Source: Longimicrobiales bacterium (lineage in GTDB: Bacteria; Gemmatimonadota; Gemmatimonadetes; Longimicrobiales; Gaopeijiaceae). From it: a stretch of 64,000 bases of DNA. Position numbers and translations under genes: made by a program. A model generated the notes under the pieces. That model had not been told where the DNA came from, ran no database searches, and was given only the letters and a program-made list of their open reading frames with translations. Positions 1-64,000 of the stretch are shown here, piece by piece; positions within the stretch are counted from its first letter, which is position 1; the number at the start of each line of letters is the position of its first letter. The stretch covers positions 142,405-206,404 of the forward strand of contig JAPKBW010000001.1 of assembly GCA_028823235.1 (NCBI GenBank), given 5' to 3'.

Positions 1-438
1 ATCGTATTCAGTCGACTCGTGCTCGGCGTGCGACCCGGCCTGGCAACGATCTGCAACATGCTGACGGTGGGGCCCTGGATCGACCTGATGCGCGAAGTCT
101 CGTGGTTTCCTACGGCCCCGACCTACGCCCTCGGAATCGTGCAGTTCGTCGGTGGGATTCTCGTGCTGGGGCTCGCAACTGCCGTCTACATCGGAGCCCG
201 GCTCGGGGCAGGCCCGCGAGACGGCCTCGTCATGGGGCTCTCGCGGAAGATCGACCGGAGCCTACGAATGACGAGGAACTCCGTTGAGATCACCGTGCTG
301 ATCGTGGCCGCGCTGCTGGGGGGCTCAATTGGACTGGGGACAGTCCTGTTCGCCGGACTGATCGGCCCGACCATGCAGGTCGGTCTAAAGATTTTCTCGG
401 TCTCCCATGATCCTTCTCCCGACCGATCGCCCGCCTGA
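1..438 (+). CDS. YczE/YitT-like integral membrane protein, 3' part (gene runs off the left edge)
   Basis: Frame 1 is open from base 1 to TGA at 436-438. Hydrophobic helices plus GAGPRDGLVMGL and LGGSIGLGTV motifs are typical of YczE-family membrane proteins. Confidence 0.55.
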   Translation: MVFSRLVLGVRPGLATICNMLTVGPWIDLMREVSWFPTAPTYALGIVQFVGGILVLGLATAVYIGARLGAGPRDGLVMGLSRKIDRSLRMTRNSVEITVLIVAALLGGSIGLGTVLFAGLIGPTMQVGLKIFSVSHDPSPDRSPA

Positions 439-443
439 CGTCA

Positions 444-1469
444 CTACATGCCGAGATCTTCGAAGCGATCGTTCCCAATGCGGTAGCTACGCCAGTCTTG
501 GTAGTCAAAGTGCCACCACTCAATCTCATACACCGCGAAGTCCTGCGCCTCCATCGCCTGTCTGAGTAGCTCTCGATGCCATCGCTGGCGGGTCGTACCG
601 CCCGGGTAATCAGGGAAGGAGCGCGGTGACATCTCATCGTATCCACCGGCCATCTCGATCGGCAGGCCCGTAGCCAGATCGTACAGCGTGAGATCCACCG
701 CACATCCCCGGTTGTGCCGCGACCCGCTCTCCGGATTGGCGACAAAGATCTTGAGGTCCTCCGGCGTCGCGTCCCAGAACATTTTCGTCACATACCACGG
801 TCGGTATCCGTCGTGGATCAGCAACCCATAACCCCGCTCGCCGAGCCAGTCATGAGCTCGCTCGAGCGCCTCCGCAGCTGGACGTTGGAGGAACGCTCGC
901 GGTTCTGAGTAGAAGACCTCACCCATGAAGTTGTTCGTCGAGGCGTAGCGCACGTCGAGGGAGATCGTGGGATCCAGGGAAACAAGCTCGACCAGATCAG
1001 AGTCTCGGAACGCTCCGTCTTCGACGGGCGGACTCGCTGCGAGTGCCTCCGCCCTTAGCTCCTCCGGATTGCGCACAGGGGTGATCTGGAAAGTGCCCCC
1101 GTCCTCGGCACCCAGAGAGATCCGCTGAAACACACGATCCCCGAGGCTGATGCTCTCGGTGCGGCCCTGCTCCGACGTCTGGACGGTCACCACCGCCGAG
1201 CCAGGCGTTCCGAAGGTTCCGTCTGTCCTCGACTCCAGAAGAACCGCAGCCCCTTTCCAAGGGAGAAGGACGAGGCCCCCATCGTTCTCCAGAATCGACA
1301 TTGTGTCGGATCCCTCCAGATACTCGCCGATGAGGTGACGGAGGGCCTCGGAGACCGCGGGCGGCGAAACCTCATCGCCACGCGGCGGCTCAACATCGGC
1401 ACACCCGTTCAGCATGCCCCCGCTGATTGCCACAATGACGAACGGAATCGATCGGGTTCTCACTCGCAT
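444..1469 (-). CDS. Exported D-alanyl-D-alanine dipeptidase (peptidase M15D, VanX/DdpX-like) with ~150-aa N-terminal extension
   Basis: 341-aa ORF with a lipoprotein-like N-terminus (AISGGMLNGC). The C-terminal half has VanX-type motifs DVRYASTNNFMG, HDGYRPW, SRHNRGCAVDLTL and WWHFDY. Confidence 0.8.
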   Translation of the reverse strand: MRVRTRSIPFVIVAISGGMLNGCADVEPPRGDEVSPPAVSEALRHLIGEYLEGSDTMSILENDGGLVLLPWKGAAVLLESRTDGTFGTPGSAVVTVQTSEQGRTESISLGDRVFQRISLGAEDGGTFQITPVRNPEELRAEALAASPPVEDGAFRDSDLVELVSLDPTISLDVRYASTNNFMGEVFYSEPRAFLQRPAAEALERAHDWLGERGYGLLIHDGYRPWYVTKMFWDATPEDLKIFVANPESGSRHNRGCAVDLTLYDLATGLPIEMAGGYDEMSPRSFPDYPGGTTRQRWHRELLRQAMEAQDFAVYEIEWWHFDYQDWRSYRIGNDRFEDLGM

Positions 1470-1624
1470 GTCGGCCCTGCTCCATAATGTTCTCGGAAAG
1501 CGGGGCTAAAGCTTACCCCGCAGCGGCGAAGACAGAAAGCTCTCGACCCCAGGCACGTCTTGCCCTTCGCCGGGCCGGTCCGCCATTTGAGGCCCCGCTC
1601 AACGTCCCGATCTGGAAATGCCTC

Positions 1625-4600
1625 ATGCGGTCATCCGACTCTGTAACGCGACGCACCATCACAATGGGCCTCAGTCTAGGACTCGGCCTCGGTCTCGCCC
1701 TCGCGGCATCTGCCGACCTGACGGCCCCACTCTCGGCTCAGAACGTTGGCTCGGAGCAACTGACGGCCCTGCAGTTCCGCCATATCGGACCGACAGGAAA
1801 CCGGATCACATCAGTCGCCGGAGTAATCGGCGACCGATTCACCTACTACGCCGGCGCGGCTTCCGGTGGTCTCTGGAAGACCGACGACGCCGGCCTGAAC
1901 TGGCGCCCGATGTTCGATGACTATCCCGTCCACGCCATCGGCGAGATCGAAGTCGCTAGTTCCGACCCGAACATCGTATGGCTGGGCACCGGCGAGCCGT
2001 TCCTTCGTTCGAACGTTTCGATCGGGAATGGCGTCTGGAAGTCGACTGATGCGGGCGAGACATGGACGCATATGGGGCTCGATGCCACCGGGCGTATCAG
2101 CCGGATCATCGTGCACCCAACCAACCCCGACATTGTCTACGCAGCGTCTGTCGGGCACGGGTACGCACCCCAGCAGGAACGAGGCATCTATCGGACCATG
2201 GATGGAGGGCTGACGTGGGAGCACATCCTGTTCGTCGATCAAGAGACGGGAGCGAGTGACCTGGTCATGGATCCCAACAACCCCCGGATTCTTCTCGCCG
2301 GGACATGGCAGATCGCGCTGCGGACGTGGACCCGCACCTCCGGTGGGCCCGGTAGCGGTATCCATATGTCTCGTGACGGTGGCTCTACGTGGACAAGGCT
2401 CGAGGGACACGGGCTCCCCACGCGCGAGGTCGGCAAGATCGCGCTGTGCATGAGCGCGGATGATTCAGATCGTATCTATGCACTGATCGAAACGGGTGAT
2501 GGTGTGCCGTGGGCAGAGGGCGATACCGACGGCGGCGAGCTGTGGCGGTCCGACGACGGCGGCACCAACTGGCAGCTCACCAGCCACAATCGGGAGCTCG
2601 CCGGGCGAACCGCTTATTACACGCGGTGCGAGGTCGCTCCGGACAACGCGAACGAGGCCTACTTCATCGCGGCCGCGTACAGCACGTCGCTGGACGGAGG
2701 GCTGACCTCAACCGCGGCTGGCTTCCTCGAGGGTCCGAACTGGGACCACCACGACATGTGGATCGACCCGGCCAACCCCGACCGACAGGCCGTCAGCGGC
2801 GACGGTGGGATATCGATCTCGGAGAACCGAGGGGCGACCTGGTTCCGAGTCCAGCTTCCCGTCGCTCAGATGTACCACGTGACCGTGGACAACGCGGTTC
2901 CGTACAATGTGATGGGCAATCGTCAGGACGGTCCGTCGGCAAGGGGTCCATCGAACGCTCGAATGGGTGGCATGTTCGGTCCCGGAATCATCCCTCGCAG
3001 TGCGTGGATCACGGTCGGTGGCGGTGAGAGCGGATTCGCGACGCCCGATCCGACGGATCCGAACATCGTCTGGTCCAGCGCTTCGGGTGCGGGAGCAGGA
3101 GGAGGGATCGTCGTCCGCTGGGACGCCAAGACTCAGCAATACCGGGAGGTGGAGGTCTGGCCCGAAACTGCGATTGGTCATCCGGCAGACAGCGTGAAGT
3201 ACCGCTTTCAGTGGACGTTCCCACTCCTCATCTCACCGCATGACAACAACACCATTTATGTGACCAGCCAGCACGTCCATCGCACGCAGAACGGCGGACA
3301 GAGCTGGGAACTGATCAGCCCGGATCTCTCAACGAACGACCGTAGCAAGATGGGCATCAGTGGCGGGCTCACACCGGACAACATCGGAGTCGAGTACTGC
3401 TGCGTGATCTACGCCTTCGATGAGTCACCGCTCGAAGCGGGCGTGCTTTGGGCGGGCACGAACGATGGACTCGTTCAGGTGAGCCGGAACGGGGGTGATT
3501 CGTGGACCGACGTGACCGGCAACATTCCGAACCTTCCTGTGGATGGGGTCGTGAGAAGCATCGACGCTTCGCGCTACGAGGCCGGGAAGGCATACATCGC
3601 AATCGAACACCATCAGGTCGGCGACTTCGCGGCGCGCGCATACAAGACAGACGACTACGGCGACAGCTGGACTCAGATCACCTCAGGCGTCGACGACGGG
3701 GTTCTGAGTTACACGCGCAGTATCCACGAGGACCCGGTGCGACCGGGACTGCTCTACCTGGGCACGGAAGCCTCGGTGTACTTCTCGCTCGACGACGGGG
3801 ACAGCTGGCGTTCGTTGCATACCAACATGCCCCACTCACCGATGTACGGGCTCGTCGTACAAGAACACTTCAACGACCTCGTGATCGGCACGTACGGTCG
3901 CGGCTATTGGATCCTCGATGACGTGACACCACTTCAGCAGATGACGACCGAAATCGAGGCAAGCGCTGCTCACCTCTTCCGCCCACGCGCAGCGTATCGC
4001 TTCCGGCCCATTTCCGGGCAGTACGCGATGTTCGACGATCAGACCGACGGAGTGGATCCACCTTACGGTGCCTCCATCAACTACTGGATGGGAACAGACG
4101 GCGAGGGTGACGCCGAGATCGATATCTCTAACGCGGCCGGCGAAGTAGTCCGTACGCTCTCTAGCGTGGCCAGTCCCGGGGTAAATCGGGTCTGGTGGGA
4201 TCTCAATGGCGAGCCGTCGGTGCTCCCTCGACTCCGAACGAAGCCGCTGTTCGCGCAAGACATCCAGCTCGGTGAAGATCGCGAGCGTCCCTTCCCTGGT
4301 GGCGGGCCAGCAGGAGCCGGTGGGCCGCCCATTCTCCAGGCGCCGGGTACCTACACCGTCACTCTACGGGTGAATGGCGAGACGTTCACCGAGTCAATGG
4401 AGGTCAGGAAGGATCCGAACTCGGAGGGCACGCTGGCGGACATTCAGTTTCAGATCGCGATGCTGGAGGATCTTCATGCGGACGCGGACAGCGCGTCAGC
4501 GATGATTTCAAGGATCGAATCCGTACGGCGTCAGGTTCTCGACGCCCGCGACATCCTCACCGAACAGGGTGGGCAGGATGAAATCATCGCGGCCGCGACC

Positions 4601-4891
4601 GCGCTCGATCAGACTCTTATTGAAGTGGAAGAGGGCCTCTTCCAGATGCGGGCGACTGGCACGGGACAGGACGGCGTCCGCTACCCCTCACGCCTGATGG
4701 AGCGACTGGGATATCTGTTCAACACCACCTCGATCGGCGATTTCCCCCCGACGGACCAACAGGGTGAGGTTCACGTCATCCTCAAGGAACGCCTCGCTTT
4801 GATAGCGATAGCGCTTGATGCCGTCCTCGATGACGACCTGGAGGAGTTCAATCGCCTGCTCCAGTCTCTCGGTATGCAGATCGTGAGTTGA
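1625..4891 (+). CDS. Secreted BNR/Asp-box repeat protein (sortilin/VPS10-like beta-propellers)
   Basis: About ten SxDxGxTW-type Asp-boxes (TDDAGLNW, STDAGETW, TMDGGLTW, SRDGGSTW, SDDGGTNW, TQNGGQSW, SRNGGDSW, TDDYGDSW and others). Signal-like segment GLSLGLGLGLALAASA. Start set at ATG 1625; ATG 1664 is also possible, and the longest ORF starts at 1487. Confidence 0.75.
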   Translation: MRSSDSVTRRTITMGLSLGLGLGLALAASADLTAPLSAQNVGSEQLTALQFRHIGPTGNRITSVAGVIGDRFTYYAGAASGGLWKTDDAGLNWRPMFDDYPVHAIGEIEVASSDPNIVWLGTGEPFLRSNVSIGNGVWKSTDAGETWTHMGLDATGRISRIIVHPTNPDIVYAASVGHGYAPQQERGIYRTMDGGLTWEHILFVDQETGASDLVMDPNNPRILLAGTWQIALRTWTRTSGGPGSGIHMSRDGGSTWTRLEGHGLPTREVGKIALCMSADDSDRIYALIETGDGVPWAEGDTDGGELWRSDDGGTNWQLTSHNRELAGRTAYYTRCEVAPDNANEAYFIAAAYSTSLDGGLTSTAAGFLEGPNWDHHDMWIDPANPDRQAVSGDGGISISENRGATWFRVQLPVAQMYHVTVDNAVPYNVMGNRQDGPSARGPSNARMGGMFGPGIIPRSAWITVGGGESGFATPDPTDPNIVWSSASGAGAGGGIVVRWDAKTQQYREVEVWPETAIGHPADSVKYRFQWTFPLLISPHDNNTIYVTSQHVHRTQNGGQSWELISPDLSTNDRSKMGISGGLTPDNIGVEYCCVIYAFDESPLEAGVLWAGTNDGLVQVSRNGGDSWTDVTGNIPNLPVDGVVRSIDASRYEAGKAYIAIEHHQVGDFAARAYKTDDYGDSWTQITSGVDDGVLSYTRSIHEDPVRPGLLYLGTEASVYFSLDDGDSWRSLHTNMPHSPMYGLVVQEHFNDLVIGTYGRGYWILDDVTPLQQMTTEIEASAAHLFRPRAAYRFRPISGQYAMFDDQTDGVDPPYGASINYWMGTDGEGDAEIDISNAAGEVVRTLSSVASPGVNRVWWDLNGEPSVLPRLRTKPLFAQDIQLGEDRERPFPGGGPAGAGGPPILQAPGTYTVTLRVNGETFTESMEVRKDPNSEGTLADIQFQIAMLEDLHADADSASAMISRIESVRRQVLDARDILTEQGGQDEIIAAATALDQTLIEVEEGLFQMRATGTGQDGVRYPSRLMERLGYLFNTTSIGDFPPTDQQGEVHVILKERLALIAIALDAVLDDDLEEFNRLLQSLGMQIVS

Positions 4892-4910
4892 TCACCTGAC
4901 CACAGACAAA

Positions 4911-5045
4911 ATGACCCGCACCGACGACGCCGATGTACTTGTCGTCGGTGCGGGCATCTCTGGCCTCACCGCATCCCGTGAGCTCCTGAAGCTCGGGCTG
5001 ACCGTCGTGCTGCTCGAAGCGAGAGCACGGGTGGGGGGACGGCTG
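4911..5045 (+). pseudogene. Remnant of the N-terminal FAD-binding Rossmann segment of an amine-oxidase/desaturase-type flavoprotein
   Basis: DVLVVGAGISGLTASRELLKLGLTVVLLEARARVGGR is a canonical GxGxxG-...-E-...-RxGGR dinucleotide-binding start. Similarity is lost after about 45 aa, and the frame then runs open into the next gene. Confidence 0.5.
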
Positions 5046-5189
5046 GCGTCGCTCGACACTGGAGCCCGAAGGTCAGGCGACCAGCCGACGCGTGGCGTCG
5101 AACGCGGTGTGGATGGACACAGCGCCTCCATCTCATGTCATTTTTCCGATCGTGCCCGACGCCACCTAACACCTGAACCCGACCACTCG

Positions 5190-6215
5190 ATGAAAATCAC
5201 TTCGTCACGACACCTGTCGACCCTAGTGCTTTCGGTTGCCCTCTTCGCATGCGGTGGCGCCGATGGCGAGCAGTCTGAAGCGAGCTCAGGAGTCGCTTCA
5301 GCCGATACGATTTCACTCCGCTACCTCGGAGCTGCTGGATGGGAAATGGCGGCTGCAGATGGAGAAGGAACTCGCGGTCCGGTCGTGCTCGTCGATCCGT
5401 ATCTCACGCGCGCCAAGTATGGTGCCAGTTCGAGCTGGGATCCCGATGACCCACGGCCGACGTTCACGCGGACCGACACGCTGTTCAGCGACACGGAACT
5501 GATCGACGCTGAGATCCCCCGGGCCGACTACATCCTCGTCCAGCACTCGCATCCCGATCACGTGATGGACGTGCCGTACCTCGCGCACAAAACAGGTGCC
5601 GTGGTGATCGGGCACGAATCGACGATCAACATCATGCGAGCCTACGGCGTTCCTGACGGCCAGCTGATCACAGTCCGAGGTGGGGAGGACTACGACTTCG
5701 GCGATGTGTCCATTCGTGTTATTCCGAGCCTGCACAGCCCACTTGGTGACAAGCGCTACTACCAGTCAGCGTCGGTCGAGGATGGCGTCACCCGACCTCT
5801 GCGGATCAACCAGCTCGTTGAGGGAGGTTCTCTCATGTACCTCGTTCGAATCGCTGGCCACGAGGTCATGACGATGGGCTCGATGAACTTCGTCGAGAGA
5901 GAAATCGAAGGGATCCGGCCCGACATCGCCCTAGTCGGGGCTGCCCCATCTCATCTCGAAATCACCCGCTACACACCGCGGCTGCTCGAAGCGACCGGCT
6001 TCCCGGCCGTGGTGATGCCCACCCACGCCGACAATTTCCAGGCGCCGTACGGCTCCTCAATCGCTTACCGCACAGAATGGATCGAGTCATTCGCAGCAGA
6101 AGTGAGGGCGGCGGACCCTCAGGCTCAGTTAATCCTGCCGCGCCACCTAGAACCTATACGGCTCTCCATCTCGGGTCGATTTTCCGATCCAGGTCCCTAC
6201 CGGGAGAGGCGCTGA
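5190..6215 (+). CDS. MBL-fold metallo-hydrolase lipoprotein
   Basis: Own ATG at 5190 followed by a lipobox (LSVALFACGG). HxHxDH motif (VQHSHPDHVMD) and later His/Asp ligands (PSLHSP, MPTHADN). Confidence 0.75.
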   Translation: MKITSSRHLSTLVLSVALFACGGADGEQSEASSGVASADTISLRYLGAAGWEMAAADGEGTRGPVVLVDPYLTRAKYGASSSWDPDDPRPTFTRTDTLFSDTELIDAEIPRADYILVQHSHPDHVMDVPYLAHKTGAVVIGHESTINIMRAYGVPDGQLITVRGGEDYDFGDVSIRVIPSLHSPLGDKRYYQSASVEDGVTRPLRINQLVEGGSLMYLVRIAGHEVMTMGSMNFVEREIEGIRPDIALVGAAPSHLEITRYTPRLLEATGFPAVVMPTHADNFQAPYGSSIAYRTEWIESFAAEVRAADPQAQLILPRHLEPIRLSISGRFSDPGPYRERR

Positions 6216-6454
6216 ATCGCCTGGCCGGAGCGTAGCACAGCCCCGGAGTCCATCGTCCTCGCCCGCAACGTCGGCGAAAAAGTAGCGACAGCACCAGCGG
6301 CCAGGAGTGCCCCAGACGCAATGAGCAGGTTCACGGAGTCGGTCGGGTCGACGCCGAACAGAATCCTGCCCGAGTGGTCACTGGTCCGCGTGCCGTAACG
6401 TCTGTGCGCACCACAAAGCGTACCGCAGATAGCAGCGGACTGGGATTTCGCCAA
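6197..6454 (-). pseudogene. Degraded C-terminal remnant of an FtsX-domain (MacB/ADOP-like) ABC permease
   Basis: ILFGVDPTDSVNLLIASGALLAAGAVATFSPTLRARTMDSGAVLRS matches the last TM helix and tail of FtsX permeases (LFGV.P.DP...A.R..R.DP..ALR). Compare the better-preserved remnant at 18320-18703. No upstream permease body is present. Confidence 0.45.
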
Positions 6455-6561
6455 GCGGCACCGGGGGCATAGCTTCTGTCTCTAATCGACAGGAACAGTT
6501 TGTAACTTCTCTTGATTAACCAGAGCTAGAGGGATTGCTACCCTCGTCAGCCTTCACGCCC

Positions 6562-6602
6562 AAGATCGATCTTCTATGCACCAATCAAGATCGTGATCAA
6601 GG
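6562..6602. repeat. 12-bp perfect palindrome AAGATCGATCTT, followed by a CAAGATCG direct repeat and GATCAAG
   Basis: Read directly at 6562-6573, 6586-6593 and 6595-6601, inside a visibly AT-richer intergenic stretch (about 6470-6660). Confidence 0.4.
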
Positions 6603-6667
6603 CGATGCAGGAAGTCGAAGAGGAACCTGGGGCGTCGAGACGGACCGGACTGCCGAAAAGGATTTGA

Positions 6668-6892
6668 ATGGTAGACGATCAGACGCGGGTTATCGGGGTT
6701 GATGTAGCGCGCGCCGCTGCAGTGTTCGGCATGGTGGTGGTCAACTTCAAGACCGTCATGGTTGTCGAATCTGCTGGGCCCGACTGGCTGGTGTGGATGA
6801 CAGGGCTACTCGACGGACGGGCCGCCGCAACGTTCGTTGTGCTGGCAGGCGTAGGCATCTCCCTCCACCATATCGATTCCCACCGATGCTAA
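6668..6892 (+). pseudogene. Truncated N-terminus of a YeiB/DUF418-type membrane protein
   Basis: The 74-aa ORF VIGVDVARAAAVFGMVVVNF...GRAAATFVVLAGVGISL matches the first two TM helices of about 400-aa YeiB-like proteins. It stops where the DUF305 gene begins. Confidence 0.45.
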
Positions 6893-7569
6893 GTAATCGG
6901 AAACACCTGGTCGTCGCGATACTGCTCAGCCCGCTGGGAGCAGGGGCCTGCGCTAGTAGCGGCGGAACGCCGGAGCCATCGAGTTCGGCCGCGCCGGACT
7001 CCACCCTCGCTCGCCTGGAAGCTCTCTACCACGCCCGGGCAGACAGTGCGTTGATGGAGGTCAACGAGGCGGATGTGGCGTTCATGACCGGAATGATCCA
7101 CCACCATTCTCAAGCGTTGGTGATGTCCGCGCTCGCTCCGACCAATGGGGCAAGTGAAGCTGTGCTGCGACTGACCTCCCGGATCACCAATGCGCAGACC
7201 GACGAGATCAGCGTGATGCGACGCTGGCTCACCGACCGTGGGCGCCCCGCCCCAGAAATCGGCCAGGGTAGCCTCATGATGATCACGGGTGCCGACCACA
7301 GTATGTACATGCCGGGAATGCTCTCGCAGCAGCAGCTTGGCGATCTGGCGGTCGCTCAGGGCACGGAGTACGACCGTCTTTTTCTCACCTACATGATCCA
7401 GCACCACAACGGCGCAGTCGAGATGGTCCACGATCTTTTCGCCAGCGATGGCGCCGCCCAGGACGAGTTCGTCTTCAAGCTCGCCTCTGACATTCAGGTC
7501 GATCAAACGACGGAGGTGGCCCGCATGCAGCAGATGCTGGACGCCATCCGCAACGATCCCAACAGCTGA
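6886..7569 (+). CDS. DUF305 domain lipoprotein (His-rich four-helix-bundle family)
   Basis: ATG at 6886 with lipobox LGAGAC. Two DUF305-type repeats, FMTGMIHHHSQAL and FLTYMIQHHNGAV. Confidence 0.8.
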   Translation: MLSNRKHLVVAILLSPLGAGACASSGGTPEPSSSAAPDSTLARLEALYHARADSALMEVNEADVAFMTGMIHHHSQALVMSALAPTNGASEAVLRLTSRITNAQTDEISVMRRWLTDRGRPAPEIGQGSLMMITGADHSMYMPGMLSQQQLGDLAVAQGTEYDRLFLTYMIQHHNGAVEMVHDLFASDGAAQDEFVFKLASDIQVDQTTEVARMQQMLDAIRNDPNS

Positions 7570-7603
7570 CCACAACATCCTCATTCAAAGGGACAACCGA
7601 AAA

Positions 7604-9616
7604 ATGAATCCGACTGATTCACCGCGGCACGCCACAAGGGGTCTGCTAGCGCTCTCCCTCATCGGGCTGATCACGCTTGGCGCGTGTAGCGGGCCCTCGT
7701 CGATCTCCTCGGGGTCGGCCGGCATCTCGCCCACCATGGCGCGCCAGCCTTTTTCCATGACGGCACCAAGCCCGGACCCACGGATCGGCCTAGGAGCCGG
7801 GCTGTTCAACGCCGAAGAGGCCGTCTGGAACTTGAACGTCGTGTCCAAGACACCACCGCCCGAGCGCTTCATTGGGGCGACCAACTCGGACCTCGCGTTC
7901 AAGGACAACTACGCGATCCAGGGCAACTACGACGGCGTCCAGATCTGGGACATCTCCAATCCGAGCGCACCGACGACGGTGATTACGTTCGTCTGCCCGG
8001 CGTCCCAGAGCGACGTGTCCGTGTTCGGTGACCTGCTCTTCGTATCCGGCGAGGGCATGACCGGTCGACTCGACTGTGGTGAGCAGGGCGTGTCGGAGGC
8101 CGTCAGCCACGAACGCCTGCGCGGTATTCGAATCTTCGACATCACGGATATACGGAACCCGCAGCACGTTACGAACGTCCAGACCTGCCGAGGCTCGCAC
8201 ACGCACACCGTGCTCGAAGACCCCGATGATCATGACAACGTGTACATCTACGTGTCTGGTTCGGCACCCGTGCGACCCTCTGAAGAACTGGCTGGCTGCT
8301 CGGACGCGCTCCCGAACGACGATCCGGACTCGGCACTGTTCCGCATCGAAGTCATTCGTGTGCCGCTCGCTCGTCCTCAGGACGCGGCCATTGTCAGCTC
8401 ACCCCGCATCTTCAACGATCTGGCAGCACCGCCGACCCACGGTCCGGCGCCGGACGACCTGGCTGCTATCGCCGAAGCAGAAGCATCCGGTGCGTTCATC
8501 GCCGACTTCGGCGGACAGGCGATGGCACTGCCGCCTCAATTCACCTCACCGATTCTCGACAGCATAATGACCGCCCGCGGCGGCTCAACCGTCACGGCCG
8601 CAGATAGTGCAGCGCTGCGCGGATACATCCCGACGATGGTCGCCGTCATGATGGGCGGAGGTGCAGGCGAAGACCGTGAAGAGATGGGCCCGACCCAGTG
8701 CCACGACATCACCGTCTATCCAGCGATTGGCCTGGCCGGCGGCGCATGCGAAGGGTATGGCCTCCTTCTCGACATCAGCGATCCGGTTGACCCGACGAGA
8801 CTGGCAGCCGTCGCAGATTCCAACTTCTCGTATTGGCACTCGGCGACGTTCAACAATGACGGAAGCCAGATCCTCTTCACCGACGAGTGGGGCGGTGGTG
8901 GTGGTCCGAAGTGCCGCGCCACCGACCCGGTGGAGTGGGGCGCGAATGCCATCTTCTCGCTCGACGGCCAGACGATGGACTTCAAGAGCTACTACAAGCT
9001 CCCCGCGGCCCAGACATCGTTCGAGAACTGCGTGGCGCACAACGGATCACTGATCCCGATTCCAGGCCGGGACATCATGGTGCAGTCCTGGTATCAGGGC
9101 GGCATTTCCATTTTCGACTGGACCGACCCGAGCAACCCGGTGGAACTCGCATTTCATGACCGCGGGCCGTCCGACGCCAACACGATGGGTCCAGGCGGAA
9201 GCTGGTCCGTATATTGGTACAACGGTCTGTTGGTGAGCTCGGAAATTTCCCGAGGGCTCGACATTTTCGAGCTTACGCCGAGCGCGGGACTTTCTCAGAA
9301 TGAGATCGATGCCGCGAACTCGGTTCGGCTCGACCACCTGAATTCCCAAGGTCAGCCCCAGTACGTATGGCCGCACACGTTCTCGCTGGCGCGGGCGTAC
9401 GTTGATCAACTTGAGCGTTCACGAGCGGTCTCCTCTGCATGGGTCACAGAGGTACGAGCCGCGCTGACCGCTGCCGAGGCGACCTCGGGGTCAGCGAGAC
9501 GGTCCGCTCTGTCGGGTCTGGCCGACACTATCGAAGGGCAAGCATCCGAATCGGCGGACGCCGAGCGGGTTCACATGCTCGCACGTGCGGTCGAGGGACT
9601 GGCTGGCGAAAGCTGA
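7604..9616 (+). CDS. LVIVD-repeat beta-propeller lipoprotein
   Basis: ATG at 7604 with lipobox ITLGACSG. Repeated units of the LVIVD type (GVQIWDISNPSAP, GIRIFDITDIRNPQ, GLLLDISDPVDP, GISIFDWTDPSNP, GLDIFEL). Confidence 0.7.
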   Translation: MNPTDSPRHATRGLLALSLIGLITLGACSGPSSISSGSAGISPTMARQPFSMTAPSPDPRIGLGAGLFNAEEAVWNLNVVSKTPPPERFIGATNSDLAFKDNYAIQGNYDGVQIWDISNPSAPTTVITFVCPASQSDVSVFGDLLFVSGEGMTGRLDCGEQGVSEAVSHERLRGIRIFDITDIRNPQHVTNVQTCRGSHTHTVLEDPDDHDNVYIYVSGSAPVRPSEELAGCSDALPNDDPDSALFRIEVIRVPLARPQDAAIVSSPRIFNDLAAPPTHGPAPDDLAAIAEAEASGAFIADFGGQAMALPPQFTSPILDSIMTARGGSTVTAADSAALRGYIPTMVAVMMGGGAGEDREEMGPTQCHDITVYPAIGLAGGACEGYGLLLDISDPVDPTRLAAVADSNFSYWHSATFNNDGSQILFTDEWGGGGGPKCRATDPVEWGANAIFSLDGQTMDFKSYYKLPAAQTSFENCVAHNGSLIPIPGRDIMVQSWYQGGISIFDWTDPSNPVELAFHDRGPSDANTMGPGGSWSVYWYNGLLVSSEISRGLDIFELTPSAGLSQNEIDAANSVRLDHLNSQGQPQYVWPHTFSLARAYVDQLERSRAVSSAWVTEVRAALTAAEATSGSARRSALSGLADTIEGQASESADAERVHMLARAVEGLAGES

Positions 9617-9623
9617 TATGCGA

Positions 9624-9663
9624 CTGGGAGTGGGTGGGGTCGCACTCACCCACTTCCAGTTTC
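9624..9663 (+). terminator. Possible intrinsic terminator between convergent genes
   Basis: 13-bp stem CTGGGAGTGGGTG / CACCCACTTCCAG (one G:U pair), followed by TTTC. The T-tract is weak. Confidence 0.35.
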
Positions 9664-9772
9664 GCCGTACAACATGATCCCGACCCTGCGCCTGCTCACA
9701 TGGCGTACAGCAAGACAGCTGCAAGACCGCTACGTCAGTACGTTTCGCAGCCGCGGCCCATCTGATTCGCGG

Positions 9773-11716
9773 CTACTCGAGGTAGGAGTATCCCTCGACA
9801 GCCTGATCAAAGAATCGTCGAAGCACAGTTCCTTCGGCGCCGCTCAGGGTTCCCTGCTCTACGGCACCTTCGACATCCCGCAACAACGTTTTGCGAAGTG
9901 CAGGGGTGTCGTACTGCACGTACTCGAGGACCTCGCCCACCGTGTCTCCGTCGACGACGGCATCGACTTGCCATCGGCCCTCCGACCCGAGTCCGACGTG
10001 CACCACGTGGGGGTCGCCGAGCAGGTTGTGAAGATCCCCCAGTGCTTCCTGGTACGCACCGGTCAGGAAGACCCCGAGATAGTAGGGCTCGTGCGTGCCG
10101 TCCGGAGCGCTCAAGGGATGGAGCGGAAGGAGGCCCACCGGCCCATCGGCGCCAGCGAATCGATCAATGCGGCCGTCCGAGTCACACGTGATATCTGCTA
10201 GCGTAGCCCTCCGTGTCGGCTCCTCATCGAGGTGGTGAATCGGCATGATCGGGAACAGCTGTTCGATGCCCCACGAATCGAGCAGTGACTGAAAGACGCT
10301 CACGTTCGCGAAGTAGACATCGCCCAGCAGGGCCGAGAGCCCCGCCAGATCTTCAGGCAGGTCGTCACCGAGTCTGCGCACGACTGCGTGACCGGTGGCC
10401 CAGTAGAGTCCCTCCGCAGCCGCGCGCGCGAGGATGTCCATGTGGCCAAGCGAGAACAGGCTCTTCGATTCCTCGAACGCGTGTTCGGCGTCCGCAAAGA
10501 TCTCCGCGAGATCGTGCACCTCGAGCGCTTCGTCCTCAAGGCGCTTGTACGCGGCGAGGAGGTCGAGCAGCGGTTGGGGCGGGCTCTCCTCGGCGAGCGC
10601 CCGGGCGAGTCGATCATGATCGGGTTTGTCCGGATACCTTCGCGCGCCCAGCACATCGAAAACCAAAAGGCTCGAGTGCGCGACCAGGGCCCGCCCCGAC
10701 TCGGTGACGATGTCCGGATGCGCGATGCCAGCCTCGTCACAGATCGTCTGAATTCGGTGCACTACATCGGCAGCATACTGTTCGACGGTGTAGTTCACGG
10801 ACGACGCAGTGGCCGTTTGAGAACCGTCGTAGTCGACGCCCATCCCTCCGCCGAGGTTGAGCGCCTTGATGGGCGCACCGAGGCCGACGAGTTGCACGTA
10901 GAGATGGGCGATCTCCCGGACCGCATCCTTCACCGTGTGGATGTCGAAGATCTGGGACCCGATATGGCAATGGAGCATGTACAGGCCATCGAGCATCTCG
11001 ACGCGTCGCAAATGGTCGACCGCATCGAGCATCTCGGAGATCGTGAGTCCGAACTTCCCACGAATGCCTGCTGAGGAAGCCCAGCGACCGATCCCGCTCG
11101 TCGTGAGCCGCGCCCGCATCGCAATCTTCGGTCGCACTCCGTGAGCAGCGGCAAGCTCCGTGATCATCCTGAGTTCCTTCGCCTGCTCAACGACCGGAAT
11201 CACGTTTCGACCCATCTTCGACGCGAGAACCACCGTCTCGATAAACTCAGCGTCCTTGAAGCCGTTGCAGACGAGGGGCATATCGCTCAGGCCCGCGGTC
11301 AGGCCCAAGCCTGCGATCAGCTCTGGCTTCGACCCTACTTCGATCCCGAAATCGAACTCCGACGCGAGGGTGCGAACGTCTTCGCAGAGATGGCGCTGCT
11401 GGTTGACCTTGATCGGATAGACCCCCTGATAGCGTCCCGAGTAACCATTCTCACTGATCGCTTCATCGAAGGCCGAACGGATCATCTGCATGCGGTGCTT
11501 CAGAATATCCGGGAAACGGATGACGACGGGCGGGTGCAGGTCCCGAGCCAGGAGTCCCTCGACTACATCGTGAAGGTCGATGGCAACGGCGGGATCGCCC
11601 GTCGGATACACCTCCACGGTGCCGTGAGACGAGACTCCAAAATACGGCTGCCCCCAATGTTCTACGCGGTAGAGCTCGGCGGAGTCAGCAGGCGACCAGT
11701 CGTCCATCGAGCTCAT
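9773..11716 (-). CDS. speA: Biosynthetic arginine decarboxylase
   Basis: N-terminus WSPADSAELYRVEHWGQPYFGV, PLP-lysine context GVYPIKVNQQRHL, and full-length SpeA-like architecture. Start set at ATG 11716; the longest ORF reaches 11758. Confidence 0.9.
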   Translation of the reverse strand: MSSMDDWSPADSAELYRVEHWGQPYFGVSSHGTVEVYPTGDPAVAIDLHDVVEGLLARDLHPPVVIRFPDILKHRMQMIRSAFDEAISENGYSGRYQGVYPIKVNQQRHLCEDVRTLASEFDFGIEVGSKPELIAGLGLTAGLSDMPLVCNGFKDAEFIETVVLASKMGRNVIPVVEQAKELRMITELAAAHGVRPKIAMRARLTTSGIGRWASSAGIRGKFGLTISEMLDAVDHLRRVEMLDGLYMLHCHIGSQIFDIHTVKDAVREIAHLYVQLVGLGAPIKALNLGGGMGVDYDGSQTATASSVNYTVEQYAADVVHRIQTICDEAGIAHPDIVTESGRALVAHSSLLVFDVLGARRYPDKPDHDRLARALAEESPPQPLLDLLAAYKRLEDEALEVHDLAEIFADAEHAFEESKSLFSLGHMDILARAAAEGLYWATGHAVVRRLGDDLPEDLAGLSALLGDVYFANVSVFQSLLDSWGIEQLFPIMPIHHLDEEPTRRATLADITCDSDGRIDRFAGADGPVGLLPLHPLSAPDGTHEPYYLGVFLTGAYQEALGDLHNLLGDPHVVHVGLGSEGRWQVDAVVDGDTVGEVLEYVQYDTPALRKTLLRDVEGAVEQGTLSGAEGTVLRRFFDQAVEGYSYLE

Positions 11717-11732
11717 GGCGAGGAGGGGACCG

Positions 11733-12131
11733 TCAGTTGTCCCCACCTGCGGGTACACTCACCGGCTCCCCCACCGTCTTGATGATATGCACCAGGAACT
11801 TTGCCGTCTCCGTGTGGCTGGCGTTCTGAGACACCATGTGTACACTGGCCGGGTCTTCATAGAACATCTCGCCGGGGCCCAGGTTGACGACTTCTCCCCC
11901 CGCCACCTGCATGTTGATGCGGCCCTTGAGCACGTAGACGAAGACATGCGCGTTGTGCCGGTGCGGTGGCGACTCCTGACTCGGAGCCAAGTTCACCTCT
12001 ACAACCAGCATCTCCTGGTTATCTGGAAGCGGCGGTAACGGCATGTTCAGCACCTGAGCTTCGGCCCGTCCGACCAGTAGGCCGAAACCGAGGCCGAGCA
12101 GAAGAGCGGTAAGCTGGACGGCTCGTTTCAT
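11733..12131 (-). CDS. Secreted cupin-domain protein
   Basis: Signal peptide MKRAVQLTALLLGLGFGLLVGRAEA. Cupin motifs PPHRHNAHVFVYVLKG and GPGEMFYEDPASVH. Lies 16 nt upstream of speA on the same strand. Confidence 0.7.
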   Translation of the reverse strand: MKRAVQLTALLLGLGFGLLVGRAEAQVLNMPLPPLPDNQEMLVVEVNLAPSQESPPHRHNAHVFVYVLKGRINMQVAGGEVVNLGPGEMFYEDPASVHMVSQNASHTETAKFLVHIIKTVGEPVSVPAGGDN

Positions 12132-12458
12132 GGGAACAGCTACCTGAGATGCGGGATCAGTTCGTGGGTGCCTCAAGACATTCACGGGTCATCTACTGAT
12201 ACGCGAGCCCCGCATAGAACTGATTCCATCGGTGTCGGAAGCCGTGGCCTTCGTTCGTGCCCTCCAGACTGACTTACCTGGTGGCCGTTCGCTCCGACTG
12301 GCTCGACCATCTGTCGGGGCTCGACCACGGGCGCCCTGGGGTCGTTCGCTTCATCTCAACCCCTTCGCGGTGATCAGCCGACTCGACCCCTGCGGGTAGC
12401 GCACACGGAGGGTTTCGCCACATCCTGGTGACCGCACATCCCATCACCGAGCCTACAC

Positions 12459-13451
12459 GTGACCACCCTACTCGCACTCGAAGACATCAAGCCACTCATC
12501 CATGCTCCCGAGTTAATCACGGAGATGGAGGCCGGGTTCGTACTCTACTCCGAGGGTCGTGTCACCGTCCCTCCGGTCGGGTTCCTTCACTTCGACGACC
12601 CGCCGGGAGACGTGCACATCAAGTACGGTTTCGTAGCCGAAGACGAGTACTACGTCCTGAAGATGGCCTCGGGCTTCTACGAGAACGGAAAATTGGGGCT
12701 CCCTGATAGCAACGGGCTTCTCCTCGTATTCAACCAGAAGACCGGCGCCCCTGAGCTCATTCTCATCGACGAGTGCTGGCTCACGGACATGCGAACCGCC
12801 GCAGCCGGAGCGGTCGCGGCGAAGCACCTCGGCCCAAGTGCAGCGCAGCAAATCGGGATCGTCGGAACCGGTGTACAGGCCCGGATGCAACTCGAAATGC
12901 TGTCGGAAGTGACCGACTGCCGGAAGTGCGTCGTGTGGGGGCGCGATGCAGAGAAGGTGGAGGCGATGATCGATGAACTCCGGAGTAAGGAGAGCATTCG
13001 GGACTGGGGCCTGGAGATCGAGGCTGCTCTGACGCTCGACGACCTCGTGACTTCGAGCGACCTCATTGTGACGACCACGTCCGCTCGTGATCCCCTGATC
13101 CGAGCAGACCTCGTTCAGCCGGGCACACATATAACAGCGATGGGATCCGATGACCACGGGAAACAGGAACTGGAGGCCGAGGTGCTCGCCCGGGCTGACG
13201 TGGTGGTGGCGGACAGCGTGGCGCAGTGCGTCGACCACGGCGAGTGCCACTTTGCAGTTCGCGAGGGCATCCTCGGCGAGGATGCCATTCGTGAACTCGG
13301 CCAAGTCCTCCTCGACCCGGCGCTCGGACGCACGAGAGAGGATCAGATCACGGTCGCGGATCTGACCGGGGTCGCGATACAGGACATCCAGGCCGCCAAG
13401 ATGGTCGCCCGAGCCCTGAAGAATCAGACCGCAGAGAGGACCTCCACGTAA
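12459..13451 (+). CDS. Ornithine cyclodeaminase / mu-crystallin family protein
   Basis: 330 aa. Rossmann motif IGIVGTGVQARMQLE and family-typical TDMRTAAAGAVAAKHL and ITAMGSD segments. Confidence 0.85.
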   Translation: MTTLLALEDIKPLIHAPELITEMEAGFVLYSEGRVTVPPVGFLHFDDPPGDVHIKYGFVAEDEYYVLKMASGFYENGKLGLPDSNGLLLVFNQKTGAPELILIDECWLTDMRTAAAGAVAAKHLGPSAAQQIGIVGTGVQARMQLEMLSEVTDCRKCVVWGRDAEKVEAMIDELRSKESIRDWGLEIEAALTLDDLVTSSDLIVTTTSARDPLIRADLVQPGTHITAMGSDDHGKQELEAEVLARADVVVADSVAQCVDHGECHFAVREGILGEDAIRELGQVLLDPALGRTREDQITVADLTGVAIQDIQAAKMVARALKNQTAERTST

Positions 13452-13485
13452 CTACGGAGACAGGCCGGGACCAGATCATTACGTC

Positions 13486-14244
13486 CTAGTGCACGTAGCT
13501 GCCCGCATTCACATCAAACGTCCCACCCGTGGCGTGGTCGGCGAGTCCGCTCGCGAGCAGCACGATCAGGGGAGCCAGGTCGGCTGGCTCCGTAAGCCGG
13601 TCCAGCGCCAGGTCATTCACGACGCCCTCTTCACCGTGCGCCTCCAGATGACCCTCCGCCATATCAGTCCGCACCCAGCCAGGGGCGATCACGAAGGCGC
13701 TCACACCTGATTTTCCAAATGCGCGTGCGATGCTCCGCGTCAGGGCCACGACACCGCCCTTCGATGCAGCGTAGGCGAGTGAGTCCGCATTGTCGCCCCG
13801 GAACGCCGCACGAGATGCAACGTTGATAAGGCGACCTCCGCCATGCTCTTCGAAGTGCCCGACAGCGAGACGGCTCAAGATGTCGACCGCTCTCAGGTTC
13901 ACCGCCATCGTCCGGTTCCACGCGTCCAGCCATTCCTCGCCAACGCCATCGAACGGAATGCTCAGCGCGATACCTGCGTTGTTGACCACCGCGTCGACTC
14001 GCCCATAGGCCTCGACGATGTCCGCGAACAGGCGCTGACAAGCTTGTGGATCCGCGAGGTCCGCCTGGAAGGCTCTCGATCCATTCCCAAGTGAAGCCAC
14101 GAGTTCGTCGGCTGTCGCCTGGCTTTGCCCGTAGTGAACGGCGACACTGGCCCCCGCGCCCGCGAGGCCCTCAGCCAAGCCCCTGCCAATGCCCCGGCTG
14201 GCTCCTGTAACGAGTACGGTCTTCCCTGTCAGATCGATGTGCAT
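13486..14244 (-). CDS. SDR family oxidoreductase
   Basis: TGASRGIGRGLA cofactor motif, NNAG, and catalytic YAASKGG (YxxxK). Confidence 0.85.
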   Translation of the reverse strand: MHIDLTGKTVLVTGASRGIGRGLAEGLAGAGASVAVHYGQSQATADELVASLGNGSRAFQADLADPQACQRLFADIVEAYGRVDAVVNNAGIALSIPFDGVGEEWLDAWNRTMAVNLRAVDILSRLAVGHFEEHGGGRLINVASRAAFRGDNADSLAYAASKGGVVALTRSIARAFGKSGVSAFVIAPGWVRTDMAEGHLEAHGEEGVVNDLALDRLTEPADLAPLIVLLASGLADHATGGTFDVNAGSYVH

Positions 14245-14523
14245 GCGGCCGTCCAGTTGAGGATGAGCGCGGATTCTGGCGAGTCCGATACACGTCCGTC
14301 AAACTTGACTTGCCTCAGAACCCCGGATTCATCGCCGACATCGCCTGTCGAGCAATCGCGCTGGCTCTGAGACCAACGAGTTTCGGAAACCTCAGGCCCG
14401 CCCGTACACCCGCACCGATACCGTCCACCTCGCGTCCTGCCCCGTCGTTTTTTCCTGCGACCGACGACTCTGATTCGTGTCGGTTGGATGTCAGCCAGAG
14501 TCACTCCGTTGCCCGGGGACCAC

Positions 14524-17500
14524 CTAAGAGGAGGGTCTCAACAAGACGAACAGCCCCCGATTCGCTGGCACCAGCACCCTCTGAGTATCAAGGTTCTGAG
14601 CAGTCTGCAGCCCGTCCACTGCGGGAGAAAAAGCGTCCAAGGCGCCGCCAGCACCGGGCAAGATCTCGCCATCGATCTCCAGCGTCACGATCTCATCCTG
14701 ATCAGACCACGACGCCAGCGCGACCAAGATTCCGTCCGAGCGCACATACGTCGTGGCTAGGACGCGAGGATGGTCGGTTCGGACCGGTGCATCGTCGATC
14801 CAGTAGCCCTTCATCTGACTCTCATCGATTCCGAAGTCGTCCATAAGACCCCACACGGGCCGCGGATCGACGTCGCCGTATTTCCTCGCGGTCATGCCGT
14901 ATAGCATGCCGCGGTAGGGGTGCCCTCCGTCCTGGAGCATCTCTCCCATGAGGCCGAACGGGAGCCCCGACACCTCGGTCATCCAGTAGTCCTCATCGAG
15001 GTCGTATTCGAAGTACTCCCCGAACCAGAGTCTTGAGATGAACGGGAAGTGCTCCATATAGAGCATCGCGCTATTCGTATACCCGTCCCGCGGATTGAAC
15101 TGATTCGCCGAATGAAGGTCGATCACGACTTCGTCGCGATGCTCCTGTAGCACCGAGATCATTCGCTTCACAGTCTCGCGGCTGAAGGCGATGTCATCCA
15201 GATACAGGCCATCGATTTCCTGGTTCTGGGCCAACCAGTTCAAGCCTTCGACATAGTAGTTCGTCCAGCGGGAAGTCCCCTTGTTGAGCATCGCCGCGTC
15301 ATCGACCCGCCAAGCGTGCCAGGCCGAGTGGTACCCATCTTCGAGATGCTCCTGCATCCACGAATGGCCGCCTCCCTCTCCGTCGTTCAGGATCTCCTCA
15401 CCGAGGCTGCGTAGTGCATACAACTCATGCGCTCGGTATGTGAGTTCTCTGATCGTGTCGTACAACTTCACCTTGATGCCTTTCGCGTGGGCCTCTGCGA
15501 TGTAGTCGGTCTGAGCATCGAGATTGAAGAAGGGATAGTTGATGAACGGATTGATTTCGTTCGCGTGATGGATATTCACGACAGTCCCGCCCCACGCCTG
15601 GACCGAGTCAACCGGGACGTACTGATGCACGAATCGGGTGCGGAAGTGCGCCCCGGTGTCGATCGGCTTGAACGGCGTGATCAGGAAGCGGACGTTGTAG
15701 TGCAACTCCTCTCCCGCGGACATGCTGCGAGGGCCTGAGTAGTTCGTCGCGGTCACCGCGCCTGGCGTGGTTTCAATCCGGATCCCGCCCTGTCCGTCGT
15801 TCGACCACGACGCTGGCATCCGGAGGGGCTGGTTCTGATAGAAATTCGTGTTCAGCGGGCGCTGGTAATCGTCGTCACGCAGGACGTACTGCAGCCCCTT
15901 TTCGATGCCGCCGAGCCAGACCCCTTCCTGATGGTTCTCGATCCCCCACTTCCAGTCCACGGAGTCGGGTCTTCTCCCACCCTTGTGACCGAGGCCCAGC
16001 ATGTAGTCAGCGGCCTCGGGCTGAATCGCGACGGGCAACGCGAGTTCGTCGAGATTCACGTCCTCCAAGGCCCGCCAAGTGACCCGGTAGTCGAGCATCC
16101 CGTCATACTCGAGGGCTCCCTCCACTCGCATCTCGAGCTGTGTCGATCGGTTGGTGGTCTCCCACTCCACGCGACCTCGAGCGACCTGGGTAACCGTATA
16201 CGCACTCGACTGCATATCGACTCGTTCTCCGCCTGAACGCACGTCGAATGACAGGGGCTGGGCCAGGATTGGCTGAGATGTGTCGAGAAAGTGCGTCAGT
16301 TCAGGAGCGAACGCGCTGTAGATGCCATCCGGTAGTCCGGAAGCACCCAGCTCAACCATGCGGCCCAGCACTTCCAGCGCCTTCCCATTTACCCGGACGG
16401 GATGGAAGGGCGCGATTACGAAATCAGGATCCGTCCCGACCGTGGAGTTCAGCCACGACAGACGCGTCATGAATTCAGGATCGTCGAACCCGTGGTTGCC
16501 TGCGACCTCGGACTGAACATCGATGGTTACCGTGACCTCCTTCGTGCCGGCAGCAGCTGTCGTCACGGTCACGGTCCCAGTATGGAGCCCAGCCGACTCA
16601 TCGGCCGGGACCTGCACACCGAGCCAGAGTGGCTGCACGCTCCCTGCCTCAACATCGACCCTCTTGTCAAAGTGCTCGCCCTTCTCGTTCACACCACCAC
16701 AGTTCAAGCACGTGAGCGTCTCCGCCCACGACGCCGGGAATCCGTCGAAGGAAACGTCCACGTCACTCAGGTCCTGGGCACCGGCGACGACTGCAAGCTG
16801 GAAGGTGAACGCTTCATCACGCAGCACCTCGCTTTGAAACGCATCCGTGTGTCCCCGCCCGGGCCAATGCTGCGGGAGGAATCGCTTCATCCGAACCGGA
16901 TAGTCACGGTGTTCGGGAACGAGCGCCCAGCCATCCGGAGCCGCCGCTACGAATGCGCTCGCGGCATCCGCCCCTGCGACGACTTCCATGGGGAAGAAGC
17001 TGTGGAAATCGTCGACAGACTGGATATGGGTTACGCGAGCCTTGGGTAGCGTAGCGGCGTTACCATCGCTGACAGTCGCGGACCAGGTGACATCGGGCTG
17101 GGAGAGAGATGCTGGATATGTGACCGTCGGGTAATAGCCGCCCGTGGACTCCCACGGCATGTAGTAGATGTGGTAAGTACTCGATCCCGCGTTCGGCTGA
17201 AACGCGACATCCCCGGACCCATGTTCGAGGCGAAGCGGAAGAACGTTCTCCAGCGCCTGTCCGGAGCCGGCGTCGACCACGACGATCGCCTTAGACTCCG
17301 GAGCTCCATCATGGCGACGCCACGGAATGGTCGCGACGACCACATCTGCCTTCGATGCGTCGACTGTAACTACCGCGCGGTGGTTTCCCCACGACGTCCC
17401 GGCATCCCCGGCCGGAAGGTGTGGCTCCCAGTTGCCCGCCTCAAACACTACTCCGTCGATCACGTTCGAAATCGGTGCGGCGGCGAAGGGAGTACCGACC

Positions 17501-17586
17501 ACAGGAATGGGTTCGGCACAGGCAGTAAGGCTGATCAGGAGTACGCCAAGAAGGCGAGGTTGCGGGAGGCTTCGTGCGGTCGTCAT
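14524..17586 (-). CDS. Large exported glycoside-hydrolase-like protein (GH123/DUF4091-like TIM-barrel C-terminal region)
   Basis: About 1020 aa with signal/lipobox LLISLTACA. The C-terminal third (NIHHANEINPF...KVKLYDTIREL...GLYLDDIAFSRET...LHSANQFNP...RLWFGEYFEY) resembles DUF4091/GH123-type glycosidase domains from memory. Not verified. Confidence 0.45.
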   Translation of the reverse strand: MTTARSLPQPRLLGVLLISLTACAEPIPVVGTPFAAAPISNVIDGVVFEAGNWEPHLPAGDAGTSWGNHRAVVTVDASKADVVVATIPWRRHDGAPESKAIVVVDAGSGQALENVLPLRLEHGSGDVAFQPNAGSSTYHIYYMPWESTGGYYPTVTYPASLSQPDVTWSATVSDGNAATLPKARVTHIQSVDDFHSFFPMEVVAGADAASAFVAAAPDGWALVPEHRDYPVRMKRFLPQHWPGRGHTDAFQSEVLRDEAFTFQLAVVAGAQDLSDVDVSFDGFPASWAETLTCLNCGGVNEKGEHFDKRVDVEAGSVQPLWLGVQVPADESAGLHTGTVTVTTAAAGTKEVTVTIDVQSEVAGNHGFDDPEFMTRLSWLNSTVGTDPDFVIAPFHPVRVNGKALEVLGRMVELGASGLPDGIYSAFAPELTHFLDTSQPILAQPLSFDVRSGGERVDMQSSAYTVTQVARGRVEWETTNRSTQLEMRVEGALEYDGMLDYRVTWRALEDVNLDELALPVAIQPEAADYMLGLGHKGGRRPDSVDWKWGIENHQEGVWLGGIEKGLQYVLRDDDYQRPLNTNFYQNQPLRMPASWSNDGQGGIRIETTPGAVTATNYSGPRSMSAGEELHYNVRFLITPFKPIDTGAHFRTRFVHQYVPVDSVQAWGGTVVNIHHANEINPFINYPFFNLDAQTDYIAEAHAKGIKVKLYDTIRELTYRAHELYALRSLGEEILNDGEGGGHSWMQEHLEDGYHSAWHAWRVDDAAMLNKGTSRWTNYYVEGLNWLAQNQEIDGLYLDDIAFSRETVKRMISVLQEHRDEVVIDLHSANQFNPRDGYTNSAMLYMEHFPFISRLWFGEYFEYDLDEDYWMTEVSGLPFGLMGEMLQDGGHPYRGMLYGMTARKYGDVDPRPVWGLMDDFGIDESQMKGYWIDDAPVRTDHPRVLATTYVRSDGILVALASWSDQDEIVTLEIDGEILPGAGGALDAFSPAVDGLQTAQNLDTQRVLVPANRGLFVLLRPSS

Positions 17587-17660
17587 GGCACCGTCTGTCG
17601 CGAGTCGATCGGGTCGCACATGGTATGGCCAGCCCCTTGAGGGGCCAACCTCGTACGTGT

Positions 17661-18314
17661 TCAGCCAGTCGCTTGTCGGGTGCACCCGTAGACGAAAGCG
17701 GGCGGCATGTTAAAGAGCGTGAAGCCCACTTCAACGTCGTCGAAGCGCCGCGAGAGACGCCTCCTCTGGCTCAGTCCGTACTGGTACTGGAGAAACCGCC
17801 CCTCGGGCACCAGCGACTGGTGGACGGCCTCCAGGAGGCGGTCCACCACGTCGTCGTTCATGATCGCAAGGGGAAGGCTCGACACCACCGCATCGACAGA
17901 TTCGACGCCCTCTTCTTCGAGGACTGTGGGAAGCGTCGTCGCGCATGCCTGCCGGACAGTCAAACGGGAGTCCCGGATTTTCCTCCCATCCTCAACGAAG
18001 GCCGGATTGATCTCCAGCGAGATGAGGCGAGCGTCAGGGCGCATCCGCCGGAGCAGCTCCCTCGTCACGCATCCGTTACCAATGCCAAATTCAGCAATGG
18101 CGGTCGCGGTAGAGAAATCCACGCCCTTTACGAGGCGGTCAACGAGGTAGCTCGAGCTCGACATAACCGCACCGGACGTGCGGAGGTGCTGGATGTACTT
18201 GATGGAGGAGCCCTTCGTCGCACGCTCAGATTCGGAGGCCGAAAGGATGATGTTCGTTGCTGGGGACCCGCACCAGTCCCCGCCTGCATTGAAGCCCGAG
18301 ACACTGGTTCTCAC
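17661..18314 (-). CDS. Class I SAM-dependent methyltransferase (COG3963 phospholipid N-methyltransferase-like)
   Basis: SAM motif I AEFGIGNGCVT, then ISLEINP and LVPEGRFLQYQY. Start is uncertain: in-frame GTG at 18314 was chosen, while the longest ORF extends to 18395 and would overlap the permease remnant. Confidence 0.6.
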   Translation of the reverse strand: MRTSVSGFNAGGDWCGSPATNIILSASESERATKGSSIKYIQHLRTSGAVMSSSSYLVDRLVKGVDFSTATAIAEFGIGNGCVTRELLRRMRPDARLISLEINPAFVEDGRKIRDSRLTVRQACATTLPTVLEEEGVESVDAVVSSLPLAIMNDDVVDRLLEAVHQSLVPEGRFLQYQYGLSQRRRLSRRFDDVEVGFTLFNMPPAFVYGCTRQATG

Positions 18315-18319
18315 GCTGC

Positions 18320-18703
18320 ATGTTGACCCCACCGGACAACCTTTTCTACACCTGCTACATACTCGCTGGTGTCGGGGTCTACGGGGCCATTTCATATACG
18401 GTGGGGCAGCGCCGGCGCGAGTTGGGGATCCGACTCGCGCTTGGTGCTGAATCGGGACAGGTCACAGGGCAGGTCGCTCGCGAGGGGATGCGTACTGCCG
18501 TGATCGGGGTCACCGCCGGCCTCCTGGCCGCTGCGGCGGGAGCGCAGGTACTGGAGAGCTTCCTGTTCGGTGTCAGCGCCCGCGACCCGCTCACTTATAT
18601 GGCTGGGGCACTTTTTCTAGGCGTTGTCGCGATGCCAGCGTGCTGGATTCCTGCAGGGCGGGCGGGCCGTGCCGACCCGATGGATGCCCTCCGGATGGAG
18701 TGA
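18320..18703 (+). pseudogene. 5'-truncated C-terminal fragment of an FtsX-domain (ADOP/MacB-like) permease
   Basis: GVGVYGAISYTVGQRRRELGIRLALGA...LFGVSARDPLTY...AGRAGRADPMDALRME covers only the last ~110 aa of a family that is normally 400-800 aa. Nothing homologous lies upstream. Confidence 0.6.
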
Positions 18704-18985
18704 CGCCCCGGGCCAGCGCAGCCGGCCGCCCATCGTCGATCCGTCGGGACGTACGCGCAGGGCGTCAATGTTGCGGGATCCGTCGTGTTGATCTGCACGA
18801 GTCTCTCGTCGACTCGCCGATCCCGGTCATCCACCGGCGAGCCAAGCGCGAACGACCCGCCCGTGATCGCCCCGAGGCTGAGGCCGCCGACGTAGAGAAA
18901 CGTGAACTCGCCCGCCGGCGCATCGCCTCCTATCATCGCGCTTCGAGACGAAACCCGGTACGCATCTTCCCGAGGCCTGAACACC

Positions 18986-20299
18986 GTGACTAGACCCATA
19001 TCAACGATCGCGTCAGTGGGCATTTTTCTAGGCTGTTTGGCCGACCCCATCTCCGCTCAGCACGTCGCCCTCGTCGGCGGAATGCTCATCGACGGTTACG
19101 AGGCACCGCCAGTTCACAACGCGACGGTCCTGATTGAAGGAAACCGCATCGTCGCGGTCGGTCCCTCCAGCCAGATCGAGATTCCCGCTGGGGCCGAGGT
19201 CATCGACACCCGCGGCATGACCATGCTGCCCGGCCTGATCGACCTCCACGTCCACACCATGTTTCTCGGTCACGGTGAGTACGCGGAGTGGTTCCCCTTC
19301 TTCACGCGGGAGAAGGAAGAGATGATGGAGATCGCGGCCCGTCAGCTTCTCATGGCAGGGGTCACCACTGCGGTGGACCTCGGGGCACCGATCGAGATCA
19401 TTCGAGTACGCGACCGGATCGATCGAGGCGAAGTGCCGGGCCCGAGGATGCTCGTGAGCGGACCCTGGATCGCAGGCCGGCGGTGGGGCTCGTTCCCGGA
19501 CTATTTCCAACATGTGGTGAGCACCCCTGAAGAAGCTGCACGGCGGACCTACGAACTCGCAGATGCCGACGTGGACGTGATCAAGACGTGGGCAGGGATG
19601 TCCGAGGACATGTTGCGAGCAGTCGTCGAGGCGGCCCATGAGCGCGGGATCCAGGTCCACAGCCACCTCTATAGTCCCGACGAGCTCTGGAACGCGATTC
19701 GCGCGGGCACTGACGTGATCCAGCACGCGGGCTCGGCGGGCAACCCGCCATACTCCGATGAGCTGGTTCAGGAAATCGCGCATCGCGGCATTCCGGTGGT
19801 GCAGACCATCGCGCACCGACCGTGGGTCTACCAAGCCACCGTGGAATTCCCTGAACGGCTGCAAGACCGGCGACTGGTCGAGACGCTGCCGCCCGAGCTG
19901 TATGAAGAATTCCAGCGGTCCTTCCAGGACTTCCGTCGTCTGTCGTACTTCCGCACGACTCCACTGCAGATCCGGAAGAGTCAGCTGTCTGCCGGTCAGT
20001 TCATCGAGGCCAACGCGGTCATGGGGATGGGTACCGACTCGGGAAGTCCGCTGAACTTCCACACTGAGTCAGCGTGGCGAGAGATCTCTGCGCTCGTCGA
20101 TAGCGGGATGACGCCAATTCAAGCGATCTCGGCTGCGACCAAGACGGGTGCGGAGATCATTCGTCGCGGCAACGATCTCGGTACGATCGAGCCCGGCAAA
20201 CTGGCTGACATAATCGTCGTTCGAGGCAATCCGCTCTTCGATATCAATGTGCTCGGGTACGTGGAGCACGTCGTGAAGGACGGGCGGATCTACCGATGA
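18986..20299 (+). CDS. Exported amidohydrolase-family metallo-hydrolase
   Basis: HxH motif GLIDLHVHT and later His/Asp ligands (VHSHL, QHAG, GTDSG). Signal-like ISTIASVGIFLGCLADPISAQ. GTG 18986 was chosen as start; the longest ORF begins at GTG 18902. Confidence 0.8.
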   Translation: MTRPISTIASVGIFLGCLADPISAQHVALVGGMLIDGYEAPPVHNATVLIEGNRIVAVGPSSQIEIPAGAEVIDTRGMTMLPGLIDLHVHTMFLGHGEYAEWFPFFTREKEEMMEIAARQLLMAGVTTAVDLGAPIEIIRVRDRIDRGEVPGPRMLVSGPWIAGRRWGSFPDYFQHVVSTPEEAARRTYELADADVDVIKTWAGMSEDMLRAVVEAAHERGIQVHSHLYSPDELWNAIRAGTDVIQHAGSAGNPPYSDELVQEIAHRGIPVVQTIAHRPWVYQATVEFPERLQDRRLVETLPPELYEEFQRSFQDFRRLSYFRTTPLQIRKSQLSAGQFIEANAVMGMGTDSGSPLNFHTESAWREISALVDSGMTPIQAISAATKTGAEIIRRGNDLGTIEPGKLADIIVVRGNPLFDINVLGYVEHVVKDGRIYR

Positions 20300-22332
20300 C
20301 CAGCCGCTCAATGCTTGGTCGCGGTGGACTCATCGTCCTGTTGACCCTGATCGGCTGTACCCCGGACTCAAGAGACTGGGCCGACCTCAACGAGGACGGC
20401 GCGTTCCTCATGTACCGCAGGCAATCTCTGATCGGAGAGGAGACGTTCAGCATCACGTCTGATCAGGACTCGATCGTCGTCCGCTCGCTACAGGGCGAGA
20501 ACGAGCGGGGGCGTATCACCGGGGTGCAGGCGGAACTCCGCCTCGGGATAGATCTCTCACCCGCGCTATATGTGAATCAACGCATCGCGGATAGCGACAC
20601 GACCAACATTCTCGAGGTCGCGTTCGAAAGTGACGTCGTGACGATCCGGGAGAAGGCGATGGAGGTCGTCACTGCCTCCTCTGCCGCAGGCTTCCCGCTT
20701 CACAGCAACATCCCCGCCGCCATGGAGATGATGCTGTATCACTACTACCTCGACCGCGGTCTCGGGTCGCTACCCACCTTGCCGCGAGGCGAGGTCAGGA
20801 TCACGCGAAGGGGCCAGGACGTCGTCGACATCGACGGGACCCCGACCACGCTCGACCGCTACGTGGTCGAAGGAATCAACTGGGGCCTGCGCACCATATG
20901 GCTCAATGATTCGAACGACTTGGTCGCGCTCGTTCAGGCCAATACCCAGTTCAGAGAAGCGATCCGGAAGGGGTACGAAGAAGCCCTGCCCTTCTTCATA
21001 GAAGGAAATGTCGAAGAGCAAATGCGCACGCTTGCCGACTACACCGAGTCGCTGCAAGGCGAGCAGTCAGAAGTCACGGCACTCGTTGGGGGCGACGTCG
21101 TCGACGCACTTAGTGATGTCACTCGGCGCGACATGACCGTGATCGTCGCGAAAGGGCGCATCAGGGAGATCGGCAGCATCAGCGAGGTCGTGATCCCATC
21201 CGACGCACGCGTGATCGATGTGTCGGGGAAGACGCTGATTCCGGGGCTCTGGGACATGCACGCTCATTCGAACCAGGTCCAGTGGGCACCCGCGTACCTG
21301 GCGGGCGGGATCACGACCATCCGTGATCTGGGCAACGAGCTCGAGTTCGCCACGGCCTTCAGGGATGCCGTCGCGAACGATGGTGCGATGGGCCCAGACA
21401 TTCTTCTCGCGGGGATGGTGGACGGAGCGGGCGTCACCGGGAACGGCGTCATTCGCGCGACCACGACAGACGAGGCCCGCTCCGTCGTGGCCCGTTACTT
21501 CGATGAAGGCTACAAGCAGATAAAGATCTATACCGCAGTGGAGCCTGAAGTCCTCTCGGTACTTACCGAGGAGGCCCACGCGAGGGGGATGACCGTGTCA
21601 GGGCATGTGCCCCGGGCGGTAGGCAACGCAGTCGAAGCGGTCGCACGAGGTATGGATCAGTTCAACCATCGAGAGTTGTTCCTGTCGGTGCTCTTTCCTG
21701 ACGAAGAGGTAGTCGATCTCGGCGGCCTCTACCTCTTTGACCGTGAGCTGACGCGCGGCCAGATCAGAAGGGCGACCTCGTTCTTCCTGGAACACAGAAT
21801 CGTCCTCGACCCCACGATTTCACTCGACATCATTCGGAACCTGCCGAGAGGCACTCCCGTCGAAACCGTAGAGCCGGACGTCACGCGTATCGCGTATGAG
21901 CTCTGGGAAGGGAAGAGATTCCTGCCGGGTGTCAGTCCGCTGCGTGCCGCGCAGATGACCGAAGACGTGAAAAGAGCGATGGAGATCATCGGGACATTCC
22001 ATCGGGCCGGCGTCCCGATCGTCGCGGGAACGGACAACGTGGTACCGGTCTTCAGTCTCTACCGGGAGATGGAGGCGTACCACGACCTCGGGGGGCTCAC
22101 ACCTCTCGACGCACTGCGGACCGCAACGATCATCCCCGCGCGAGCGATGGGGATGGCCTCGAAAACCGGCACGCTGGAAGTAGGCAAAGAAGCGGACATA
22201 GCGATCCTGGATCGCAATCCGCTCGACGACTTCGTGAATATCCGGAGCGTGTCTGCGGTGATGACGAACGGGAGATACTACCAAAGCGCGCTGCTATGGC
22301 GGGCCGCTGATTTCGAGCCGGGGCGGAACTAG
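20296..22332 (+). CDS. Amidohydrolase-family protein with ~270-aa N-terminal extra domain
   Basis: ATGA start/stop overlap with the preceding gene. Lipobox LLTLIGC, HxH motif GLWDMHAHS, and C-terminal GTDN...GKEADIAILD. Confidence 0.8.
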   Translation: MTSRSMLGRGGLIVLLTLIGCTPDSRDWADLNEDGAFLMYRRQSLIGEETFSITSDQDSIVVRSLQGENERGRITGVQAELRLGIDLSPALYVNQRIADSDTTNILEVAFESDVVTIREKAMEVVTASSAAGFPLHSNIPAAMEMMLYHYYLDRGLGSLPTLPRGEVRITRRGQDVVDIDGTPTTLDRYVVEGINWGLRTIWLNDSNDLVALVQANTQFREAIRKGYEEALPFFIEGNVEEQMRTLADYTESLQGEQSEVTALVGGDVVDALSDVTRRDMTVIVAKGRIREIGSISEVVIPSDARVIDVSGKTLIPGLWDMHAHSNQVQWAPAYLAGGITTIRDLGNELEFATAFRDAVANDGAMGPDILLAGMVDGAGVTGNGVIRATTTDEARSVVARYFDEGYKQIKIYTAVEPEVLSVLTEEAHARGMTVSGHVPRAVGNAVEAVARGMDQFNHRELFLSVLFPDEEVVDLGGLYLFDRELTRGQIRRATSFFLEHRIVLDPTISLDIIRNLPRGTPVETVEPDVTRIAYELWEGKRFLPGVSPLRAAQMTEDVKRAMEIIGTFHRAGVPIVAGTDNVVPVFSLYREMEAYHDLGGLTPLDALRTATIIPARAMGMASKTGTLEVGKEADIAILDRNPLDDFVNIRSVSAVMTNGRYYQSALLWRAADFEPGRN

Positions 22333-22588
22333 CGGCATACATTTCCATAATCGCCCCCCATGCTGCTGGTGCTCACATAGCGAGGAATCGCACCGCGAAC
22401 GTCAAATCCAGAGTCAGTTCCGCTGGCAGTATACAGGGCCTAGGGAACGAACCCGAAGACAAGCAGGTCGCCTGCTCCAGAGGGCCACCCACAGCCGTGA
22501 CACCTCCCGGCCTCGGTATCTCGAGTCTCTGGACTGATCCAAGTCGCTGACTAGAGAACGAGCGGGAATCGCTTCGGGTGGGCCGCGG

Positions 22589-23779
22589 TCATCCGAGCAA
22601 CGAGGCAGCCTCCTCTAGACGCGAAAGAGCTGTTGCTCGACCCTGAAAGAAACGACCGGACCCGCCGCCCCGCCCCCCAAGAACCTCTGCCACCTGCGGC
22701 CCAACCTCAGGCACGTCGCACGGGCTCGCCTCACCGGCACCAATGAGAAACGCGCCGGACTCTCCTTCACCGGCAGTGAGCAAGACCACTCGATCGGGGG
22801 CTAGGCGACCCACTTCCCTAGCGACCCGCTGCAGAAAGGACAGATCACGACCCGGCCAATGCGAGATGAGTACCGGCTCGACTCTCTGAGCCAGCCCAGC
22901 GGCACACGCGGTAGCGAGGTTGTCCTCAATGCTTCGCAGCGTGCGCTGCGACTCCCTTAGTTGTTCGAGCTTCGCTGCCGCTGCGGCCACCAGTTCGTCG
23001 TCGGACGCACCGAATAGGGATCGCAGTTCCGCATTTCGAGCGTGATGCGCGGCGTGAAGCCGTCGCAGTCGCACGCCCGCAACGTAGAACAGACGAGCGC
23101 CGCCTCGGACGGATTCGGTTCCCAGCAGCTTGAGCCCTTCGAGCTCCGCGGTCGAAGAAAGGTGCGTCCCGCCGCAGGTGTTGAGGTCAATCCCATCGAT
23201 CTCAACAAGCCGAACACTCCCCGCGTGTCCCGACGGTAGCCCACGGGAGCGGACTGGCATCAGCCCGTACTCGTCGGGACTCACTTGCTTCGTGGTGATC
23301 GGTCTTGCCGCCCGGATCTCAGCGGCGACGGCCTCTTCCAGCTCTTCGAGCTGTTCGGCTCGCACGTCAGAGGTGTCGAGCTCGATGTCCGAGATTCTCT
23401 CACCCAGGTGGAACGCAGTGGTGGCCCACCCAAACGTGGCCTCCGCGATCGCGGTAAGCAGATGCTGTCCGGTGTGCTGTTGCATATGATCGAACCGCCG
23501 GCCCCATGCCAGCTCGACTGTGATGAGATCGCCCCCTCTCGGGACGGTCACGCGCTGGGGGGCAAGAAAGTGGCGGACCTCTCCTGAGACCCGCTGGACA
23601 TCACAGACCTCGATACTGTCGATCGTTCCTCGGTCTGCTGGCTGGCCACCTCCCTCGGGATAAAGGATCGTGTCCTCGAGTACGACGTAGGATCGACCCT
23701 CCTCTCCACCGGACCTGACGACTGTGGTCTCGAGCCGCGTTAGTCGCGGATCCCGCTCGTATGCAAAAATATCGGGCAC
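22589..23779 (-). CDS. alaX: Alanyl-tRNA editing protein, AlaX-L type (editing domain + DHHA1-like C-terminus)
   Basis: TILYPEGGGQPADRG, HxxxH (QQHTGQHLL) and CxxxH (CGGTHL) zinc motifs. GTG start at 23779 gives ~397 aa. Confidence 0.8.
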   Translation of the reverse strand: MPDIFAYERDPRLTRLETTVVRSGGEEGRSYVVLEDTILYPEGGGQPADRGTIDSIEVCDVQRVSGEVRHFLAPQRVTVPRGGDLITVELAWGRRFDHMQQHTGQHLLTAIAEATFGWATTAFHLGERISDIELDTSDVRAEQLEELEEAVAAEIRAARPITTKQVSPDEYGLMPVRSRGLPSGHAGSVRLVEIDGIDLNTCGGTHLSSTAELEGLKLLGTESVRGGARLFYVAGVRLRRLHAAHHARNAELRSLFGASDDELVAAAAAKLEQLRESQRTLRSIEDNLATACAAGLAQRVEPVLISHWPGRDLSFLQRVAREVGRLAPDRVVLLTAGEGESGAFLIGAGEASPCDVPEVGPQVAEVLGGRGGGSGRFFQGRATALSRLEEAASLLG

Positions 23780-23967
23780 GACGGTCTCCCCCTGTGTAGG
23801 ACGGCCCCCCCTGATCGGCGGATCCCCGTGAAGTGACAGGTAACATGGGAGAAAAATGACCAGAGCGGGGTGCTCGCAATCTCCGGCACATCCGCACTCG
23901 ATTTGCCCGAGCGGTACTTCGGCACCATCGTCGCGATCCATACCGACCTCGTATCTGGACCCGCCTC

Positions 23968-25620
23968 ATGCGCCGCACAATCTCGGCTCTCGTCACCGCA
24001 ATCACGGTCACCGTTCCAGTCGGCCTCTCTGCACAGTCATCCTGGTCTGATCTGACGACCCTGTTCAGCGAGTGGCGCGACTTCGAGCGGAGTGACTTCG
24101 TCGATGGCGTCCCGGACTACAGACCTCCTGCAATGGCACGACAGCAGGAGGAGCTTCGGACATGGAAAGACCGCCTCTGGGCCTTCGACATCGACGGTTG
24201 GCCCATCGAACAGCAGATCGACTGGCATCTCGTGCGAGCGGAGATGAACGGGCTCGACTTCGATCACAAAATCCGACGTCCCTGGGCCCGGGACCCAGCG
24301 TTCTATGTGATGATGTACACGTCCGAGAGCGACGTGCCCGCGCATGAGGGCCCTGTCATGCACGGGTGGGTCGACACATGGACGTACACCTACCCGCTCT
24401 CCTCGGCTGATGCCGCTGAGCTCGCTGAACGATTCGCCACGATTCCGTCTGTACTCGACCAGGCCCGAGCCAACCTGGGCGGCAGCAACGCTCGCGACCT
24501 TTGGCATGCCGGCATTCGCTCCTTCCGTGGGCAGGCTAGCGACCTCCGTGCATACCGAGCGCAGGTTGCAGGTACGAGTGCGGATCTGGATCGCGCTCTC
24601 GAGCGGGCAGCACAGGCATCGGATGACTTCGCCGCGTGGGTGGAGGCAGAACTTCCTGGAAAGACAGGCCTTTCTGGTGTCGGCCGAGAGGCGTACACGT
24701 GGTACATGCATAACGTCCACCTCTCGCCGTTTTCGTGGGAGGAACAGGTGACGCTCATCCGCCGCGAGCTCGCGCGTGCCCATGCGTCGCTACGACTGGA
24801 AGAGAACCGGAACCGCAACCTCCCTCAGCTCAAACGCATCGGGAGCGCTGAGGAGTACGATCGACGACTCACCGAGTCGGTCGATCGGTACATGGCGTTT
24901 CTTGAACGCGAGAACGTCGAGACGGTTGAAGATTGGATGGCCGCAGCTCTGCGCGCCTCCAACGGTTCATTCTCACCCGCTGCACCAGGAGAGATCCGCA
25001 ATTTCTTTCTGGAGGTCATCTACCGGGATCCGGACGCCTTCCGACCCCACATGCACCACTGGCTCGAGCTGGCCCGCAAGATCGAAGACCCGCACCCGAG
25101 CCCCGTCCGTGCGACCGCGCTCCTGTCCAACATTTACGACCACCGCTCGGAAGGCCTCGCGACCGGCGTAGAAGAAATGTTCATGCATATGGGCCTTCTC
25201 GACGAGAACTCGCCACGGGCACGTGAGCTGGTCTGGATCATGCTGGCCCAGCGGGCTGCGCGTGCGACCTCCGGCCTCATGATGAACGCCAACGAATTCG
25301 GCATGGAGGAGGCCGTCGCTTTCGCGTACAAATGGACGCCACGTGGGTGGCTACCCGACGGCGAGCTTATGCGCGGCGAACAGCAGTTGTATCTCCGCCA
25401 GCCCGGCTACGGAACAAGCTATGTGGCGGGTAAAATTCAGATTGAGGAGCTGCTGGCTGAGGAAGCGCTTCAGGAGGGTGACGATTTCACGGTCGGGCGC
25501 TTCTTCGACGACTTCTATGCTGCGGGCATCATTCCCACGGTGTTGGTTCGATGGGAGATGACGGGTGAGAAGGACTCGATTCTCGATATTGATGAGGTCC
25601 AGGAGGCGCCTTGGCGGTAG
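23968..25620 (+). CDS. DUF885 family secreted protein
   Basis: Signal peptide ending GLSAQ. The C-terminal pattern SEGLATGVEEMF...RAARATSGLMMN...LRQPGYGTSYVAGKIQIEEL resembles the DUF885 signature (EGWA.Y.E...RA.R...D.G.H...PGQA.SY..G). Confidence 0.6.
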   Translation: MRRTISALVTAITVTVPVGLSAQSSWSDLTTLFSEWRDFERSDFVDGVPDYRPPAMARQQEELRTWKDRLWAFDIDGWPIEQQIDWHLVRAEMNGLDFDHKIRRPWARDPAFYVMMYTSESDVPAHEGPVMHGWVDTWTYTYPLSSADAAELAERFATIPSVLDQARANLGGSNARDLWHAGIRSFRGQASDLRAYRAQVAGTSADLDRALERAAQASDDFAAWVEAELPGKTGLSGVGREAYTWYMHNVHLSPFSWEEQVTLIRRELARAHASLRLEENRNRNLPQLKRIGSAEEYDRRLTESVDRYMAFLERENVETVEDWMAAALRASNGSFSPAAPGEIRNFFLEVIYRDPDAFRPHMHHWLELARKIEDPHPSPVRATALLSNIYDHRSEGLATGVEEMFMHMGLLDENSPRARELVWIMLAQRAARATSGLMMNANEFGMEEAVAFAYKWTPRGWLPDGELMRGEQQLYLRQPGYGTSYVAGKIQIEELLAEEALQEGDDFTVGRFFDDFYAAGIIPTVLVRWEMTGEKDSILDIDEVQEAPWR

Positions 25621-25732
25621 AGAGTCCGCAGGTCCTTCATGGCCTTGTCGCGATGCCCGGGACGCTCCCGGAAGGCCGCGAAGCACTTCAATGGGCCGCT
25701 ACCGAGCAGCGACGGCTCTCTGGTGTGGTGTC

Positions 25733-26200
25733 ATGACACCCCCCAGTGTCGAGGAGGTCAAGCGGATCCTCGGGCCAGATCCGCTGATCTCCGACTGGAT
25801 CGACGTCCAGCATACGGACATGACCGGGTTTGCCCGAGTGACGCACGATGAGGACTGGATCCACACCGACCCCGTGCGCGCGCGTGCAGCGGGATTCGAT
25901 GGTACGATCGCGTTCGGCTTCTGGACGCTTTCACTGCTGACCCAGTTCCTCCGTGATGCTTTGGAGGCAGAGTACCCGGCCGACGCGGACCTCGGGTTGA
26001 ACTACGGACTGGACCGGGTGCGTTTCCTAGCGCCGGTGCCGGTTGGAGGTCGTGTCCGCGGTCACATCACCGTGACCGAGGTGCGAGAAAAGAAACCGGG
26101 CCGACTGCTCGTTTCGATCCACTGCGAAGTAGAGATCGAGGACCACGAAAGCCTAGCAATGGTCGCAGACTGGCTGATCCTGCTGGTGTATCACGAGTAA
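25733..26200 (+). CDS. MaoC-like (R)-hydratase / hotdog-fold protein
   Basis: 155 aa from ATG 25733. DEDWIHTDPVRARAAGFDGTIAFGF is the MaoC dehydratase motif. Confidence 0.8.
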   Translation: MTPPSVEEVKRILGPDPLISDWIDVQHTDMTGFARVTHDEDWIHTDPVRARAAGFDGTIAFGFWTLSLLTQFLRDALEAEYPADADLGLNYGLDRVRFLAPVPVGGRVRGHITVTEVREKKPGRLLVSIHCEVEIEDHESLAMVADWLILLVYHE

Positions 26201-26358
26201 CGGTCTACGCCCCAACTCTCCCATCGCCCCATACCGTCGTGCCCTGCTGGACCTCTTCCTCATCCGACTCCGATTGAGATGCGCAGCAGGCAGCATGTCT
26301 GCGATATTGCGCACAATATACGCCAATCGGCCCTAGTAGTTTGAGAGAGCCCCCAGCG

Positions 26359-27354
26359 TTACTCCGAAGCCACCGCCGACACTACGACTGTGATGTCCTG
26401 GTCGTGGTAAAGCGCTCCGTCGTCACCCCTGGCCCGCAAGATGTACGTCCCCGGCATATCGAAGATCACGGAGGTATGCCAGACACCGTCCTCCGGGACA
26501 GCTGGGCGAGTCCAGAGCGGAGCCCAAGGTGAGTTGGAACCGTTCCGCGTGTCTTCCCAGGTTTTCACCTGCGGTGGATCGAACTCCGGGGTGGCCTCAC
26601 CCTCGGCGCGGTATACGAACCACGCGACGTGATGCCAGACGACCTTTTGGACCGTAATCCGAGTCGGAGGACGAAGCTGTCCCGCACTAAGCGCCGGAGG
26701 GCCTTCCATCTTGGCGAGGGCAGCAGCAGCACGCTCCTGGCGTGCCTCCCAGTTCTCGATCGCCTCCTCCAGGCCGTCGTCCGTCATGCGGACTGCGAGT
26801 TCGAGCGACTGACCGACCAAAACCTGATACTCGGTGCCGCCTTCCACGGTAATCTCGGGCACGTTATTCGCTCGGGTCTTAGCGTTACTGGCGCCGACTC
26901 CCAGAGCACCGGTCTCTGACGCAACCACGATATTGTCGATGACCTGATCGATACCCATGGTCCCGTAAGCGTACTGAGTTTTCCCGGCTGAGGTGAGCGT
27001 CCAGACAATCTCCTCATCCTCTCCGAGGTCGGCAGGCACCGGAACCGTAAAGACGAAACGGTTGCGGCGTGGTCGAAAGTGTGTGGGTTGGCCCTGATCA
27101 GCCGCGATTGGTGAGAAAAAGTTGTCCTCACCGACAGAGACGTCGACCTCCTCCTGCCAGTTCCGGTTCATGTAACCGAACACCATGGATTTCGAGCCGT
27201 CTTCGTGCTGGATCCACCCCTCGTACGCCGGGGCAACGTCCTGCCCTCTCTGGTACGCGATCTGACCGTCGAGCGCGGCGCCATCGGCCAACGTGATGCC
27301 GGCCGCAATCGAAAAGGCCGTGCTGAGGCGGGCCAAGGTCAAACCGTGTTTCAT
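26359..27354 (-). CDS. Exported protein of unknown family, partner of the heme-c/Cu-monooxygenase-like protein (copy 1)
   Basis: ATG at 27354 overlaps the upstream stop (ATGA). Signal-like N-terminus. Paralogous to 60542-61507 (shared APxxxGxxxxxDGxxxxxFGxxNRN...GEDNF...GGQPTxF...VPADxxxD core and a beta-rich C-terminus). Confidence 0.7.
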   Translation of the reverse strand: MKHGLTLARLSTAFSIAAGITLADGAALDGQIAYQRGQDVAPAYEGWIQHEDGSKSMVFGYMNRNWQEEVDVSVGEDNFFSPIAADQGQPTHFRPRRNRFVFTVPVPADLGEDEEIVWTLTSAGKTQYAYGTMGIDQVIDNIVVASETGALGVGASNAKTRANNVPEITVEGGTEYQVLVGQSLELAVRMTDDGLEEAIENWEARQERAAAALAKMEGPPALSAGQLRPPTRITVQKVVWHHVAWFVYRAEGEATPEFDPPQVKTWEDTRNGSNSPWAPLWTRPAVPEDGVWHTSVIFDMPGTYILRARGDDGALYHDQDITVVVSAVASE

Positions 27355-28754
27355 CGACCACCTGCCGGTATGACCGAACAGAGCGGACACCCAATCACAT
27401 GATCGTTGGGGCCGAGATCAAGACGTTCACGGCGCTCGGCCATCGCAGCTTCGAACTGCTCCTGTGACATGGACAACCTCATGCCGAGATCGATGAACAT
27501 GTTGGCGACCGATCTGTTGCCGGAGCCCTGCCAGTTCCGCGGGTCGGGGATGTTGAAGTTCTCTTCGGTGTTGTTCATGTAGCCGGTGATGTGAAGCACT
27601 GTGCCGGCCGGAAGGAGTGGCTGATAGTTCTCCTCAAACGTGTAGGTGCGCACCCAGTTGTGGTCGTACCCAACGCAGGAAAGCGTCTCAACGTTGAAGC
27701 CCCAGATCGCCTCGAGGCACATGCGGTCGCCCGGGGCGTGCAGGTGCGGCTCGAAGGAAACGACCTTGGTCGGTGTCCGGAGGACGGTGTACGCGTGCAG
27801 CTCCTGGTCCTTCTCCCCGGCCTGGATGTCAATGTCAGACCCGTTACCGAGGCCGAGAATCGACTCGCGATAGGTTGGCTCGTACCCCTCCGGGTGGAAG
27901 GTGAAGCCGAACTGAAGCCTCGCCCGCGTATCGAGACCGTTCGAATGCAGGTGTGTCGAGTTGGACACGAGCTTGGAACCCGTGCGCAGAAGTCGGCCGG
28001 CATCCTGGTCAAAGACGTCACCGTTACGCCCGACTTCGTGGACCGGCCACACCGTCCGACGACCCTCGCCTTCCTCGTTGAGCGTGCTCCACACCATGTG
28101 ATGAATCACGAACCGGCCGCCCACGGTCTCGCGCCCGTTGCCTTCCGATGGCACGTCATTGATTTCCCTGATCTCGACGGATTTTACATACCGGTCCTCG
28201 AGAATCGGAATGTCGATCGGCGCGATGTCACCCCACCAGTCGGGCTCACCGGCCTCAACTAGAAACTCGTCGGTCGTCACGACCACGTCCGGCTCGCCGA
28301 GTGTCCAGGCGCCCGAATCGTCGAACTCGAGCGGAGCGGGCATGTCGGCCGGGTCCCCTTCCGGGGCACCGCTGCTGGCCCAGTCAGCGATCATTGCAAT
28401 CTCATCATCGGTCAGCGACGGATCATTCTTGAAGTGCTGAATCCCGATGTCCTTCTCGACGTACCACGGAGGCATGGTGCCCATGCGGTCGCGAATGGCC
28501 GTGCGTCGGGCGATTCGCCCCGCATACCGCCGCGCATCCTCGTACCGGACGAGCGACATCGGCGCGACGCCGTTCGGACGGTGACAGTTCACGCAGCTGT
28601 TCTGGAAAATTGGCGCGATATCGCGACTGAACGTCACATCGTTAGGCTCACCACCTTCCTGAGCGGCAGCCGGCGTAGCAGCACAGGCTGCCAGCATGGC
28701 CACCGCGGCGGTGGTCCCAGTAGTCGATAGGCGTGGCATTGTGAACTTGGACAT
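27351..28754 (-). CDS. Exported fusion protein: N-terminal c-type heme domain (CxxCH) + PHM/DBH-like type-II copper monooxygenase domains (copy 1)
   Basis: AAGGA Shine-Dalgarno sits 5 nt before ATG 28754, with a signal peptide. RDIAPIFQNSCVNCH is a heme-c site. Ligand pattern VIHHM ... THLH ... PHLH ... ANMF with PHM-like spacing, plus the C-domain signature HNW...TFEENYQPLLPAGTVLHITGYMNNTE. Confidence 0.7.
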   Translation of the reverse strand: MSKFTMPRLSTTGTTAAVAMLAACAATPAAAQEGGEPNDVTFSRDIAPIFQNSCVNCHRPNGVAPMSLVRYEDARRYAGRIARRTAIRDRMGTMPPWYVEKDIGIQHFKNDPSLTDDEIAMIADWASSGAPEGDPADMPAPLEFDDSGAWTLGEPDVVVTTDEFLVEAGEPDWWGDIAPIDIPILEDRYVKSVEIREINDVPSEGNGRETVGGRFVIHHMVWSTLNEEGEGRRTVWPVHEVGRNGDVFDQDAGRLLRTGSKLVSNSTHLHSNGLDTRARLQFGFTFHPEGYEPTYRESILGLGNGSDIDIQAGEKDQELHAYTVLRTPTKVVSFEPHLHAPGDRMCLEAIWGFNVETLSCVGYDHNWVRTYTFEENYQPLLPAGTVLHITGYMNNTEENFNIPDPRNWQGSGNRSVANMFIDLGMRLSMSQEQFEAAMAERRERLDLGPNDHVIGCPLCSVIPAGGR

Positions 28755-28987
28755 GAGATCCTTTGGCAATTTCGAGCGAAACGCAGGGCACGCGGACAAG
28801 GGCAAGGCTTCGAGCTTCCGCGGGCCAGAATGGAACAGCTAACAGGTTAGGCCCTGCCCTGATGGGATGACAAGCACCGACAAAGCATACGGTTGATGAC
28901 AGCCCACTTCTTGCCCCATCTCGACCCCACTCGGATGTTGGCGTGATTAGACTGTACAGCGCCCAAATTCGCTCAGAGACATTTGCT

Positions 28988-30325
28988 ATGATCCGCATTC
29001 GCACGCTGCCGGCAATTCTTCTTGCTTTCGCCGCTGCCTCGCCCGCATCAGCACAGCTTCCCCGCGCCGAACAGACACGGCCCGACAACGTCGTTTTGAG
29101 TCACCGGCAGGAGGACCCGCTCATAAGAGAGAGGCTCGCCGAGCGGTTCGACGACTTGCTACCCGAGTTGATGCGCCGCGAGGGCTTCGACATGTGGCTG
29201 GTGATCACTAGGGAGTACAACTCCGACCCGGTGTTTCGCTCGATGGCCCCGCTCACCACGTACTCGTCGCGGCGGCGGACGATTCTCATGTTCCACGATC
29301 TCGGTCCCGAGCAGGGAGTCGAGCGCATCAGCGTTGGGCGAGCCGATTACCAAGGAACGTTCGAGCTCTACCGAACGCACAACGACTCGCAGTACGTAAG
29401 CCTGGCACGCCTGATCGAGGAGCGTGATCCACAGAAAATCGGTATCAATGTGTCCGATCGGTGGAATCATGCGGACGGGCTCACGCACAACGAATACCTA
29501 CGTCTCGAAGATGCGCTCAGCGAGACGTACGTCGACCGACTCGAGTCTGCTGAGATGCTGGCCGTGGGATGGCTCGAGTCGAAGCTCGCCCGCGAGACAG
29601 ATCAGTACCGGAGCGTCATGCGTGTGGCCCATCAGGTCATCGCCGAGGCGTTCTCCAATGATGTCATCATTCCCGGAGTGACAACGAACCAGGACGTGGT
29701 CTGGTGGATGCGTCAGCGAGTGGCCGAACTCGGCCTCGGCCAGTGGTTCCAGCCATCGGTCAACGTTCAGCGCCGCGGTGGCATCCCGGATGCTGGTCCG
29801 CACGGAACGGTGATCGAGCGCGGAGACATGTTGCATACGGACTTCGGCATCATCGGGCTGGGCTTCTCGACCGATACGCAGCACAACGCCTACGTCCTGC
29901 TACCCGGCGAGACCGACGCACCAAACGGACTCAAGGTGGGGCTCGCCAAGGCGAACCGCCTGCAGGACCTGACGATGCTGAACGGACCGATTGGATCCAC
30001 CGGGAACGAAGCGCTCGCGGGCGCACTCGCCCAGGCCCGGGAAGAAGGCATCACCGCCACCATCTACTGCCATGCGATCGGGTATCACGGGCACGGAGCC
30101 GGGCCGCCGATCGGGATGACCGACTACCAGACGGGTGTGCCCGTCCGTGGCGACTACCAGCTCCGTCCCAACACCTGGCATTCGATCGAGTTGAACGCTC
30201 GCGTTGCCGTTCCGGAGTGGGATGGCCAAGAGGTGCGGTTTGCTCTGGAAGAAGATGCGGCGCTACTCGACGATGGATGGGACTGGATCGACGGGAGGCA
30301 GACGAGCTTCTACCTCATTCGGTAG
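28988..30325 (+). CDS. Exported M24-family metallopeptidase (Xaa-Pro aminopeptidase-like)
   Basis: Signal peptide LLAFAAASPASAQ. Creatinase-like N-domain (GFDMWLVITREYNSDP). Pita-bread ligand contexts (MLHTDFGIIG, YCHAIGYHGHGAGP, FALEEDA). Confidence 0.75.
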   Translation: MIRIRTLPAILLAFAAASPASAQLPRAEQTRPDNVVLSHRQEDPLIRERLAERFDDLLPELMRREGFDMWLVITREYNSDPVFRSMAPLTTYSSRRRTILMFHDLGPEQGVERISVGRADYQGTFELYRTHNDSQYVSLARLIEERDPQKIGINVSDRWNHADGLTHNEYLRLEDALSETYVDRLESAEMLAVGWLESKLARETDQYRSVMRVAHQVIAEAFSNDVIIPGVTTNQDVVWWMRQRVAELGLGQWFQPSVNVQRRGGIPDAGPHGTVIERGDMLHTDFGIIGLGFSTDTQHNAYVLLPGETDAPNGLKVGLAKANRLQDLTMLNGPIGSTGNEALAGALAQAREEGITATIYCHAIGYHGHGAGPPIGMTDYQTGVPVRGDYQLRPNTWHSIELNARVAVPEWDGQEVRFALEEDAALLDDGWDWIDGRQTSFYLIR

Positions 30326-30586
30326 CGGGGCTGGGCTGGGCGGGGCGGGCGCGGGCAAGTGATCCGACTCGGCCGCAGCGGGCCTCAACACTCCTTCTGA
30401 GACCGACGGGCAACAGTGCTCGCGGGACTTGCGCGAACAGCTATTTCGCCGCGATGGGCGCCCACGCGCCTCATCGCGCAGGGCTCGTTTGGCTTTCCAC
30501 GCATTCCCCAGGCACGGTACCTAGGGAATGCGAAGCCGGAGAAGGCCCGCGGTGACCTTCAACGACTGAGGTGCGAGCTCAGCCAG

Positions 30587-31055
30587 TCAAGCCGAGTGGA
30601 CCAGGGCGTCGTTCTCGAAGCGTGTCCGCTCTCTCGCGGTGTGGGGTTCGGAATATTCCAACTGCCCGATGGGATCCCGGACAATCACATTGATTCCGTC
30701 CCACCAGCCTTCGCGGGCTTCCCGAAGCTGATCGGGACTGTGGTCGCCCCGATTTCACTCCGGGCAGGCTTCGAACAACATCCGAAACTCTCGGTGCGCA
30801 CGGACGAAGTCGCGGCTCGCCTGCCGGACGTGTGCGTAGTTGGCGTCGTCCACGACGATCACGACCCTTGAGCGCAGGAGGGGCATGACGAAATGACGGC
30901 ACATCGGCTGACTTCAGTAGTCGCGCGGAAGACCGCTGAGCTTCTGACCCGACTGGGCAGAGAGAGACTTCCCACCGCTCCTACACGAGGACACCGTTCC
31001 CCGAGGCTTCGGCAATCACCTCGACGATCGTGGGCAGCACGCCTGTTTGTGTCAT
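30587..31055 (-). pseudogene. Decayed class I SAM-dependent methyltransferase (Methyltransf_24-like) gene
   Basis: My own translation gives MTQTGVLPTIVEVIAEASGNGVLV-TAG. After a +1 shift it continues GKSLSAQSGQKLSGLPRDY-TGA-SQPMCRHFVMPLLRSRVVIVVDDANYAHVRQASRDFVRAHREFRMLFEACPE-TGA-NRGDHSPDQLREAREGWWDGINVIVRDP... The C-terminal part looks like the (V/I)(V/I)xDDxxx..V..A...F...W.G(I/L).V(I/L) end of such methyltransferases. Confidence 0.4.
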
Positions 31056-31142
31056 TCTCTTACGAAGTAAGAGTGTCAGCAGAAAACTTTCCGTGATGTT
31101 CTATTGTCAGCCACATGGCTGGTGACACCAAGGATTCAGACG

Positions 31143-31601
31143 ATGCCAAAGTACGCGAAGACCCCTGAAGCGATCTCTGCCCTGACCCCCGAGCAGTACC
31201 GTGTCACTCAGGAGAGCGGTACCGAGCAGCCCGGCACGGGAGCATACCTAGACAACAAACAGCCGGGGATCTACGTGGACATCGTTTCCGGCGAGCCTCT
31301 CTTCGCCTCGTCTGACAAGTACGAGTCCGGCTGTGGGTGGCCGAGCTTTACCAAGCCGATCGAAACGGAGCACGTGCAGGAATTGACTGACCGGACCCTC
31401 GGCAGGACCCGGACGGAAGTGCGGTCGCTCCACGGCGATAGCCACCTCGGTCACGTGTTCACGGACGGGCCCATGGATCGCGGAGGGCTGCGCTACTGCA
31501 TCAACGGCGCCTCCCTGCGGTTCGTCCTCAGAGGCGATATGGAAGCTGAGGGCTACGGCGACTACCTCGGACAGGTCGAAGATCTGGGGTCGGATACCTG
31601 A
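31143..31601 (+). CDS. msrB: Peptide-methionine (R)-S-oxide reductase
   Basis: [18 protein letters not shown] and the catalytic RYCINGASL. The zinc CxxC pairs are absent (non-zinc form). Confidence 0.9.
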
Positions 31602-31630
31602 CCCCGCGACCGCGACCCGAGGCAGACCCA

Positions 31631-33115
31631 ATGCATCCTCCCGTCAGCTTCGACTTTGACAACAGCTATGCCAGAGACCTCGAGGGGTTCTACGTAGCCT
31701 GGCAAGGTGAGCAGCCACCTGAACCGAAGATCATTCAGCTGAATCGCGACCTGGCTGTCGATCTGGGACTCGACCCGGACGCCCTGTCGAACGAGCAGGG
31801 TGCCAAATATTTCTCCGGAGCACTCGCACCCGAGGGGGCCCAACCGTTAGCCCAGGCCTACGCTGGTCACCAGTTCGGCAACTTCTCACCCCAACTGGGG
31901 GACGGGCGCGCGATGCTGCTGGGTGAAGTTCTCGACCGGGGCGGGAGCCGGTGGGATCTCCAGCTCAAGGGGTCGGGACGCACGCCGTTCTCGCGAGGCG
32001 GCGATGGCAAAGCCGTCCTGGGCCCCGTACTTCGAGAGTATCTGATGGGCGAGGCCATGCATGCCCTGGGTATTCCGACTACACGTGCACTCGCTGCAGT
32101 GACCACCGGCGACACGGTCATGCGCCAAGAGGGCCCTCAACCGGGGGCGATCCTCGCCCGGATCGCCTCGAGTCATTTGCGTGTCGGGACGTTTGAGTTC
32201 TTCGCTGCCAGGAAGGAGACTGCCCGAGTCCAGCAGCTCGCCGACTATGCAATCTTGCGTCACTTCCCGGAGTTGGCGGACTCTGAGAATCGCTACCTAG
32301 GACTGCTACGTGCGGTACGGGACCGACAAGCTACTCTGGTCGCCCAATGGCTGTCCGTTGGTTTCGTGCACGGAGTGATGAACACGGACAACACCACCAT
32401 CTCCGGTGAAACGCTCGACTATGGGCCGTGCGCGTTCATGGACAGCTATGATCCCGGAGCCGTCTTCAGCTCGATCGACCGTCAGGGTCGATATGCGTAC
32501 GGAAACCAGCCGGCCATCACGCAATGGAACCTGGCTCGGCTAGCCGAGACCCTGCTCGAGTTGATCGACCCGGAGGACACAGACAATGCCGTGCGACTGG
32601 CCACGATTGAGCTCGATGCATTCCCAACGGTCTATCAAGACGCATGGCTAGCGACCATGGCCGCCAAGCTCGGACTCGTCGAGAGCGAGGCAGGTGATCT
32701 TGACCTGATCAACGACCTGCACGGCGACATGAACGGACAGAACGTCGACTTCACATTGGTGTTTCGCCGTCTGGCCGATGGCCTGCGCGGCGAGGTGGAC
32801 CCCGCACGCGCCTTGTTCGACGAGCCGACGGCGCTGGATCCGTGGCTCGAACGTTGGTCAGCACGGCTGGATCGTCAGGACATCGACCTGAACACGTGCG
32901 CGGACGCGATGGACCGGGTGAACCCCGTGTACATCGCTCGGAATCACAAGGTGGAGGAAGCGCTTCAGGCAGCCGCGGAGTCGTCTGATTTTCGACCATT
33001 CGAACGGCTTCTAGCCGTGCTCGCTCAGCCATACGAGCGGGCGGCTGGGCAGGAAGCCTTCGAAGGACCAGCACCAGCCGATTTTGGTCCGTACACGACC
33101 TTCTGTGGCACCTGA
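31631..33115 (+). CDS. selO: Protein adenylyltransferase SelO (YdiU family pseudokinase fold)
   Basis: FDNSYARDL, AYAGHQFG, QLGDGRA, LQLKGSGRTPFSR, GVMNTDN. C-terminal ...TTFCGT carries the Cys that replaces Sec of eukaryotic SelO. Confidence 0.9.
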   Translation: MHPPVSFDFDNSYARDLEGFYVAWQGEQPPEPKIIQLNRDLAVDLGLDPDALSNEQGAKYFSGALAPEGAQPLAQAYAGHQFGNFSPQLGDGRAMLLGEVLDRGGSRWDLQLKGSGRTPFSRGGDGKAVLGPVLREYLMGEAMHALGIPTTRALAAVTTGDTVMRQEGPQPGAILARIASSHLRVGTFEFFAARKETARVQQLADYAILRHFPELADSENRYLGLLRAVRDRQATLVAQWLSVGFVHGVMNTDNTTISGETLDYGPCAFMDSYDPGAVFSSIDRQGRYAYGNQPAITQWNLARLAETLLELIDPEDTDNAVRLATIELDAFPTVYQDAWLATMAAKLGLVESEAGDLDLINDLHGDMNGQNVDFTLVFRRLADGLRGEVDPARALFDEPTALDPWLERWSARLDRQDIDLNTCADAMDRVNPVYIARNHKVEEALQAAAESSDFRPFERLLAVLAQPYERAAGQEAFEGPAPADFGPYTTFCGT

Positions 33116-33230
33116 GGGAAAGGACCGCGCCAGGCGCAATCACGGCGGCACCCTGGAGTGGGCCCTCCCGCCCTGTCTCCTGACAGCGGTTGGGGGGCAT
33201 ACACATCGGACAAGTCTGGGCGGACCGTAG

Positions 33231-33440
33231 CCTACGTTCGATCGTTTCCAGACGCTGGGGCCGGCAAGAAGTACATCTCCGCCTCTGGTGGCGACAACCC
33301 GACCTGGCCGCCCGATCTACGCGGTCAGCACCGATGAGCAGAGGTTCGTAATGCGGCAGTGGGATTCTTCTACAGGCCCCCCGGAGCTGGTGCCGGTCCG
33401 GAACTGATTCGAAGAGCTTCGAGGGCTGGTGCCTCGATAG
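33231..33440 (+). pseudogene. Remnant of the C-terminus of a PD40/TolB-like beta-propeller protein
   Basis: My own translation gives ...PIYAVSTDEQRFVMRQWDSSTGPPELVPVRN-TGA-FEELRGLVPR-TAG. It matches the family ending Y.VSPDGQRF.M....L.VV.NWFEEL..LVP, with the Trp codon replaced by TGA at 33405-33407. A shifted frame upstream reads GKKYISASGGDNPTW. Confidence 0.5.
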
Positions 33441-33574
33441 CCCCCTGCGTCACCGGTTCGCACAGCTGAACGCGAGTAGCGGGGCCCGACCCGACTCTCT
33501 AGAATCTGCGGATCTGCTAGCTGCCTGGTAGTTCCGACTCCGAGAACCATCATGACCCTTCGTCCATACGGCAC

Positions 33575-34405
33575 GTGAAAAATTCACTTCCGGTCCTGCT
33601 GCTGACTCTCGCCAGCTGCCAAGTGGCTCCCGAGTACCCGACGACGCTCGACATGACCACCTGGTCGGTAGCCGCCATCGATCCCGAGACGGGAGATGTC
33701 GGCGTCGCCGGGGCTTCGTGCGTCGCGACACACGCCGATGCGCTCGCAGCGCTCGTGCCCGGAAAAGGGGCTGCTGCCACGCAGGCGGGCTTTGACATCA
33801 ACAATCGGAACGTCGTCTACCAGGCACTTCAGGAAGGGCTCACCGCGGAGGAGATCGTGAAGCGCGTTACCGATCCTGCGGTGGACAGCCTGACCAGTCG
33901 CCGGCAGTACGGCGTGGTCACTCTGAACGACGGCGCGGTGCATGTAGCCGGGTTCACGGCGCCGGAGCGTCGCGGAGTCACGGGCGAGCCCGACCCCACC
34001 AGGTGGGCCGGCGTCATGGGTGACCCCAAATGGGGGGTCACCGTCCAAGGCAATACGCTCGTGAACGAGCGAGTCGTGGCCGATGGACTGGAAGCCTTCC
34101 GCTGGGAGGATCCGACCGGCTTCAACACGCTGTCCGACCGACTCATGCGTGCGCTCGAGGCGGGATCCGTCGCAGGTGGTGATGTCCGCTGCAATAACGA
34201 GACGACACGTCAGACCGCAGCCCTGGCGTTCATCGTCGTGGCGCGAGGGACCGACCCACCCTACGCGACCGAGAGCATCGGAATGAGCGATCAGGGCACG
34301 GACGCCGCACCGTGGCTGGCGATTTCCGTGGCTGTCGAGCGCGGAGGTGACAATCCCCTGCTCGAGCTCAGACTGCGATACGACCAGTGGCGGCGCGGGA
34401 GCTGA
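33575..34405 (+). CDS. DUF1028 family (Ntn-hydrolase-fold) lipoprotein
   Basis: Lipobox LLTLASC. TWSVAAIDPETGDVGVAGASC, RQYGVV, QGNTLVNE and RLMRALEAGSVAGGDVRC match the DUF1028 pattern. Confidence 0.75.
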   Translation: MKNSLPVLLLTLASCQVAPEYPTTLDMTTWSVAAIDPETGDVGVAGASCVATHADALAALVPGKGAAATQAGFDINNRNVVYQALQEGLTAEEIVKRVTDPAVDSLTSRRQYGVVTLNDGAVHVAGFTAPERRGVTGEPDPTRWAGVMGDPKWGVTVQGNTLVNERVVADGLEAFRWEDPTGFNTLSDRLMRALEAGSVAGGDVRCNNETTRQTAALAFIVVARGTDPPYATESIGMSDQGTDAAPWLAISVAVERGGDNPLLELRLRYDQWRRGS

Positions 34406-34440
34406 GCTGAGACCGGACCCCAGCTCCCGCCTTTTACCGC

Positions 34441-35802
34441 CTATGTCTTGCCGAACTCCTCCATGATGGCGGCTGCGTATTTGATCCCCTGGAGGTACTT
34501 GTCCACGTGAATGTTCTCGTCCGGCGCATGGAGGTTCGCGCCCGGGTTGGCGAAACCGGTGAGGACGCACGGAATCCACACATGCCGCAGGATCGCACCC
34601 TCGGCGGACACGCCATTCACGACGGGTAGCTCGCCGTAGACCTCAGTGGCGGCGGCGATGATCGCTTGGCTGATGTCTTCTTTCACCGAAATTTTGTACG
34701 GGGGCTCAGCACCATCGAAAGCCTCTACCTCGATATGGCCGAAACCGTGCTTTTCGAGGTGCGCTTTCAGTTTCCTGATCGCATCGACAGGCTGAATGTT
34801 CGGGATCAACCTGAAGTCCATTCGGACCCTGGCTTCGTTAGGGATGATTGTCTTCCTCCCCTGGCCGGTGTAGCCAGCGATCATCCCCTGGATGTTCGCG
34901 GTCGGTTCGTACGTCCGTGCACGGATCGCATCGACGCCGTCGCGGCCGAGAGCAAACTCGGAGATGCCCCACTCCTCCTTTAGCGCGTTCAGGTCGACCC
35001 GAGCCGCCTTGTCGGCCAGCTGCTCTTCGTCATCCGGACCGAGTTGCCAAATACCCTCTTCCCAGTCTTCGATGAGGATCCGGCGATTCCGATCGAGGAT
35101 CGTGTTCAGCGCCCATATGAGTTCCCAAACGGGCGACTCGACCAACGGGAAGTTCAGCGAGTGCACATCCGTGTTCGCACCGCGTGCGATGAGCTCGACG
35201 AATAGCACGGACTTGAGGCCCAGTGAGACGTCCGGGACCTCGGTCCCGGTCTCCATTGACCCGTCGAGACAGTGCATCCCGTCAGCCTTGAGAAGCTCTT
35301 CGTTCTTAGCAGCCCAGGCCGCGAGGTTCGGCGAGCCAATCTCCTCTTCGCCTTCGATGAGGAACTTGAGGTTCACCGGCACCTCTCCTCGCACCTGCAG
35401 GAATGCCTTCGCGGCCTTCTGGAAGGCCAGCACCCCTGACTTGTTGTCCGTGGACCCCCGCCCGTACAGAACCCCATCGACGATATCGCCAGACCACGGG
35501 CCGCCGTGGCTCCACTCGTCGAGTGGCTCGGGTGGCTGCACGTCATAGTGTGAGTAGCACAGGATGGTTTTTGCCGGCTTCGTTGCCTCGAGGTGACCGA
35601 AGACGACCGGGGGGCCCTCTTCCAACTCGTGGAAGTCAGCTGGAAGTCCGTCATCGTGCATCATGTCGCGAACGATGGCGGCACACTCCCGTAGTCCCAC
35701 GCCCTGAGCAGAGATCGAGGGCTGCTGGACCAGGCGCTGCAGGTCTCCCACACACTCGTCGGCGTTGGCATCGATCCAGTCGTAGATGTCCTGCATGCTC
35801 AT
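34441..35802 (-). CDS. M20-family dipeptidase / metallo-hydrolase
   Basis: ATG 35802 overlaps the upstream stop (ATGA). SHYDVQPPEPLDEW, GRGSTDNKSG and IEGEEEIGS metal-ligand motifs. Confidence 0.8.
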   Translation of the reverse strand: MSMQDIYDWIDANADECVGDLQRLVQQPSISAQGVGLRECAAIVRDMMHDDGLPADFHELEEGPPVVFGHLEATKPAKTILCYSHYDVQPPEPLDEWSHGGPWSGDIVDGVLYGRGSTDNKSGVLAFQKAAKAFLQVRGEVPVNLKFLIEGEEEIGSPNLAAWAAKNEELLKADGMHCLDGSMETGTEVPDVSLGLKSVLFVELIARGANTDVHSLNFPLVESPVWELIWALNTILDRNRRILIEDWEEGIWQLGPDDEEQLADKAARVDLNALKEEWGISEFALGRDGVDAIRARTYEPTANIQGMIAGYTGQGRKTIIPNEARVRMDFRLIPNIQPVDAIRKLKAHLEKHGFGHIEVEAFDGAEPPYKISVKEDISQAIIAAATEVYGELPVVNGVSAEGAILRHVWIPCVLTGFANPGANLHAPDENIHVDKYLQGIKYAAAIMEEFGKT

Positions 35803-36509
35803 GAAGCGGATTCCTGCTGGGAGAGGGCCCATGCGTCGAGTCGTTGACCTGACAAGTGCATGGGACAGGTCGCGAGGTGCGCGAATGCTGGCGCGAGAAG
35901 AATTGGATCTACCCACTTCTCGCGAAGCTCGGGCGGGTAGGTGGTCTCAGACATGGGCGTGTGCATGAACATCCCCGGCGTGATAGTCACGGAAAGGATA
36001 CCGGCCGACGCACCTTCCAGAGCCAGGGATTTCGAAAAGCCCTCCAAGGCATGCTTCGCCGCGCAGTAGCCGGCCTCTTCCGCGAACCCTTCAATCCCCG
36101 AACGAGACGAGACAAACACGAGGCTGCCGCCGCGGTCTTTCATGCCCGACCACACGGCCTTGGTCAGCTGGAAGGCTGCCTGGATTCCCACATTGAGCGT
36201 CGCCTGAAAAGCGTCGAGACTCACATCGTCGAGCGGTGCCATCCGGAGGATCGCGGCGTTGTGGATGAGCGTATCCACCGGACCCGTCACGACCGCATCA
36301 ATGGCCTGTCGTGTTGCCTTAGCATCGGAGAGGTCGACGACAGCGGTCAAAGCTCCCGGGCAAAGCGCCGCGATTTCAGCGAGCCCCTCCGCGTCGCGGT
36401 CCAGAAGAATCAGCCGCGCTCCAAGTCCGTGAAGGTGCCGGGCTATGGCAGCACCGAGCCCCTGGGCCGCGCCCGTGATGAGAATGCACTGCCCCTCAAC
36501 CGCCGGCAT
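35799..36509 (-). CDS. SDR family oxidoreductase
   Basis: ITGAAQGLGAAIA, HNAA, and catalytic YCAAKHA (YxxxK). Confidence 0.8.
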   Translation of the reverse strand: MPAVEGQCILITGAAQGLGAAIARHLHGLGARLILLDRDAEGLAEIAALCPGALTAVVDLSDAKATRQAIDAVVTGPVDTLIHNAAILRMAPLDDVSLDAFQATLNVGIQAAFQLTKAVWSGMKDRGGSLVFVSSRSGIEGFAEEAGYCAAKHALEGFSKSLALEGASAGILSVTITPGMFMHTPMSETTYPPELREKWVDPILLAPAFAHLATCPMHLSGQRLDAWALSQQESAS

Positions 36510-37575
36510 GGACTTCCTCCGGCCGAACCGATCGTCGCTCCGCACCCGAGACCTTCACCGCATCGAGGACCATCTGATTGGCGAGTCCATCTGCGAACGT
36601 CGCCCCTCGGGGTGTCCTCCCCTCGCGAATCGCCGCTGCGAACTCCTGCAGCAGGGCTACGACAGACACGTTCCAGATGCCTTTGTTGACCCCCGGCAGG
36701 TCAGCGTTTGGGTCCAGGACCGTGATGTCTTCGAAGTCCTCACCCGCCCGCGCGAAGCAAAGCTTCTCATCATCGTTGGAAAGGGTGATGGTCCCCCGCG
36801 AACCAAAGATGCGAGTCGCGTTCCCCATGCCGTGAGCCGCGACTCCGGACATGAACACCTGCACGACTGCCCCAGAAGCCATCTCCAGGGTGAAGAAAGC
36901 GACGTCGTCCGCTGTAGCGGTCCAGGCATTGCCCGTAGACTTGTCTGTCCTGTCCGGCACCATGACCGGCGCAGCTCCGCTGACCCAGGCCACCTCACCG
37001 AGCCACCAGCGCAGGAGGTCCACCTGGTGGCTGCCGTTCGCACCGAGTCGTCCCCCGCCCTGCTCTGCGAGGCTCCACCAGTCCCCCTCGGGACGGCTGG
37101 CAGGGTCGCCCCACGTCGTTCCAACGTTGGAAATATCTGCGTGCCGGATTTCGCCCAGAGCTCCCTCCGCAATCAGCTCCGCGATGCGCATGCGGTTCGG
37201 ATTAAAGCGGAGTTCATGGTCGATCATATGAATCCGCCCGGTCGCCTCAGCCGCCTGGAGCATGCTGGCAGCCTCTCCCGCATTCATTGCGGTCGGCTTC
37301 TCGCAGAGGACGTGAGCGCCCGCGGCGATCGCGGCCAGCGCTTGGGCCTCGTGCAGGACCGTGGGAGTCGCGATGCAGACCAGATCGAACGAGTGAGATG
37401 CCAGCATGGCTTCCCAGTCGTCGTAAGCGTGCGGCACACCGAATTCGGCAGCAGCAGCCTGAGCGCTCTCCATGCGCGCTGACGCCAGCGCCACAACCTC
37501 CGCCTCAGGCACGTGGCGAAGAGCCGGCAGGTATGCCGCCTTCGCGAAGCTCGCGCCGATGATCCCAACCTTCAT
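36496..37575 (-). CDS. Gfo/Idh/MocA family oxidoreductase
   Basis: N-terminal Rossmann KVGIIGASFAKAAYLPAL and VLCEKP motif. 359 aa. Confidence 0.8.
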   Translation of the reverse strand: MKVGIIGASFAKAAYLPALRHVPEAEVVALASARMESAQAAAAEFGVPHAYDDWEAMLASHSFDLVCIATPTVLHEAQALAAIAAGAHVLCEKPTAMNAGEAASMLQAAEATGRIHMIDHELRFNPNRMRIAELIAEGALGEIRHADISNVGTTWGDPASRPEGDWWSLAEQGGGRLGANGSHQVDLLRWWLGEVAWVSGAAPVMVPDRTDKSTGNAWTATADDVAFFTLEMASGAVVQVFMSGVAAHGMGNATRIFGSRGTITLSNDDEKLCFARAGEDFEDITVLDPNADLPGVNKGIWNVSVVALLQEFAAAIREGRTPRGATFADGLANQMVLDAVKVSGAERRSVRPEEVHAGG

Positions 37576-37659
37576 TTGCTTCTCCTCAAGTGATGGGAGC
37601 GCCGGTGATGGTATCGCCAGACAGAACGGCCATACCGAAGCGGCATCCCTTACAAATCG

Positions 37660-38571
37660 TCAAGTGCGTTCCCGCAGTCGTGGGTCCAGGAAGTCCCGAA
37701 GCCAGTCTCCGAGGATGTTGAAGCTCAGTACCGTCAGGACGATAGCCACGCCCGGGAAGACCGCGAGCCACCACTTGTTCGCAATGAGCGAGTCTCGACT
37801 CTCGGCCAGCATGCTGCCCCACGTGGGGACCGACGGCGGCACGCCGAGGCCGAGAAAAGAAAGGGCTGCCTCGGAGAGGATCACCGACGCCACGTTGAAC
37901 GACGCGATCACGGTGAGCGGAGCCAAGATGTTCGGGAGGATCGTCCGAAAGATGATCGACAGCGTGCTGTCACCCAGCGCACGCGCTGCTTCCACGAACT
38001 CCTTCTCGCGGAGGGAAAGCGTATCAGCACGCACAATACGCGCATACGTGACCCACTGACCCACGCCGAGTACGAGAACCAGGTTCCAGACCCCGGACCC
38101 CATAACGACCAGAAACATGATAGCCAGCAAAATGAACGGGAATGCGAGTTGGATATCTCCCAGGCGCATGATGACGTCATCAACCCACCCCCCGAAATAC
38201 CCTGAAACGAGTCCTGCCGTGATCCCGATGCTTCCCCCCACCGTGATGCTGGCGATCCCGACCGTAAGCGAGATACGGGCGCCATAGAGCAGCCGGGAAA
38301 AGACGTCGCGCCCCAGGGCATCGGACCCGAGAAGGAATACGGTGCCGTCCGGACCCGCAGAAAGCGGCTCAGCCAGGCGGAGTGCAAGGTTCTGCCGATT
38401 CGGATCGAACGGCGACAGCAGGGGGCCGAAGATCGCCGCAAATGCCGCGACTGCGAGAATGATCACGGCCAGAACGGGCCAACGGGCATCTGCCATCACT
38501 CGGATGGCTCGTCGGAACTCCCGCCTGAGTTCGCTGTCCCGAGCGGGTGTGGCGGTGGGCAGATCGGTCAT
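37660..38571 (-). CDS. ABC transporter permease, DppC/OppC-like
   Basis: Six-TM profile. EAA-type loop EFVEAARALGDSTLSIIFRTILPN. ATGA overlap with the upstream permease. Confidence 0.85.
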   Translation of the reverse strand: MTDLPTATPARDSELRREFRRAIRVMADARWPVLAVIILAVAAFAAIFGPLLSPFDPNRQNLALRLAEPLSAGPDGTVFLLGSDALGRDVFSRLLYGARISLTVGIASITVGGSIGITAGLVSGYFGGWVDDVIMRLGDIQLAFPFILLAIMFLVVMGSGVWNLVLVLGVGQWVTYARIVRADTLSLREKEFVEAARALGDSTLSIIFRTILPNILAPLTVIASFNVASVILSEAALSFLGLGVPPSVPTWGSMLAESRDSLIANKWWLAVFPGVAIVLTVLSFNILGDWLRDFLDPRLRERT

Positions 38572-39557
38572 CCTCCGCCTCCAGTCAGCTTCACACGGGG
38601 GTCGAGGCGCACATAAACGAGGTCAACGACGAGGTTGAGCATGACGAAGATCCCGGCAAGGAGAATGACGCCGGCCTGTACCAGCGGAATATCTCGCTGG
38701 TTAATCGCCGCGAAGAGGAGGCGGCCGATCCCCGGGTAGCTGAACACCGTCTCCACCACGACAACGCCCCCCAGCAGAAAACCGAACTCGAGCCCGATAA
38801 TCGTCACCACGGGCAACCACGCGTTTCGCAGGGCGTGGTGCACCAGGACTCGTAGTTCCGGCAGCCCCTTGGAGCGAGCGGTCCGAACGTAGTCCTGCTC
38901 GAGAACCTCGAGCAGCGACGAACGAACGAGTCGAGTATTCCTTGCCAGGGAGTACGTTCCCACGGCGATCCCAGGCAAGATCAGGTGATAAATCGTCCGG
39001 GGGAGGTTCGAGAACGCCGTTCCGAAATCACCATTCAGCAACGGTGTAAGGAAGGGCACATGGCCAGAAATGGGGAACCAGCGCGTGTAGAGTCCGAAAA
39101 AAAGGATCATCATGATCCCTAGCCAGAAATTCGGAATCGACTGACCCAGCATGGCGAAGGTCGTGACGGACCCGTCCCACGCCGTCCCTCGATTGATGGC
39201 TGCGAGGACGCCCAGGGGGATTGCCAGCATGAGTGCGAGTACCAGAGCGAATACCGTCAACTCGATCGTAGCCGGGAGCGCGTCGAGGACGATCTCCATG
39301 GCCGGCTGCCTGTACGAGAGCGACTGCCCGAAATCACCCTGAACCAGGTCGCCGACAAACCCCAGGTACTGCTCATGAAGGGGCCGATCGAAGCCAAGGG
39401 CCCGACGGGTCGCCTCGATCTCCTCGGTGGAAGCCCGTTCGCTGACATAGAGGTAGGTCGGATCTCCGCCGGCCTGAAGCGCCAAGAAGCTCACCAGCGT
39501 GACGCCGATGACGACCACGATGCTCTGGAGCAACCTCCTCAGGATGTAAGATCCCAT
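38568..39557 (-). CDS. ABC transporter permease, DppB/OppB-like
   Basis: MGSYILRRLLQSIVVVIGVTLVSF N-terminus and the loop DYVRTARSKGLPELRVLVHHALRNA. Confidence 0.85.
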   Translation of the reverse strand: MGSYILRRLLQSIVVVIGVTLVSFLALQAGGDPTYLYVSERASTEEIEATRRALGFDRPLHEQYLGFVGDLVQGDFGQSLSYRQPAMEIVLDALPATIELTVFALVLALMLAIPLGVLAAINRGTAWDGSVTTFAMLGQSIPNFWLGIMMILFFGLYTRWFPISGHVPFLTPLLNGDFGTAFSNLPRTIYHLILPGIAVGTYSLARNTRLVRSSLLEVLEQDYVRTARSKGLPELRVLVHHALRNAWLPVVTIIGLEFGFLLGGVVVVETVFSYPGIGRLLFAAINQRDIPLVQAGVILLAGIFVMLNLVVDLVYVRLDPRVKLTGGGG

Positions 39558-39590
39558 TACGCCAGTCCTCCGGTCAGGACGCCATCGGGA

Positions 39591-41150
39591 TCACTTCAGC
39601 CCGGCCTCGAATACGTACACTCTCTCGTCACGGCGAGCGTCCCAGGTGATACGGTTCGACACGCCGTAAAAGTCCGGCTGGAAATACAGGTGCAGCCAAG
39701 GCCCATCGTCGTAGAAAACCTGGAGCATCTCATCAATGATGGTACGGGTCTCCTCAGGAGTCGTGGCCGCGGCCAGATCGGGCCAGCGCCGGAACCAGCG
39801 GTCGTCACTCCAGTGGGTGTAGTTCGTGCCCGAGTCCACGGCCGCCATGTCGGTCATATCGTAGATCGGACTCCAGAGGCCTCCGCCAGTTCCGAGGAAG
39901 AAGAGGGGACCCATGCTGCGCTCCCTGAGGAGTGGCGTGTAGACGGAAGCCCACTCGAGAAGCTCCACCTCGACGTCGAGCCCCACGTCCTGCAAGTACT
40001 GACTGATTGCGAGGACAACGTTCACGTCGTTTACGTACCGTCCGCGCCCCGCCTGGAGTCGGATAGAGAACCGGTTGCCATCGTCTCCCCGGGGGTGGCC
40101 CGCCTCATCGAGAAGCCGCTCTGCCGTGTCCGGATCGTACGGATACGGCGTCAGGTTCATTTTACCGTTCGGCGGATTCACAGGGCCGGTCGCACGGTCA
40201 CACTCGACACTCAGGAGTTGCTCGCAAATGGTGGGGACGTCCACCGCGTACTGGAGCGCGCGCCGCACACGGGCATCCTGGATCTCCTCTCCACCCGGCA
40301 TCTGTCGCGAAGCTTCCGAGAGGCTGAAGCCCAGATACATCCGTCGTGTCCCAGACACCACACGGACTTCAGCACGACCCGACCCATCGATCGCCTCGAT
40401 CTGTTCCGGCACCACGTTGGTGATGATGTCCACATTTCCGGCGACGAGTTCCGCAGTGCGAGTCGAGGCCTCCGGAATGATTCGCCACACAATTCGCTGA
40501 AAATTTCCGGGCTCCCGCACCTTCTCGAGCACGACCTCGGACCCGCGGGTCCAAGACGTCAGGCGGTATGAGCCCGATCCGATCGGGTTGGACGCCGCCT
40601 CATCCAGGGTCATCTGCTCATAGCTGTCCTTGCAGTGAACGTAGATCTCGGTGAGCAGCCCAAACGCGATCGGGTTCTTTCTGGCGATGTTGATCTGCAC
40701 CCGGAGGTCATCGAGCGCCACAGCATTCTGGAACCCGACAGAGGTGTAGACAAAGCCAGGAGCGTTCCCAGTGAAGCGATTCTCCGGGTCCCGGATCCTG
40801 TTGAACGTGTAGGCCACGTCCTCGGCGGTCAGGGCCTCGCCATCGTGGCAGGTCATGCCCTCGTTGAGAGTGTAGATATAGCCCGTGCCGTCTTCCGTGA
40901 TCTCCAGCGTGTGGGCGAGATCGGGGATGGGTTCTCCAGCGGCACTCAGAGTGAAAAGGCTGCCAAAGATGTGCTCGGCGATATTCGAATTATCTCGACT
41001 CGAGATCATTCCCGGTTCGAAGGTCGTGATATCGGCGCTGAGTCCCACGATTATGGTGTCGTCAGCTCGCTCAGCGCACCCGGTGGCGACCAGGATTGCG
41101 CCAAACAGCCCAGCTAATGCGGTCCGGGCGGCGTTGGTTCGAAGATTCAT
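39591..41150 (-). CDS. ABC transporter substrate-binding lipoprotein, family 5 (peptide/nickel/opine type)
   Basis: Lipobox LVATGCA, 519 aa, with typical SBP_bac_5 segments (TFEPGMISSRDN, GSGSYRLTSWTRGSEVVLEK). Confidence 0.85.
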   Translation of the reverse strand: MNLRTNAARTALAGLFGAILVATGCAERADDTIIVGLSADITTFEPGMISSRDNSNIAEHIFGSLFTLSAAGEPIPDLAHTLEITEDGTGYIYTLNEGMTCHDGEALTAEDVAYTFNRIRDPENRFTGNAPGFVYTSVGFQNAVALDDLRVQINIARKNPIAFGLLTEIYVHCKDSYEQMTLDEAASNPIGSGSYRLTSWTRGSEVVLEKVREPGNFQRIVWRIIPEASTRTAELVAGNVDIITNVVPEQIEAIDGSGRAEVRVVSGTRRMYLGFSLSEASRQMPGGEEIQDARVRRALQYAVDVPTICEQLLSVECDRATGPVNPPNGKMNLTPYPYDPDTAERLLDEAGHPRGDDGNRFSIRLQAGRGRYVNDVNVVLAISQYLQDVGLDVEVELLEWASVYTPLLRERSMGPLFFLGTGGGLWSPIYDMTDMAAVDSGTNYTHWSDDRWFRRWPDLAAATTPEETRTIIDEMLQVFYDDGPWLHLYFQPDFYGVSNRITWDARRDERVYVFEAGLK

Positions 41151-41157
41151 CGGCGGG

Positions 41158-42177
41158 TCATCCTCCTTGCTCGTTGAGACTCACGGTGCCTTCGCCCTCG
41201 GAAGACCGTATGCACGCCTCCACCATTCGAAGGGAATTCAGGTGGTCAGTGCCGGGACACGGCAGCGGGGTGCCGTCCTTCAGGTGGCTCACGAAGTCGA
41301 CGAGAAAGGCGCGGGCATCGTCGACCCATGGTTCGTCGTCGGGAAGGTCGACCGGCGTAAGCTCCGGGTCGTCACGGAATGCGTAGCTCAGCGCCCCGAA
41401 CATCTCCCCCTGCACCGCAATGCCTCGCTGGCACTCGGTGCGCCAATCAAAACCCATCTGCTGCCAGTTCCCTGCCCATGTGCCCTGGTATGTCACTTCG
41501 ATGCCCCCACTGAAGGTGATGAGCGCACCGACGTTGGCATCACCGCCATACATGGACCACGACGGGTTGAACGTCCGGGCGGAAATGGCGACCGGCTCCG
41601 CGTCGTAGACAAAGCGCATGAGGTCGAAGTGATGGATCGACTGCTCCCACAGCATGGGCTGTGACATGGAGAGGGGGTACTTGTTCAGACGTGGCATGCG
41701 TCCGTCACGCCACCTTTCATATGTGAAGCGCCCGAACTCCGGCGGGCCCAGCCGATCGGGAGAAAAAAGCTCCTTTAGCGCCTGGGTCACCCCGAGGTAA
41801 CGGAAGTTGAGTCCAACCGCGAGCGGGACTCCTGCCACCGCAGCTGCGGTCACATGGGACTGTGCGTCGGCAACCGTGTCCGCCAAAGGCTTCTCGGCCA
41901 GAATTGCCAATCGCGCAGCACAGGCTGCGGCAACCTGAGAATGCCGTCCACCCGGTGGAGTGCACAAAAGGGCGACATCCGCGTCGACCTCGGCCGCGAC
42001 CTCTTCCAGGGAAGCTCCTCCAACCGTGCCGGGGACCGCGGCCACCGCCATCGAGAGTCGCTCCGGGTCGGTCTCGACCAGCCCTACGATGAGACAATCC
42101 GGGTGCTCACCCAAGACCTTCTGCCAAGTTTTCGACCGGGCGCCCAGACCGACGAGAATGAAGCGGAGCGGCTTCAC
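41158..42177 (-). CDS. Gfo/Idh/MocA family oxidoreductase
   Basis: GTG 42177 overlaps the upstream stop (GTGA). RFILVGLGARSKTW Rossmann start and ILAEKP motif. Confidence 0.75.
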   Translation of the reverse strand: MKPLRFILVGLGARSKTWQKVLGEHPDCLIVGLVETDPERLSMAVAAVPGTVGGASLEEVAAEVDADVALLCTPPGGRHSQVAAACAARLAILAEKPLADTVADAQSHVTAAAVAGVPLAVGLNFRYLGVTQALKELFSPDRLGPPEFGRFTYERWRDGRMPRLNKYPLSMSQPMLWEQSIHHFDLMRFVYDAEPVAISARTFNPSWSMYGGDANVGALITFSGGIEVTYQGTWAGNWQQMGFDWRTECQRGIAVQGEMFGALSYAFRDDPELTPVDLPDDEPWVDDARAFLVDFVSHLKDGTPLPCPGTDHLNSLRMVEACIRSSEGEGTVSLNEQGG

Positions 42178-43082
42178 GCAGCAACCTCCTCGGTCAGCAG
42201 AAGTTGAAGGCCGGCGGCCGGATCCGTCCATTCGAAGTCGCGAAGAGCGGCTACATCGCTTGGGACCATGGGCGGCTTCACCTGTCCTGCCGCGGGCTGT
42301 GTGATCCTTGTCGCGGCTGGAAACACATGAGCAATCAGCTCCGCGAATTCGCTGTCCGAACATACATGAGGGCTCCCGAGGTGAATCGGGCGTCCAGCGG
42401 CCACTTCCTCCGCCAGTCTCTCGAGCGCACCAGCCAGATCCGCAGTGAACGTCCAGTCTCTCACGGGATCGTCTGATCTCACCACCAGAGGTTCACCAGC
42501 CCGGGCAGCGGCGACCCATCCGGCGACAAGCGATACCCTGAGCCGGCTGGCGATAGCCATCTCACCTGGACCGAAGAGGTATCCAAGCCGCACTACGTGG
42601 ACGGCCGTGCCGTGGTCCAGTGAAGTCTGAACCAGCGATTCACCTGCAAGCTTGGCCACGGCGTATGGAGACGCTCCGGTTGGTTGATCAGCATCAGTCA
42701 ATCCCCCTACTGCGTCTTCGGCAGCAAAGACGCCGGACGAGCTCACGAAGACGAAGGCGCGAGGACAAGTCCGCGTCGCGTACTCGAGCACCTTCTCCAG
42801 AGGACGAAGGTTCAATGCGAGATATCCGTCCGGAGTCACTCCCAGCGTCTCGGGGTCAGTGGTCACCCATGCCGCGTGGACGACCAGGTCCACCCCCGGA
42901 ACCGCTTCAGGCACTCCTTCCATCAACTCCACGGTCACTCGACGGATCGCTTCATGCCCGGGTCGATCGTCAAAGGCTCGATCCAAGGCGATGACCTCCC
43001 AGCCGAGCTTCGCAAAGCCCAATGACAGGGCGCTTCCTGCGAAGCCCCCCGCGCCGGTGATCAGGACCCGTCTCCTTATCAT
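42174..43082 (-). CDS. NAD-dependent epimerase/dehydratase (extended SDR)
   Basis: VLITGAGGFAGSAL and YAVAKLAGE (YxxxK). Confidence 0.8.
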   Translation of the reverse strand: MIRRRVLITGAGGFAGSALSLGFAKLGWEVIALDRAFDDRPGHEAIRRVTVELMEGVPEAVPGVDLVVHAAWVTTDPETLGVTPDGYLALNLRPLEKVLEYATRTCPRAFVFVSSSGVFAAEDAVGGLTDADQPTGASPYAVAKLAGESLVQTSLDHGTAVHVVRLGYLFGPGEMAIASRLRVSLVAGWVAAARAGEPLVVRSDDPVRDWTFTADLAGALERLAEEVAAGRPIHLGSPHVCSDSEFAELIAHVFPAATRITQPAAGQVKPPMVPSDVAALRDFEWTDPAAGLQLLLTEEVAA

Positions 43083-43738
43083 TCCGGGTGCTCGGCGATG
43101 CTAGCTGGATCGAAGTCCGCGAGCGCGTTGGCATGCTCGAAAACAAGGTGCACTGCCTGCTCCATATCGCTGGTCTCAAGCGCATTCACAATGGGAGGAT
43201 GCGTTCTCGCGATGTCGACCAGGTCGACCTCGCGGTCGTTCCGAAGGGACATGATCTGGTGGATACGGAGGTACAGCCCCGCCCACAGTTGAGCCAGCAA
43301 TTGATGATCCGAGAGTCGGATGAGCGTTCGATGGAAGGCTTCGTCTGCCGCGATCAGGGAGTCCCGATCGTCCGCAGTTGCAGCTTCCTCCATGGCCCGG
43401 CACGGCGCCCAGAGTGATTCAACCACAGTGCCCTGATTCAAAATGCGGCGGACAGCCATCACTTCGAAGAGCTGCCGCATTTCGCAGATCTCAGCCACTT
43501 CCTGCACAGTGAGAGGCTTCACGCGCTTCCGTCGATACGCCATGGTCTCCACGAGACCATCGTTCTCGAGGTCTTGAATCGCTTCTCGGATCGGTGCGCG
43601 ACTTACGCGCAACTGCTCAGCAAGCGCGGTCTCTACAAGGGGAGTTCCAGGGCGGATCTTCCCCGTGACAATCGCGGAGCGGAGACGTTCAGCTACCTGC
43701 ACGCGGAGGGGCATCTGTTCGATGGGGCCGAGCGGCAT
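43079..43738 (-). CDS. GntR-family transcriptional regulator with FCD (FadR C-terminal) domain
   Basis: Winged-helix segment LVETALAEQLRVSRAPIREAIQDLENDGLV followed by a helical FCD-like C-terminus. Confidence 0.85.
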   Translation of the reverse strand: MPLGPIEQMPLRVQVAERLRSAIVTGKIRPGTPLVETALAEQLRVSRAPIREAIQDLENDGLVETMAYRRKRVKPLTVQEVAEICEMRQLFEVMAVRRILNQGTVVESLWAPCRAMEEAATADDRDSLIAADEAFHRTLIRLSDHQLLAQLWAGLYLRIHQIMSLRNDREVDLVDIARTHPPIVNALETSDMEQAVHLVFEHANALADFDPASIAEHPE

Positions 43739-43763
43739 GTCGGCGGTGGAGAGATCAACAGAG

Positions 43764-44264
43764 TCAGACAGGGGAGTCCTCCTCGGTTGTAGGCACAGCC
43801 GTCGCAGGCAAAGCGTCCACGTTCATCTCGATCGGAGCGAATACGTCGTCATCCTTCCCACCCCGCCACATCATCACGGCGAAAGTGGCCTCAGAATCGA
43901 GCACTGCAATTCCCGCGTGCCATGTCCCGGGGTGGTAAACCACGCCCAACGTGCCCGGCACGACAAACGTCAATGCCCGGCCGGGATCAGGGGCACCAGA
44001 TTCGTCTGAGGGCATCACCGTTACGAGATAGCGCGACACGCCCATCGGCAGAAAGAGCTGGGCCGCGAAGGGGTGGCACTCCACCTGTTCAAGCGTGAGT
44101 GGCAGCGTCGAAGGTGAGACCCGATTCAAGTGACACTGCTGTATCCGCCCCGAGACAGGCTCCAGCCAATGCTGGAACATCAATCGCTCGCCGACCTCGG
44201 TTGGTGGCGTGAGGAACGCACCAAACGGCGCAAAGGCAGAAGGATCCGGATCCTGAGGCGTCAC
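43764..44264 (-). CDS. Ureidoglycolate lyase-fold protein (AllA family)
   Basis: GTG 44264 overlaps the upstream stop (GTGA). ECHPFAAQLFLPM, LTFVVPGTLGVVYHPGTWHAG and FAVMMW match the AllA pattern. Confidence 0.7.
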   Translation of the reverse strand: MTPQDPDPSAFAPFGAFLTPPTEVGERLMFQHWLEPVSGRIQQCHLNRVSPSTLPLTLEQVECHPFAAQLFLPMGVSRYLVTVMPSDESGAPDPGRALTFVVPGTLGVVYHPGTWHAGIAVLDSEATFAVMMWRGGKDDDVFAPIEMNVDALPATAVPTTEEDSPV

Positions 44265-45193
44265 TGTGACGCCATCGGCTCGGGGGGAGGCACGACGGAA
44301 CGCCAGTGATTGGCGAGATCTCCGCGGCGGCAAATCCAGACGTCGTCCCGGTCCATGATATGGTCCAGGAATGCATGGAGCCCCACGATCCGGGCCGGCT
44401 GTCCAAGAATTCGGGCGTGCATCCCGATGGACATCATCCGTGGATGCAAGTCTCCTTCGGCGACGAGGACCTCGAAAGCATCGATGAGGAAGTCACCGAA
44501 CGCCCGCCCCGTTACGAGAGGACCTCCGACGAGCTTGGCGTCGTTGGTCACCAATGAATACGGCACCACCAAGTGGGGACGGTTCTCCACCTGTACCCAG
44601 TAAGGAAGTTCGTCGTTGTAGGCGTCACTGTCGTAGCTGAAGCCACCGTGCTCAACGAGCAGACGTCGCGTGGCCGTGGACGGTGCGTATCGACAATACC
44701 AACCCTCGGGCGAACAGCCGATCAATCGCTCGATCGTCTCGACTGCCTGGGCGATCTCTTCTCTTTCAGCCGTCTCGTCGAGCAGATAGTGCTCGATCCA
44801 CCGCCTGCCATGGCACACGACGTCCCAGTCCCCCGCCGCTACCGCCTGGCGAACGACATGGGCCGCGGACGGATTCCTTTCCAGGGCCAGAGCCGAGGCG
44901 AAAATTGTCAGAGGCATTTTCCGAGTCTGAAAAAGCCGAAAGAGCCGCCAGAGCCCGACTCGGCTGCCGTACTCGAACATGCTCTCGGCTCCGAGATCCC
45001 GATCGCCCCGCGGAACCCTGGCCTGTGCGACCTCCGTGAGGGCGGCGTCGGATCGGCCGTCCCCATCTTCCAGGGAGTATTCCGAACCCTCCTCGACATT
45101 CAGTACGAAATTGACGGCCAGTCGCGCACCTCCGGGCCACCTGATATCCGGGGGGTTCTCTCCGTAACCAACGAAGTCGCGACTCGTCGACAC
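44261..45193 (-). CDS. puuE: PuuE-type allantoinase / polysaccharide-deacetylase-fold hydrolase
   Basis: RDFVGYGENPPDIRWPGGARLAVNFVLNVEEGSE, ESMFEYGSRVGLWRLFRLF, ALERNP and CHGRRWIEHY follow the PuuE signature closely. Confidence 0.75.
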   Translation of the reverse strand: MSTSRDFVGYGENPPDIRWPGGARLAVNFVLNVEEGSEYSLEDGDGRSDAALTEVAQARVPRGDRDLGAESMFEYGSRVGLWRLFRLFQTRKMPLTIFASALALERNPSAAHVVRQAVAAGDWDVVCHGRRWIEHYLLDETAEREEIAQAVETIERLIGCSPEGWYCRYAPSTATRRLLVEHGGFSYDSDAYNDELPYWVQVENRPHLVVPYSLVTNDAKLVGGPLVTGRAFGDFLIDAFEVLVAEGDLHPRMMSIGMHARILGQPARIVGLHAFLDHIMDRDDVWICRRGDLANHWRSVVPPPEPMASQ

Positions 45194-45194
45194 C

Positions 45195-45674
45195 TCAGAT
45201 CCCCTTGAAGTCTTCGTACTCTTTCAACTGATCGGGTGTGTAGACCTGCATGAATTCGATTTCGATACCGCCAGCCTCATCGTCCAAAAAGGCGACCCAT
45301 CCCTCGGGATGCGGATGCGAGCCGTGTACCTGACAAGCCTGGCAAATGCGTAGCGTCGCCCCCTGTTTTTCCGCATGGGCCAGCGCCACGTCGATGTCAT
45401 CCACCTCATAGCAGATGTGGTGGAGCCCTTCGGCGCCTCGCTCGTCGATCCATTTCGCGAAGCGGCCGTCCGGCACCATGGACTCGCAGAGCTGGTATTC
45501 GATTCCGCCAAGGTAGAAAAGCGCGACCCGGTTCTGTGACTTGGGATACACGTGCATCTCGGTATCGGCCGGCACGTGAAGGAAGCGGGAGTACGCATCA
45601 AGCGCCTTAGCCGCATCGCGCACGGCAAAGGCCATATGCTGGATCCCACGGACGTTCGGATTATCTGATTTCAA
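45195..45674 (-). CDS. VOC (glyoxalase/epimerase-like) family protein
   Basis: IQHMAFAVRD, GLHHICYEVDD and IEIEFMQ metal-ligand contexts are typical of methylmalonyl-CoA-epimerase-like VOC proteins. Confidence 0.75.
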   Translation of the reverse strand: MKSDNPNVRGIQHMAFAVRDAAKALDAYSRFLHVPADTEMHVYPKSQNRVALFYLGGIEYQLCESMVPDGRFAKWIDERGAEGLHHICYEVDDIDVALAHAEKQGATLRICQACQVHGSHPHPEGWVAFLDDEAGGIEIEFMQVYTPDQLKEYEDFKGI

Positions 45675-45770
45675 CGGTCTGATCTCGCGCTGGTGGGGAT
45701 TCTATTTCTTCCTGGCAGCCTAGTGCTGGCCACCTCTTCGGAATTCGGACTCGCGCGCCGGCGCGAACAC

Positions 45771-46973
45771 TCATGCACCAGCCTGCTCCGTGCGGAGGGC
45801 CGCTACGACCTCGCCCATCCGGGCCAATGCCTCGTGAATGCGAGGGACATCCTGTGTCAGCGACATGCGCGCGTAGTCGTCCGTGTAGTCTCCATAGATC
45901 TTCCCCGGGAAGATCATGACCCGCCCCTCTGCGAGCAGACGCTCACAGAACGCGGTGGCTCCGACTCCGACCGCCGCGACCTTCGCGTAGACGTAGAAGG
46001 CCCCCTGGGGTTCGGCGAACGGAATGCCCAGCTCGGTCAGGCCTTCGCACAGCGCCTTTCTCCGCTCGTCGTACGTCAGGCGCATCTCCTCTACGCACTC
46101 CTGCGGTCCTGTAAGAGCTGCGAGCGCGGCGTGCTGGCCGACAGCAGAGGTCGAGATCGCAAAAGAGTGGTGGATCTCGGCCAGGGCGGGAATGAGGTCA
46201 GACGGACCCGCGAGGTATCCTACGCGCCAGCCGGTCATCGCATAGGACTTCGAGACCCCGGAGAGGGTAATCGTGCGTTCCTTCATCCCGGGGAGTGATG
46301 CGACCGGCACTGCGCGATGGCCGTCGTAGGTCATCCGGGCATAGATCTCGTCGGAAACCACGATCAGGTCGTGCTCGACCGCGACCTCGCAAATCCGGGC
46401 GACTTCAGCCGGAGGAATGACCGTGCCCGTCGGATTCCCGGGATTGATCAGGATGAGCACCTTCGAACGCGGCGTGATGTGCTCTCGAACCTGCTCCGCC
46501 GTAACCGTGAAGTGCGTCTCAGCAGACGTCCGGATATTCACGAGCGTGGCCTCAGTGAGCTCGGCCGCCTGCAGGTAGGGGTTGTAGCCCGGACACGGAA
46601 TCAGCAACTCGTCTCCAGGGTCGAGCAACCCGAGCGCGATGATGAACATCGCCTGCTGCCCACCCGGAGTAACCACGATGTCCTCGGGCGCGTACTGAGC
46701 GCCGCCGTGGGAGACGATGTTGTCTGCGATCGCCTTCCGGAGCTCCGGAAGGCCGAGTGGATGCGTGTAGTGCGTCGCACCGGCGGCCAGCGCATCCTGG
46801 CCCGCCCGGACGATATGGTCTGGTGTGTCGAGGTCAGGATCACCACGCCCAAGCTTGATCACATCCGGCAGTCCCTCAGCGATATCCATCATCCGGGTGA
46901 CGATGTGTTTGTCTCGCAACTTCACGCGTCGGGCGAGGCGGCTTCGGCCCTCGGTCATCGTATCAGATTCCAT
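45771..46973 (-). CDS. Class I/II pyridoxal-phosphate-dependent aminotransferase
   Basis: LGRGDPDLDTP, INPGNPTG, and PLP-lysine context SGVSKSYAMTGWRVGY. The start is either ATG 46973 or ATG 46958. Confidence 0.85.
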   Translation of the reverse strand: MESDTMTEGRSRLARRVKLRDKHIVTRMMDIAEGLPDVIKLGRGDPDLDTPDHIVRAGQDALAAGATHYTHPLGLPELRKAIADNIVSHGGAQYAPEDIVVTPGGQQAMFIIALGLLDPGDELLIPCPGYNPYLQAAELTEATLVNIRTSAETHFTVTAEQVREHITPRSKVLILINPGNPTGTVIPPAEVARICEVAVEHDLIVVSDEIYARMTYDGHRAVPVASLPGMKERTITLSGVSKSYAMTGWRVGYLAGPSDLIPALAEIHHSFAISTSAVGQHAALAALTGPQECVEEMRLTYDERRKALCEGLTELGIPFAEPQGAFYVYAKVAAVGVGATAFCERLLAEGRVMIFPGKIYGDYTDDYARMSLTQDVPRIHEALARMGEVVAALRTEQAGA

Positions 46974-48483
46974 AAATCTCCGAGTACTTGTTACTGAGAT
47001 GTTCGATGTAATAGCTGGGTTCAAGACGCTCCCCAGTGGCCTTCTCAAGGAGCTCGTCGCGCAGGTAGCGGCGGCCGTGACGATGCACGTGCTCGGTCAT
47101 CCACTCGCGTAGCGGCACGTAGTTCGCCGCGGCCAGTCCTTCCTGGACCGACTCTTCTTTTGTGGCGGTGTGGAAGAGCTGTCCCGCCATCACATTCCCG
47201 ATCGTGTAGTTGCAGAAGGTCCCAACCTGACCAGACGACCAGTGGACATCCTGAAGTACACCGAGACGGTCGTGCGGAACGTCCAGCCCTAGATACTCCT
47301 TCATTTTCGTGTTCCACATCTCGGGGAGGTCAGACACCGCGAGGCTGCCATCAATGAGAGCGGCCTCGATCTCTACACGAAGCATGATGTGGAAGTCGTA
47401 CGTCAGTTCGTCGGACTCGACCCGGACGAGGCCAGGCTGCACCCGATTCACCGCGCGCCAGAAAGTCTCTGCATCGATTCCCGCGAGCTGATCCGGGAAC
47501 GTGTCGTGCAGCTCGCCGAAGTTCAGATCCCAGAACTCCCGGCTCCGCCCGACATGGTTTTCGAAGAGTCGTGACTGACTTTCGTGGGCTCCAAAGCTGA
47601 CCCCGCCGACCGCGTACAGACTGACGAGGTCCGTGGCCAAGGGCGTTCGGGTGTAGGCCGGGTCGCAGTACTGCTCGTAGAGAGCGTGTCCGGTCTCGTG
47701 GAGCGTTCCGAAGAGGCTCTTGGGCATCCACTCGTCGTTCACCCGAGTCGTGATCCGGACGTCGTTGCGTGTGAAGGAGACTTCGAATGGGTGAACGGTC
47801 AGATCCAGTCGGCCACGGTCCGTATCGTACCCAAGCTTCCTCGCCATCTTCAGGGCGAACTCAAGCTGCTTATCCACCGGGTAGGGTTGCTCGAGAAAGT
47901 CGATCCGGGGTGCTTCCTTCTCACCGATGGCCTGCACCAGCGGAAGGAGTCCCTCACGGAGGGTGGCGAACAACGGCTGCAAAGACGCTACCGTCTCGCC
48001 TGGCTCGAATCGGTACATGAGCGCGTCGTACGGATGATCCTCGTACCCGATGCACTCAGCCATCTCACGGTTCAGCGCGAGGGTCTCCTCAAGCACCGGG
48101 GCAAAGGAGGCAAAGTCGCTCTCTGCCCGGGCTTTCACCCAGACGTGCTGTCCCTTGGATCCCACCTCGGCACGCTTGTGCACCAATGCCGCCGGAATAC
48201 GGAGGTGATAATCGATGGCCTCCCGTACTTGAGCGCAGATCGTCCGCTCTACGCTGTCGAGAGAGAGGGAGGCGGTCTCCGCCTCGGCCCGATCGAGGAG
48301 TCGACGCGATTCGTCCGCAACCAGGTGGTTCCGCGCCATGACGGTCAGCGTAGCCAACTGCTTGGCACGGGTGTCACCCCCGCCGGACGGCATCATGGTC
48401 CTCGCGTCCCAATTGAGCATCGATTCGGCGCAGAGGAGGTCGTTGACCTCGCCCATTCGCTCAAGGAAAGCGTTGTACCCCAT
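46963..48483 (-). CDS. Carboxypeptidase, M32 (Taq-like) family
   Basis: HEXXH (LHETGHALYE), HESQSRLFEN and VRITTR motifs. Start set at ATG 48483. Confidence 0.85.
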   Translation of the reverse strand: MGYNAFLERMGEVNDLLCAESMLNWDARTMMPSGGGDTRAKQLATLTVMARNHLVADESRRLLDRAEAETASLSLDSVERTICAQVREAIDYHLRIPAALVHKRAEVGSKGQHVWVKARAESDFASFAPVLEETLALNREMAECIGYEDHPYDALMYRFEPGETVASLQPLFATLREGLLPLVQAIGEKEAPRIDFLEQPYPVDKQLEFALKMARKLGYDTDRGRLDLTVHPFEVSFTRNDVRITTRVNDEWMPKSLFGTLHETGHALYEQYCDPAYTRTPLATDLVSLYAVGGVSFGAHESQSRLFENHVGRSREFWDLNFGELHDTFPDQLAGIDAETFWRAVNRVQPGLVRVESDELTYDFHIMLRVEIEAALIDGSLAVSDLPEMWNTKMKEYLGLDVPHDRLGVLQDVHWSSGQVGTFCNYTIGNVMAGQLFHTATKEESVQEGLAAANYVPLREWMTEHVHRHGRRYLRDELLEKATGERLEPSYYIEHLSNKYSEIYGI

Positions 48484-48512
48484 AGGTTTGGACCCTTTTT
48501 CCCGGTATAAAG

Positions 48513-48569
48513 GTGGGTTTGCACCCACGCCTCAATCACAGTAGTCTGTATGTTGTCGACAGGCGACAA
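48513..48569. promoter_or_regulatory. Inverted repeats in the divergent promoter region; candidate operator(s) for the GntR regulator
   Basis: GTGGGT-TTGC-ACCCAC at 48513-48528. TTGTCG-ACAGG-CGACAA at 48553-48569 contains the 8-bp palindrome TGTCGACA (GT..AC core, as in many GntR operators). The repeats lie between the divergent starts 48483 (-) and 48663 (+). Confidence 0.3.
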
Positions 48570-48662
48570 GGCAACGTGGCCCGCCTCGACCGGGGTTGTC
48601 AAGCAGGTGTTCCGGCGCCCCAAACACCCTCTCATCGTTGAATTTGGACTCCCCGGAGGCAC

Positions 48663-49532
48663 ATGGCCGACCCGCTACAGTGGAACTTCGACGACCTCGT
48701 CGAGATGGCAGTCACTGGGCAGGTGAGTCAGCCTGCCATGCGAAGGGGTGGATACGTCCATCGACCTGACGGAGTCGGTGAGGTCCTGCCCGGCATGTAC
48801 GGAATCACGTACAACGCGCGGGTCGGTGACCGAGCTTTCGGCTGGGCCGGCGACCACGTGGAGCCCGGAGTCTCTATCGCGCATTCGGACGAGCGGGCGG
48901 ACTTCGCCCTCCACTACCTGACGTGTATCGGAAACGAAGCCGAAGTCGTAACCGGGCTGGCCCGAGGAGCAAAAGGCGTCATCACGGGAGAACACGCCCG
49001 TCTGCTGGTGGACTTTCCGCCTGATGTCCTCGAAGAGATGACAATCGGAGATACCGTCCAGATCCGAACGCTGGGTCGAGGACTGAGACTCCAAAGCCAC
49101 CCCGGCATCGAGTTCAAGAAGACGAGCCCATCTCTCGCCAAGGCTTTTGGCCTGCGGCTGAACGACGAGCAGGTGAGCTGTCCGGTGGCCATGGAGCTGC
49201 CACCCCGAATCATGGGCTCAGGAGCGGAAATCAACTCCGAGTTCGTCGATCAGGACCTCATGTCCGGTGATCGGGCCTTGATGGCCGAGCTCGGGATCGA
49301 CCAGATGCGCCTGGGCGACATGATCGGCATTCGAAACGTCGACCACCGCTTCGGCCGCTCCTACCGCGAAGGCTGGGTGGCCATCTGCGTCTGCATACAC
49401 GGTGACTCCGTAATGACCGGACACGGGCCTGGGATTCTGACTCTGATGACCGGACCGCCCGAACTCCTCGACTTCCATATCGACCCCACGGCGAACATCG
49501 CCCACACCCTTGGCATCCGGGGCATGGCATGA
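48663..49532 (+). CDS. DUF4438 domain protein (copy 1)
   Basis: GGAGG lies 5 nt upstream of the ATG. ITYNARVGDRAFGWAGDHVEPGVSI and ...GHGPGILTLMTGP resemble the DUF4438 family as I recall it. Clear paralog of the next gene. Confidence 0.6.
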   Translation: MADPLQWNFDDLVEMAVTGQVSQPAMRRGGYVHRPDGVGEVLPGMYGITYNARVGDRAFGWAGDHVEPGVSIAHSDERADFALHYLTCIGNEAEVVTGLARGAKGVITGEHARLLVDFPPDVLEEMTIGDTVQIRTLGRGLRLQSHPGIEFKKTSPSLAKAFGLRLNDEQVSCPVAMELPPRIMGSGAEINSEFVDQDLMSGDRALMAELGIDQMRLGDMIGIRNVDHRFGRSYREGWVAICVCIHGDSVMTGHGPGILTLMTGPPELLDFHIDPTANIAHTLGIRGMA

Positions 49533-50419
49533 CCAGGAACAACACGCTCGCCACCAACGAAGTCGACCTCGTCGCGGTGTCCGTGGCAGGTGCCGTCGCA
49601 CATCCCGGCTTTCCCGGGCTGCCTGCTGAGCCTTATCGGCTCGCGGCCGACGGTACGTCCTTCCTGCTGCCCACACACGGGGGAATCGTCTACAACGTCT
49701 CGGTGGGTGATCGGGCCTTCGGATGGGCGGCTGACTGCATTCATCCTGGAGTGAGCATCGGGCAGGCCGACGACAACAAGAACCGTGGATTGAACGTGTT
49801 CGCGTGTGTCGGGAACCGGGCCAAGGTGATGACCGGTGGAGCAGCTGGGACCACAGGTGTCGTCACCGGAAAGTCCGGTCGATTCTCCGAGCAGGTGATC
49901 GTCCACCTCCCCTGTGAAGCCAGGACTCGGATGGCCGTCGGCGACCAGGTCCTGGTGCGAGCCGAAGGGGTCGGAATGACACTCACAGACCACCCCGACG
50001 TGTCCCTGAAAGGCATCGCTCCTGGGCTCCTGGCAGCGCTTCCCGCAGAGGAAGAGGATGGCCAGGTGGCCTTCGGGGTCACGGCCCAGATCCCCGCACA
50101 TTTGGTGGGAGCAGGCCTCGGCCTGACATCCGAAGGCGGCAGCCTCCACATGCAGTCCACCGACCGCGAGTTGCTCGCAGAACTGGGACTCGACAGGCTG
50201 CGGCTCGGGGACCTCGTAGCCCTCGAAGACACGGACAGCCGGTACAATCACGGATACCTGCGTGGTGCACGGGCAATCGGCGTGGTCGCATCCACGGATG
50301 GTCCGCGTGCCGGTTATGGGCCCGGGATTGCCGTCTTCATGACCGCCCCGGGTGGCCAGCTTGGGAGCTTCGACGCTCCTGAGGCCAACCTCGTCGAGCT
50401 TCTGGGACTGGAAGACTGA
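49529..50419 (+). CDS. DUF4438 domain protein (copy 2)
   Basis: ATGA overlap with copy 1. [25 protein letters not shown] and ...[13 protein letters not shown] align with copy 1 along the full length. Confidence 0.6.
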   Translation: [296 protein letters not shown]

Positions 50420-50432
50420 TCCTGTGATTCCC

Positions 50433-51503
50433 ATGATCGCTGTGACCCGGGAGAGCCTCGGGGCCTTCGTGATTGAGGTCTTGCGTGCCATGAGTCTCCC
50501 TGCGGATGACGCCAAGATCTTTGGCGATGCCCTCCTCTTTTCGGAACTCCGCTTCCACCCCGGTCACGGCCAAGGCGTCAAGAAACTCAGGAAGTACGGA
50601 GAGCGCTTCGCGCAGGGCCTGATCGACCCGGCGGCGCCCTTCGAGGTCGTGAAAGAGAGCCCGGCCCTCGCGCTGGTCGACGCGCACAATGGGATCGGCA
50701 CCGTGGCCGCGACTCGTGCCATGAGACTCGCCGTCGAGAAGGCGAAGGTATGTGGGCTCGGGCAGGCCGTCGTACGCAATTCCACGCACTTCGGCTCGAG
50801 CGCCGTTCACGCTTCCGTGGCGGCAGAAGCCGGATGCATAGGAACTGCTCTCACCAACGCCGGACCCGAGATGGCTCCGTGGGGCGGCCGCGAAGGGGCG
50901 GTGGGAACCAATCCGTGGGGGATCGCTGCACCGACTGGACTCGGCTTCCCCGCCGTCCTCGATATAGCCCTGACTACCGCCGGCAAGGGAATGATGACCT
51001 GGCACGCGGCCGAGGGCCGTCCCATGCCACTCGACTGGGCGCTCACTCCCGACGGAGAGGAGACGGACGACCCGAATGCTGCGATGGCCGGAGCTCTCCT
51101 GGGGATTGGCACCTACAAAGGGTACGGACTGGCATTCATGACCGACGTGTTGACGGGGGTCATCAGTGGCGCCGGGTACGGCCTCACGCCCTACGCGGTG
51201 GCAGGGAAGATGGACGTCAGTCACACGCTGACCGCCATCGACATCGAGTGGTTCATGCCCCTCGATGAGTTTCGCCAACGCATGGACGACTTCACCGCCA
51301 TGGTAAAATCCAGGGCCCTCCGGCCAGGGTTCACTGAGATCCTCATTCCTGGTGAGCAAGAGGCTCGTCGGGTGACACGAAAGTCCGAGGTCGGGATCCC
51401 TCTGGAGAATCCGGCACTCGATGACCTCCGCGCGCTCGGAGCCGAGCTTGGTGTCGAAGCGGAGATCGTCGTGGTGGGCCCGTGGGAAGACGCCACGCTT
51501 TGA
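50433..51503 (+). CDS. Ldh_2 family (malate/L-lactate/ureidoglycolate dehydrogenase type 2) oxidoreductase
   Basis: HPGHGQG, VRNSTHFGSSAVHA, GTNPWGIAAP and YKGYGLAF motifs. Confidence 0.8.
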   Translation: MIAVTRESLGAFVIEVLRAMSLPADDAKIFGDALLFSELRFHPGHGQGVKKLRKYGERFAQGLIDPAAPFEVVKESPALALVDAHNGIGTVAATRAMRLAVEKAKVCGLGQAVVRNSTHFGSSAVHASVAAEAGCIGTALTNAGPEMAPWGGREGAVGTNPWGIAAPTGLGFPAVLDIALTTAGKGMMTWHAAEGRPMPLDWALTPDGEETDDPNAAMAGALLGIGTYKGYGLAFMTDVLTGVISGAGYGLTPYAVAGKMDVSHTLTAIDIEWFMPLDEFRQRMDDFTAMVKSRALRPGFTEILIPGEQEARRVTRKSEVGIPLENPALDDLRALGAELGVEAEIVVVGPWEDATL

Positions 51504-52651
51504 ACCCGCTCGCGGCTTCCTTCTACGAAGACGTCCGCGAGCGACTCCGGACACGGGCGCAGGCGGCGGGACTGGATGGCCTCCTGATCCTCGCCGCCGG
51601 GAATGTGACGTACGCGACAGGTTGGCACTTCTCGGTAAATGAGCGGCCCGTCGGGCTCTGGCTCCCGGTAGAGGGTTCGGCACTCCTTCTGGTTGCGCAC
51701 CTCGAGCTCGAGAACGCCATGGACGTTCGGGGGGTCGAAGTCCGTACCTATGTCGAGTTTCCCGGTGAGCGCCCGCCTGTCCTCTGGATGATCGAAGAGG
51801 CCGGCGCCCGGCGGATCGCCGTAGACTCACTGAGCGCCGAGCTCTTAGAGCCGGCCGAGGCGCTGCTTGATCGGCTCGATCTGACGGACCACACAAGCTT
51901 CGAGCGAGCAGTGAAGCACCCGCTCGAACTGGCACTGATCCGCGAAGCCTCCCGCTTCGCCGATCTGGTCCTCGAGCGATTGCTCTCAGCTGGCGGTGAC
52001 ATCATCGCGCAGGGGGGCTCCGAGGAGGACCTGTTAGCTGACTGCACCCGACACGTCCGGGACATCCTGCTCGATACGCACGGAGCAGCCTTCCAGGGTA
52101 CGAAGGTGGGCATCACGGCCACGGTCCATTCGGGGCCCCGGGCAGCCCTGCCGCACGGCACGGTCACCAGTCGGCGGCCACAGCCTGGCGAGCCGATCAT
52201 CGCAGGAATCGGCTGCAGCCTCGGAGGCTACCATGCTGAGAGCGGCGCCACGCTCGTTCTCGGAGAAATCTCCAAGGCGCAACGGGAAGTCATGAATGCG
52301 ATGGCCGATGCGGGTGCCGCCACGGTCGACGCACTCCAGCGTGGACTCACCTGCGCGCAGGTGAATGACGCAGCAACCGCCCCGATTCGAGGTGCCGGGC
52401 TCGGCGACGCCATCCGTCACCGAATCGGCCACGGGATGGGCGTCGAGGGCCACGAATCACCTTGGCTCGCACCTGGCGACCACACACCCACCACCCCTGG
52501 AATGGTCTTCTCCTGTGAGCCCGGCGTGTACCGCCCAGGCCTCGACGGATGGAGAACCATCGACACACTCGTCGTTGGCCCGGACCGGGTCGAACTGGCG
52601 AGCCGCTTCCAGACACACCACCCTCTCGACACTCGCACCCTTCCCTGCTGA
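51482..52651 (+). CDS. M24-family Xaa-Pro dipeptidase / creatinase-like hydrolase
   Basis: Creatinase-type N-domain (GLDGLLILAAGNVTYATG). Pita-bread ligands (GGYHAESG, HRIGHGMGVEGHE, FSCEPG). The start may instead be TTG 51500, which would overlap the upstream stop (TTGA). Confidence 0.8.
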   Translation: MGRRHALNPLAASFYEDVRERLRTRAQAAGLDGLLILAAGNVTYATGWHFSVNERPVGLWLPVEGSALLLVAHLELENAMDVRGVEVRTYVEFPGERPPVLWMIEEAGARRIAVDSLSAELLEPAEALLDRLDLTDHTSFERAVKHPLELALIREASRFADLVLERLLSAGGDIIAQGGSEEDLLADCTRHVRDILLDTHGAAFQGTKVGITATVHSGPRAALPHGTVTSRRPQPGEPIIAGIGCSLGGYHAESGATLVLGEISKAQREVMNAMADAGAATVDALQRGLTCAQVNDAATAPIRGAGLGDAIRHRIGHGMGVEGHESPWLAPGDHTPTTPGMVFSCEPGVYRPGLDGWRTIDTLVVGPDRVELASRFQTHHPLDTRTLPC

Positions 52652-52663
52652 GGAGCCCGTAGC

Positions 52664-53890
52664 ATGCCTGAGCCCGCCGCATGGCGATATCAGAAGATCA
52701 CGAAGCCCATGTTCGACCTACCCACCCCGCACCTCGTGCTGACCGGCAGAGTTCTGACCATGGCGGGTGACGTGATCGAAGAAGGGTTCGTCGAGATCAA
52801 GGATGGGCAGATCGCGTCAGTCGGCACGCTTGTCGACCTGAACGCCGGTGACGCCGAGGTAGAGGAGACCGGTGGCACCCTAATGCCGGGCCTCATCAAC
52901 AGCCATGCCCACCTGAACTGGGACGGGATCCACGACCTGGCTCGCCAGTCCATGGATGACCCTCGCCCGATCTCCGCATTCAAGGCCGCCGGCAACATGC
53001 TCAAGAGCCTGAGCGCCGGAGTGACGATGGTCCGGGACCTTGGCTTTCACGACATGAACCTCTTCTCCAAGCAGGCCTTGGAGCAGGGGATCTTCCCCGG
53101 ACCGAGGCTGAAGGTCTGCGGGTCCGCCATCATCCAGACGGGTGGACACACCTACTGGGTCTGTCAGGAGGCCAGCGGGGCGGACGAGATGCGCCGTGCA
53201 GTTCGGGAACAGGTCAAAGGGGGCGCCGACCTCATCAAGATCATGGCCTGCCACGACACCCTCGAGTTCACCGACGAGGAGCTCAAGGCCGTCATCGACG
53301 AAGCCCACCGAAACGGGCTGCCCATAACAGCACACGCCACATACGACGCCTGTATTGAAAGGGTGGTTCGATTTGGTGTAGACTGCGTCGAACACGGAGG
53401 GTCCATGTCAGACTCGACCGTGGCATTGCTCGTCGAAAAGGGCATTCCAGTTGTCACGACCTTCGCACCGATCGTCCAACAGAGTCAGCCTGAGATCGCG
53501 CGTCAGTTCGGGATCCCGGAATGGAAGATCGAAGAACGGCAGAAGGCCGTGGCTGACCCGACGCGCTACGAAGGCCTCATCCGGGCGGCCAAGGCCGGGG
53601 TCTCCATCGTCTTCGGGACGGACGCCGGAAGCCCGGCCGTGGAACACGACGTGATCGCGCCCGAGCTCATCCACATGGTTAAGGTCGGGGTGTGCAGCGA
53701 CAACATGGATGCCCTGGCTTCCATCACGATCCGAGCCGCCCGCGTATCGAACATGGAAGATGTCGTGGGCACACTTGAGGTGGGCAAAGCCGCCGACCTC
53801 ATCGTCGTGGACGGCAATCCGGACGAGGACCTGAGTGCACTCGAACACGTGACCACAACGTTCGTCGGTGGACGGAGGATGTACGGATGA
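52664..53890 (+). CDS. Amidohydrolase-family metallo-hydrolase
   Basis: GLINSHAHLNW (HxH), KIMAC, ITAHAT, VEHGG, GTDAG. Confidence 0.8.
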   Translation: MPEPAAWRYQKITKPMFDLPTPHLVLTGRVLTMAGDVIEEGFVEIKDGQIASVGTLVDLNAGDAEVEETGGTLMPGLINSHAHLNWDGIHDLARQSMDDPRPISAFKAAGNMLKSLSAGVTMVRDLGFHDMNLFSKQALEQGIFPGPRLKVCGSAIIQTGGHTYWVCQEASGADEMRRAVREQVKGGADLIKIMACHDTLEFTDEELKAVIDEAHRNGLPITAHATYDACIERVVRFGVDCVEHGGSMSDSTVALLVEKGIPVVTTFAPIVQQSQPEIARQFGIPEWKIEERQKAVADPTRYEGLIRAAKAGVSIVFGTDAGSPAVEHDVIAPELIHMVKVGVCSDNMDALASITIRAARVSNMEDVVGTLEVGKAADLIVVDGNPDEDLSALEHVTTTFVGGRRMYG

Positions 53891-55065
53891 GCCTGCTGAC
53901 TGACCGCCTCGCCCCTCGCATCGTCGAAGAAGACGGAGCCTTTCGGACCCGGATGCTGGGCATCGCCGCCAGCCTGACTGACGTCATCGCGCTCGGGCGA
54001 GGTGACCCAGACTTCCACACACCCGCACACATCGTCGAGGCGGCAAAGGCTGCCCTCGATGCGAATCACCATCACTACACGGGCCCCAATGGTATCCAGC
54101 CGCTGAGAGAGGCCATCGCCGCCGACCTCACGGCCCGTTACGGGCTCGACTACGAGTCAGACGAGATCATGGTGACCGCCGGTGCCCAAGAAGGCATCAT
54201 GCTCACCATGCTGGGGCTGTGCTCCCCGGGAGACGAGGTGCTCATCACGAGCCCCCGCTTCACGACGTACGACACTGCGGTTCGCCTTTGCGGCGGCACA
54301 CCGATTCCCGTCCCCACCTTCGAACGGGATGACTTCGCCCTCGACGTGGCGGAGATCGAGAAGCGAATCACGCCGCGCACGCGGATGTTCGTGCTCGTCT
54401 CTCCAAACAATCCAACAGGTGCTGTGACCCCACCTGATGCCATCCGGGCTATCGCCGATCTGGCCATCCGCCATGACTTGATCATCGTCGCCGACGAGAT
54501 CTATGGCCGGATGATCTACGCACCCAACGAGCATCTCTCCATCGCCACTCTGAAGGGCATGCGAGAGCGAACCATCACGCTCAACGGCTTCTCCAAGACC
54601 TACTCGATGACAGGATGGCGAGTCGGGTACCTCGCCGCCCCGGCAGAGCTGGTGGAGATGCTGGTCGAACCCAGGCACACCCTTTCCATCAACACGTGCA
54701 CCATCAGCCAATACGCGGCGCTGGCGGCTCTCACGGGTCCGCAGGAGCCCATCGACGCGATGATCGACGAGTATGCAGAGCGTCGGGCCTGGCTCATGCC
54801 GGCCCTGACCGAGGCCGGCTTCAGCTACGGACACCCGGGAGGTGCGTTCTACATCTACACAAACGTCTCCACAGCAGGGCTACCCTCCCCGCTCTTCTGC
54901 GAACGGCTCCTTCAGGAAACGGGCGTAATGCTCTTTCCGGGCACCATGTTCGGGGATGAAAGCACCGACTACATCCGAATCAGCTACCTCCAGCCGCTCC
55001 CGATGATCAAGGAGGCGATGGAACGCATCGCCTCCTTCACTTCAAGCGCCCGCGCCGCTCAATGA
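53887..55065 (+). CDS. Class I/II pyridoxal-phosphate-dependent aminotransferase (paralog of 45771-46973)
   Basis: ATGA overlap upstream. LGRGDPDFHTP, SPNNPTG, NGFSKTYSMTGWRVGY. Confidence 0.85.
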   Translation: MSLLTDRLAPRIVEEDGAFRTRMLGIAASLTDVIALGRGDPDFHTPAHIVEAAKAALDANHHHYTGPNGIQPLREAIAADLTARYGLDYESDEIMVTAGAQEGIMLTMLGLCSPGDEVLITSPRFTTYDTAVRLCGGTPIPVPTFERDDFALDVAEIEKRITPRTRMFVLVSPNNPTGAVTPPDAIRAIADLAIRHDLIIVADEIYGRMIYAPNEHLSIATLKGMRERTITLNGFSKTYSMTGWRVGYLAAPAELVEMLVEPRHTLSINTCTISQYAALAALTGPQEPIDAMIDEYAERRAWLMPALTEAGFSYGHPGGAFYIYTNVSTAGLPSPLFCERLLQETGVMLFPGTMFGDESTDYIRISYLQPLPMIKEAMERIASFTSSARAAQ

Positions 55066-56486
55066 CCAGCCCCGACAAGAAAGACCGATTCGTCGGCATT
55101 CAGCTAAGTCCCATCAGCTTCGTCGACGAAGGCGTGGACACCGTCCTCGACACGCTGCAGAACCGCGTGGGCGTCAACGTGCTGATGCTCGGCACGGTGA
55201 GCTGGCTTGGACTCAAATCCGGCCGTTCGATCAGCCATGAACTCGACGGGTGGCCGGACCACGGAGTACCCGAGCCGTACCAGATGCGCGGCGGTGCATA
55301 TTTCGACCCGGATCCCAGGTACTACAACGACACCTTCATGGCGGACTACCGGAGCCAGGATCCCGAGTTCGCTGGCCGTGACATCCTCAAGATGGTGATC
55401 CCTGAAGCGCACGCTCGGGGAATGAAGGTCTACATCGAGTTGATGGAGCCGTTCTTCAAGTATGCCGGACATGGCTCTGCCGGAAACGTCGAAGTGCCGA
55501 CGCTGGCCCAGGCGATGGAAGTGGACCTCTTTGGGCGCATCGGTGGCGAGCCATCGACCTCGAATCCTGAGTACCGACGCTGGGTTCACTCCATGATCGA
55601 GGACCAGGTCCGGAATCATCCTCTCGATGGCGTAATGTGGTGCAACGAGCGGAACTCCCCCCTCGACACCCTGATCCAGGGAGGCGCTCCCGGCGACTTC
55701 TCTGAGCAAGCACGGAGAGAGGCGACAGAGCGAGGGATCAACGTCGAGGCGTGCAGAAATGCGCTCCTCCACCTGTATGATTTCATGCAAGAGGCGGCCG
55801 CCGGAAAAACCTTCGTCGACGGCTCGCTCATCACGTTCATGAGAGTACTCCTGGACAACCCGGAAGCTCTCATCTGGGAAAAATTCTGGCTCGAACGAAA
55901 CAAAGACCTGGACCGGGAACTCTACGGGCTGGTGAAGTGGTGCCGCCCAGACCTGCCCTTCGGCTTGAACGTCTGGAATCGCAATCACTTCAACCCGATC
56001 CGTCGGGCGCAGTGGCCGTGGGCCGAGCAGACTCGATACGCCGACTTCGTGAAGCCGATCACGTATCAGCATCAGGCCGGTGAGGTCTGGAACAAAGAGC
56101 TCGGCTTCTTCCGCAAGACGATCCTCCGTGACTTCGAACCGGACGAAGCCACCCGGGCCCTGTTCCGAATTCTGGGCCTCAATGAGGCTCCGTTCGACGA
56201 GCTGATCGCCACAGGCATGGACCCCGATACGTACGTCCACGGTCAGTGCGCGGACGCGGTGCGAGGCGTCGATGGAAAGGCGAACGTCTACATGGGCATC
56301 GGAGTGGATGCCCCTCGTACCAATCCGGAGACCGCGAAGTGCTCCAAGGACATCGTCTACCGCTCCGTCATGGAGACGTACAGGGCCGGCGGAGACGGCG
56401 TGGTCCTGGCCCCCAACTATGCGTCCATGCACCTCACCCATCTGGACGGCGTCGCACAGGCTCTCGACGAGCTGGGCTTGAGGTGA
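55062..56486 (+). CDS. Hypothetical protein, possibly a TIM-barrel glycosidase-like fold
   Basis: 474-aa ORF coupled at both ends (ATGA upstream, 3-nt gap downstream). No signal peptide and no motif I can assign. GMKVYIELMEP and VMWCNERNSP are reminiscent of the beta-strand-4 NE motif of clan GH-A barrels (weak). Confidence 0.55.
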   Translation: MTSPDKKDRFVGIQLSPISFVDEGVDTVLDTLQNRVGVNVLMLGTVSWLGLKSGRSISHELDGWPDHGVPEPYQMRGGAYFDPDPRYYNDTFMADYRSQDPEFAGRDILKMVIPEAHARGMKVYIELMEPFFKYAGHGSAGNVEVPTLAQAMEVDLFGRIGGEPSTSNPEYRRWVHSMIEDQVRNHPLDGVMWCNERNSPLDTLIQGGAPGDFSEQARREATERGINVEACRNALLHLYDFMQEAAAGKTFVDGSLITFMRVLLDNPEALIWEKFWLERNKDLDRELYGLVKWCRPDLPFGLNVWNRNHFNPIRRAQWPWAEQTRYADFVKPITYQHQAGEVWNKELGFFRKTILRDFEPDEATRALFRILGLNEAPFDELIATGMDPDTYVHGQCADAVRGVDGKANVYMGIGVDAPRTNPETAKCSKDIVYRSVMETYRAGGDGVVLAPNYASMHLTHLDGVAQALDELGLR

Positions 56487-56489
56487 GCC

Positions 56490-57497
56490 TTGAGTAGCTC
56501 ACCCCTGCTAGAGGTCCGGGACCTGCAGACCAGCTTCGTCTTGGGGCGACGCACCATGGTCGCAGTAGACGGGGTTGGATTCACGGTGGACGCCGGTGAG
56601 ACTCTCGCCATCGTCGGGGAGAGTGGGTCGGGGAAGTCCGTCACTGCGCTGTCCGTCATGCGGCTTCTTCCCGCCAGGGTAGGCCAGATCACGCAGGGGT
56701 CGGTCCGGCTCGGTGAGAAAGACCTCGTCCAATTGCCCGAGGAGGAGATGCGTACCATTCGGGGAAAGGAGATCGGCATGATTTTCCAGGAACCGATGAC
56801 GAGCCTCAACCCTGTGCACACCATAGGCGCACAAATTTCAGAAGTCCTGATCGAGCACGAGGGGCTCTCCCACGCGGAGGCCCGAACGCGCGCGATCGAA
56901 CAGCTCGAGATCGTCGGCATATCGGAGCCGGCACTCCGCGTGGACAGCTATCCCCACGAGATGTCCGGCGGAATGCGTCAGCGTGCCATGATCGCCATGG
57001 CGCTCGCATGCCGTCCGAGTCTCCTGATTGCTGACGAACCCACCACTGCACTGGACGTGACGATTCAAGCCCAAGTCCTGGATCTCATGGAGGAGCTTCA
57101 GGAACAGTTGGGCATGGCGATCATTTTCATCACCCACGACCTCGGCGTCGTGGCCCAGATGGCGCAGCGAGTGGTGGTGATGTACGCCGGGCAGGTCGTC
57201 GAAAGTGCTTCTGTGACAGAGATCTTCGGACGCCCCCGGATGCCCTACACGGCCGGGCTCATCGCATCGATTCCTCGACTCGGTAGTGCAAACGGAAAGC
57301 AGCGTCTCCGGACGATTCCCGGCAACGTACCATCCATTTCGGAGCGACCTGCCGGCTGTCGGTTCTCCACCCGATGCCCGCACGTGCAACCCGAATGCCG
57401 GACGACCGATCCACCCCTCGAGCAGATCTCCGAGGGGCACGAGGTTCGCTGTCTTCGCTGGCGCGAGCTGGACCTGACCGAAGAGGTCACGTCGTGA
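56490..57497 (+). CDS. ABC transporter ATP-binding protein, DppD/OppD-like
   Basis: Walker A GESGSGKS, signature MSGGMRQR, Walker [13 protein letters not shown], and the oligopeptide-type C-terminal Cys-rich tail. TTG start. Confidence 0.9.
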
Positions 57498-58462
57498 GCG
57501 ATCACCTCCTCCAGGTCGAAGGCCTCGTCAAGCACTTTCCCGTCCGAGGGGGAGCGCTGAACCGGATAGTCAGTCAGGTGCAGGCGGTAAACGGCGTCTC
57601 CTTTACTGTGCGCCGCGGCGAGGTTCTCGGCCTCGTAGGCGAGAGCGGTTCAGGGAAGACCACGGTCGGCCGCCTGGTGCTCCGCCTTGAAGAGGCGACT
57701 GCCGGAAAGGTCGTGTTCGACGGTACCAACGTACTGGACCTGTCCAAGAGAGATCTGCGCCGCTTCCGCAAACGGATGCAGATCATCTTCCAGGACCCCT
57801 ACGCCAGCCTGAATCCGCGAGAGAAGGTTCGGACAGTCATCGGCCATGCCCTCGCCTTGCACAGCATCGGCACGCCCGCGAGTCGGCCCGACCGGACCGT
57901 CGAACTCATCGAGCAGGTGGGCCTCTCCACGGCCCACCTGGATCGGTTCCCGCATGAGTTCTCCGGTGGGCAGCGACAGAGGATCGGTATCGCGCGGGCG
58001 CTTGCTGTGAACCCGGACTTCCTGGTCGCCGACGAACCGGTCTCTGCGCTCGACGTCTCGATCCAGGCGCAAGTCATAAACCTTCTGAGCGATCTCAAAG
58101 AAGAACTCGATCTTACGATGCTCTTCATTGCCCACGACCTGGCCGTGGTGGAGCACATCTGCGATCGGGTAGCCGTAATGTATCTCGGCAAGATTATGGA
58201 AATCGCCCCGTCCAACGCCCTCTACAGAACTCCCAACCATCCCTACACCGAGGCGCTTCTCTCTGCTGTCCCGGTGCCTGAGCCGGGACGTCAGCGGAAA
58301 CGGACAGTCCTGAGCGGTGACATTCCTAGTCCGATCGACCCCCCGTCAGGGTGCGTTTTTCGAAGCCGCTGCCCTCGCGCCGAGGCGATCTGCGCGGAGG
58401 AAGTGCCGCATCTGAAGAAGGTGGGGCCGGATCACTTCAGTGCCTGTCACCTCACCACTTGA
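57494..58462 (+). CDS. ABC transporter ATP-binding protein, DppF/OppF-like
   Basis: GTG 57494 overlaps the upstream stop (GTGA). Walker A GESGSGKT, signature FSGGQRQR, Walker [13 protein letters not shown]. Confidence 0.9.
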
Positions 58463-58505
58463 GTACACACCAGGCGTGTTTGCGCGCCACTGACGGAGAA
58501 GATCC

Positions 58506-58988
58506 ATGTCCCGACTGACCCTGGGAATCGCATCACTTGTCCTGCTCGCATCCTGCTCGCCGGCCGTGTCTTCCGACCCGCCCCGTGACATGGCGGCTGA
58601 GGTCGCCTCGCTGAGCGAGGCCGCAATTGCATACCATGCTGCCGCCACAGCCAAGGACGCTGCAACGGTCGTCGCGAGCTACGATTGGGATGCCGTGATG
58701 GTGCCCCCGAACGAGTCGCTCGTGGAAGGAATCACTGAAGTGCAGTACTACCGGTTCGGCTTCATCTCCACCCCCGGCGTCTCCCTCGATTTCGAACTCC
58801 TGAGGGTAGAGGTCTCTGAGAACGGCGACATGGGATGGACGCTAGCGGAAGGCGATATCACGATCGAACAGGACGGCGCCGAGCCGGGTCAGGATCTCGT
58901 GCGTGACTTCCACGTCTGGTCGAGACAGCCAGACGGGCGCTGGACAGTGGTCGTCGACGTATGGAATTCGGGAATGCCTACCGGGTAG
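58506..58988 (+). CDS. NTF2-like (SnoaL/DUF4440-type) lipoprotein
   Basis: Lipobox LLASCS. About 140-aa mature domain ending ...FHVWSRQPDGRWTVVVDVWN, typical of DUF4440/SnoaL-like folds. Confidence 0.55.
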   Translation: MSRLTLGIASLVLLASCSPAVSSDPPRDMAAEVASLSEAAIAYHAAATAKDAATVVASYDWDAVMVPPNESLVEGITEVQYYRFGFISTPGVSLDFELLRVEVSENGDMGWTLAEGDITIEQDGAEPGQDLVRDFHVWSRQPDGRWTVVVDVWNSGMPTG

Positions 58989-59056
58989 CGGGATGCGGTC
59001 GCCCCGTCAGCGACTGCACGGCTCTTCGACTATTCCGGTCGGACGGACGTGAGAGA

Positions 59057-59098
59057 AAGGCCCAGCTTGAGGTAACAACCTCAAGCTGGGCCTTTGTT
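59057..59098. terminator. Bidirectional intrinsic terminator between convergent operons
   Basis: Perfect 16-bp stem AGGCCCAGCTTGAGGT / ACCTCAAGCTGGGCCT with loop AACA. It is followed by TTGTTG on the + strand and preceded by AGAGAAA (TTTCTCT on the - strand). Confidence 0.7.
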
Positions 59099-59125
59099 GT
59101 AGTGGCGAACGGCCGAACCCCTACC

Positions 59126-60472
59126 TCATCGGTCGGGCTGTTCGCTAATCAGTCGAGCCGCACGGTCAGCCTTGATCTTCTCCATCCCGTCTTCATCGAG
59201 ATGGGTTATGGCAAGCCATGTATGCGACATCTCGTCGGCCGTGCGATCGCCAATACCCACCCACTGGTCGGGGTCCGGGTTGTACCGGTTGTTCTCGGTG
59301 TTGTCGTACCAACCGGTCACGATCAACTGGTCACCTACTTCCAGTAGCGGCGCAACGTCGTCTTCGTAGATGTGGCTGTGGTGCCACAGAGCACTCCAGT
59401 TCGAAACCATGCTCACCGTTTCCCGTCGGCCATTTGCTCGCAGGACCTGGAGCGACATCGCAACCAGTCGCGTGTGACCGTGCGGCTGGAAACTGTCGAT
59501 TCGCACCGGGGTGTCGAACGAATGGAAACCTTGAGTCATCAGCGTTCCGTGAGGAGCGATGTCATACCCACGGCCGCCGTTCAGGAAATACAAACTCAGC
59601 GTCTGGTCGTATTTTCCTTCGTATTCCTCCGGATGGAACCAGATTCCGATCTCAACCTGATCGTCCACGAGGTCCACGCCGTTCGGCCAGTAGTGAATGT
59701 CGAACGCAACGTCGGAACCGGCGGGAGCCCTCCGGCACGCACCCTCTGGCACAATCTCGCCGACCTTCCCAAGGGCGTACTCCGAGAGTCGGCCTGCGCT
59801 TTGACCGTCGACCCGGAAAGACGAGTTGGCGTGGTGAGCCACAGCCCGCCCTTCGATCGAGGGCTTAGTCTCAATGGCCATGATGCACCGATCGTCCGTG
59901 ATCCCGGTCGGAACCAGAGGCCGCCACCAGCGGTCCTGACCGACCTCAGGAACGTCGTAAGGGTCCGACCTGATGATCAAATCCGGCTCACCGAACTGCC
60001 CTGCCAAACCGAACTCGGCGGGGTCAGGCCACTCGACAGGCGCCGGCAAATCCGCAGGGTCGCCCTCAGGCGAGCCAGCTGCGACCCAGGCCGTGATGGT
60101 CGCGATATCTTCCTCGCTCATCCGCCAGTCTTCCTTGAGATCCTGAATGCCGACATCCGTGTCGTACTGATACGGAGGCATGTCCCGGCCCTCGACCATG
60201 CGGCTCATGCGGCGAGCGTAGCGTCGTGCATCCTGATACGTCATGAGCGACATCGGCCCGATGGCGCCCGGCTGGTGACAAACCTGGCAGTTCGCCTGCA
60301 AGATGGGAGCGACGTCCCGCGTGAAGGTCAGCTCCGCCGACGCATCCGGACTCGGCCCAGTCATCTGCTGGGCAGCGAGTTCACCTGTATGGCCGGCCCC
60401 GAGGGTCACGAGAAGGGCTAGTACGCCCGTCGTAACACTCTGCGGCATCGACCGATGGATGGACATTTGCAT
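59126..60472 (-). CDS. Exported fusion protein: N-terminal c-type heme domain (CxxCH) + PHM/DBH-like type-II copper monooxygenase domains (copy 2)
   Basis: AGGAG lies 6 nt upstream of ATG 60472, with a signal peptide. Heme-c site RDVAPILQANCQVCH. Ligand pattern AVAHHA ... DIHY ... PHGH ... TADEMS, and the C-domain signature SNW...YEDDVAPLLEVGDQLIVTGWYDNTE. Confidence 0.7.
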   Translation of the reverse strand: MQMSIHRSMPQSVTTGVLALLVTLGAGHTGELAAQQMTGPSPDASAELTFTRDVAPILQANCQVCHQPGAIGPMSLMTYQDARRYARRMSRMVEGRDMPPYQYDTDVGIQDLKEDWRMSEEDIATITAWVAAGSPEGDPADLPAPVEWPDPAEFGLAGQFGEPDLIIRSDPYDVPEVGQDRWWRPLVPTGITDDRCIMAIETKPSIEGRAVAHHANSSFRVDGQSAGRLSEYALGKVGEIVPEGACRRAPAGSDVAFDIHYWPNGVDLVDDQVEIGIWFHPEEYEGKYDQTLSLYFLNGGRGYDIAPHGTLMTQGFHSFDTPVRIDSFQPHGHTRLVAMSLQVLRANGRRETVSMVSNWSALWHHSHIYEDDVAPLLEVGDQLIVTGWYDNTENNRYNPDPDQWVGIGDRTADEMSHTWLAITHLDEDGMEKIKADRAARLISEQPDR

Positions 60473-60541
60473 GGTCAACTCCTCTCAAGACTCACTGGGC
60501 TTGTCCGCGATGGACCGGACCCTAATCCATAATACTGCCTG

Positions 60542-61507
60542 CTACTCGTTCACGCTCACGACTACGTATCCATTCGACCAGCAGCACTGCTGACCGGGCA
60601 TACTATCCGGAGCGCCGAAGTTGTCGATACGGATCCGGATCACGTACTCACCTGGCGTGTCGAACGTCGCCGTGAATTGTCCCCGATTGGCCAGCGGCCC
60701 TTCGTTGGGGATCGGGACGACATCCGTGGTATTCACCGGCCCTGGGCCGAACGGGCGAGCCCGTCCGCGCGCCGGCGCGGCGTTTGCCGGTGCCTCTAGC
60801 ATCGACTCAAAGGCGATCATGCCGCCGACAGGTCCCTGGTGCTTCCAGAGGGTCATGTTGACCAGACCGAGGTCGCGCTCGCCGCGGTCCTCCGCCCAGA
60901 AACGAACCTCTACTGGCTCTCCGACCTTGGTGGTCAGAACCTCGGGATGCTCGACACCTCCGATACCCCAGCCCGCTAGATCCTCTTCGCTGAAGCGAAT
61001 GCCGGGACGGAGCGAGCCCGCGGCCATCGCGCCACTGCTCAGCTCATAGGCGCCCTTGATGATCGGGCCGGGTGATTCCAACCTGCCCGGGACGCGGGTC
61101 GTGTAGCCATCGGTCGTCACGGTCCACCATACGTCACCGTCGAAATCGGCCGGAACCACCACGCCGAAGGCGCCCCGTTCGCGTGGCCCTCCGAAGCCTG
61201 AGTACCCGACGACCGGAAACGTAGTTGGCTGACCGCCGTCAAACTCCGACGGCTCAATGAAGTTGTCCTCGCCGAGTGCGATCTCGATCAAGTCTGAGTC
61301 ATTTCGGTTCAGAAAGCCGAACGACAAGGTGTAGGTGCCGTCCGCGTTCGGGTAGAAACCGTCGAAATAGGGTGCGACGAAGTTCTCGTTCGCGTTGGAG
61401 GGGGCCAGCGGAAACTCCCGCTGCGTCCAGTCCTGGGCGTCGGCACCTACCGTCAGAGTGGCCGCACACACCACGGTGAGCGTCAGGGTGGTCTTGAGTC
61501 GCGTCAC
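60542..61507 (-). CDS. Exported protein of unknown family, partner of the heme-c/Cu-monooxygenase-like protein (copy 2)
   Basis: GGAGGA lies 5-6 nt upstream of GTG 61507, with signal peptide LTLTVVCAATLTVGADA. Paralogous to 26359-27354. Confidence 0.7.
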   Translation of the reverse strand: MTRLKTTLTLTVVCAATLTVGADAQDWTQREFPLAPSNANENFVAPYFDGFYPNADGTYTLSFGFLNRNDSDLIEIALGEDNFIEPSEFDGGQPTTFPVVGYSGFGGPRERGAFGVVVPADFDGDVWWTVTTDGYTTRVPGRLESPGPIIKGAYELSSGAMAAGSLRPGIRFSEEDLAGWGIGGVEHPEVLTTKVGEPVEVRFWAEDRGERDLGLVNMTLWKHQGPVGGMIAFESMLEAPANAAPARGRARPFGPGPVNTTDVVPIPNEGPLANRGQFTATFDTPGEYVIRIRIDNFGAPDSMPGQQCCWSNGYVVVSVNE

Positions 61508-61599
61508 TTGGTCCTCCTCACTGCTGTTCACCTGCTCGCAGGAAAGCTTAAGGATTGCAAGGCGATCCGAAAGGTGCGCGGACGCGGTGACCCACTGAG

Positions 61600-62082
61600 C
61601 TAACGGCGCATAGTGTCCATCGGCATGTCCGCTGCGTCGTCCATCGGCATGTCCATCGCTCCCCCCATTGGCATCTCCACTCCCATCTCCGCCAATCGCT
61701 GCATCTCGCGGAGCCCCTCCACCAGAGAATCAGGCACGAGCGTCCATGTGTAGTCGATGACGAGTTTGACCTCGTCCTCGCTGAGCGGAGACTGCGGCAT
61801 CGCCGGGGGCACGCCCGTGCGGATAATCCTGACGAGCTGATCCTCGGCATGGTGTCCGAGGTGCTCAAGGAGACTGGGCGGCTCTATGGGCAGGCTTGCC
61901 GCCATCGGACCGTTCCCGAGCCCAAGTTCCCCGTGGCACATCGCACAGTTTCCTGCGTAGAGCGCCTGACCTTCACTTACTTCGACGACCTCACGGTCCT
62001 CCGCCCCCCCGCAGGCGGTGAACGACATGGCGACACCGGCCAAGGCCGCGACGCTCCGAGACCAGATCGCTGTTCGTCTCAT
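61600..62082 (-). CDS. Lipoprotein c-type cytochrome with Met-rich C-terminal tail
   Basis: Lipobox MSFTACGG and heme site GNCAMCHG. The tail EMGVEMPMGGAMDMPMDDAADMPMDTM carries repeated MxM/MPM motifs. Confidence 0.8.
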   Translation of the reverse strand: MRRTAIWSRSVAALAGVAMSFTACGGAEDREVVEVSEGQALYAGNCAMCHGELGLGNGPMAASLPIEPPSLLEHLGHHAEDQLVRIIRTGVPPAMPQSPLSEDEVKLVIDYTWTLVPDSLVEGLREMQRLAEMGVEMPMGGAMDMPMDDAADMPMDTMRR

Positions 62083-62128
62083 CAGTTCCTCGCTCGGTTC
62101 GTCAATTCCACACGGTCTTCCTTGGCGG

Positions 62129-63076
62129 CTACGGCTTTGCCGAGTGCACCAGCACGGCGGTCACCAAAATGACGACAGCGGCAAGGGACACCTCCCATAC
62201 ACCACGGCGCCCAACCACTTCGGCTCCCTGCTCCGTGTCGCAGAGGGGCAGACCCCGTCTCCAGTTCAGGAAGCCAAGGCCAAAAATCACGAGAGCCAGT
62301 GCGACCTTCGCAGACAAGAGGCGCCCATAGGTCAGTGTCCACAGATCGGACACTGCATGCAAATGCTTCCACGCCAGTCCCGCGCCCATCGCCACGAGCG
62401 TGATCCCGCTGACCAACGCCAGAGGTGAGAAGCTTCGGATCTGTGAGGCGAAAATCGCCGGACTGTTCTCCCCACGAACGCGGCCGACTGTCAGGATCAC
62501 CGCCAGTGTGCCCATCCACACCCCCGCCGCGAGCGTGTGCGTCGCGTCCACGGTCACGGCAAGCGTTCGCGCCGAGTCGACACCCATCGCGTGTCCAGAC
62601 ATGGCGAGCGTTGCCGCGAGCGTGACGACGAGGGGCATAGCCACCGCCCATCCGGCGCTCAGAACGACCGGGGCCTCCGGCTGTGCCGCCTCAGAGGTAC
62701 TGCGACTTTTTCGACCCGCCAGCCACAAGGCCACGGCGAGCAGGGTCAGAACTGCGCCCTGGGCGATCCAGACGGAACCCCAAAAAATTTCAAAGAGCAG
62801 GAACGAGACGTCGTCCCGCAGGGGAACGAAGGGATCTCGAAAGCCCATGACCTGCACGACCAGCCGCAGGGTCCACGCTACGAAAAGAACGCCTGTCGAA
62901 ATCAGGCCGAGCGAGGCGACCCGTTGTTCTATACGCGTGATGGTTGTCGCATTTTCTGCGGCCAGCACCTTTAGCGCGCGAGGCATGACCAAGACCCGCC
63001 AGGCGACGCACCCCACGACCACTGTGGTACCGCTGAAGAGGAGCCACTGCTGGAACGTGGTCAGCGCAGTAATCAA
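62129..63076 (-). CDS. copD: CopD-family copper transport/resistance membrane protein
   Basis: Polytopic membrane protein directly after copC. TTG 63076 overlaps the copC stop (TTGA); the longest ORF starts at 63142. Confidence 0.75.
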   Translation of the reverse strand: MITALTTFQQWLLFSGTTVVVGCVAWRVLVMPRALKVLAAENATTITRIEQRVASLGLISTGVLFVAWTLRLVVQVMGFRDPFVPLRDDVSFLLFEIFWGSVWIAQGAVLTLLAVALWLAGRKSRSTSEAAQPEAPVVLSAGWAVAMPLVVTLAATLAMSGHAMGVDSARTLAVTVDATHTLAAGVWMGTLAVILTVGRVRGENSPAIFASQIRSFSPLALVSGITLVAMGAGLAWKHLHAVSDLWTLTYGRLLSAKVALALVIFGLGFLNWRRGLPLCDTEQGAEVVGRRGVWEVSLAAVVILVTAVLVHSAKP

Positions 63077-63492
63077 CGCCCGACAACGTCGAAGGTGAAC
63101 GAACCCCGCATCACATGGCCATCGTCCGCAATGCAGCGCCATTGAATGACATACTTCCCTCCAGACAGCCCGGCAGCGATCTGAACCGAGAGCTGCCTTG
63201 GATCCTCGGAGTCGGCCTCCGGCGGACTGCTCCGAATGAGCTGGCGGGAGGAGTTCACAACGCGGATCGAAGCGCCACGCATGAGCGGAGCCTCAGAAAA
63301 GAAAAGGCGGACCTCGCTCACTTCGCCGTCCAGGACTTCCTCGTCGGCCGGCGTCGAGGCATCGAGCGTGATGTGCGGGGCCACGTGTGGGATCACGGAA
63401 GCTGACCTCGCCGTCCCAGCAACCAGCAGAACCAAGCCGAGGGCAGTGAGCGCTACCCGGCGCGTTCGTTCAACGATATCTCGACGACTCAT
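63073..63492 (-). CDS. copC: CopC-domain periplasmic copper-binding protein
   Basis: ATG 63492, with signal peptide ending GTARSAS. The mature N-terminus ...HVAPHITLDASTPADEEVL has the His at the start of the CopC fold. C-terminal YVIQWRCIADDGHVMRGSFTF is the CopC signature. Confidence 0.8.
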   Translation of the reverse strand: MSRRDIVERTRRVALTALGLVLLVAGTARSASVIPHVAPHITLDASTPADEEVLDGEVSEVRLFFSEAPLMRGASIRVVNSSRQLIRSSPPEADSEDPRQLSVQIAAGLSGGKYVIQWRCIADDGHVMRGSFTFDVVGR

Positions 63493-63610
63493 CCCGTTTT
63501 TGCGTCCCGGCGTGTCCGGTTGCTGCCATGATTCTCTTCGGCCATCATGGGCCTGCCCCCTTGGTGCAACAACCCCCGACGCTCCAGCCTCGGAGAAGGT
63601 CGACTTCCGC

Positions 63611-64000
63611 ATGCTCATCAGGACCACACCTGCGTTTCTTGCAGCCCTCGTTCTCGCCCCGATCGCTGTCCAGCCAGTGACAGGACAGGACTCGGGTGAT
63701 CTCGGACGCGCGGAAGCACTCCAACGGCTCCAGCCAGATCTGTACGACCTCGTCGTGCGACTGGAGCGAGCGCATGGTGTGCTCCTCGGCGAACTCGCCC
63801 GAGAGGGACAAACGGTTCGTGAGAGTGGCGGCGACGTGCCGACTTTCGGCTTCGAGTTCGACATGGTCGACCGCTTGACGTTTCTGGTCCAGGCCGAGGG
63901 AACCTCTGAAGAGGAAGCAGATGCCGCAGAGTCGGGATACGCGGCCCTTGGTCCACGCGGTGCGGAGATCGTCCGGTGGGGTCAGGCATTCCAGAGAGAG
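63611..64000 (+). CDS. Hypothetical secreted protein, 5' part (runs off the right edge)
   Basis: My own translation from ATG 63611 gives MLIRTTPAFLAALVLAPIAVQPVTGQDSGDLGRAEALQRL..., open for 130 codons to the window end with a signal-peptide-like start. It is absent from the ORF track, presumably because it has no stop in the window. Confidence 0.4.
   Translation, partial: MLIRTTPAFLAALVLAPIAVQPVTGQDSGDLGRAEALQRLQPDLYDLVVRLERAHGVLLGELAREGQTVRESGGDVPTFGFEFDMVDRLTFLVQAEGTSEEEADAAESGYAALGPRGAEIVRWGQAFQRE

What the first reader, a model, noticed from the sequence alone, without database searches (positions are those of the whole stretch)
26359..28754. Second stand-alone copy of the heme-c/PHM-like + partner cassette, with inverted gene order
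Genes 27351-28754 and 26359-27354 are paralogs of 59126-60472 and 60542-61507. Here the heme/Cu gene comes first and is translationally coupled to the partner by an ATGA overlap. In the cop-linked copy the partner comes first.

The N-terminal heme domains are very similar, with two matching stretches:
- FSRDIAPIFQNSCVNCHRPNGVAPMSLVRYEDARRYA versus FTRDVAPILQANCQVCHQPGAIGPMSLMTYQDARRYA
- SGAPEGDPADMPAPLEF versus AGSPEGDPADLPAPVEW

The catalytic halves have diverged, but both keep HH / H / HxH / M positions. Copy 1 has an extra C-terminal GCPLCS (CxxC) that copy 2 lacks. It also has no neighbouring cop or cytochrome genes.

Retention of the two genes as a pair after duplication and rearrangement argues that they function together.
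Basis: seen in the sequence. Interest (0 to 1): 0.65.

Follow-up and report, generated by a model that had tools for sequence, protein, structure and literature searches.

The report
Cytochrome-fused copper monooxygenase with partner
This marine Gemmatimonadota genome carries two ancient copies of an uncharacterised two-gene module: a secreted enzyme resembling the copper hydroxylases that make animal peptide hormones and noradrenaline, but with a built-in cytochrome c, plus a partner protein that stays next to it or is fused to it across many bacteria.

Summary
Genes 27351-28754 (A1) and 26359-27354 (B1) overlap by ATGA and are full-length paralogs of 59126-60472 (A2) and 60542-61507 (B2). 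A1/A2 share 34% identity over 459 aa (E 9e-75). The B-type profiles match at E 3.7e-49.

A is a secreted monoheme cytochrome c domain fused to a peptidylglycine alpha-hydroxylating monooxygenase (PHM)/dopamine beta-hydroxylase (DBH)-type two-copper core. The top 31 Foldseek PDB hits are PHM or DBH. The motifs CxxCH, HH...H and HxH...M are kept in 139-140 of 140 relatives. B is a secreted tandem beta-sandwich protein with no conserved metal ligands and no family match.

The pairing is real:
- A is followed by B in 76 of 78 assessable type-1 loci.
- A and B are adjacent in 55 of 69 type-2 loci.
- A and B distances co-vary (r = 0.93).
- Natural A-B, B-A and B-A-B fusion proteins exist.

A-then-B is the usual order, so copy 2 is the inverted one. 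Its cop linkage is not conserved (0 of 80 loci). Marine metatranscriptome contigs cover both loci.

No Pfam or NCBIfam model reaches its cut-off, and no paper was found. The family has at least 1,710 50%-identity clusters at E <= 1e-30. The substrate is unknown.

The parts
27351..28754 (-). A1: 467-aa secreted protein. It has a signal peptide, a monoheme c-type cytochrome domain (about residues 40-135), a PHM/DBH-like two-domain copper core (about residues 150-445) and a C-terminal CxxC tail.
   Evidence: ORF. AAGGA lies 7 nt upstream of the ATG. Full-length paralog of A2. Foldseek top 31 PDB hits are PHM or DBH. More than 6,600 homologs, all unnamed or called 'cytochrome c'.
28581..28595 (-). 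Heme-attachment motif C54-V-N-C57-H58 of A1.
   Evidence: Invariant in 140 of 140 family members. Coordinates.
28473..28475 (-). M94 within the MPPW motif, the likely distal axial heme ligand (inferred).
   Evidence: Invariant in 140 of 140. The comparison with the MPP context of cytochrome c551 is from my own knowledge. There is a weak NCBIfam c551 hit.
28098..28103 (-). H218-H219, the proposed first two ligands of the electron-transfer copper (CuH-like site).
   Evidence: Conserved in 140 of 140 and 139 of 140. The pattern and spacing are as in PHM H107/H108 (own knowledge).
27951..27953 (-). H268, the proposed third CuH-like ligand.
   Evidence: Conserved in 140 of 140.
27738..27746 (-). 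H337-L-H339, the proposed HxH ligands of the catalytic copper (CuM-like site).
   Evidence: Each conserved in 139 of 140.
27498..27500 (-). M419, the proposed Met ligand of the CuM-like site.
   Evidence: Conserved in 140 of 140. It lies 80 residues after HxH, compared with 70 in PHM (own knowledge).
27378..27389 (-). C456-P-L-C459, the C-terminal CxxC specific to type-1 A subunits.
   Evidence: Present in 56 of 58 type-1 A proteins and 0 of 80 type-2 A proteins.
27351..27354 (-). ATGA overlap of the A1 stop and the B1 start, consistent with translational coupling.
   Evidence: Read directly from the sequence. RNA-derived contigs span it.
26359..27354 (-). B1: 331-aa secreted partner with tandem beta-sandwich (Ig-like) domains and no conserved His, Cys or Met.
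   Evidence: ORF. More than 5,100 homologs, all 'hypothetical'. No Pfam, NCBIfam or PDB sequence match. AF2 and Foldseek give only generic tandem Ig matches. It lies immediately downstream of A in 76 of 78 loci.
59126..60472 (-). A2: 448-aa type-2 paralog of A1. It has CQVCH at 60275-60289, HH at 59831-59836, PHGH at 59474-59485 and M415 at 59228-59230, within the DEMSH stretch 59222-59236. It has no C-terminal CxxC.
   Evidence: Weak Pfam Cu2_monoox_C hit, E 0.065.
60542..61507 (-). B2: 321-aa type-2 partner with a GTG start and a vicinal Cys-Cys at 60581-60586.
   Evidence: A vicinal CC is present in 39 of 40 type-2 partners and 2 of 57 type-1 partners.
61600..62082 (-). Monoheme cytochrome c upstream of B2, a candidate electron donor for copy 2.
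   Evidence: Pfam Cytochrome_CBB3, E 3.5e-12. An RNA-derived contig spans the junction between this gene and B2.
62129..63864 (-). copD-like gene (62129-63142) and copC-like gene (63073-63864 as the longest ORF; a later start near 63492 is more likely), upstream of copy 2.
   Evidence: Pfam CopD E 3.2e-12 and CopC E 1e-18. Alternative start. The linkage to the A/B pair is not conserved elsewhere.

Best explanation
The cassette encodes a periplasmic two-subunit copper monooxygenase.

Subunit A has a Sec signal peptide and a monoheme c-type cytochrome domain (CxxCH plus an invariant Met). This is fused to a catalytic core with the fold and ligand pattern of the noncoupled binuclear copper monooxygenases: peptidylglycine alpha-hydroxylating monooxygenase (PHM), dopamine beta-hydroxylase (DBH) and tyramine beta-monooxygenase. 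The proposed ligands are HH...H for the electron-transfer copper and HxH...M for the O2-activating copper.

Subunit B is a secreted protein made of two beta-sandwich domains. It has no conserved metal ligands. I infer that it binds A as a structural or substrate-selecting subunit.

Proposed mechanism, all inferred: periplasmic cytochrome c reduces the heme of A. The heme passes electrons one at a time to the first copper, doing the job that ascorbate does in the animal enzymes. The second copper activates O2 and hydroxylates a C-H bond of an unidentified periplasmic substrate.

Shown here:
- full-length paralogy of both gene pairs
- conserved adjacency of A and B
- natural A/B fusion proteins
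- co-variation of A and B distances
- PHM-like fold of A
- invariance of the candidate ligands
- coverage of both loci by metatranscriptome contigs

Inferred only: copper binding, the direction of electron flow, the reaction type and the role of B.

The two copies in this genome are members of two ancient subfamilies, each with its own co-inherited partner.
For: Paralogy.

ATGA overlap.

Fold: the AF2 model of A1 (pLDDT 65.5, pTM 0.64) gives Foldseek PDB hits 1-31 that are all PHM or DBH, with probability 1.00, E about 1e-7 and target-normalised TM-score (TMt) of 0.5-0.59 for most PHM hits.

Ligand pattern: in 140 family members CxxCH is 140/140, M94 140/140, H218 140/140, H219 139/140, H268 140/140, H337 139/140, H339 139/140 and M419 140/140.

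Bridging homologs: P0302 gives sub-threshold Pfam matches to both Cu2_monoox_C (E 3.7e-4) and Cu2_monooxygen (E 7e-3). P0292 and P0282 also touch Cu2_monoox_C.

Pairing:
- A then B on the same strand in 76 of 78 assessable type-1 loci from three phyla.
- A then B in 49 type-2 loci and B then A in 6, out of 69.
- No other widely conserved neighbour.
- Single polypeptides exist as A-B (P0258, P0261), B-A (P0265) and B(N-terminal domain)-A-B(C-terminal domain) (P0270). Eight of 150 representatives carry both domains.
- A and B pairwise distances correlate at r = 0.93, with 0 of 999 Mantel permutations reaching that value.
- A cysteine pair sits on A (C-terminal CxxC, 56 of 58) in type 1 and on B (vicinal CC, 39 of 40) in type 2.

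Expression: marine metatranscriptome contigs cover A1, B1, A2 and B2 and span the A1/B1, B2/A2 and cytochrome c/B2 junctions.

Both proteins have N-terminal signal-peptide-like sequences. This was judged by eye.
Against: - No Pfam or NCBIfam copper-monooxygenase model reaches its curated cut-off on A1 or A2. PDB sequence and profile searches do not find PHM.
- The AF2 model is only of moderate confidence, and the heme domain and several loops are poorly predicted.
- Foldseek printed no residue alignment, so equating the conserved His and Met residues with PHM's ligands rests on pattern and spacing, not on superposition.
- No copper content, activity or substrate is known.
- About 20% of type-2 A genes have no detectable B neighbour, and some occur as A-A arrays. 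B is therefore not universally required.
- The full-length fusions P0258, P0261 and P0270 have neither cysteine pair, so that pair is not essential across the whole superfamily.
Confidence: 0.62

Rival explanations
1. The module is a bacterial, split counterpart of peptidylglycine alpha-amidating monooxygenase. A (with B) hydroxylates the carbon next to an amide or amine nitrogen. A separate lyase resembling peptidyl-alpha-hydroxyglycine alpha-amidating lyase (PAL), built as an NHL-repeat beta-propeller, then cleaves the carbinolamide. The result is oxidative N-dealkylation or C-terminal amidation of periplasmic peptides or N-acyl-amino acids. This is a more specific version of the best explanation.
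For: One homologous cluster of secreted NHL six-bladed propellers lies within one to three genes of A/B in 12 of 160 related loci, 6 from the genome scan and 6 from the metagenome scan. Rat PAL (3fvz) matches the cluster representative (L131) in a single 160-residue stretch at E 1e-27. PAL's H585, H690 and R706 are aligned to identical residues (residue numbers from my own knowledge of PAL). Peptidases (M24, M28) flank the pairs in this window and in L081.
Against: No such propeller is encoded in this window. It is present in only 7.5% of loci, often on the opposite strand. PAL's catalytic Tyr654 aligns with His, and the third zinc ligand could not be aligned. TRIM-type NHL proteins score as well or better overall, and NCBIfam's best match is ScyF. 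Genome-wide background frequencies were not measured.
Confidence: 0.15
2. The module handles copper rather than an organic substrate. It might be a periplasmic Cu(I) oxidase, a reductase or a chaperone system that uses the His/Met sites and the cysteine pairs to bind copper and the heme to shuttle electrons, as part of the cop system.
For: Copy 2 lies directly downstream of copC, copD and a cytochrome c, and RNA-derived contigs span the cytochrome c/B2 junction. CxxC and vicinal-Cys motifs are common Cu(I) ligands (own knowledge), and one or the other is present in nearly all type-1 and type-2 pairs.
Against: None of the 80 type-2 loci, including the closest relative L081 (78% identity), has copC, copD or that cytochrome next to the pair. 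Copy 1 and 76 type-1 loci have no cop genes nearby. The conserved ligand set and fold are those of an O2-activating monooxygenase, not of known copper chaperones or multicopper oxidases. Several paralogous pairs per genome fit substrate diversification better than metal handling.
Confidence: 0.1
3. A works in the opposite direction, as a periplasmic dehydrogenase or oxidase. A substrate is oxidised at the metal site and electrons leave through the heme to the respiratory chain, as in cytochrome-c-fused nitrite reductases or sulfite dehydrogenase (own knowledge).
For: Fused c-type cytochrome domains in periplasmic enzymes often act as electron exits (own knowledge). PQQ-dependent dehydrogenases, which also feed cytochrome c, lie near the pair in 7 loci.
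Against: The His3 / His2Met two-site pattern is known only from O2-activating hydroxylases that consume two electrons (own knowledge). No additional cofactor-binding motif was found.
Confidence: 0.1
4. A and B are unrelated in function. Their adjacency in this genome, twice, is hitch-hiking or chance.
For: About 20% of type-2 A genes lack a detectable B neighbour. B has no recognisable functional motif.
Against: Adjacency holds in 131 of 147 assessable loci across three phyla while the flanking genes vary. Fusion proteins occur in both orders. Distances co-vary at r = 0.93. The cysteine pair is complementary between types. The start and stop codons overlap.
Confidence: 0.03

Closest known systems
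Peptidylglycine alpha-hydroxylating monooxygenase, dopamine beta-hydroxylase and tyramine beta-monooxygenase (Pfam Cu2_monooxygen PF01082 plus Cu2_monoox_C PF03712)
   Same: The catalytic core has the same two-beta-sandwich fold (Foldseek top 31 hits). The conserved pattern HH...H / HxH...M has similar spacing. It is a secreted, extracytoplasmic enzyme. More distant family members give weak, sub-threshold matches to both Pfam models.
   Different: It is bacterial and periplasmic. An N-terminal c-type cytochrome domain stands where the animal enzymes rely on soluble ascorbate, which is regenerated through cytochrome b561 (own knowledge). A dedicated beta-sandwich partner subunit is encoded next to it or fused to it. 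There is no DOMON domain and no PAL domain. Sequence identity is about 10%, and no curated model reaches its threshold.
AhpC/TSA (redoxin)-cytochrome c-PHM-like multidomain proteins of bacteria, such as P0292 found here
   Same: They share the same cytochrome c plus PHM-like unit. They were recovered by the same profile.
   Different: They carry N-terminal peroxiredoxin/thioredoxin-like domains and can be tandem duplications. No B domain was detected in them. They are also uncharacterised, as far as I could find.
Cellobiose dehydrogenase cytochrome domain feeding lytic polysaccharide monooxygenases (functional analogy only, from own knowledge)
   Same: A heme domain delivers single electrons to a mononuclear copper site that activates oxygen outside the cytoplasm.
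   Different: The folds and heme type are unrelated (b-type heme, and the copper site is a histidine brace). The heme and copper proteins are separate there, whereas here they are fused.
CopC/CopD copper-handling operons
   Same: Copy 2 lies in the same transcription direction directly downstream of copC, copD and a cytochrome c.
   Different: The linkage is absent from all 80 related type-2 loci and from copy 1. A and B have no similarity to Cop proteins.

Membership tests
PHM/DBH-type noncoupled binuclear copper monooxygenases | Catalytic core made of two beta-sandwich domains (PHM fold). | tested here: met
   The AF2 model of A1 searched with Foldseek against the PDB gives ranks 1-31 that are all PHM or DBH, with probability 1.00, E 1e-7 to 7e-6, and TMt mostly 0.5-0.59 for the PHM entries. 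Caveat: model pLDDT is 65.5.
PHM/DBH-type noncoupled binuclear copper monooxygenases | Electron-transfer copper site with three His ligands (HH plus a distant H). | tested here: met
   H218 is 140/140, H219 139/140 and H268 140/140. Equivalence to PHM H107/H108/H172 is inferred from pattern and spacing, not from a printed superposition.
PHM/DBH-type noncoupled binuclear copper monooxygenases | Catalytic copper site with HxH plus a distant Met. | tested here: met
   H337 is 139/140, H339 139/140 and M419 140/140. The same caveat applies.
PHM/DBH-type noncoupled binuclear copper monooxygenases | Score at or above Pfam's gathering threshold for Cu2_monooxygen or Cu2_monoox_C. | tested here: not met
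   A1 has no hit. A2 hits Cu2_monoox_C at E 0.065, 13.1 bits against a cut-off of 23. Only 1 of 21 aligned members has any hit. The best bridging homolog, P0302, scores 20.4 bits against 23.
PHM/DBH-type noncoupled binuclear copper monooxygenases | Binds two copper ions and carries out O2-dependent substrate hydroxylation using two external electrons. | not testable with these tools
   This needs purified protein, metal analysis and an assay.
Class I-like monoheme c-type cytochrome domain | CxxCH heme-attachment motif and a distal Met ligand. | tested here: met
   CxxCH is 140/140. M94, in MPP(W/Y), is 140/140. Its assignment as the axial ligand is inferred.
Class I-like monoheme c-type cytochrome domain | Score at or above the curated cut-off of a cytochrome c model. 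| tested here: not met
   Cytochrome_CBB3 scores 19.5 bits against a cut-off of 27, although all 21 of 21 aligned members give a weak hit. Weak PccH and c551 matches also appear.
Cop (CopC/CopD) copper-handling operon | Conserved genomic linkage of the pair with copC/copD. | tested here: not met
   None of the 80 type-2 loci has CopC, CopD or cytochrome c hits beside the pair. The closest relative, L081, is flanked by succinate dehydrogenase and an M28 peptidase. Copy 1 has none.
Bifunctional PAM-like amidation system (PHM plus PAL) | A PAL-type lyase encoded with the hydroxylase. | tested here: not met
   There is no PAL-like gene in this window. A PAL-like NHL propeller lies near the pair in only 12 of 160 related loci.
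Bifunctional PAM-like amidation system (PHM plus PAL) | PAL catalytic residues (three His zinc ligands, Tyr654, Arg706) in the neighbouring propeller. | tested here: inconclusive
   H585, H690 and R706 align to identical residues. Tyr654 aligns with His. The third His could not be aligned.
Any described family for partner B | A match to a curated protein family or to a solved structure by sequence. | tested here: not met
   Pfam gives nothing. NCBIfam gives only a 14-bit fragment. PDB sequence search gives only chance-level hits. Fold search gives only generic tandem Ig matches from a low-confidence model.

The most novel reading that the evidence does not exclude
The A/B pair is the founding example of a large family of periplasmic heme-copper monooxygenases that is abundant in the environment. 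These enzymes would take electrons directly from the respiratory cytochrome c pool, with no ascorbate, to hydroxylate C-H bonds of extracytoplasmic organic molecules. B, fused to A in some lineages, would set substrate specificity. Several diverged pairs per genome, occasionally teamed with PAL-like lyases or PQQ dehydrogenases, would form a periplasmic oxidative route for breaking down peptides, amines or recalcitrant dissolved organic matter in marine Gemmatimonadota, Acidobacteriota and Gammaproteobacteria.
Probability: 0.35. Interest if true: 0.8.

Novelty: new variant of a known kind. Interest (0 to 1): 0.62.

Why it matters
PHM/DBH-type copper hydroxylases are textbook animal enzymes. 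As far as my own knowledge and eight full-text literature searches show, their bacterial relatives are unstudied.

This version has three notable features:
- It replaces the ascorbate supply with a fused cytochrome c.
- It adds a dedicated partner subunit.
- It is very common. It was found in at least 590 species-level genomes from three phyla, forms 1,710 clusters at 50% identity with E <= 1e-30, and has more than 6,600 close relatives in metagenomes. It is also covered by ocean metatranscriptome contigs.

If the proposed chemistry is right, it would give:
- a self-contained, respiratory-chain-driven C-H hydroxylase of biotechnological interest
- a new player in marine and soil organic-matter turnover
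- a natural system for studying how electrons reach the two separated copper sites

The two paralogous pairs in one genome, the natural fusions and the cysteine pair that switches subunit give ready-made constructs and hypotheses for biochemistry.

Tried and rejected
- **Sequence searches against the PDB.** Searches with A1, with the A-family profile and with the type-2 profile did not recover PHM. Only the heme domain gave weak hits, to hydrazine synthase alpha and to PccH.
- **Curated family libraries.** Pfam and NCBIfam give nothing above their cut-offs for any of the four proteins.
- **Partner B structure.** The AF2 model is of low confidence (pLDDT 63) and Foldseek returns only generic tandem-Ig hits. 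I draw no functional inference from it.
- **Cop linkage as a functional clue.** Rejected, because the linkage is not conserved.
- **Promoter and terminator scans.** Consensus scans around copy 1 found nothing meaningful: one weak promoter-like site on the wrong strand and no terminators. The scan may simply not suit this phylum.
- **PAL catalytic residues.** I tried to confirm the third zinc ligand of PAL in the neighbouring NHL propeller by searching its C-terminal part. PAL was not among the matches, so PAL membership stays inconclusive.
- **Lipoprotein reading of A1.** The sequence L-A-A-C in the signal peptide fits a lipobox, but orthologs lack the Cys, so I rejected it.
- **Literature.** Eight full-text searches found no paper on cytochrome-c-fused or partnered bacterial PHM-like enzymes. 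One review that uses the term 'PHM-like' refers only to human DBH.
- **An odd RNA contig.** One chimeric-looking RNA contig (X26 record 9, which skips 147 nt) matches by only 21 and 28 nt. I disregarded it.


Full report
**What is there**

- A1: 27351-28754, 467 aa
- B1: 26359-27354, 331 aa
- A2: 59126-60472, 448 aa
- B2: 60542-61507, 321 aa, with a GTG start

A1's stop and B1's start form a 4-nt ATGA overlap. A1's ATG is preceded by AAGGA.

Copy 1 is flanked by genes on the opposite strand: a MaoC dehydratase downstream and an M24 peptidase upstream. No cop or cytochrome gene is nearby. Copy 2 follows copC, copD and a monoheme cytochrome c in the same direction.

**Paralogy**

A1 and A2 align over essentially their whole length: 34% identity, 459 columns, E 9e-75.

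B1 and B2 align by BLASTP only over the N-terminal 130 residues (33%, E 6e-18). Profiles built from 41 type-1 and 40 type-2 partners align at probability 100%, E 3.7e-49, over residues 35-327 vs 39-321. The partners are full-length homologs whose C-terminal halves have diverged. Type 1 carries an extra helical insertion.

**What A is**

Curated libraries say almost nothing. There are only sub-threshold cytochrome c hits, plus a Cu2_monoox_C hit at E 0.065 for A2. PDB sequence searches find nothing.

An AF2 model built from 21 homologs (pLDDT 65.5, pTM 0.64) was searched with Foldseek against the PDB. It returns PHM or human DBH as hits 1-31. Probability is 1.00 and E about 1e-7. Most PHM hits have a target-normalised TM-score of 0.5-0.59.

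In an alignment of 140 A-family proteins from both subfamilies, these residues are kept in 139-140 sequences:
- C54xxC57H58
- M94, in an MPP(W/Y) context
- H218-H219
- H268
- H337-x-H339
- M419

The HH...H and HxH...M pattern, with spacings of 49, 69 and 80 residues, parallels PHM's H107/H108/H172 and H242/H244/M314. That comparison is from my own knowledge. The residue equivalence is inferred from pattern and spacing, because Foldseek's residue alignment was not available.

More distant relatives found by a profile search give weak matches to both halves of the Pfam copper-monooxygenase family: P0302 matches Cu2_monoox_C at E 3.7e-4 and Cu2_monooxygen at E 7e-3. Some of these relatives are fused to peroxiredoxin-like or EF-hand domains.

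Both A and B begin with signal-peptide-like sequences. This was judged by eye. A c-type heme in any case requires export from the cytoplasm.

A is therefore best described as a periplasmic cytochrome c fused to a PHM-like two-copper core.

**What B is**

B has more than 5,100 homologs, all 'hypothetical'. It has no family or PDB match.

The low-confidence model (pLDDT 63) shows tandem beta-sandwich domains. Of the 35 columns conserved at 90% or more in 99 B sequences, none is His, Cys or Met. A catalytic metal site in B is therefore unlikely. I infer a structural or substrate-binding role.

**Do the two genes belong together?**

A scan of one genome per species found at least 590 genomes encoding a type-1 A. 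They belong to Gemmatimonadota, Acidobacteriota (Vicinamibacterales and Terriglobia) and Gammaproteobacteria (Pseudohongiella and other Pseudomonadales).

- In 76 of the 78 type-1 loci with enough flanking DNA, a B gene lies immediately downstream on the same strand.
- For type 2, 80 metagenome loci gave 49 with A then B, 6 with B then A, and 14 with room on both sides but no B. Several of those 14 are A-A arrays.
- Apart from A and B, no neighbour is widely shared. The most frequent real one occurs in 12 of 160 loci.

The profile search also turned up single polypeptides that contain both proteins:
- A-B: P0258 and P0261
- B-A: P0265
- B N-terminal domain, then A, then B C-terminal domain: P0270

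Eight of the 150 listed representatives carry both domains.

Pairwise distances among 79 A proteins and their adjacent B proteins correlate at r = 0.93, with 0 of 999 Mantel permutations reaching that value. Within the subfamilies the correlations are 0.88 and 0.93. Each B's nearest relative belongs to the same subfamily as its A. Shared species history contributes to this correlation. The clean split of within-genome paralogs nevertheless shows that A and B duplicated together.

A further pattern links the subunits. Type-1 A proteins end in a CxxC motif (56 of 58) and their partners lack cysteine pairs (2 of 57). Type-2 A proteins never have the CxxC (0 of 80), but their partners carry a vicinal Cys-Cys near the C-terminus (39 of 40). 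The window's two copies follow this rule: A1 has CPLC at 27378-27389 and B2 has CC at 60581-60586. The full-length fusions P0258, P0261 and P0270 have neither motif, so the pair is not universal in the wider superfamily.

**Gene order and the cop link**

A then B is the majority order in both subfamilies. The B2-then-A2 order of copy 2 recurs in 6 of the 80 type-2 loci. These include its three closest relatives (L081-L083, 70-78% identity), although L082 holds only the last 29 codons of B. A B-then-A type-2 pair also lies in the type-1 locus L051.

It is therefore copy 2, not copy 1, that is rearranged.

None of the 80 type-2 loci has copC, copD or the cytochrome c beside the pair. In L081 the pair sits between succinate dehydrogenase genes and an M28 peptidase.

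Both subfamilies occur in several phyla and sometimes side by side in one locus (L051, L054, L151). Mean between-type distance is 0.70, compared with 0.42-0.44 within types. The duplication is therefore old.

**Expression**

The locus is present at 97-100% of sampled words in 12 seawater or marine metagenome runs, and at lower shares in several more.

Contigs assembled from marine metatranscriptomes, 95-99% identical, cover A1 and B1. Two of them span the A1/B1 junction (27156-27403 and 27235-27422). Others cover A2, B2, the cytochrome c and copD, and span the B2/A2 gap and the cytochrome c/B2 junction.

This is consistent with co-transcription. Contig depth is not a measure of expression, and DNA carry-over cannot be excluded.

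**Mechanism**

I propose that reduced periplasmic cytochrome c reduces the heme of A. For copy 2, the donor may be the cytochrome encoded just upstream. The heme passes electrons singly to the three-His copper, and the His2Met copper activates O2 to hydroxylate a substrate held with the help of B. In animals the same chemistry is fed by ascorbate (own knowledge).

Only the fold, the ligand conservation, the location outside the cytoplasm and the A/B association are supported by data here. Copper binding, electron direction, reaction type and substrate are all inferred.

Hints about the substrate are weak:
- A secreted NHL propeller lies near the pair in 12 of 160 loci. In the sequence tested (L131), blades 2-4 align in one stretch with rat PAL (E 1e-27), with two of PAL's zinc histidines and Arg706 conserved but Tyr654 replaced by His.
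- PQQ dehydrogenases lie nearby in 7 loci.
- Peptidases flank the pairs in this window and in L081.
- Several diverged pairs can occur in one genome.

These hints fit oxidative processing of peptides, amines or alcohol-yielding substrates in the periplasm, but they do not establish it.

**Known or new**

The catalytic core is a distant relative of a well-known enzyme family. The architecture, with a fused cytochrome c and an obligate or fused beta-sandwich partner, is not covered above threshold by any Pfam or NCBIfam model. Sources name these proteins only 'hypothetical' or 'cytochrome c'. Eight literature searches found no description.

I rate it a new variant of a known kind. The finding as written, a second copy with inverted order, is a modest observation. 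Its value is that it points to a very large, expressed and uncharacterised enzyme family with clear, testable predictions.

Noticed in passing
window 63611-64000 (+), runs off the window end: An ORF with a signal peptide (MLIRTTPAFLAALVLAPIAVQP...) is 40% identical over 89 aa to a roughly 380-aa secreted protein with no Pfam or NCBIfam match (cluster C5). That protein lies next to type-2 A/B pairs in 10 of 80 metagenome loci. In the window it lies upstream of, and divergent from, the run of minus-strand genes copC-copD-cytochrome c-B2-A2.
   Followed up: partly
L031, L034, L037, L051, L078, L080, L093, L095, L107, L117, L131, L151 (for example L131:4587-5657): A secreted NHL-repeat six-bladed propeller lies within one to three genes of the A/B pair in 12 of 160 loci. 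In L131, the sequence tested, rat PAL (3fvz) aligns in one 160-residue stretch (E 1e-27), with H585, H690 and R706 conserved and Tyr654 replaced by His. There is no copy in the window.
   Followed up: partly
window 27378-27389 (A1 CPLC) and 60581-60586 (B2 CC); related loci L001-L160: The cysteine pair sits on complementary subunits. A C-terminal CxxC is on A in type 1 (56 of 58) but never in type 2 (0 of 80). A vicinal Cys-Cys is on B in type 2 (39 of 40) but rarely in type 1 (2 of 57). This suggests one shared site in the complex that is supplied by either subunit.
   Followed up: partly
proteins P0258, P0261, P0265, P0270 (representatives search): Natural single-chain fusions of A and B exist in both orders. 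One of them has A inserted between the two domains of B.
   Followed up: yes
L152, L159, L114, L147, L149, L156: Some type-2 loci carry arrays such as B-A-A-A. In others A is followed by a distant A-like protein (26-28% identity) instead of B, so a single B may serve several A paralogs or be dispensable.
   Followed up: partly
L022, L031, L034, L051, L119, L133, L150: Periplasmic PQQ-dependent dehydrogenases (the L034 representative matches Pfam PQQ at E 5e-150) lie near the A/B pair in 7 loci.
   Followed up: no
window 63073-63864 (-) and 62129-63142 (-): The longest copC ORF has a roughly 124-residue N-terminal extension with no domain. A start at M125 (coordinate 63492), followed by a signal-peptide-like stretch, is more plausible. 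As called, copD overlaps the end of copC by 70 nt, so the copD start is probably also later.
   Followed up: partly
proteins P0292 and P0282: More distant superfamily members are tandem duplications of the cytochrome c plus PHM-like unit. P0292 is fused to AhpC/TSA peroxiredoxin-like domains and P0282 to EF-hand domains.
   Followed up: no
window 59126-63525; RNA runs X25-X28: Marine metatranscriptome contigs, 95-100% identical, cover A2, B2, the upstream cytochrome c, copD and copC, as well as copy 1. Both loci therefore appear to be transcribed in the ocean by close relatives of this organism.
   Followed up: partly

Follow-up and report, generated by a model that had tools for sequence, protein, structure and literature searches.

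The window (the whole 64-kb stretch of DNA analysed here) contains five co-directional ORFs on the minus strand at 59126-63492. In order, they are copC, copD, a monoheme cytochrome c gene, a gene of no recognised family (the partner gene) and a gene termed PHMcyt. The features discussed below are as follows.

26359-28805, minus strand: paralogous module, with a PHMcyt-like gene (27351-28805) and then a partner-like gene (26359-27390)
59056-59095, no strand assigned: hairpin terminator, AAAGGCCCAGCTTGAGGT-TGTT-ACCTCAAGCTGGGCCTTT
59126-60472, minus strand: PHMcyt, an ORF encoding an exported fusion of heme c and a PHM/DBH-like two-copper core
59189-59986, minus strand: PHM/DBH-like double jelly-roll core of PHMcyt (~residues 165-430), from hhalign and conservation
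60074-60337, minus strand: heme c domain of PHMcyt (~residues 48-135), with C64-x-x-C67-H68 and weak Pfam matches
60542-61507 (alternative start GTG 61531), minus strand: partner gene, an ORF encoding an exported protein of ~320-330 aa
61600-62082, minus strand: accessory monoheme cytochrome c (Pfam Cytochrome_CBB3, 3.5e-12)
62129-63076, minus strand: copD, copper-homeostasis membrane protein (Pfam CopD, 3.2e-12; NCBIfam CopD, 1.6e-18)
63073-63492, minus strand: copC, periplasmic copper-binding protein (Pfam CopC, 2.6e-19; NCBIfam CopC, 3.2e-17)
63611-64000, plus strand: 5' part of a divergent accessory gene, cut by the window end; exported, no known family

All five ORFs and their junctions are present in the sequence as the initial annotation described them. 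The copC and copD genes share a TTGA overlap (63073-63076). The same 4-nt overlap occurs in the gene calls of orthologous contigs, and the TTG start of copD is backed by the call in one of them (L087). The cytochrome ATG (62082) is preceded by a 46-nt gap with GAGGAA, the partner GTG (61507) by a 92-nt gap with GAGGAGG 7 nt upstream, and the PHMcyt ATG (60472) by a 69-nt gap with GAGAGGA; these are the Shine-Dalgarno sites that had been proposed for the last three genes. Starting the partner at the in-frame GTG at 61531 would reduce its gap to 68 nt. Each of the five genes has many conserved homologues, and they are therefore real genes rather than chance ORFs.

The terminator begins ~30 nt past the PHMcyt stop and has an 18-bp stem, made up of 15 G+C-rich pairs and 3 A-T pairs, closed by a 4-nt loop. 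It had been described as a 16-bp hairpin 27 nt after the stop, a trivial difference. With an A run on its 5' side and a T run on its 3' side, it is common to the operon and a convergent plus-strand gene (58506-58988). A simple scan for terminators within the operon found 2, against 2.6 expected from shuffled sequence, and no Rfam element was found at the locus.

Heme c domain and PHM/DBH-like core of PHMcyt

The PHMcyt product has 448 aa when read from the ATG at 60472, or 450 aa from a TTG at 60478. The family is large, widespread and uncharacterised in bacteria; a homology search returned >3,400 homologues. The motifs on which the original assignment was based are all found in the protein: CQVCH (residues 64-68), AVAHHA (213-217), DIHY (260-263), PHGH (332-335) and TADEMS (413-418). 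The first of these bears out the proposed heme c fusion, and CxxCH is kept in 127 of 131 PHMcyt relatives. Met100, in an MPP motif, is the probable axial heme ligand and is kept in 129/131 relatives (M76 in 112/131). At the family level the domain gives weak Pfam matches only (Cytochrome_CBB3 at 0.0053, Haem_bd and Cytochrom_C), and a suggested likeness to planctomycete-type cytochromes was not borne out, there being no Pfam match to PSCyt1.

The core is likewise below the Pfam threshold in PHMcyt itself (Cu2_monoox_C, 13.1 bits against a cut-off of 23), and profiles built from close homologues did not reach PHM by sequence. Among 33 diverse relatives (26-51% identity), 13 match Cu2_monoox_C, three of them above its cut-off. 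An hhalign comparison of the profile of these 33 sequences with rat PHM gave 95% probability (E 4e-8) with the ligands in register. For the CuH site, H215/H216 fall on H107/H108 of rat PHM and H262 on H172. For the CuM site, H333/H335 fall on H242/H244 and M417 on M314. These six residues are among just 11 invariant columns in the 33 relatives, and in the larger set all 131 sequences retain the CuH triad and 129 the CuM triad.

The fold agrees with this alignment. An AlphaFold (AF2) model of the 450-aa product (pLDDT 77.8, pTM 0.77) is of low confidence at the heme loop (residues 65-76) and at residues 407-411. In a Foldseek search its 29 best PDB matches were all DBH or PHM, with human DBH at E 3e-11 and rat PHM represented by 27 structures; E-values ranged from 3e-11 to 3e-8 over ~300 columns each, at ~10-16% identity. 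The initial reading of a PHM/DBH-type core, made by eye from the six ligands, is thus upheld by fold search, profile alignment and conservation. Its further remark, that no characterised bacterial enzyme of this architecture was known to it, is also supported: the literature searched held no account of such a heme c/PHM-like enzyme from bacteria, and none of the structures returned by the PDB fold search was that of a bacterial family member.

PHM and dopamine beta-hydroxylase (DBH) are animal hormone-making enzymes. PHM anchors its peptidylglycine substrate through R240, N316 and Y318, which align with Q331, H419 and W421 in PHMcyt. Because these anchors are replaced, the chemistry of PHMcyt could differ from that of PHM, and the earlier speculation on peptide C-alpha hydroxylation gains no support. 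PHMcyt is probably a cytochrome-fed rather than ascorbate-fed copper monooxygenase.

The partner gene and the two-gene module

The partner protein has no Pfam or NCBIfam match, and its 507 homologues are each annotated as hypothetical. It consists of two beta-sandwich-like halves. The AF2 model is confident in the C-terminal half only, and its PDB matches are generic Ig-like folds; the N-terminal half, though strongly conserved, gives a poor model when taken alone. Close to the C-terminus is a near-invariant C316-C317-W318, with CCW kept in 74 of 76 partners.

The survey covered 86 related PHMcyt loci from four phyla, with copCD scored within 8 kb. The partner adjoins the PHMcyt gene in 79/86 of these, in Gemmatimonadota, Acidobacteriota, Acidimicrobiia and Gammaproteobacteria. 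The pair is also duplicated as a unit, both in locus L006 and within the window. In the second module of the window, the PHMcyt-like and partner-like products are respectively 34% and 33% identical (tblastn) to those of the first. CxxCH and the six ligands are all present in the PHMcyt-like copy; CCW is missing from the partner-like copy.

This strict one-to-one adjacency and joint duplication could also be read as protein maturation, in which PHMcyt would oxidise residues of the partner (e.g. Cys-Cys-Trp) and the modified partner would be the functional product. The outcome could be a cross-link, a quinone- or kynurenine-type cofactor or a metal site, by analogy with MauG/pre-methylamine dehydrogenase and MbnH/MbnP. 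The conservation of CCW, the lack of a recognisable catalytic or binding family in the partner, and its well-conserved N-terminal half that models poorly alone are all consistent with this, as is the fact that mbnPH-type genes often occur with copper-handling genes. However, the second partner copy is without CCW while its PHMcyt has all ligands, we know of no PHM-family enzyme that acts in cofactor maturation, and the PQQ dehydrogenase genes described below would be left unexplained. Maturation of the partner is considered unlikely on this balance.

Copper genes and PQQ dehydrogenases around the module

The five genes had been proposed to form one system, and a survey of genomes for their co-occurrence had been suggested. 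The partner linkage held in that survey, but copCD lies near PHMcyt in only 1/86 loci and a homologue of the accessory cytochrome c likewise in 1/86. The conserved unit is the two-gene module of PHMcyt and partner, not the five genes. The five-gene order was found elsewhere only in two further lineages (L087/L088 and L093), which are 83-84% identical to the window and whose five-gene loci have 4-nt gene overlaps. In the position of the accessory cytochrome, L087 has an ortholog (65% identity) and L093 a cytochrome c gene by Pfam. The window cytochrome contains a CAMCH motif and, in FTAC, a lipobox-like sequence, and its C-terminal tail is rich in Met. CopC has an H-I-T-L motif after its signal peptide as well as a DGH motif.

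The divergent gene has no Pfam domain, a full length of ~355-375 aa and 191 homologues, all hypothetical. L087 has a gene with 72% identity to it in the matching position, and L089 and L090 carry it too. In six other loci (L048, L060, L086, L068, L084 and L043) its relatives lie directly downstream of the partner gene. In the lineages that share the five-gene order, copCD and the cytochrome appear to have been inserted between the partner gene and this conserved divergent gene. Since most orthologs have neither copCD nor this cytochrome nearby, whatever these contribute is not essential for the module.

In the window as in L087 and L093, one operon holds copC, copD and a Met-rich cytochrome. 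It might instead be that all five genes work in copper resistance or acquisition, PHMcyt being a protein that binds or oxidises Cu(I). The rarity of copCD at the other loci, the paralogous expansion of the module without copper genes and a ligand set matching a catalytic CuH/CuM pair make copper homeostasis very improbable as the function of PHMcyt.

The most frequent other neighbours of the module are PQQ dehydrogenases (22/83 loci), and both PQQ (PF01011) and GSDH (PF07995) genes adjoin it in relatives. Of 25 PQQ dehydrogenase genes, 14 lie within 1.5 kb of the module, compared with 28% expected (p 0.003), and at seven such loci PHMcyt is the sole CxxCH protein within 8 kb. No PQQ dehydrogenase is present in the window. 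The link is statistical, and suggests that a PQQ dehydrogenase may be the electron source for the module in many other lineages.

The same enrichment, and the seven loci with no other CxxCH protein, would fit an electron sink, in which the PHMcyt heme takes electrons from a dehydrogenase (PQQ-dependent or other) and the copper reduces O2 or peroxide, with no substrate being oxygenated. AhpC/TSA peroxiredoxin-like and thioredoxin-like domains in distant PHMcyt relatives point the same way. However, to our knowledge every characterised member of the PHM/DBH fold is a substrate monooxygenase, a simple oxidase would not be expected to need an obligate non-redox partner, and in PHM/DBM a CuM site with a Met ligand typically goes with C-H activation. 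Little probability is given to a sink of this kind.

Proposed function and known systems

The reading we favour, and consider reasonably probable, is that PHMcyt and its obligate partner form a periplasmic, heme-fed, heme c/two-copper monooxygenase module whose substrate is not peptidylglycine. Exported PHMcyt would hold one covalent heme c, placed N-terminal to the double jelly-roll core. The fused heme, instead of ascorbate, would pass two electrons singly to the CuH-type site (H215, H216, H262), which would act in electron transfer, while the CuM-type site (H333, H335, M417) would activate O2, the putative oxygen donor. By analogy with PHM, DBH and tyramine beta-monooxygenase, the reaction would most likely be C-H hydroxylation of another substrate. 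The partner would most likely serve as a subunit, or else bind or present the substrate. In the window genome and its closest relatives, copC-copD and the Met-rich lipoprotein cytochrome c would have been inserted upstream in the operon, where they plausibly supply copper and electrons. What the analysis demonstrates is the fold, the ligands, the heme motif, the linkage to the partner and the distribution; that copper and heme are bound, that the chemistry is that of a monooxygenase, the direction in which electrons move and the roles of partner, CopCD and cytochrome are inferred.

The closest known systems are PHM (PDB 1PHM), DBH (PDB 4ZEL), tyramine beta-monooxygenase and MOXD1. PHMcyt has the two-domain double jelly-roll fold and extracytoplasmic location of PHM and DBH, and shares with PHM the three His of CuH (HH...H), the HxH...M of CuM in register and the D-E-M context of the Met ligand. 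It differs from PHM and DBH in being bacterial, in its N-terminal heme c where they depend on soluble ascorbate, in lacking a DOMON domain and in having a separate obligate partner protein, and from PHM in the Q/H/W at the three substrate anchors. A second group of relatives consists of unstudied bacterial Cu2_monoox_C proteins (e.g. P0225, P0228, P0255 and P0182), whose core is homologous to that of PHMcyt (E down to 1e-40), with the same six invariant ligands and heme c directly ahead of the core. These are often fusions of AhpC/TSA or Redoxin with cytochrome c, and have extra thioredoxin-fold and/or EF-hand domains, whereas the PHMcyt subfamily has heme c and core alone and is not recognised by Pfam.

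The arrangement of a periplasmic c-heme enzyme beside a dedicated exported beta-rich protein, with a copper link, may be likened to MauG/pre-methylamine dehydrogenase and MbnH/MbnP. No sequence or fold relation to these was found, and MauG and MbnH are di-heme peroxidase-like and without a copper core. The CopC/CopD pair, with both members above Pfam thresholds, has the 4-nt overlap typical of such pairs, but differs from the usual case in that its operon also includes a cuproenzyme module and the Met-rich cytochrome c, an arrangement confined to a small clade.

Copper oxygenases fed by a cytochrome or PQQ enzyme include LPMOs, for which the enzyme is cellobiose dehydrogenase or the AA12 pyranose dehydrogenase (PQQ-dependent), and particulate methane monooxygenase (pMMO), for which it is PQQ methanol dehydrogenase. 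Judging from the gene neighbourhoods, a PQQ dehydrogenase in the periplasm or outside the cell could similarly pass electrons to PHMcyt through its cytochrome domain. It differs from the LPMO and pMMO systems in copper-site type and fold, and in that oxygenase and cytochrome are joined in one protein.

Gene order and conservation of the operon

The ORF listing places five co-directional genes on the minus strand at 59126-63492. The last encodes an exported protein, PHMcyt, in which a heme c domain is fused to a core resembling peptidylglycine alpha-hydroxylating monooxygenase (PHM) and dopamine beta-hydroxylase (DBH). The gene before it encodes a protein referred to here as the partner.

Features of the operon and its surroundings
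63611-64000 (+): 5' end of a divergent gene, truncated by the window end; exported protein of about 355-375 aa, no known family
63073-63492 (-): copC; Pfam CopC 2.6e-19, 70.5 bits (cut-off 23.3)
62129-63076 (-): copD; Pfam CopD 3.2e-12, 47.2 bits (cut-off 32.1); NCBIfam CopD 1.6e-18
61600-62082 (-): monoheme cytochrome c; Cytochrome_CBB3 3.5e-12
60542-61507/61531 (-): partner, 329-aa protein; no family in Pfam and NCBIfam searches
59126-60472/60478 (-): PHMcyt, 450-aa protein; sub-threshold cytochrome c models and Cu2_monoox_C (E 0.066, residues 325-419)
59056-59095: 18-bp terminator hairpin with 15 G+C-rich pairs, common to the operon and the convergent gene 58506-58988

CopC and CopD belong to their families by these Pfam and NCBIfam domain matches, and both miss the NCBIfam equivalog cut-offs (62.9 versus 95 for CopC and 67.4 versus 195 for CopD). 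The junctions described in the initial annotation are all present in the sequence. The overlap between copC and copD is TTGA, and the three gaps that follow measure 46, 92 and 69 nt. The first of these, upstream of the cytochrome gene, contains GAGGAA. The second is measured to the GTG at 61507, which is preceded by GAGGAGG, although an earlier GTG at 61531 is a possible alternative start. The third contains GAGAGGA upstream of the PHMcyt ATG at 60472. No internal terminators beyond expectation were found within the operon, its region gave no match in an Rfam search, and the 118-nt divergent intergenic region upstream contains no inverted repeat. The single promoter-like match equals chance expectation. 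An AT-skew shift over copCD was considered as a sign of foreign origin and rejected, being attributed to membrane-protein composition.

The convergent gene 58506-58988 (+) codes for a small protein that is exported and resembles SnoaL_3/DUF4440 (Pfam 3e-08). Beyond it, a reading of the translations alone shows motifs of ABC-transporter ATPases (GESGSGKS; SGG..QR) in two successive ORFs at 56490-58462 (+), of the sort carried by the ATPases of oligopeptide/dipeptide transporters. The C-terminal 32 residues of the accessory cytochrome c (61600-62082, minus strand) form a Met-rich tail, MQRLAEMGVEMPMGGAMDMPMDDAADMPMDTM, of a type known from proteins that bind Cu(I), and the ortholog at locus L087 has a similar one.

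The order copC-copD-cytochrome-partner-PHMcyt, proposed as a single unit, is retained in L087/L088 (84% identity, 4-nt gene overlaps) and L093 (83%), and is absent from L089 (84%), L090 (79%) and more distant loci. The broader claim of linkage to copCD and the cytochrome across genomes did not hold. In a tblastn survey of 86 loci (the best 79 from species-representative genomes and seven metagenomic loci), copC/copD lies within 8 kb of PHMcyt at one locus and the window-type cytochrome c is likewise present at one. The survey rejects these genes as core components. It also speaks against an unlikely rival explanation, in which the whole operon would be a copper-homeostasis device: copCD shares an operon with PHMcyt in the window, and in the survey it is nearby at that single locus.

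The divergent gene is 72% identical to its L087 copy and is found upstream in L087, L089 and L090; L093 has a 374-aa gene without a Pfam match at the same position. At six distant loci a relative of the divergent gene sits immediately downstream of the partner. All 191 homologues are annotated as hypothetical, and the conserved motifs contain histidine (HGVLF, ILYGH, WAGHW, ALRHGIF, GHAAH). Because copCD and the cytochrome gene lie between the divergent gene and the partner, they look like an insertion.

Fold, predicted copper ligands and heme motif of PHMcyt

One paper (PMC8812541) notes the double jelly-roll fold of PHM and describes the PHM family as eukaryotic. The AlphaFold2 model of PHMcyt, built with 50 homologues, has a pLDDT of 77.8 and a pTM of 0.77. 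The 29 best matches in a Foldseek search of the PDB all belong to DBH or PHM: human DBH (4ZEL) at E 3e-11, and structures of rat PHM at E values of about 1e-9 to 3e-8, with about 290-330 aligned columns in each case. The matches below these are unrelated and much weaker, and no bacterial structure appears among the PDB matches. The model thus has the two-domain double jelly-roll of the PHM/DBH superfamily, and the fold proposed in the initial annotation is borne out. The Pfam comparison suggested as a check was less successful, with Cu2_monoox_C reaching 13.1 bits (cut-off 23) and no Cu2_monooxygen among the matches listed. Among 33 diverse relatives, 13 match Cu2_monoox_C, and three of these pass the cut-off (P0225, P0228 and P0255; 25.9-27.1 bits).

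Sequence comparison reached PHM by one route. Searches of PDB sequences with PHMcyt (phmmer) and with a close-homologue profile (hmmsearch) returned only a weak heme-motif match to hydrazine synthase, and hhalign of that profile with PHM was meaningless (0.9% probability). An alignment of the 33 full-length relatives, at 26-51% identity, matched the rat PHM core, whose sequence was checked against PDB chains, with 95% probability (E 4e-8, 232 columns). Only 11 columns of this alignment are invariant, and the proposed copper ligands account for six of them.

Predicted copper ligands of PHMcyt in the hhalign register with rat PHM
H215, H216: rat PHM H107, H108; CuH (electron-transfer site)
H262: rat PHM H172; CuH
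H333, H335: rat PHM H242, H244; CuM (O2-activating site)
M417: rat PHM M314; CuM

All six ligands picked out in the initial annotation are therefore in register with rat PHM. The predicted CuH triad of the N-domain (HH and a third His) is kept in 131 of 131 sequences, and the predicted CuM triad of the C-domain (HxH and a distal Met) in 129. PHMcyt is a member of the PHM/DBH superfamily by fold and ligands, though it falls below the Pfam thresholds. Characterised enzymes of this superfamily bind two coppers about 11 Å apart and carry out O2-dependent hydroxylation with ascorbate as electron donor.

The peptidylglycine anchors of PHM are not retained. In PHMcyt the positions of R240, N316 and Y318 are occupied by Q331, H419 and W421, and Q331 is kept in 107 of 131 sequences. 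This replacement indicates a different substrate pocket and rules out PHMcyt as a peptidylglycine alpha-hydroxylating monooxygenase proper.

The N-terminal region has the features of a class I c-type cytochrome, namely CxxCH (C64/C67/H68) and a probable axial Met (M100 of an MPP motif), the latter kept in 129 of 131 sequences. CxxCH is present in 127, and the other four sequences are short or without the N-terminal region; on the strength of this motif, the fused heme c is predicted to replace ascorbate. Pfam cytochrome matches on PHMcyt are below cut-off (17.5 versus 27 bits), and 18 of the 33 relatives match Cytochrome_CBB3. Two divergent paralogues (L068 5806-7494 and L086 11261-13153) carry CxxCH and the CuH His triad with Arg/Asn/Val at the CuM positions; these may be non-catalytic or differently metallated.

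The partner protein and the distribution of the family

The partner gene directly adjoins the PHMcyt gene in 79 of the 86 loci by tblastn; it lies upstream among the closest orthologs, and in the group at 50-63% identity it lies downstream. The pair is also duplicated as a unit, as in the tandem PHMcyt-partner-PHMcyt-PHMcyt-partner of L006. This array (L006/L007 5115-12058) has a DsbD_TM (CcdA-like) gene just upstream. The window itself contains a second pair.

Second pair in the window
27351-28805 (-): PHMcyt-like gene with a CVNCH motif and all six copper ligands; 34% identity to the first
26359-27390 (-): partner-like gene that follows it; 33% identity to the first, without Cys-Cys-Trp

The partner's 507 homologues are all unnamed, and no known family was found by Pfam, NCBIfam or meaningful PDB sequence matches. 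Profile matches to a designed repeat (spurious) and to GRASP proteins were not taken as relatives. In the AlphaFold2 model residues 26-173 have pLDDT below 50 and only a C-terminal beta-sandwich is confident, for which Foldseek returned generic Ig-like matches from the PDB (best E 1.7e-3). Conservation is most striking at Cys316-Cys317-Trp318, close to the C-terminus, which 74 of 76 sequences keep. The same 76 sequences have no conserved His or Met cluster (H231 is present in only 60), which makes a copper site in this protein unlikely. The partner would be a subunit or a substrate-presenting protein; that it is itself the substrate seems less likely. A less likely rival explanation makes the two proteins a MauG/MbnH-like maturation pair; the near-constant Cys-Cys-Trp speaks for it, and the absence of this motif from the second partner, whose PHMcyt keeps all six copper ligands, speaks against it.

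Homology searches returned >3,400 homologues of PHMcyt, mostly from Gemmatimonadota/Longimicrobiales. These are named 'cytochrome c' or 'hypothetical protein', and precomputed Pfam domains are nearly absent. When all 1.84 billion cluster representatives (50% identity) were scanned with the C-terminal 311 residues, 2,910 clusters matched at E <= 1e-3, of which 1,008 also passed E <= 1e-10. Species-representative genomes contain at least 587 stretches encoding relatives, in a search whose E-values are relative to the candidate stretches only; the best 79 of these come from Gemmatimonadota, Vicinamibacterales/Acidobacteriota, Acidimicrobiia and Pseudohongiella/Gammaproteobacteria. Some distant bacterial relatives already carry the Cu2_monoox_C label, frequently in fusions with AhpC/TSA and cytochrome c domains. 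In P0225, P0169 and P0255, EF-hand calcium-binding motifs accompany these domains.

Redox neighbours and candidate function

Clustering of ORFs over the loci identified PQQ-dependent dehydrogenases as recurrent neighbours (22 of 83 loci; Pfam PQQ, E down to 1e-188). In many Acidobacteriota and Gemmatimonadota, genes of the alcohol/glucose-dehydrogenase type are immediate neighbours of the PHMcyt-partner module. Within 8-kb flanks, 14 of 25 PQQ dehydrogenase genes are no more than 1.5 kb from the module, where the available flank would predict 28% (binomial p 0.003). Several run in the same direction as the module at gaps of a few bases, and seven PQQ loci have no CxxCH-bearing ORF other than PHMcyt within 8 kb. 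GSDH-type (glucose/sorbosone dehydrogenase, PF07995) genes flank the module directly in three loci. The 64-kb window contains no PQQ dehydrogenase.

Examples of dehydrogenase genes near the module
PQQ-dependent: L021 5770-7845; L023 2285-4501; L054 6120-7910; L051 5693-7909; L083 5720-7999
GSDH-type: L087 8359-9777; L092 2742-4145; L030 6139-7566

The L079 copy of the PQQ dehydrogenase is a quinohemoprotein. Another neighbour, of about 370 aa with the N-terminal motif PHGHPDLQGNWTN and no Pfam match, occurs in 11 of 83 loci (e.g. L051 1744-2862).

Fold, ligand set, heme motif and gene linkage are direct results, from which metal occupancy, chemistry, electron path and the partner's role are inferred. 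Taken together they are best read as a periplasmic copper monooxygenase made up of two proteins. Its fused heme c would stand in for ascorbate as a one-electron donor to CuH, O2 would be activated at the Met-ligated CuM, and a C-H substrate would be hydroxylated. In the clade of the window, CopC/CopD and the Met-rich lipoprotein cytochrome c could plausibly supply copper and electrons; in other clades the adjacent PQQ dehydrogenases are plausible electron sources. The same dehydrogenases could also feed an electron sink reducing O2 or peroxide, an unlikely rival reading against which the Met-ligated CuM site and the obligate partner speak.

PHM and DBH are textbook non-coupled two-copper monooxygenases that depend on ascorbate, and the path of electrons to and across the coppers is debated. 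To our knowledge, both are known from eukaryotes. No literature on bacterial heme-fused PHM-like enzymes was found, with incomplete coverage that leaves an earlier description possible. PHMcyt would be a PHM-type oxygenase fed by heme c and not by ascorbate, with an obligate partner outside known families. Such an enzyme would extend the PHM/DBH class to bacteria, its covalent heme c donor would provide a tractable model for copper-site electron transfer, and its distribution would point to periplasmic C-H oxidation by Gemmatimonadota, Acidobacteriota, Acidimicrobiia and marine Gammaproteobacteria.

A more specific proposal, which we consider improbable, is that the module forms a soluble copper C-H hydroxylase of the periplasm, independent of ascorbate and linked to PQQ-dependent dehydrogenases through the heme c domain that it carries. 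The product of the oxygenase would be an alcohol, or else a sugar or polymer with an added hydroxyl group, and the PQQ enzyme would oxidise this product and return two electrons to the oxygenase. If true, this would be a self-priming oxidation couple on a PHM-type core in abundant soil and marine phyla. Its logic would be comparable to that of methane monooxygenase with methanol dehydrogenase, or of an LPMO with its PQQ or cytochrome redox partner.
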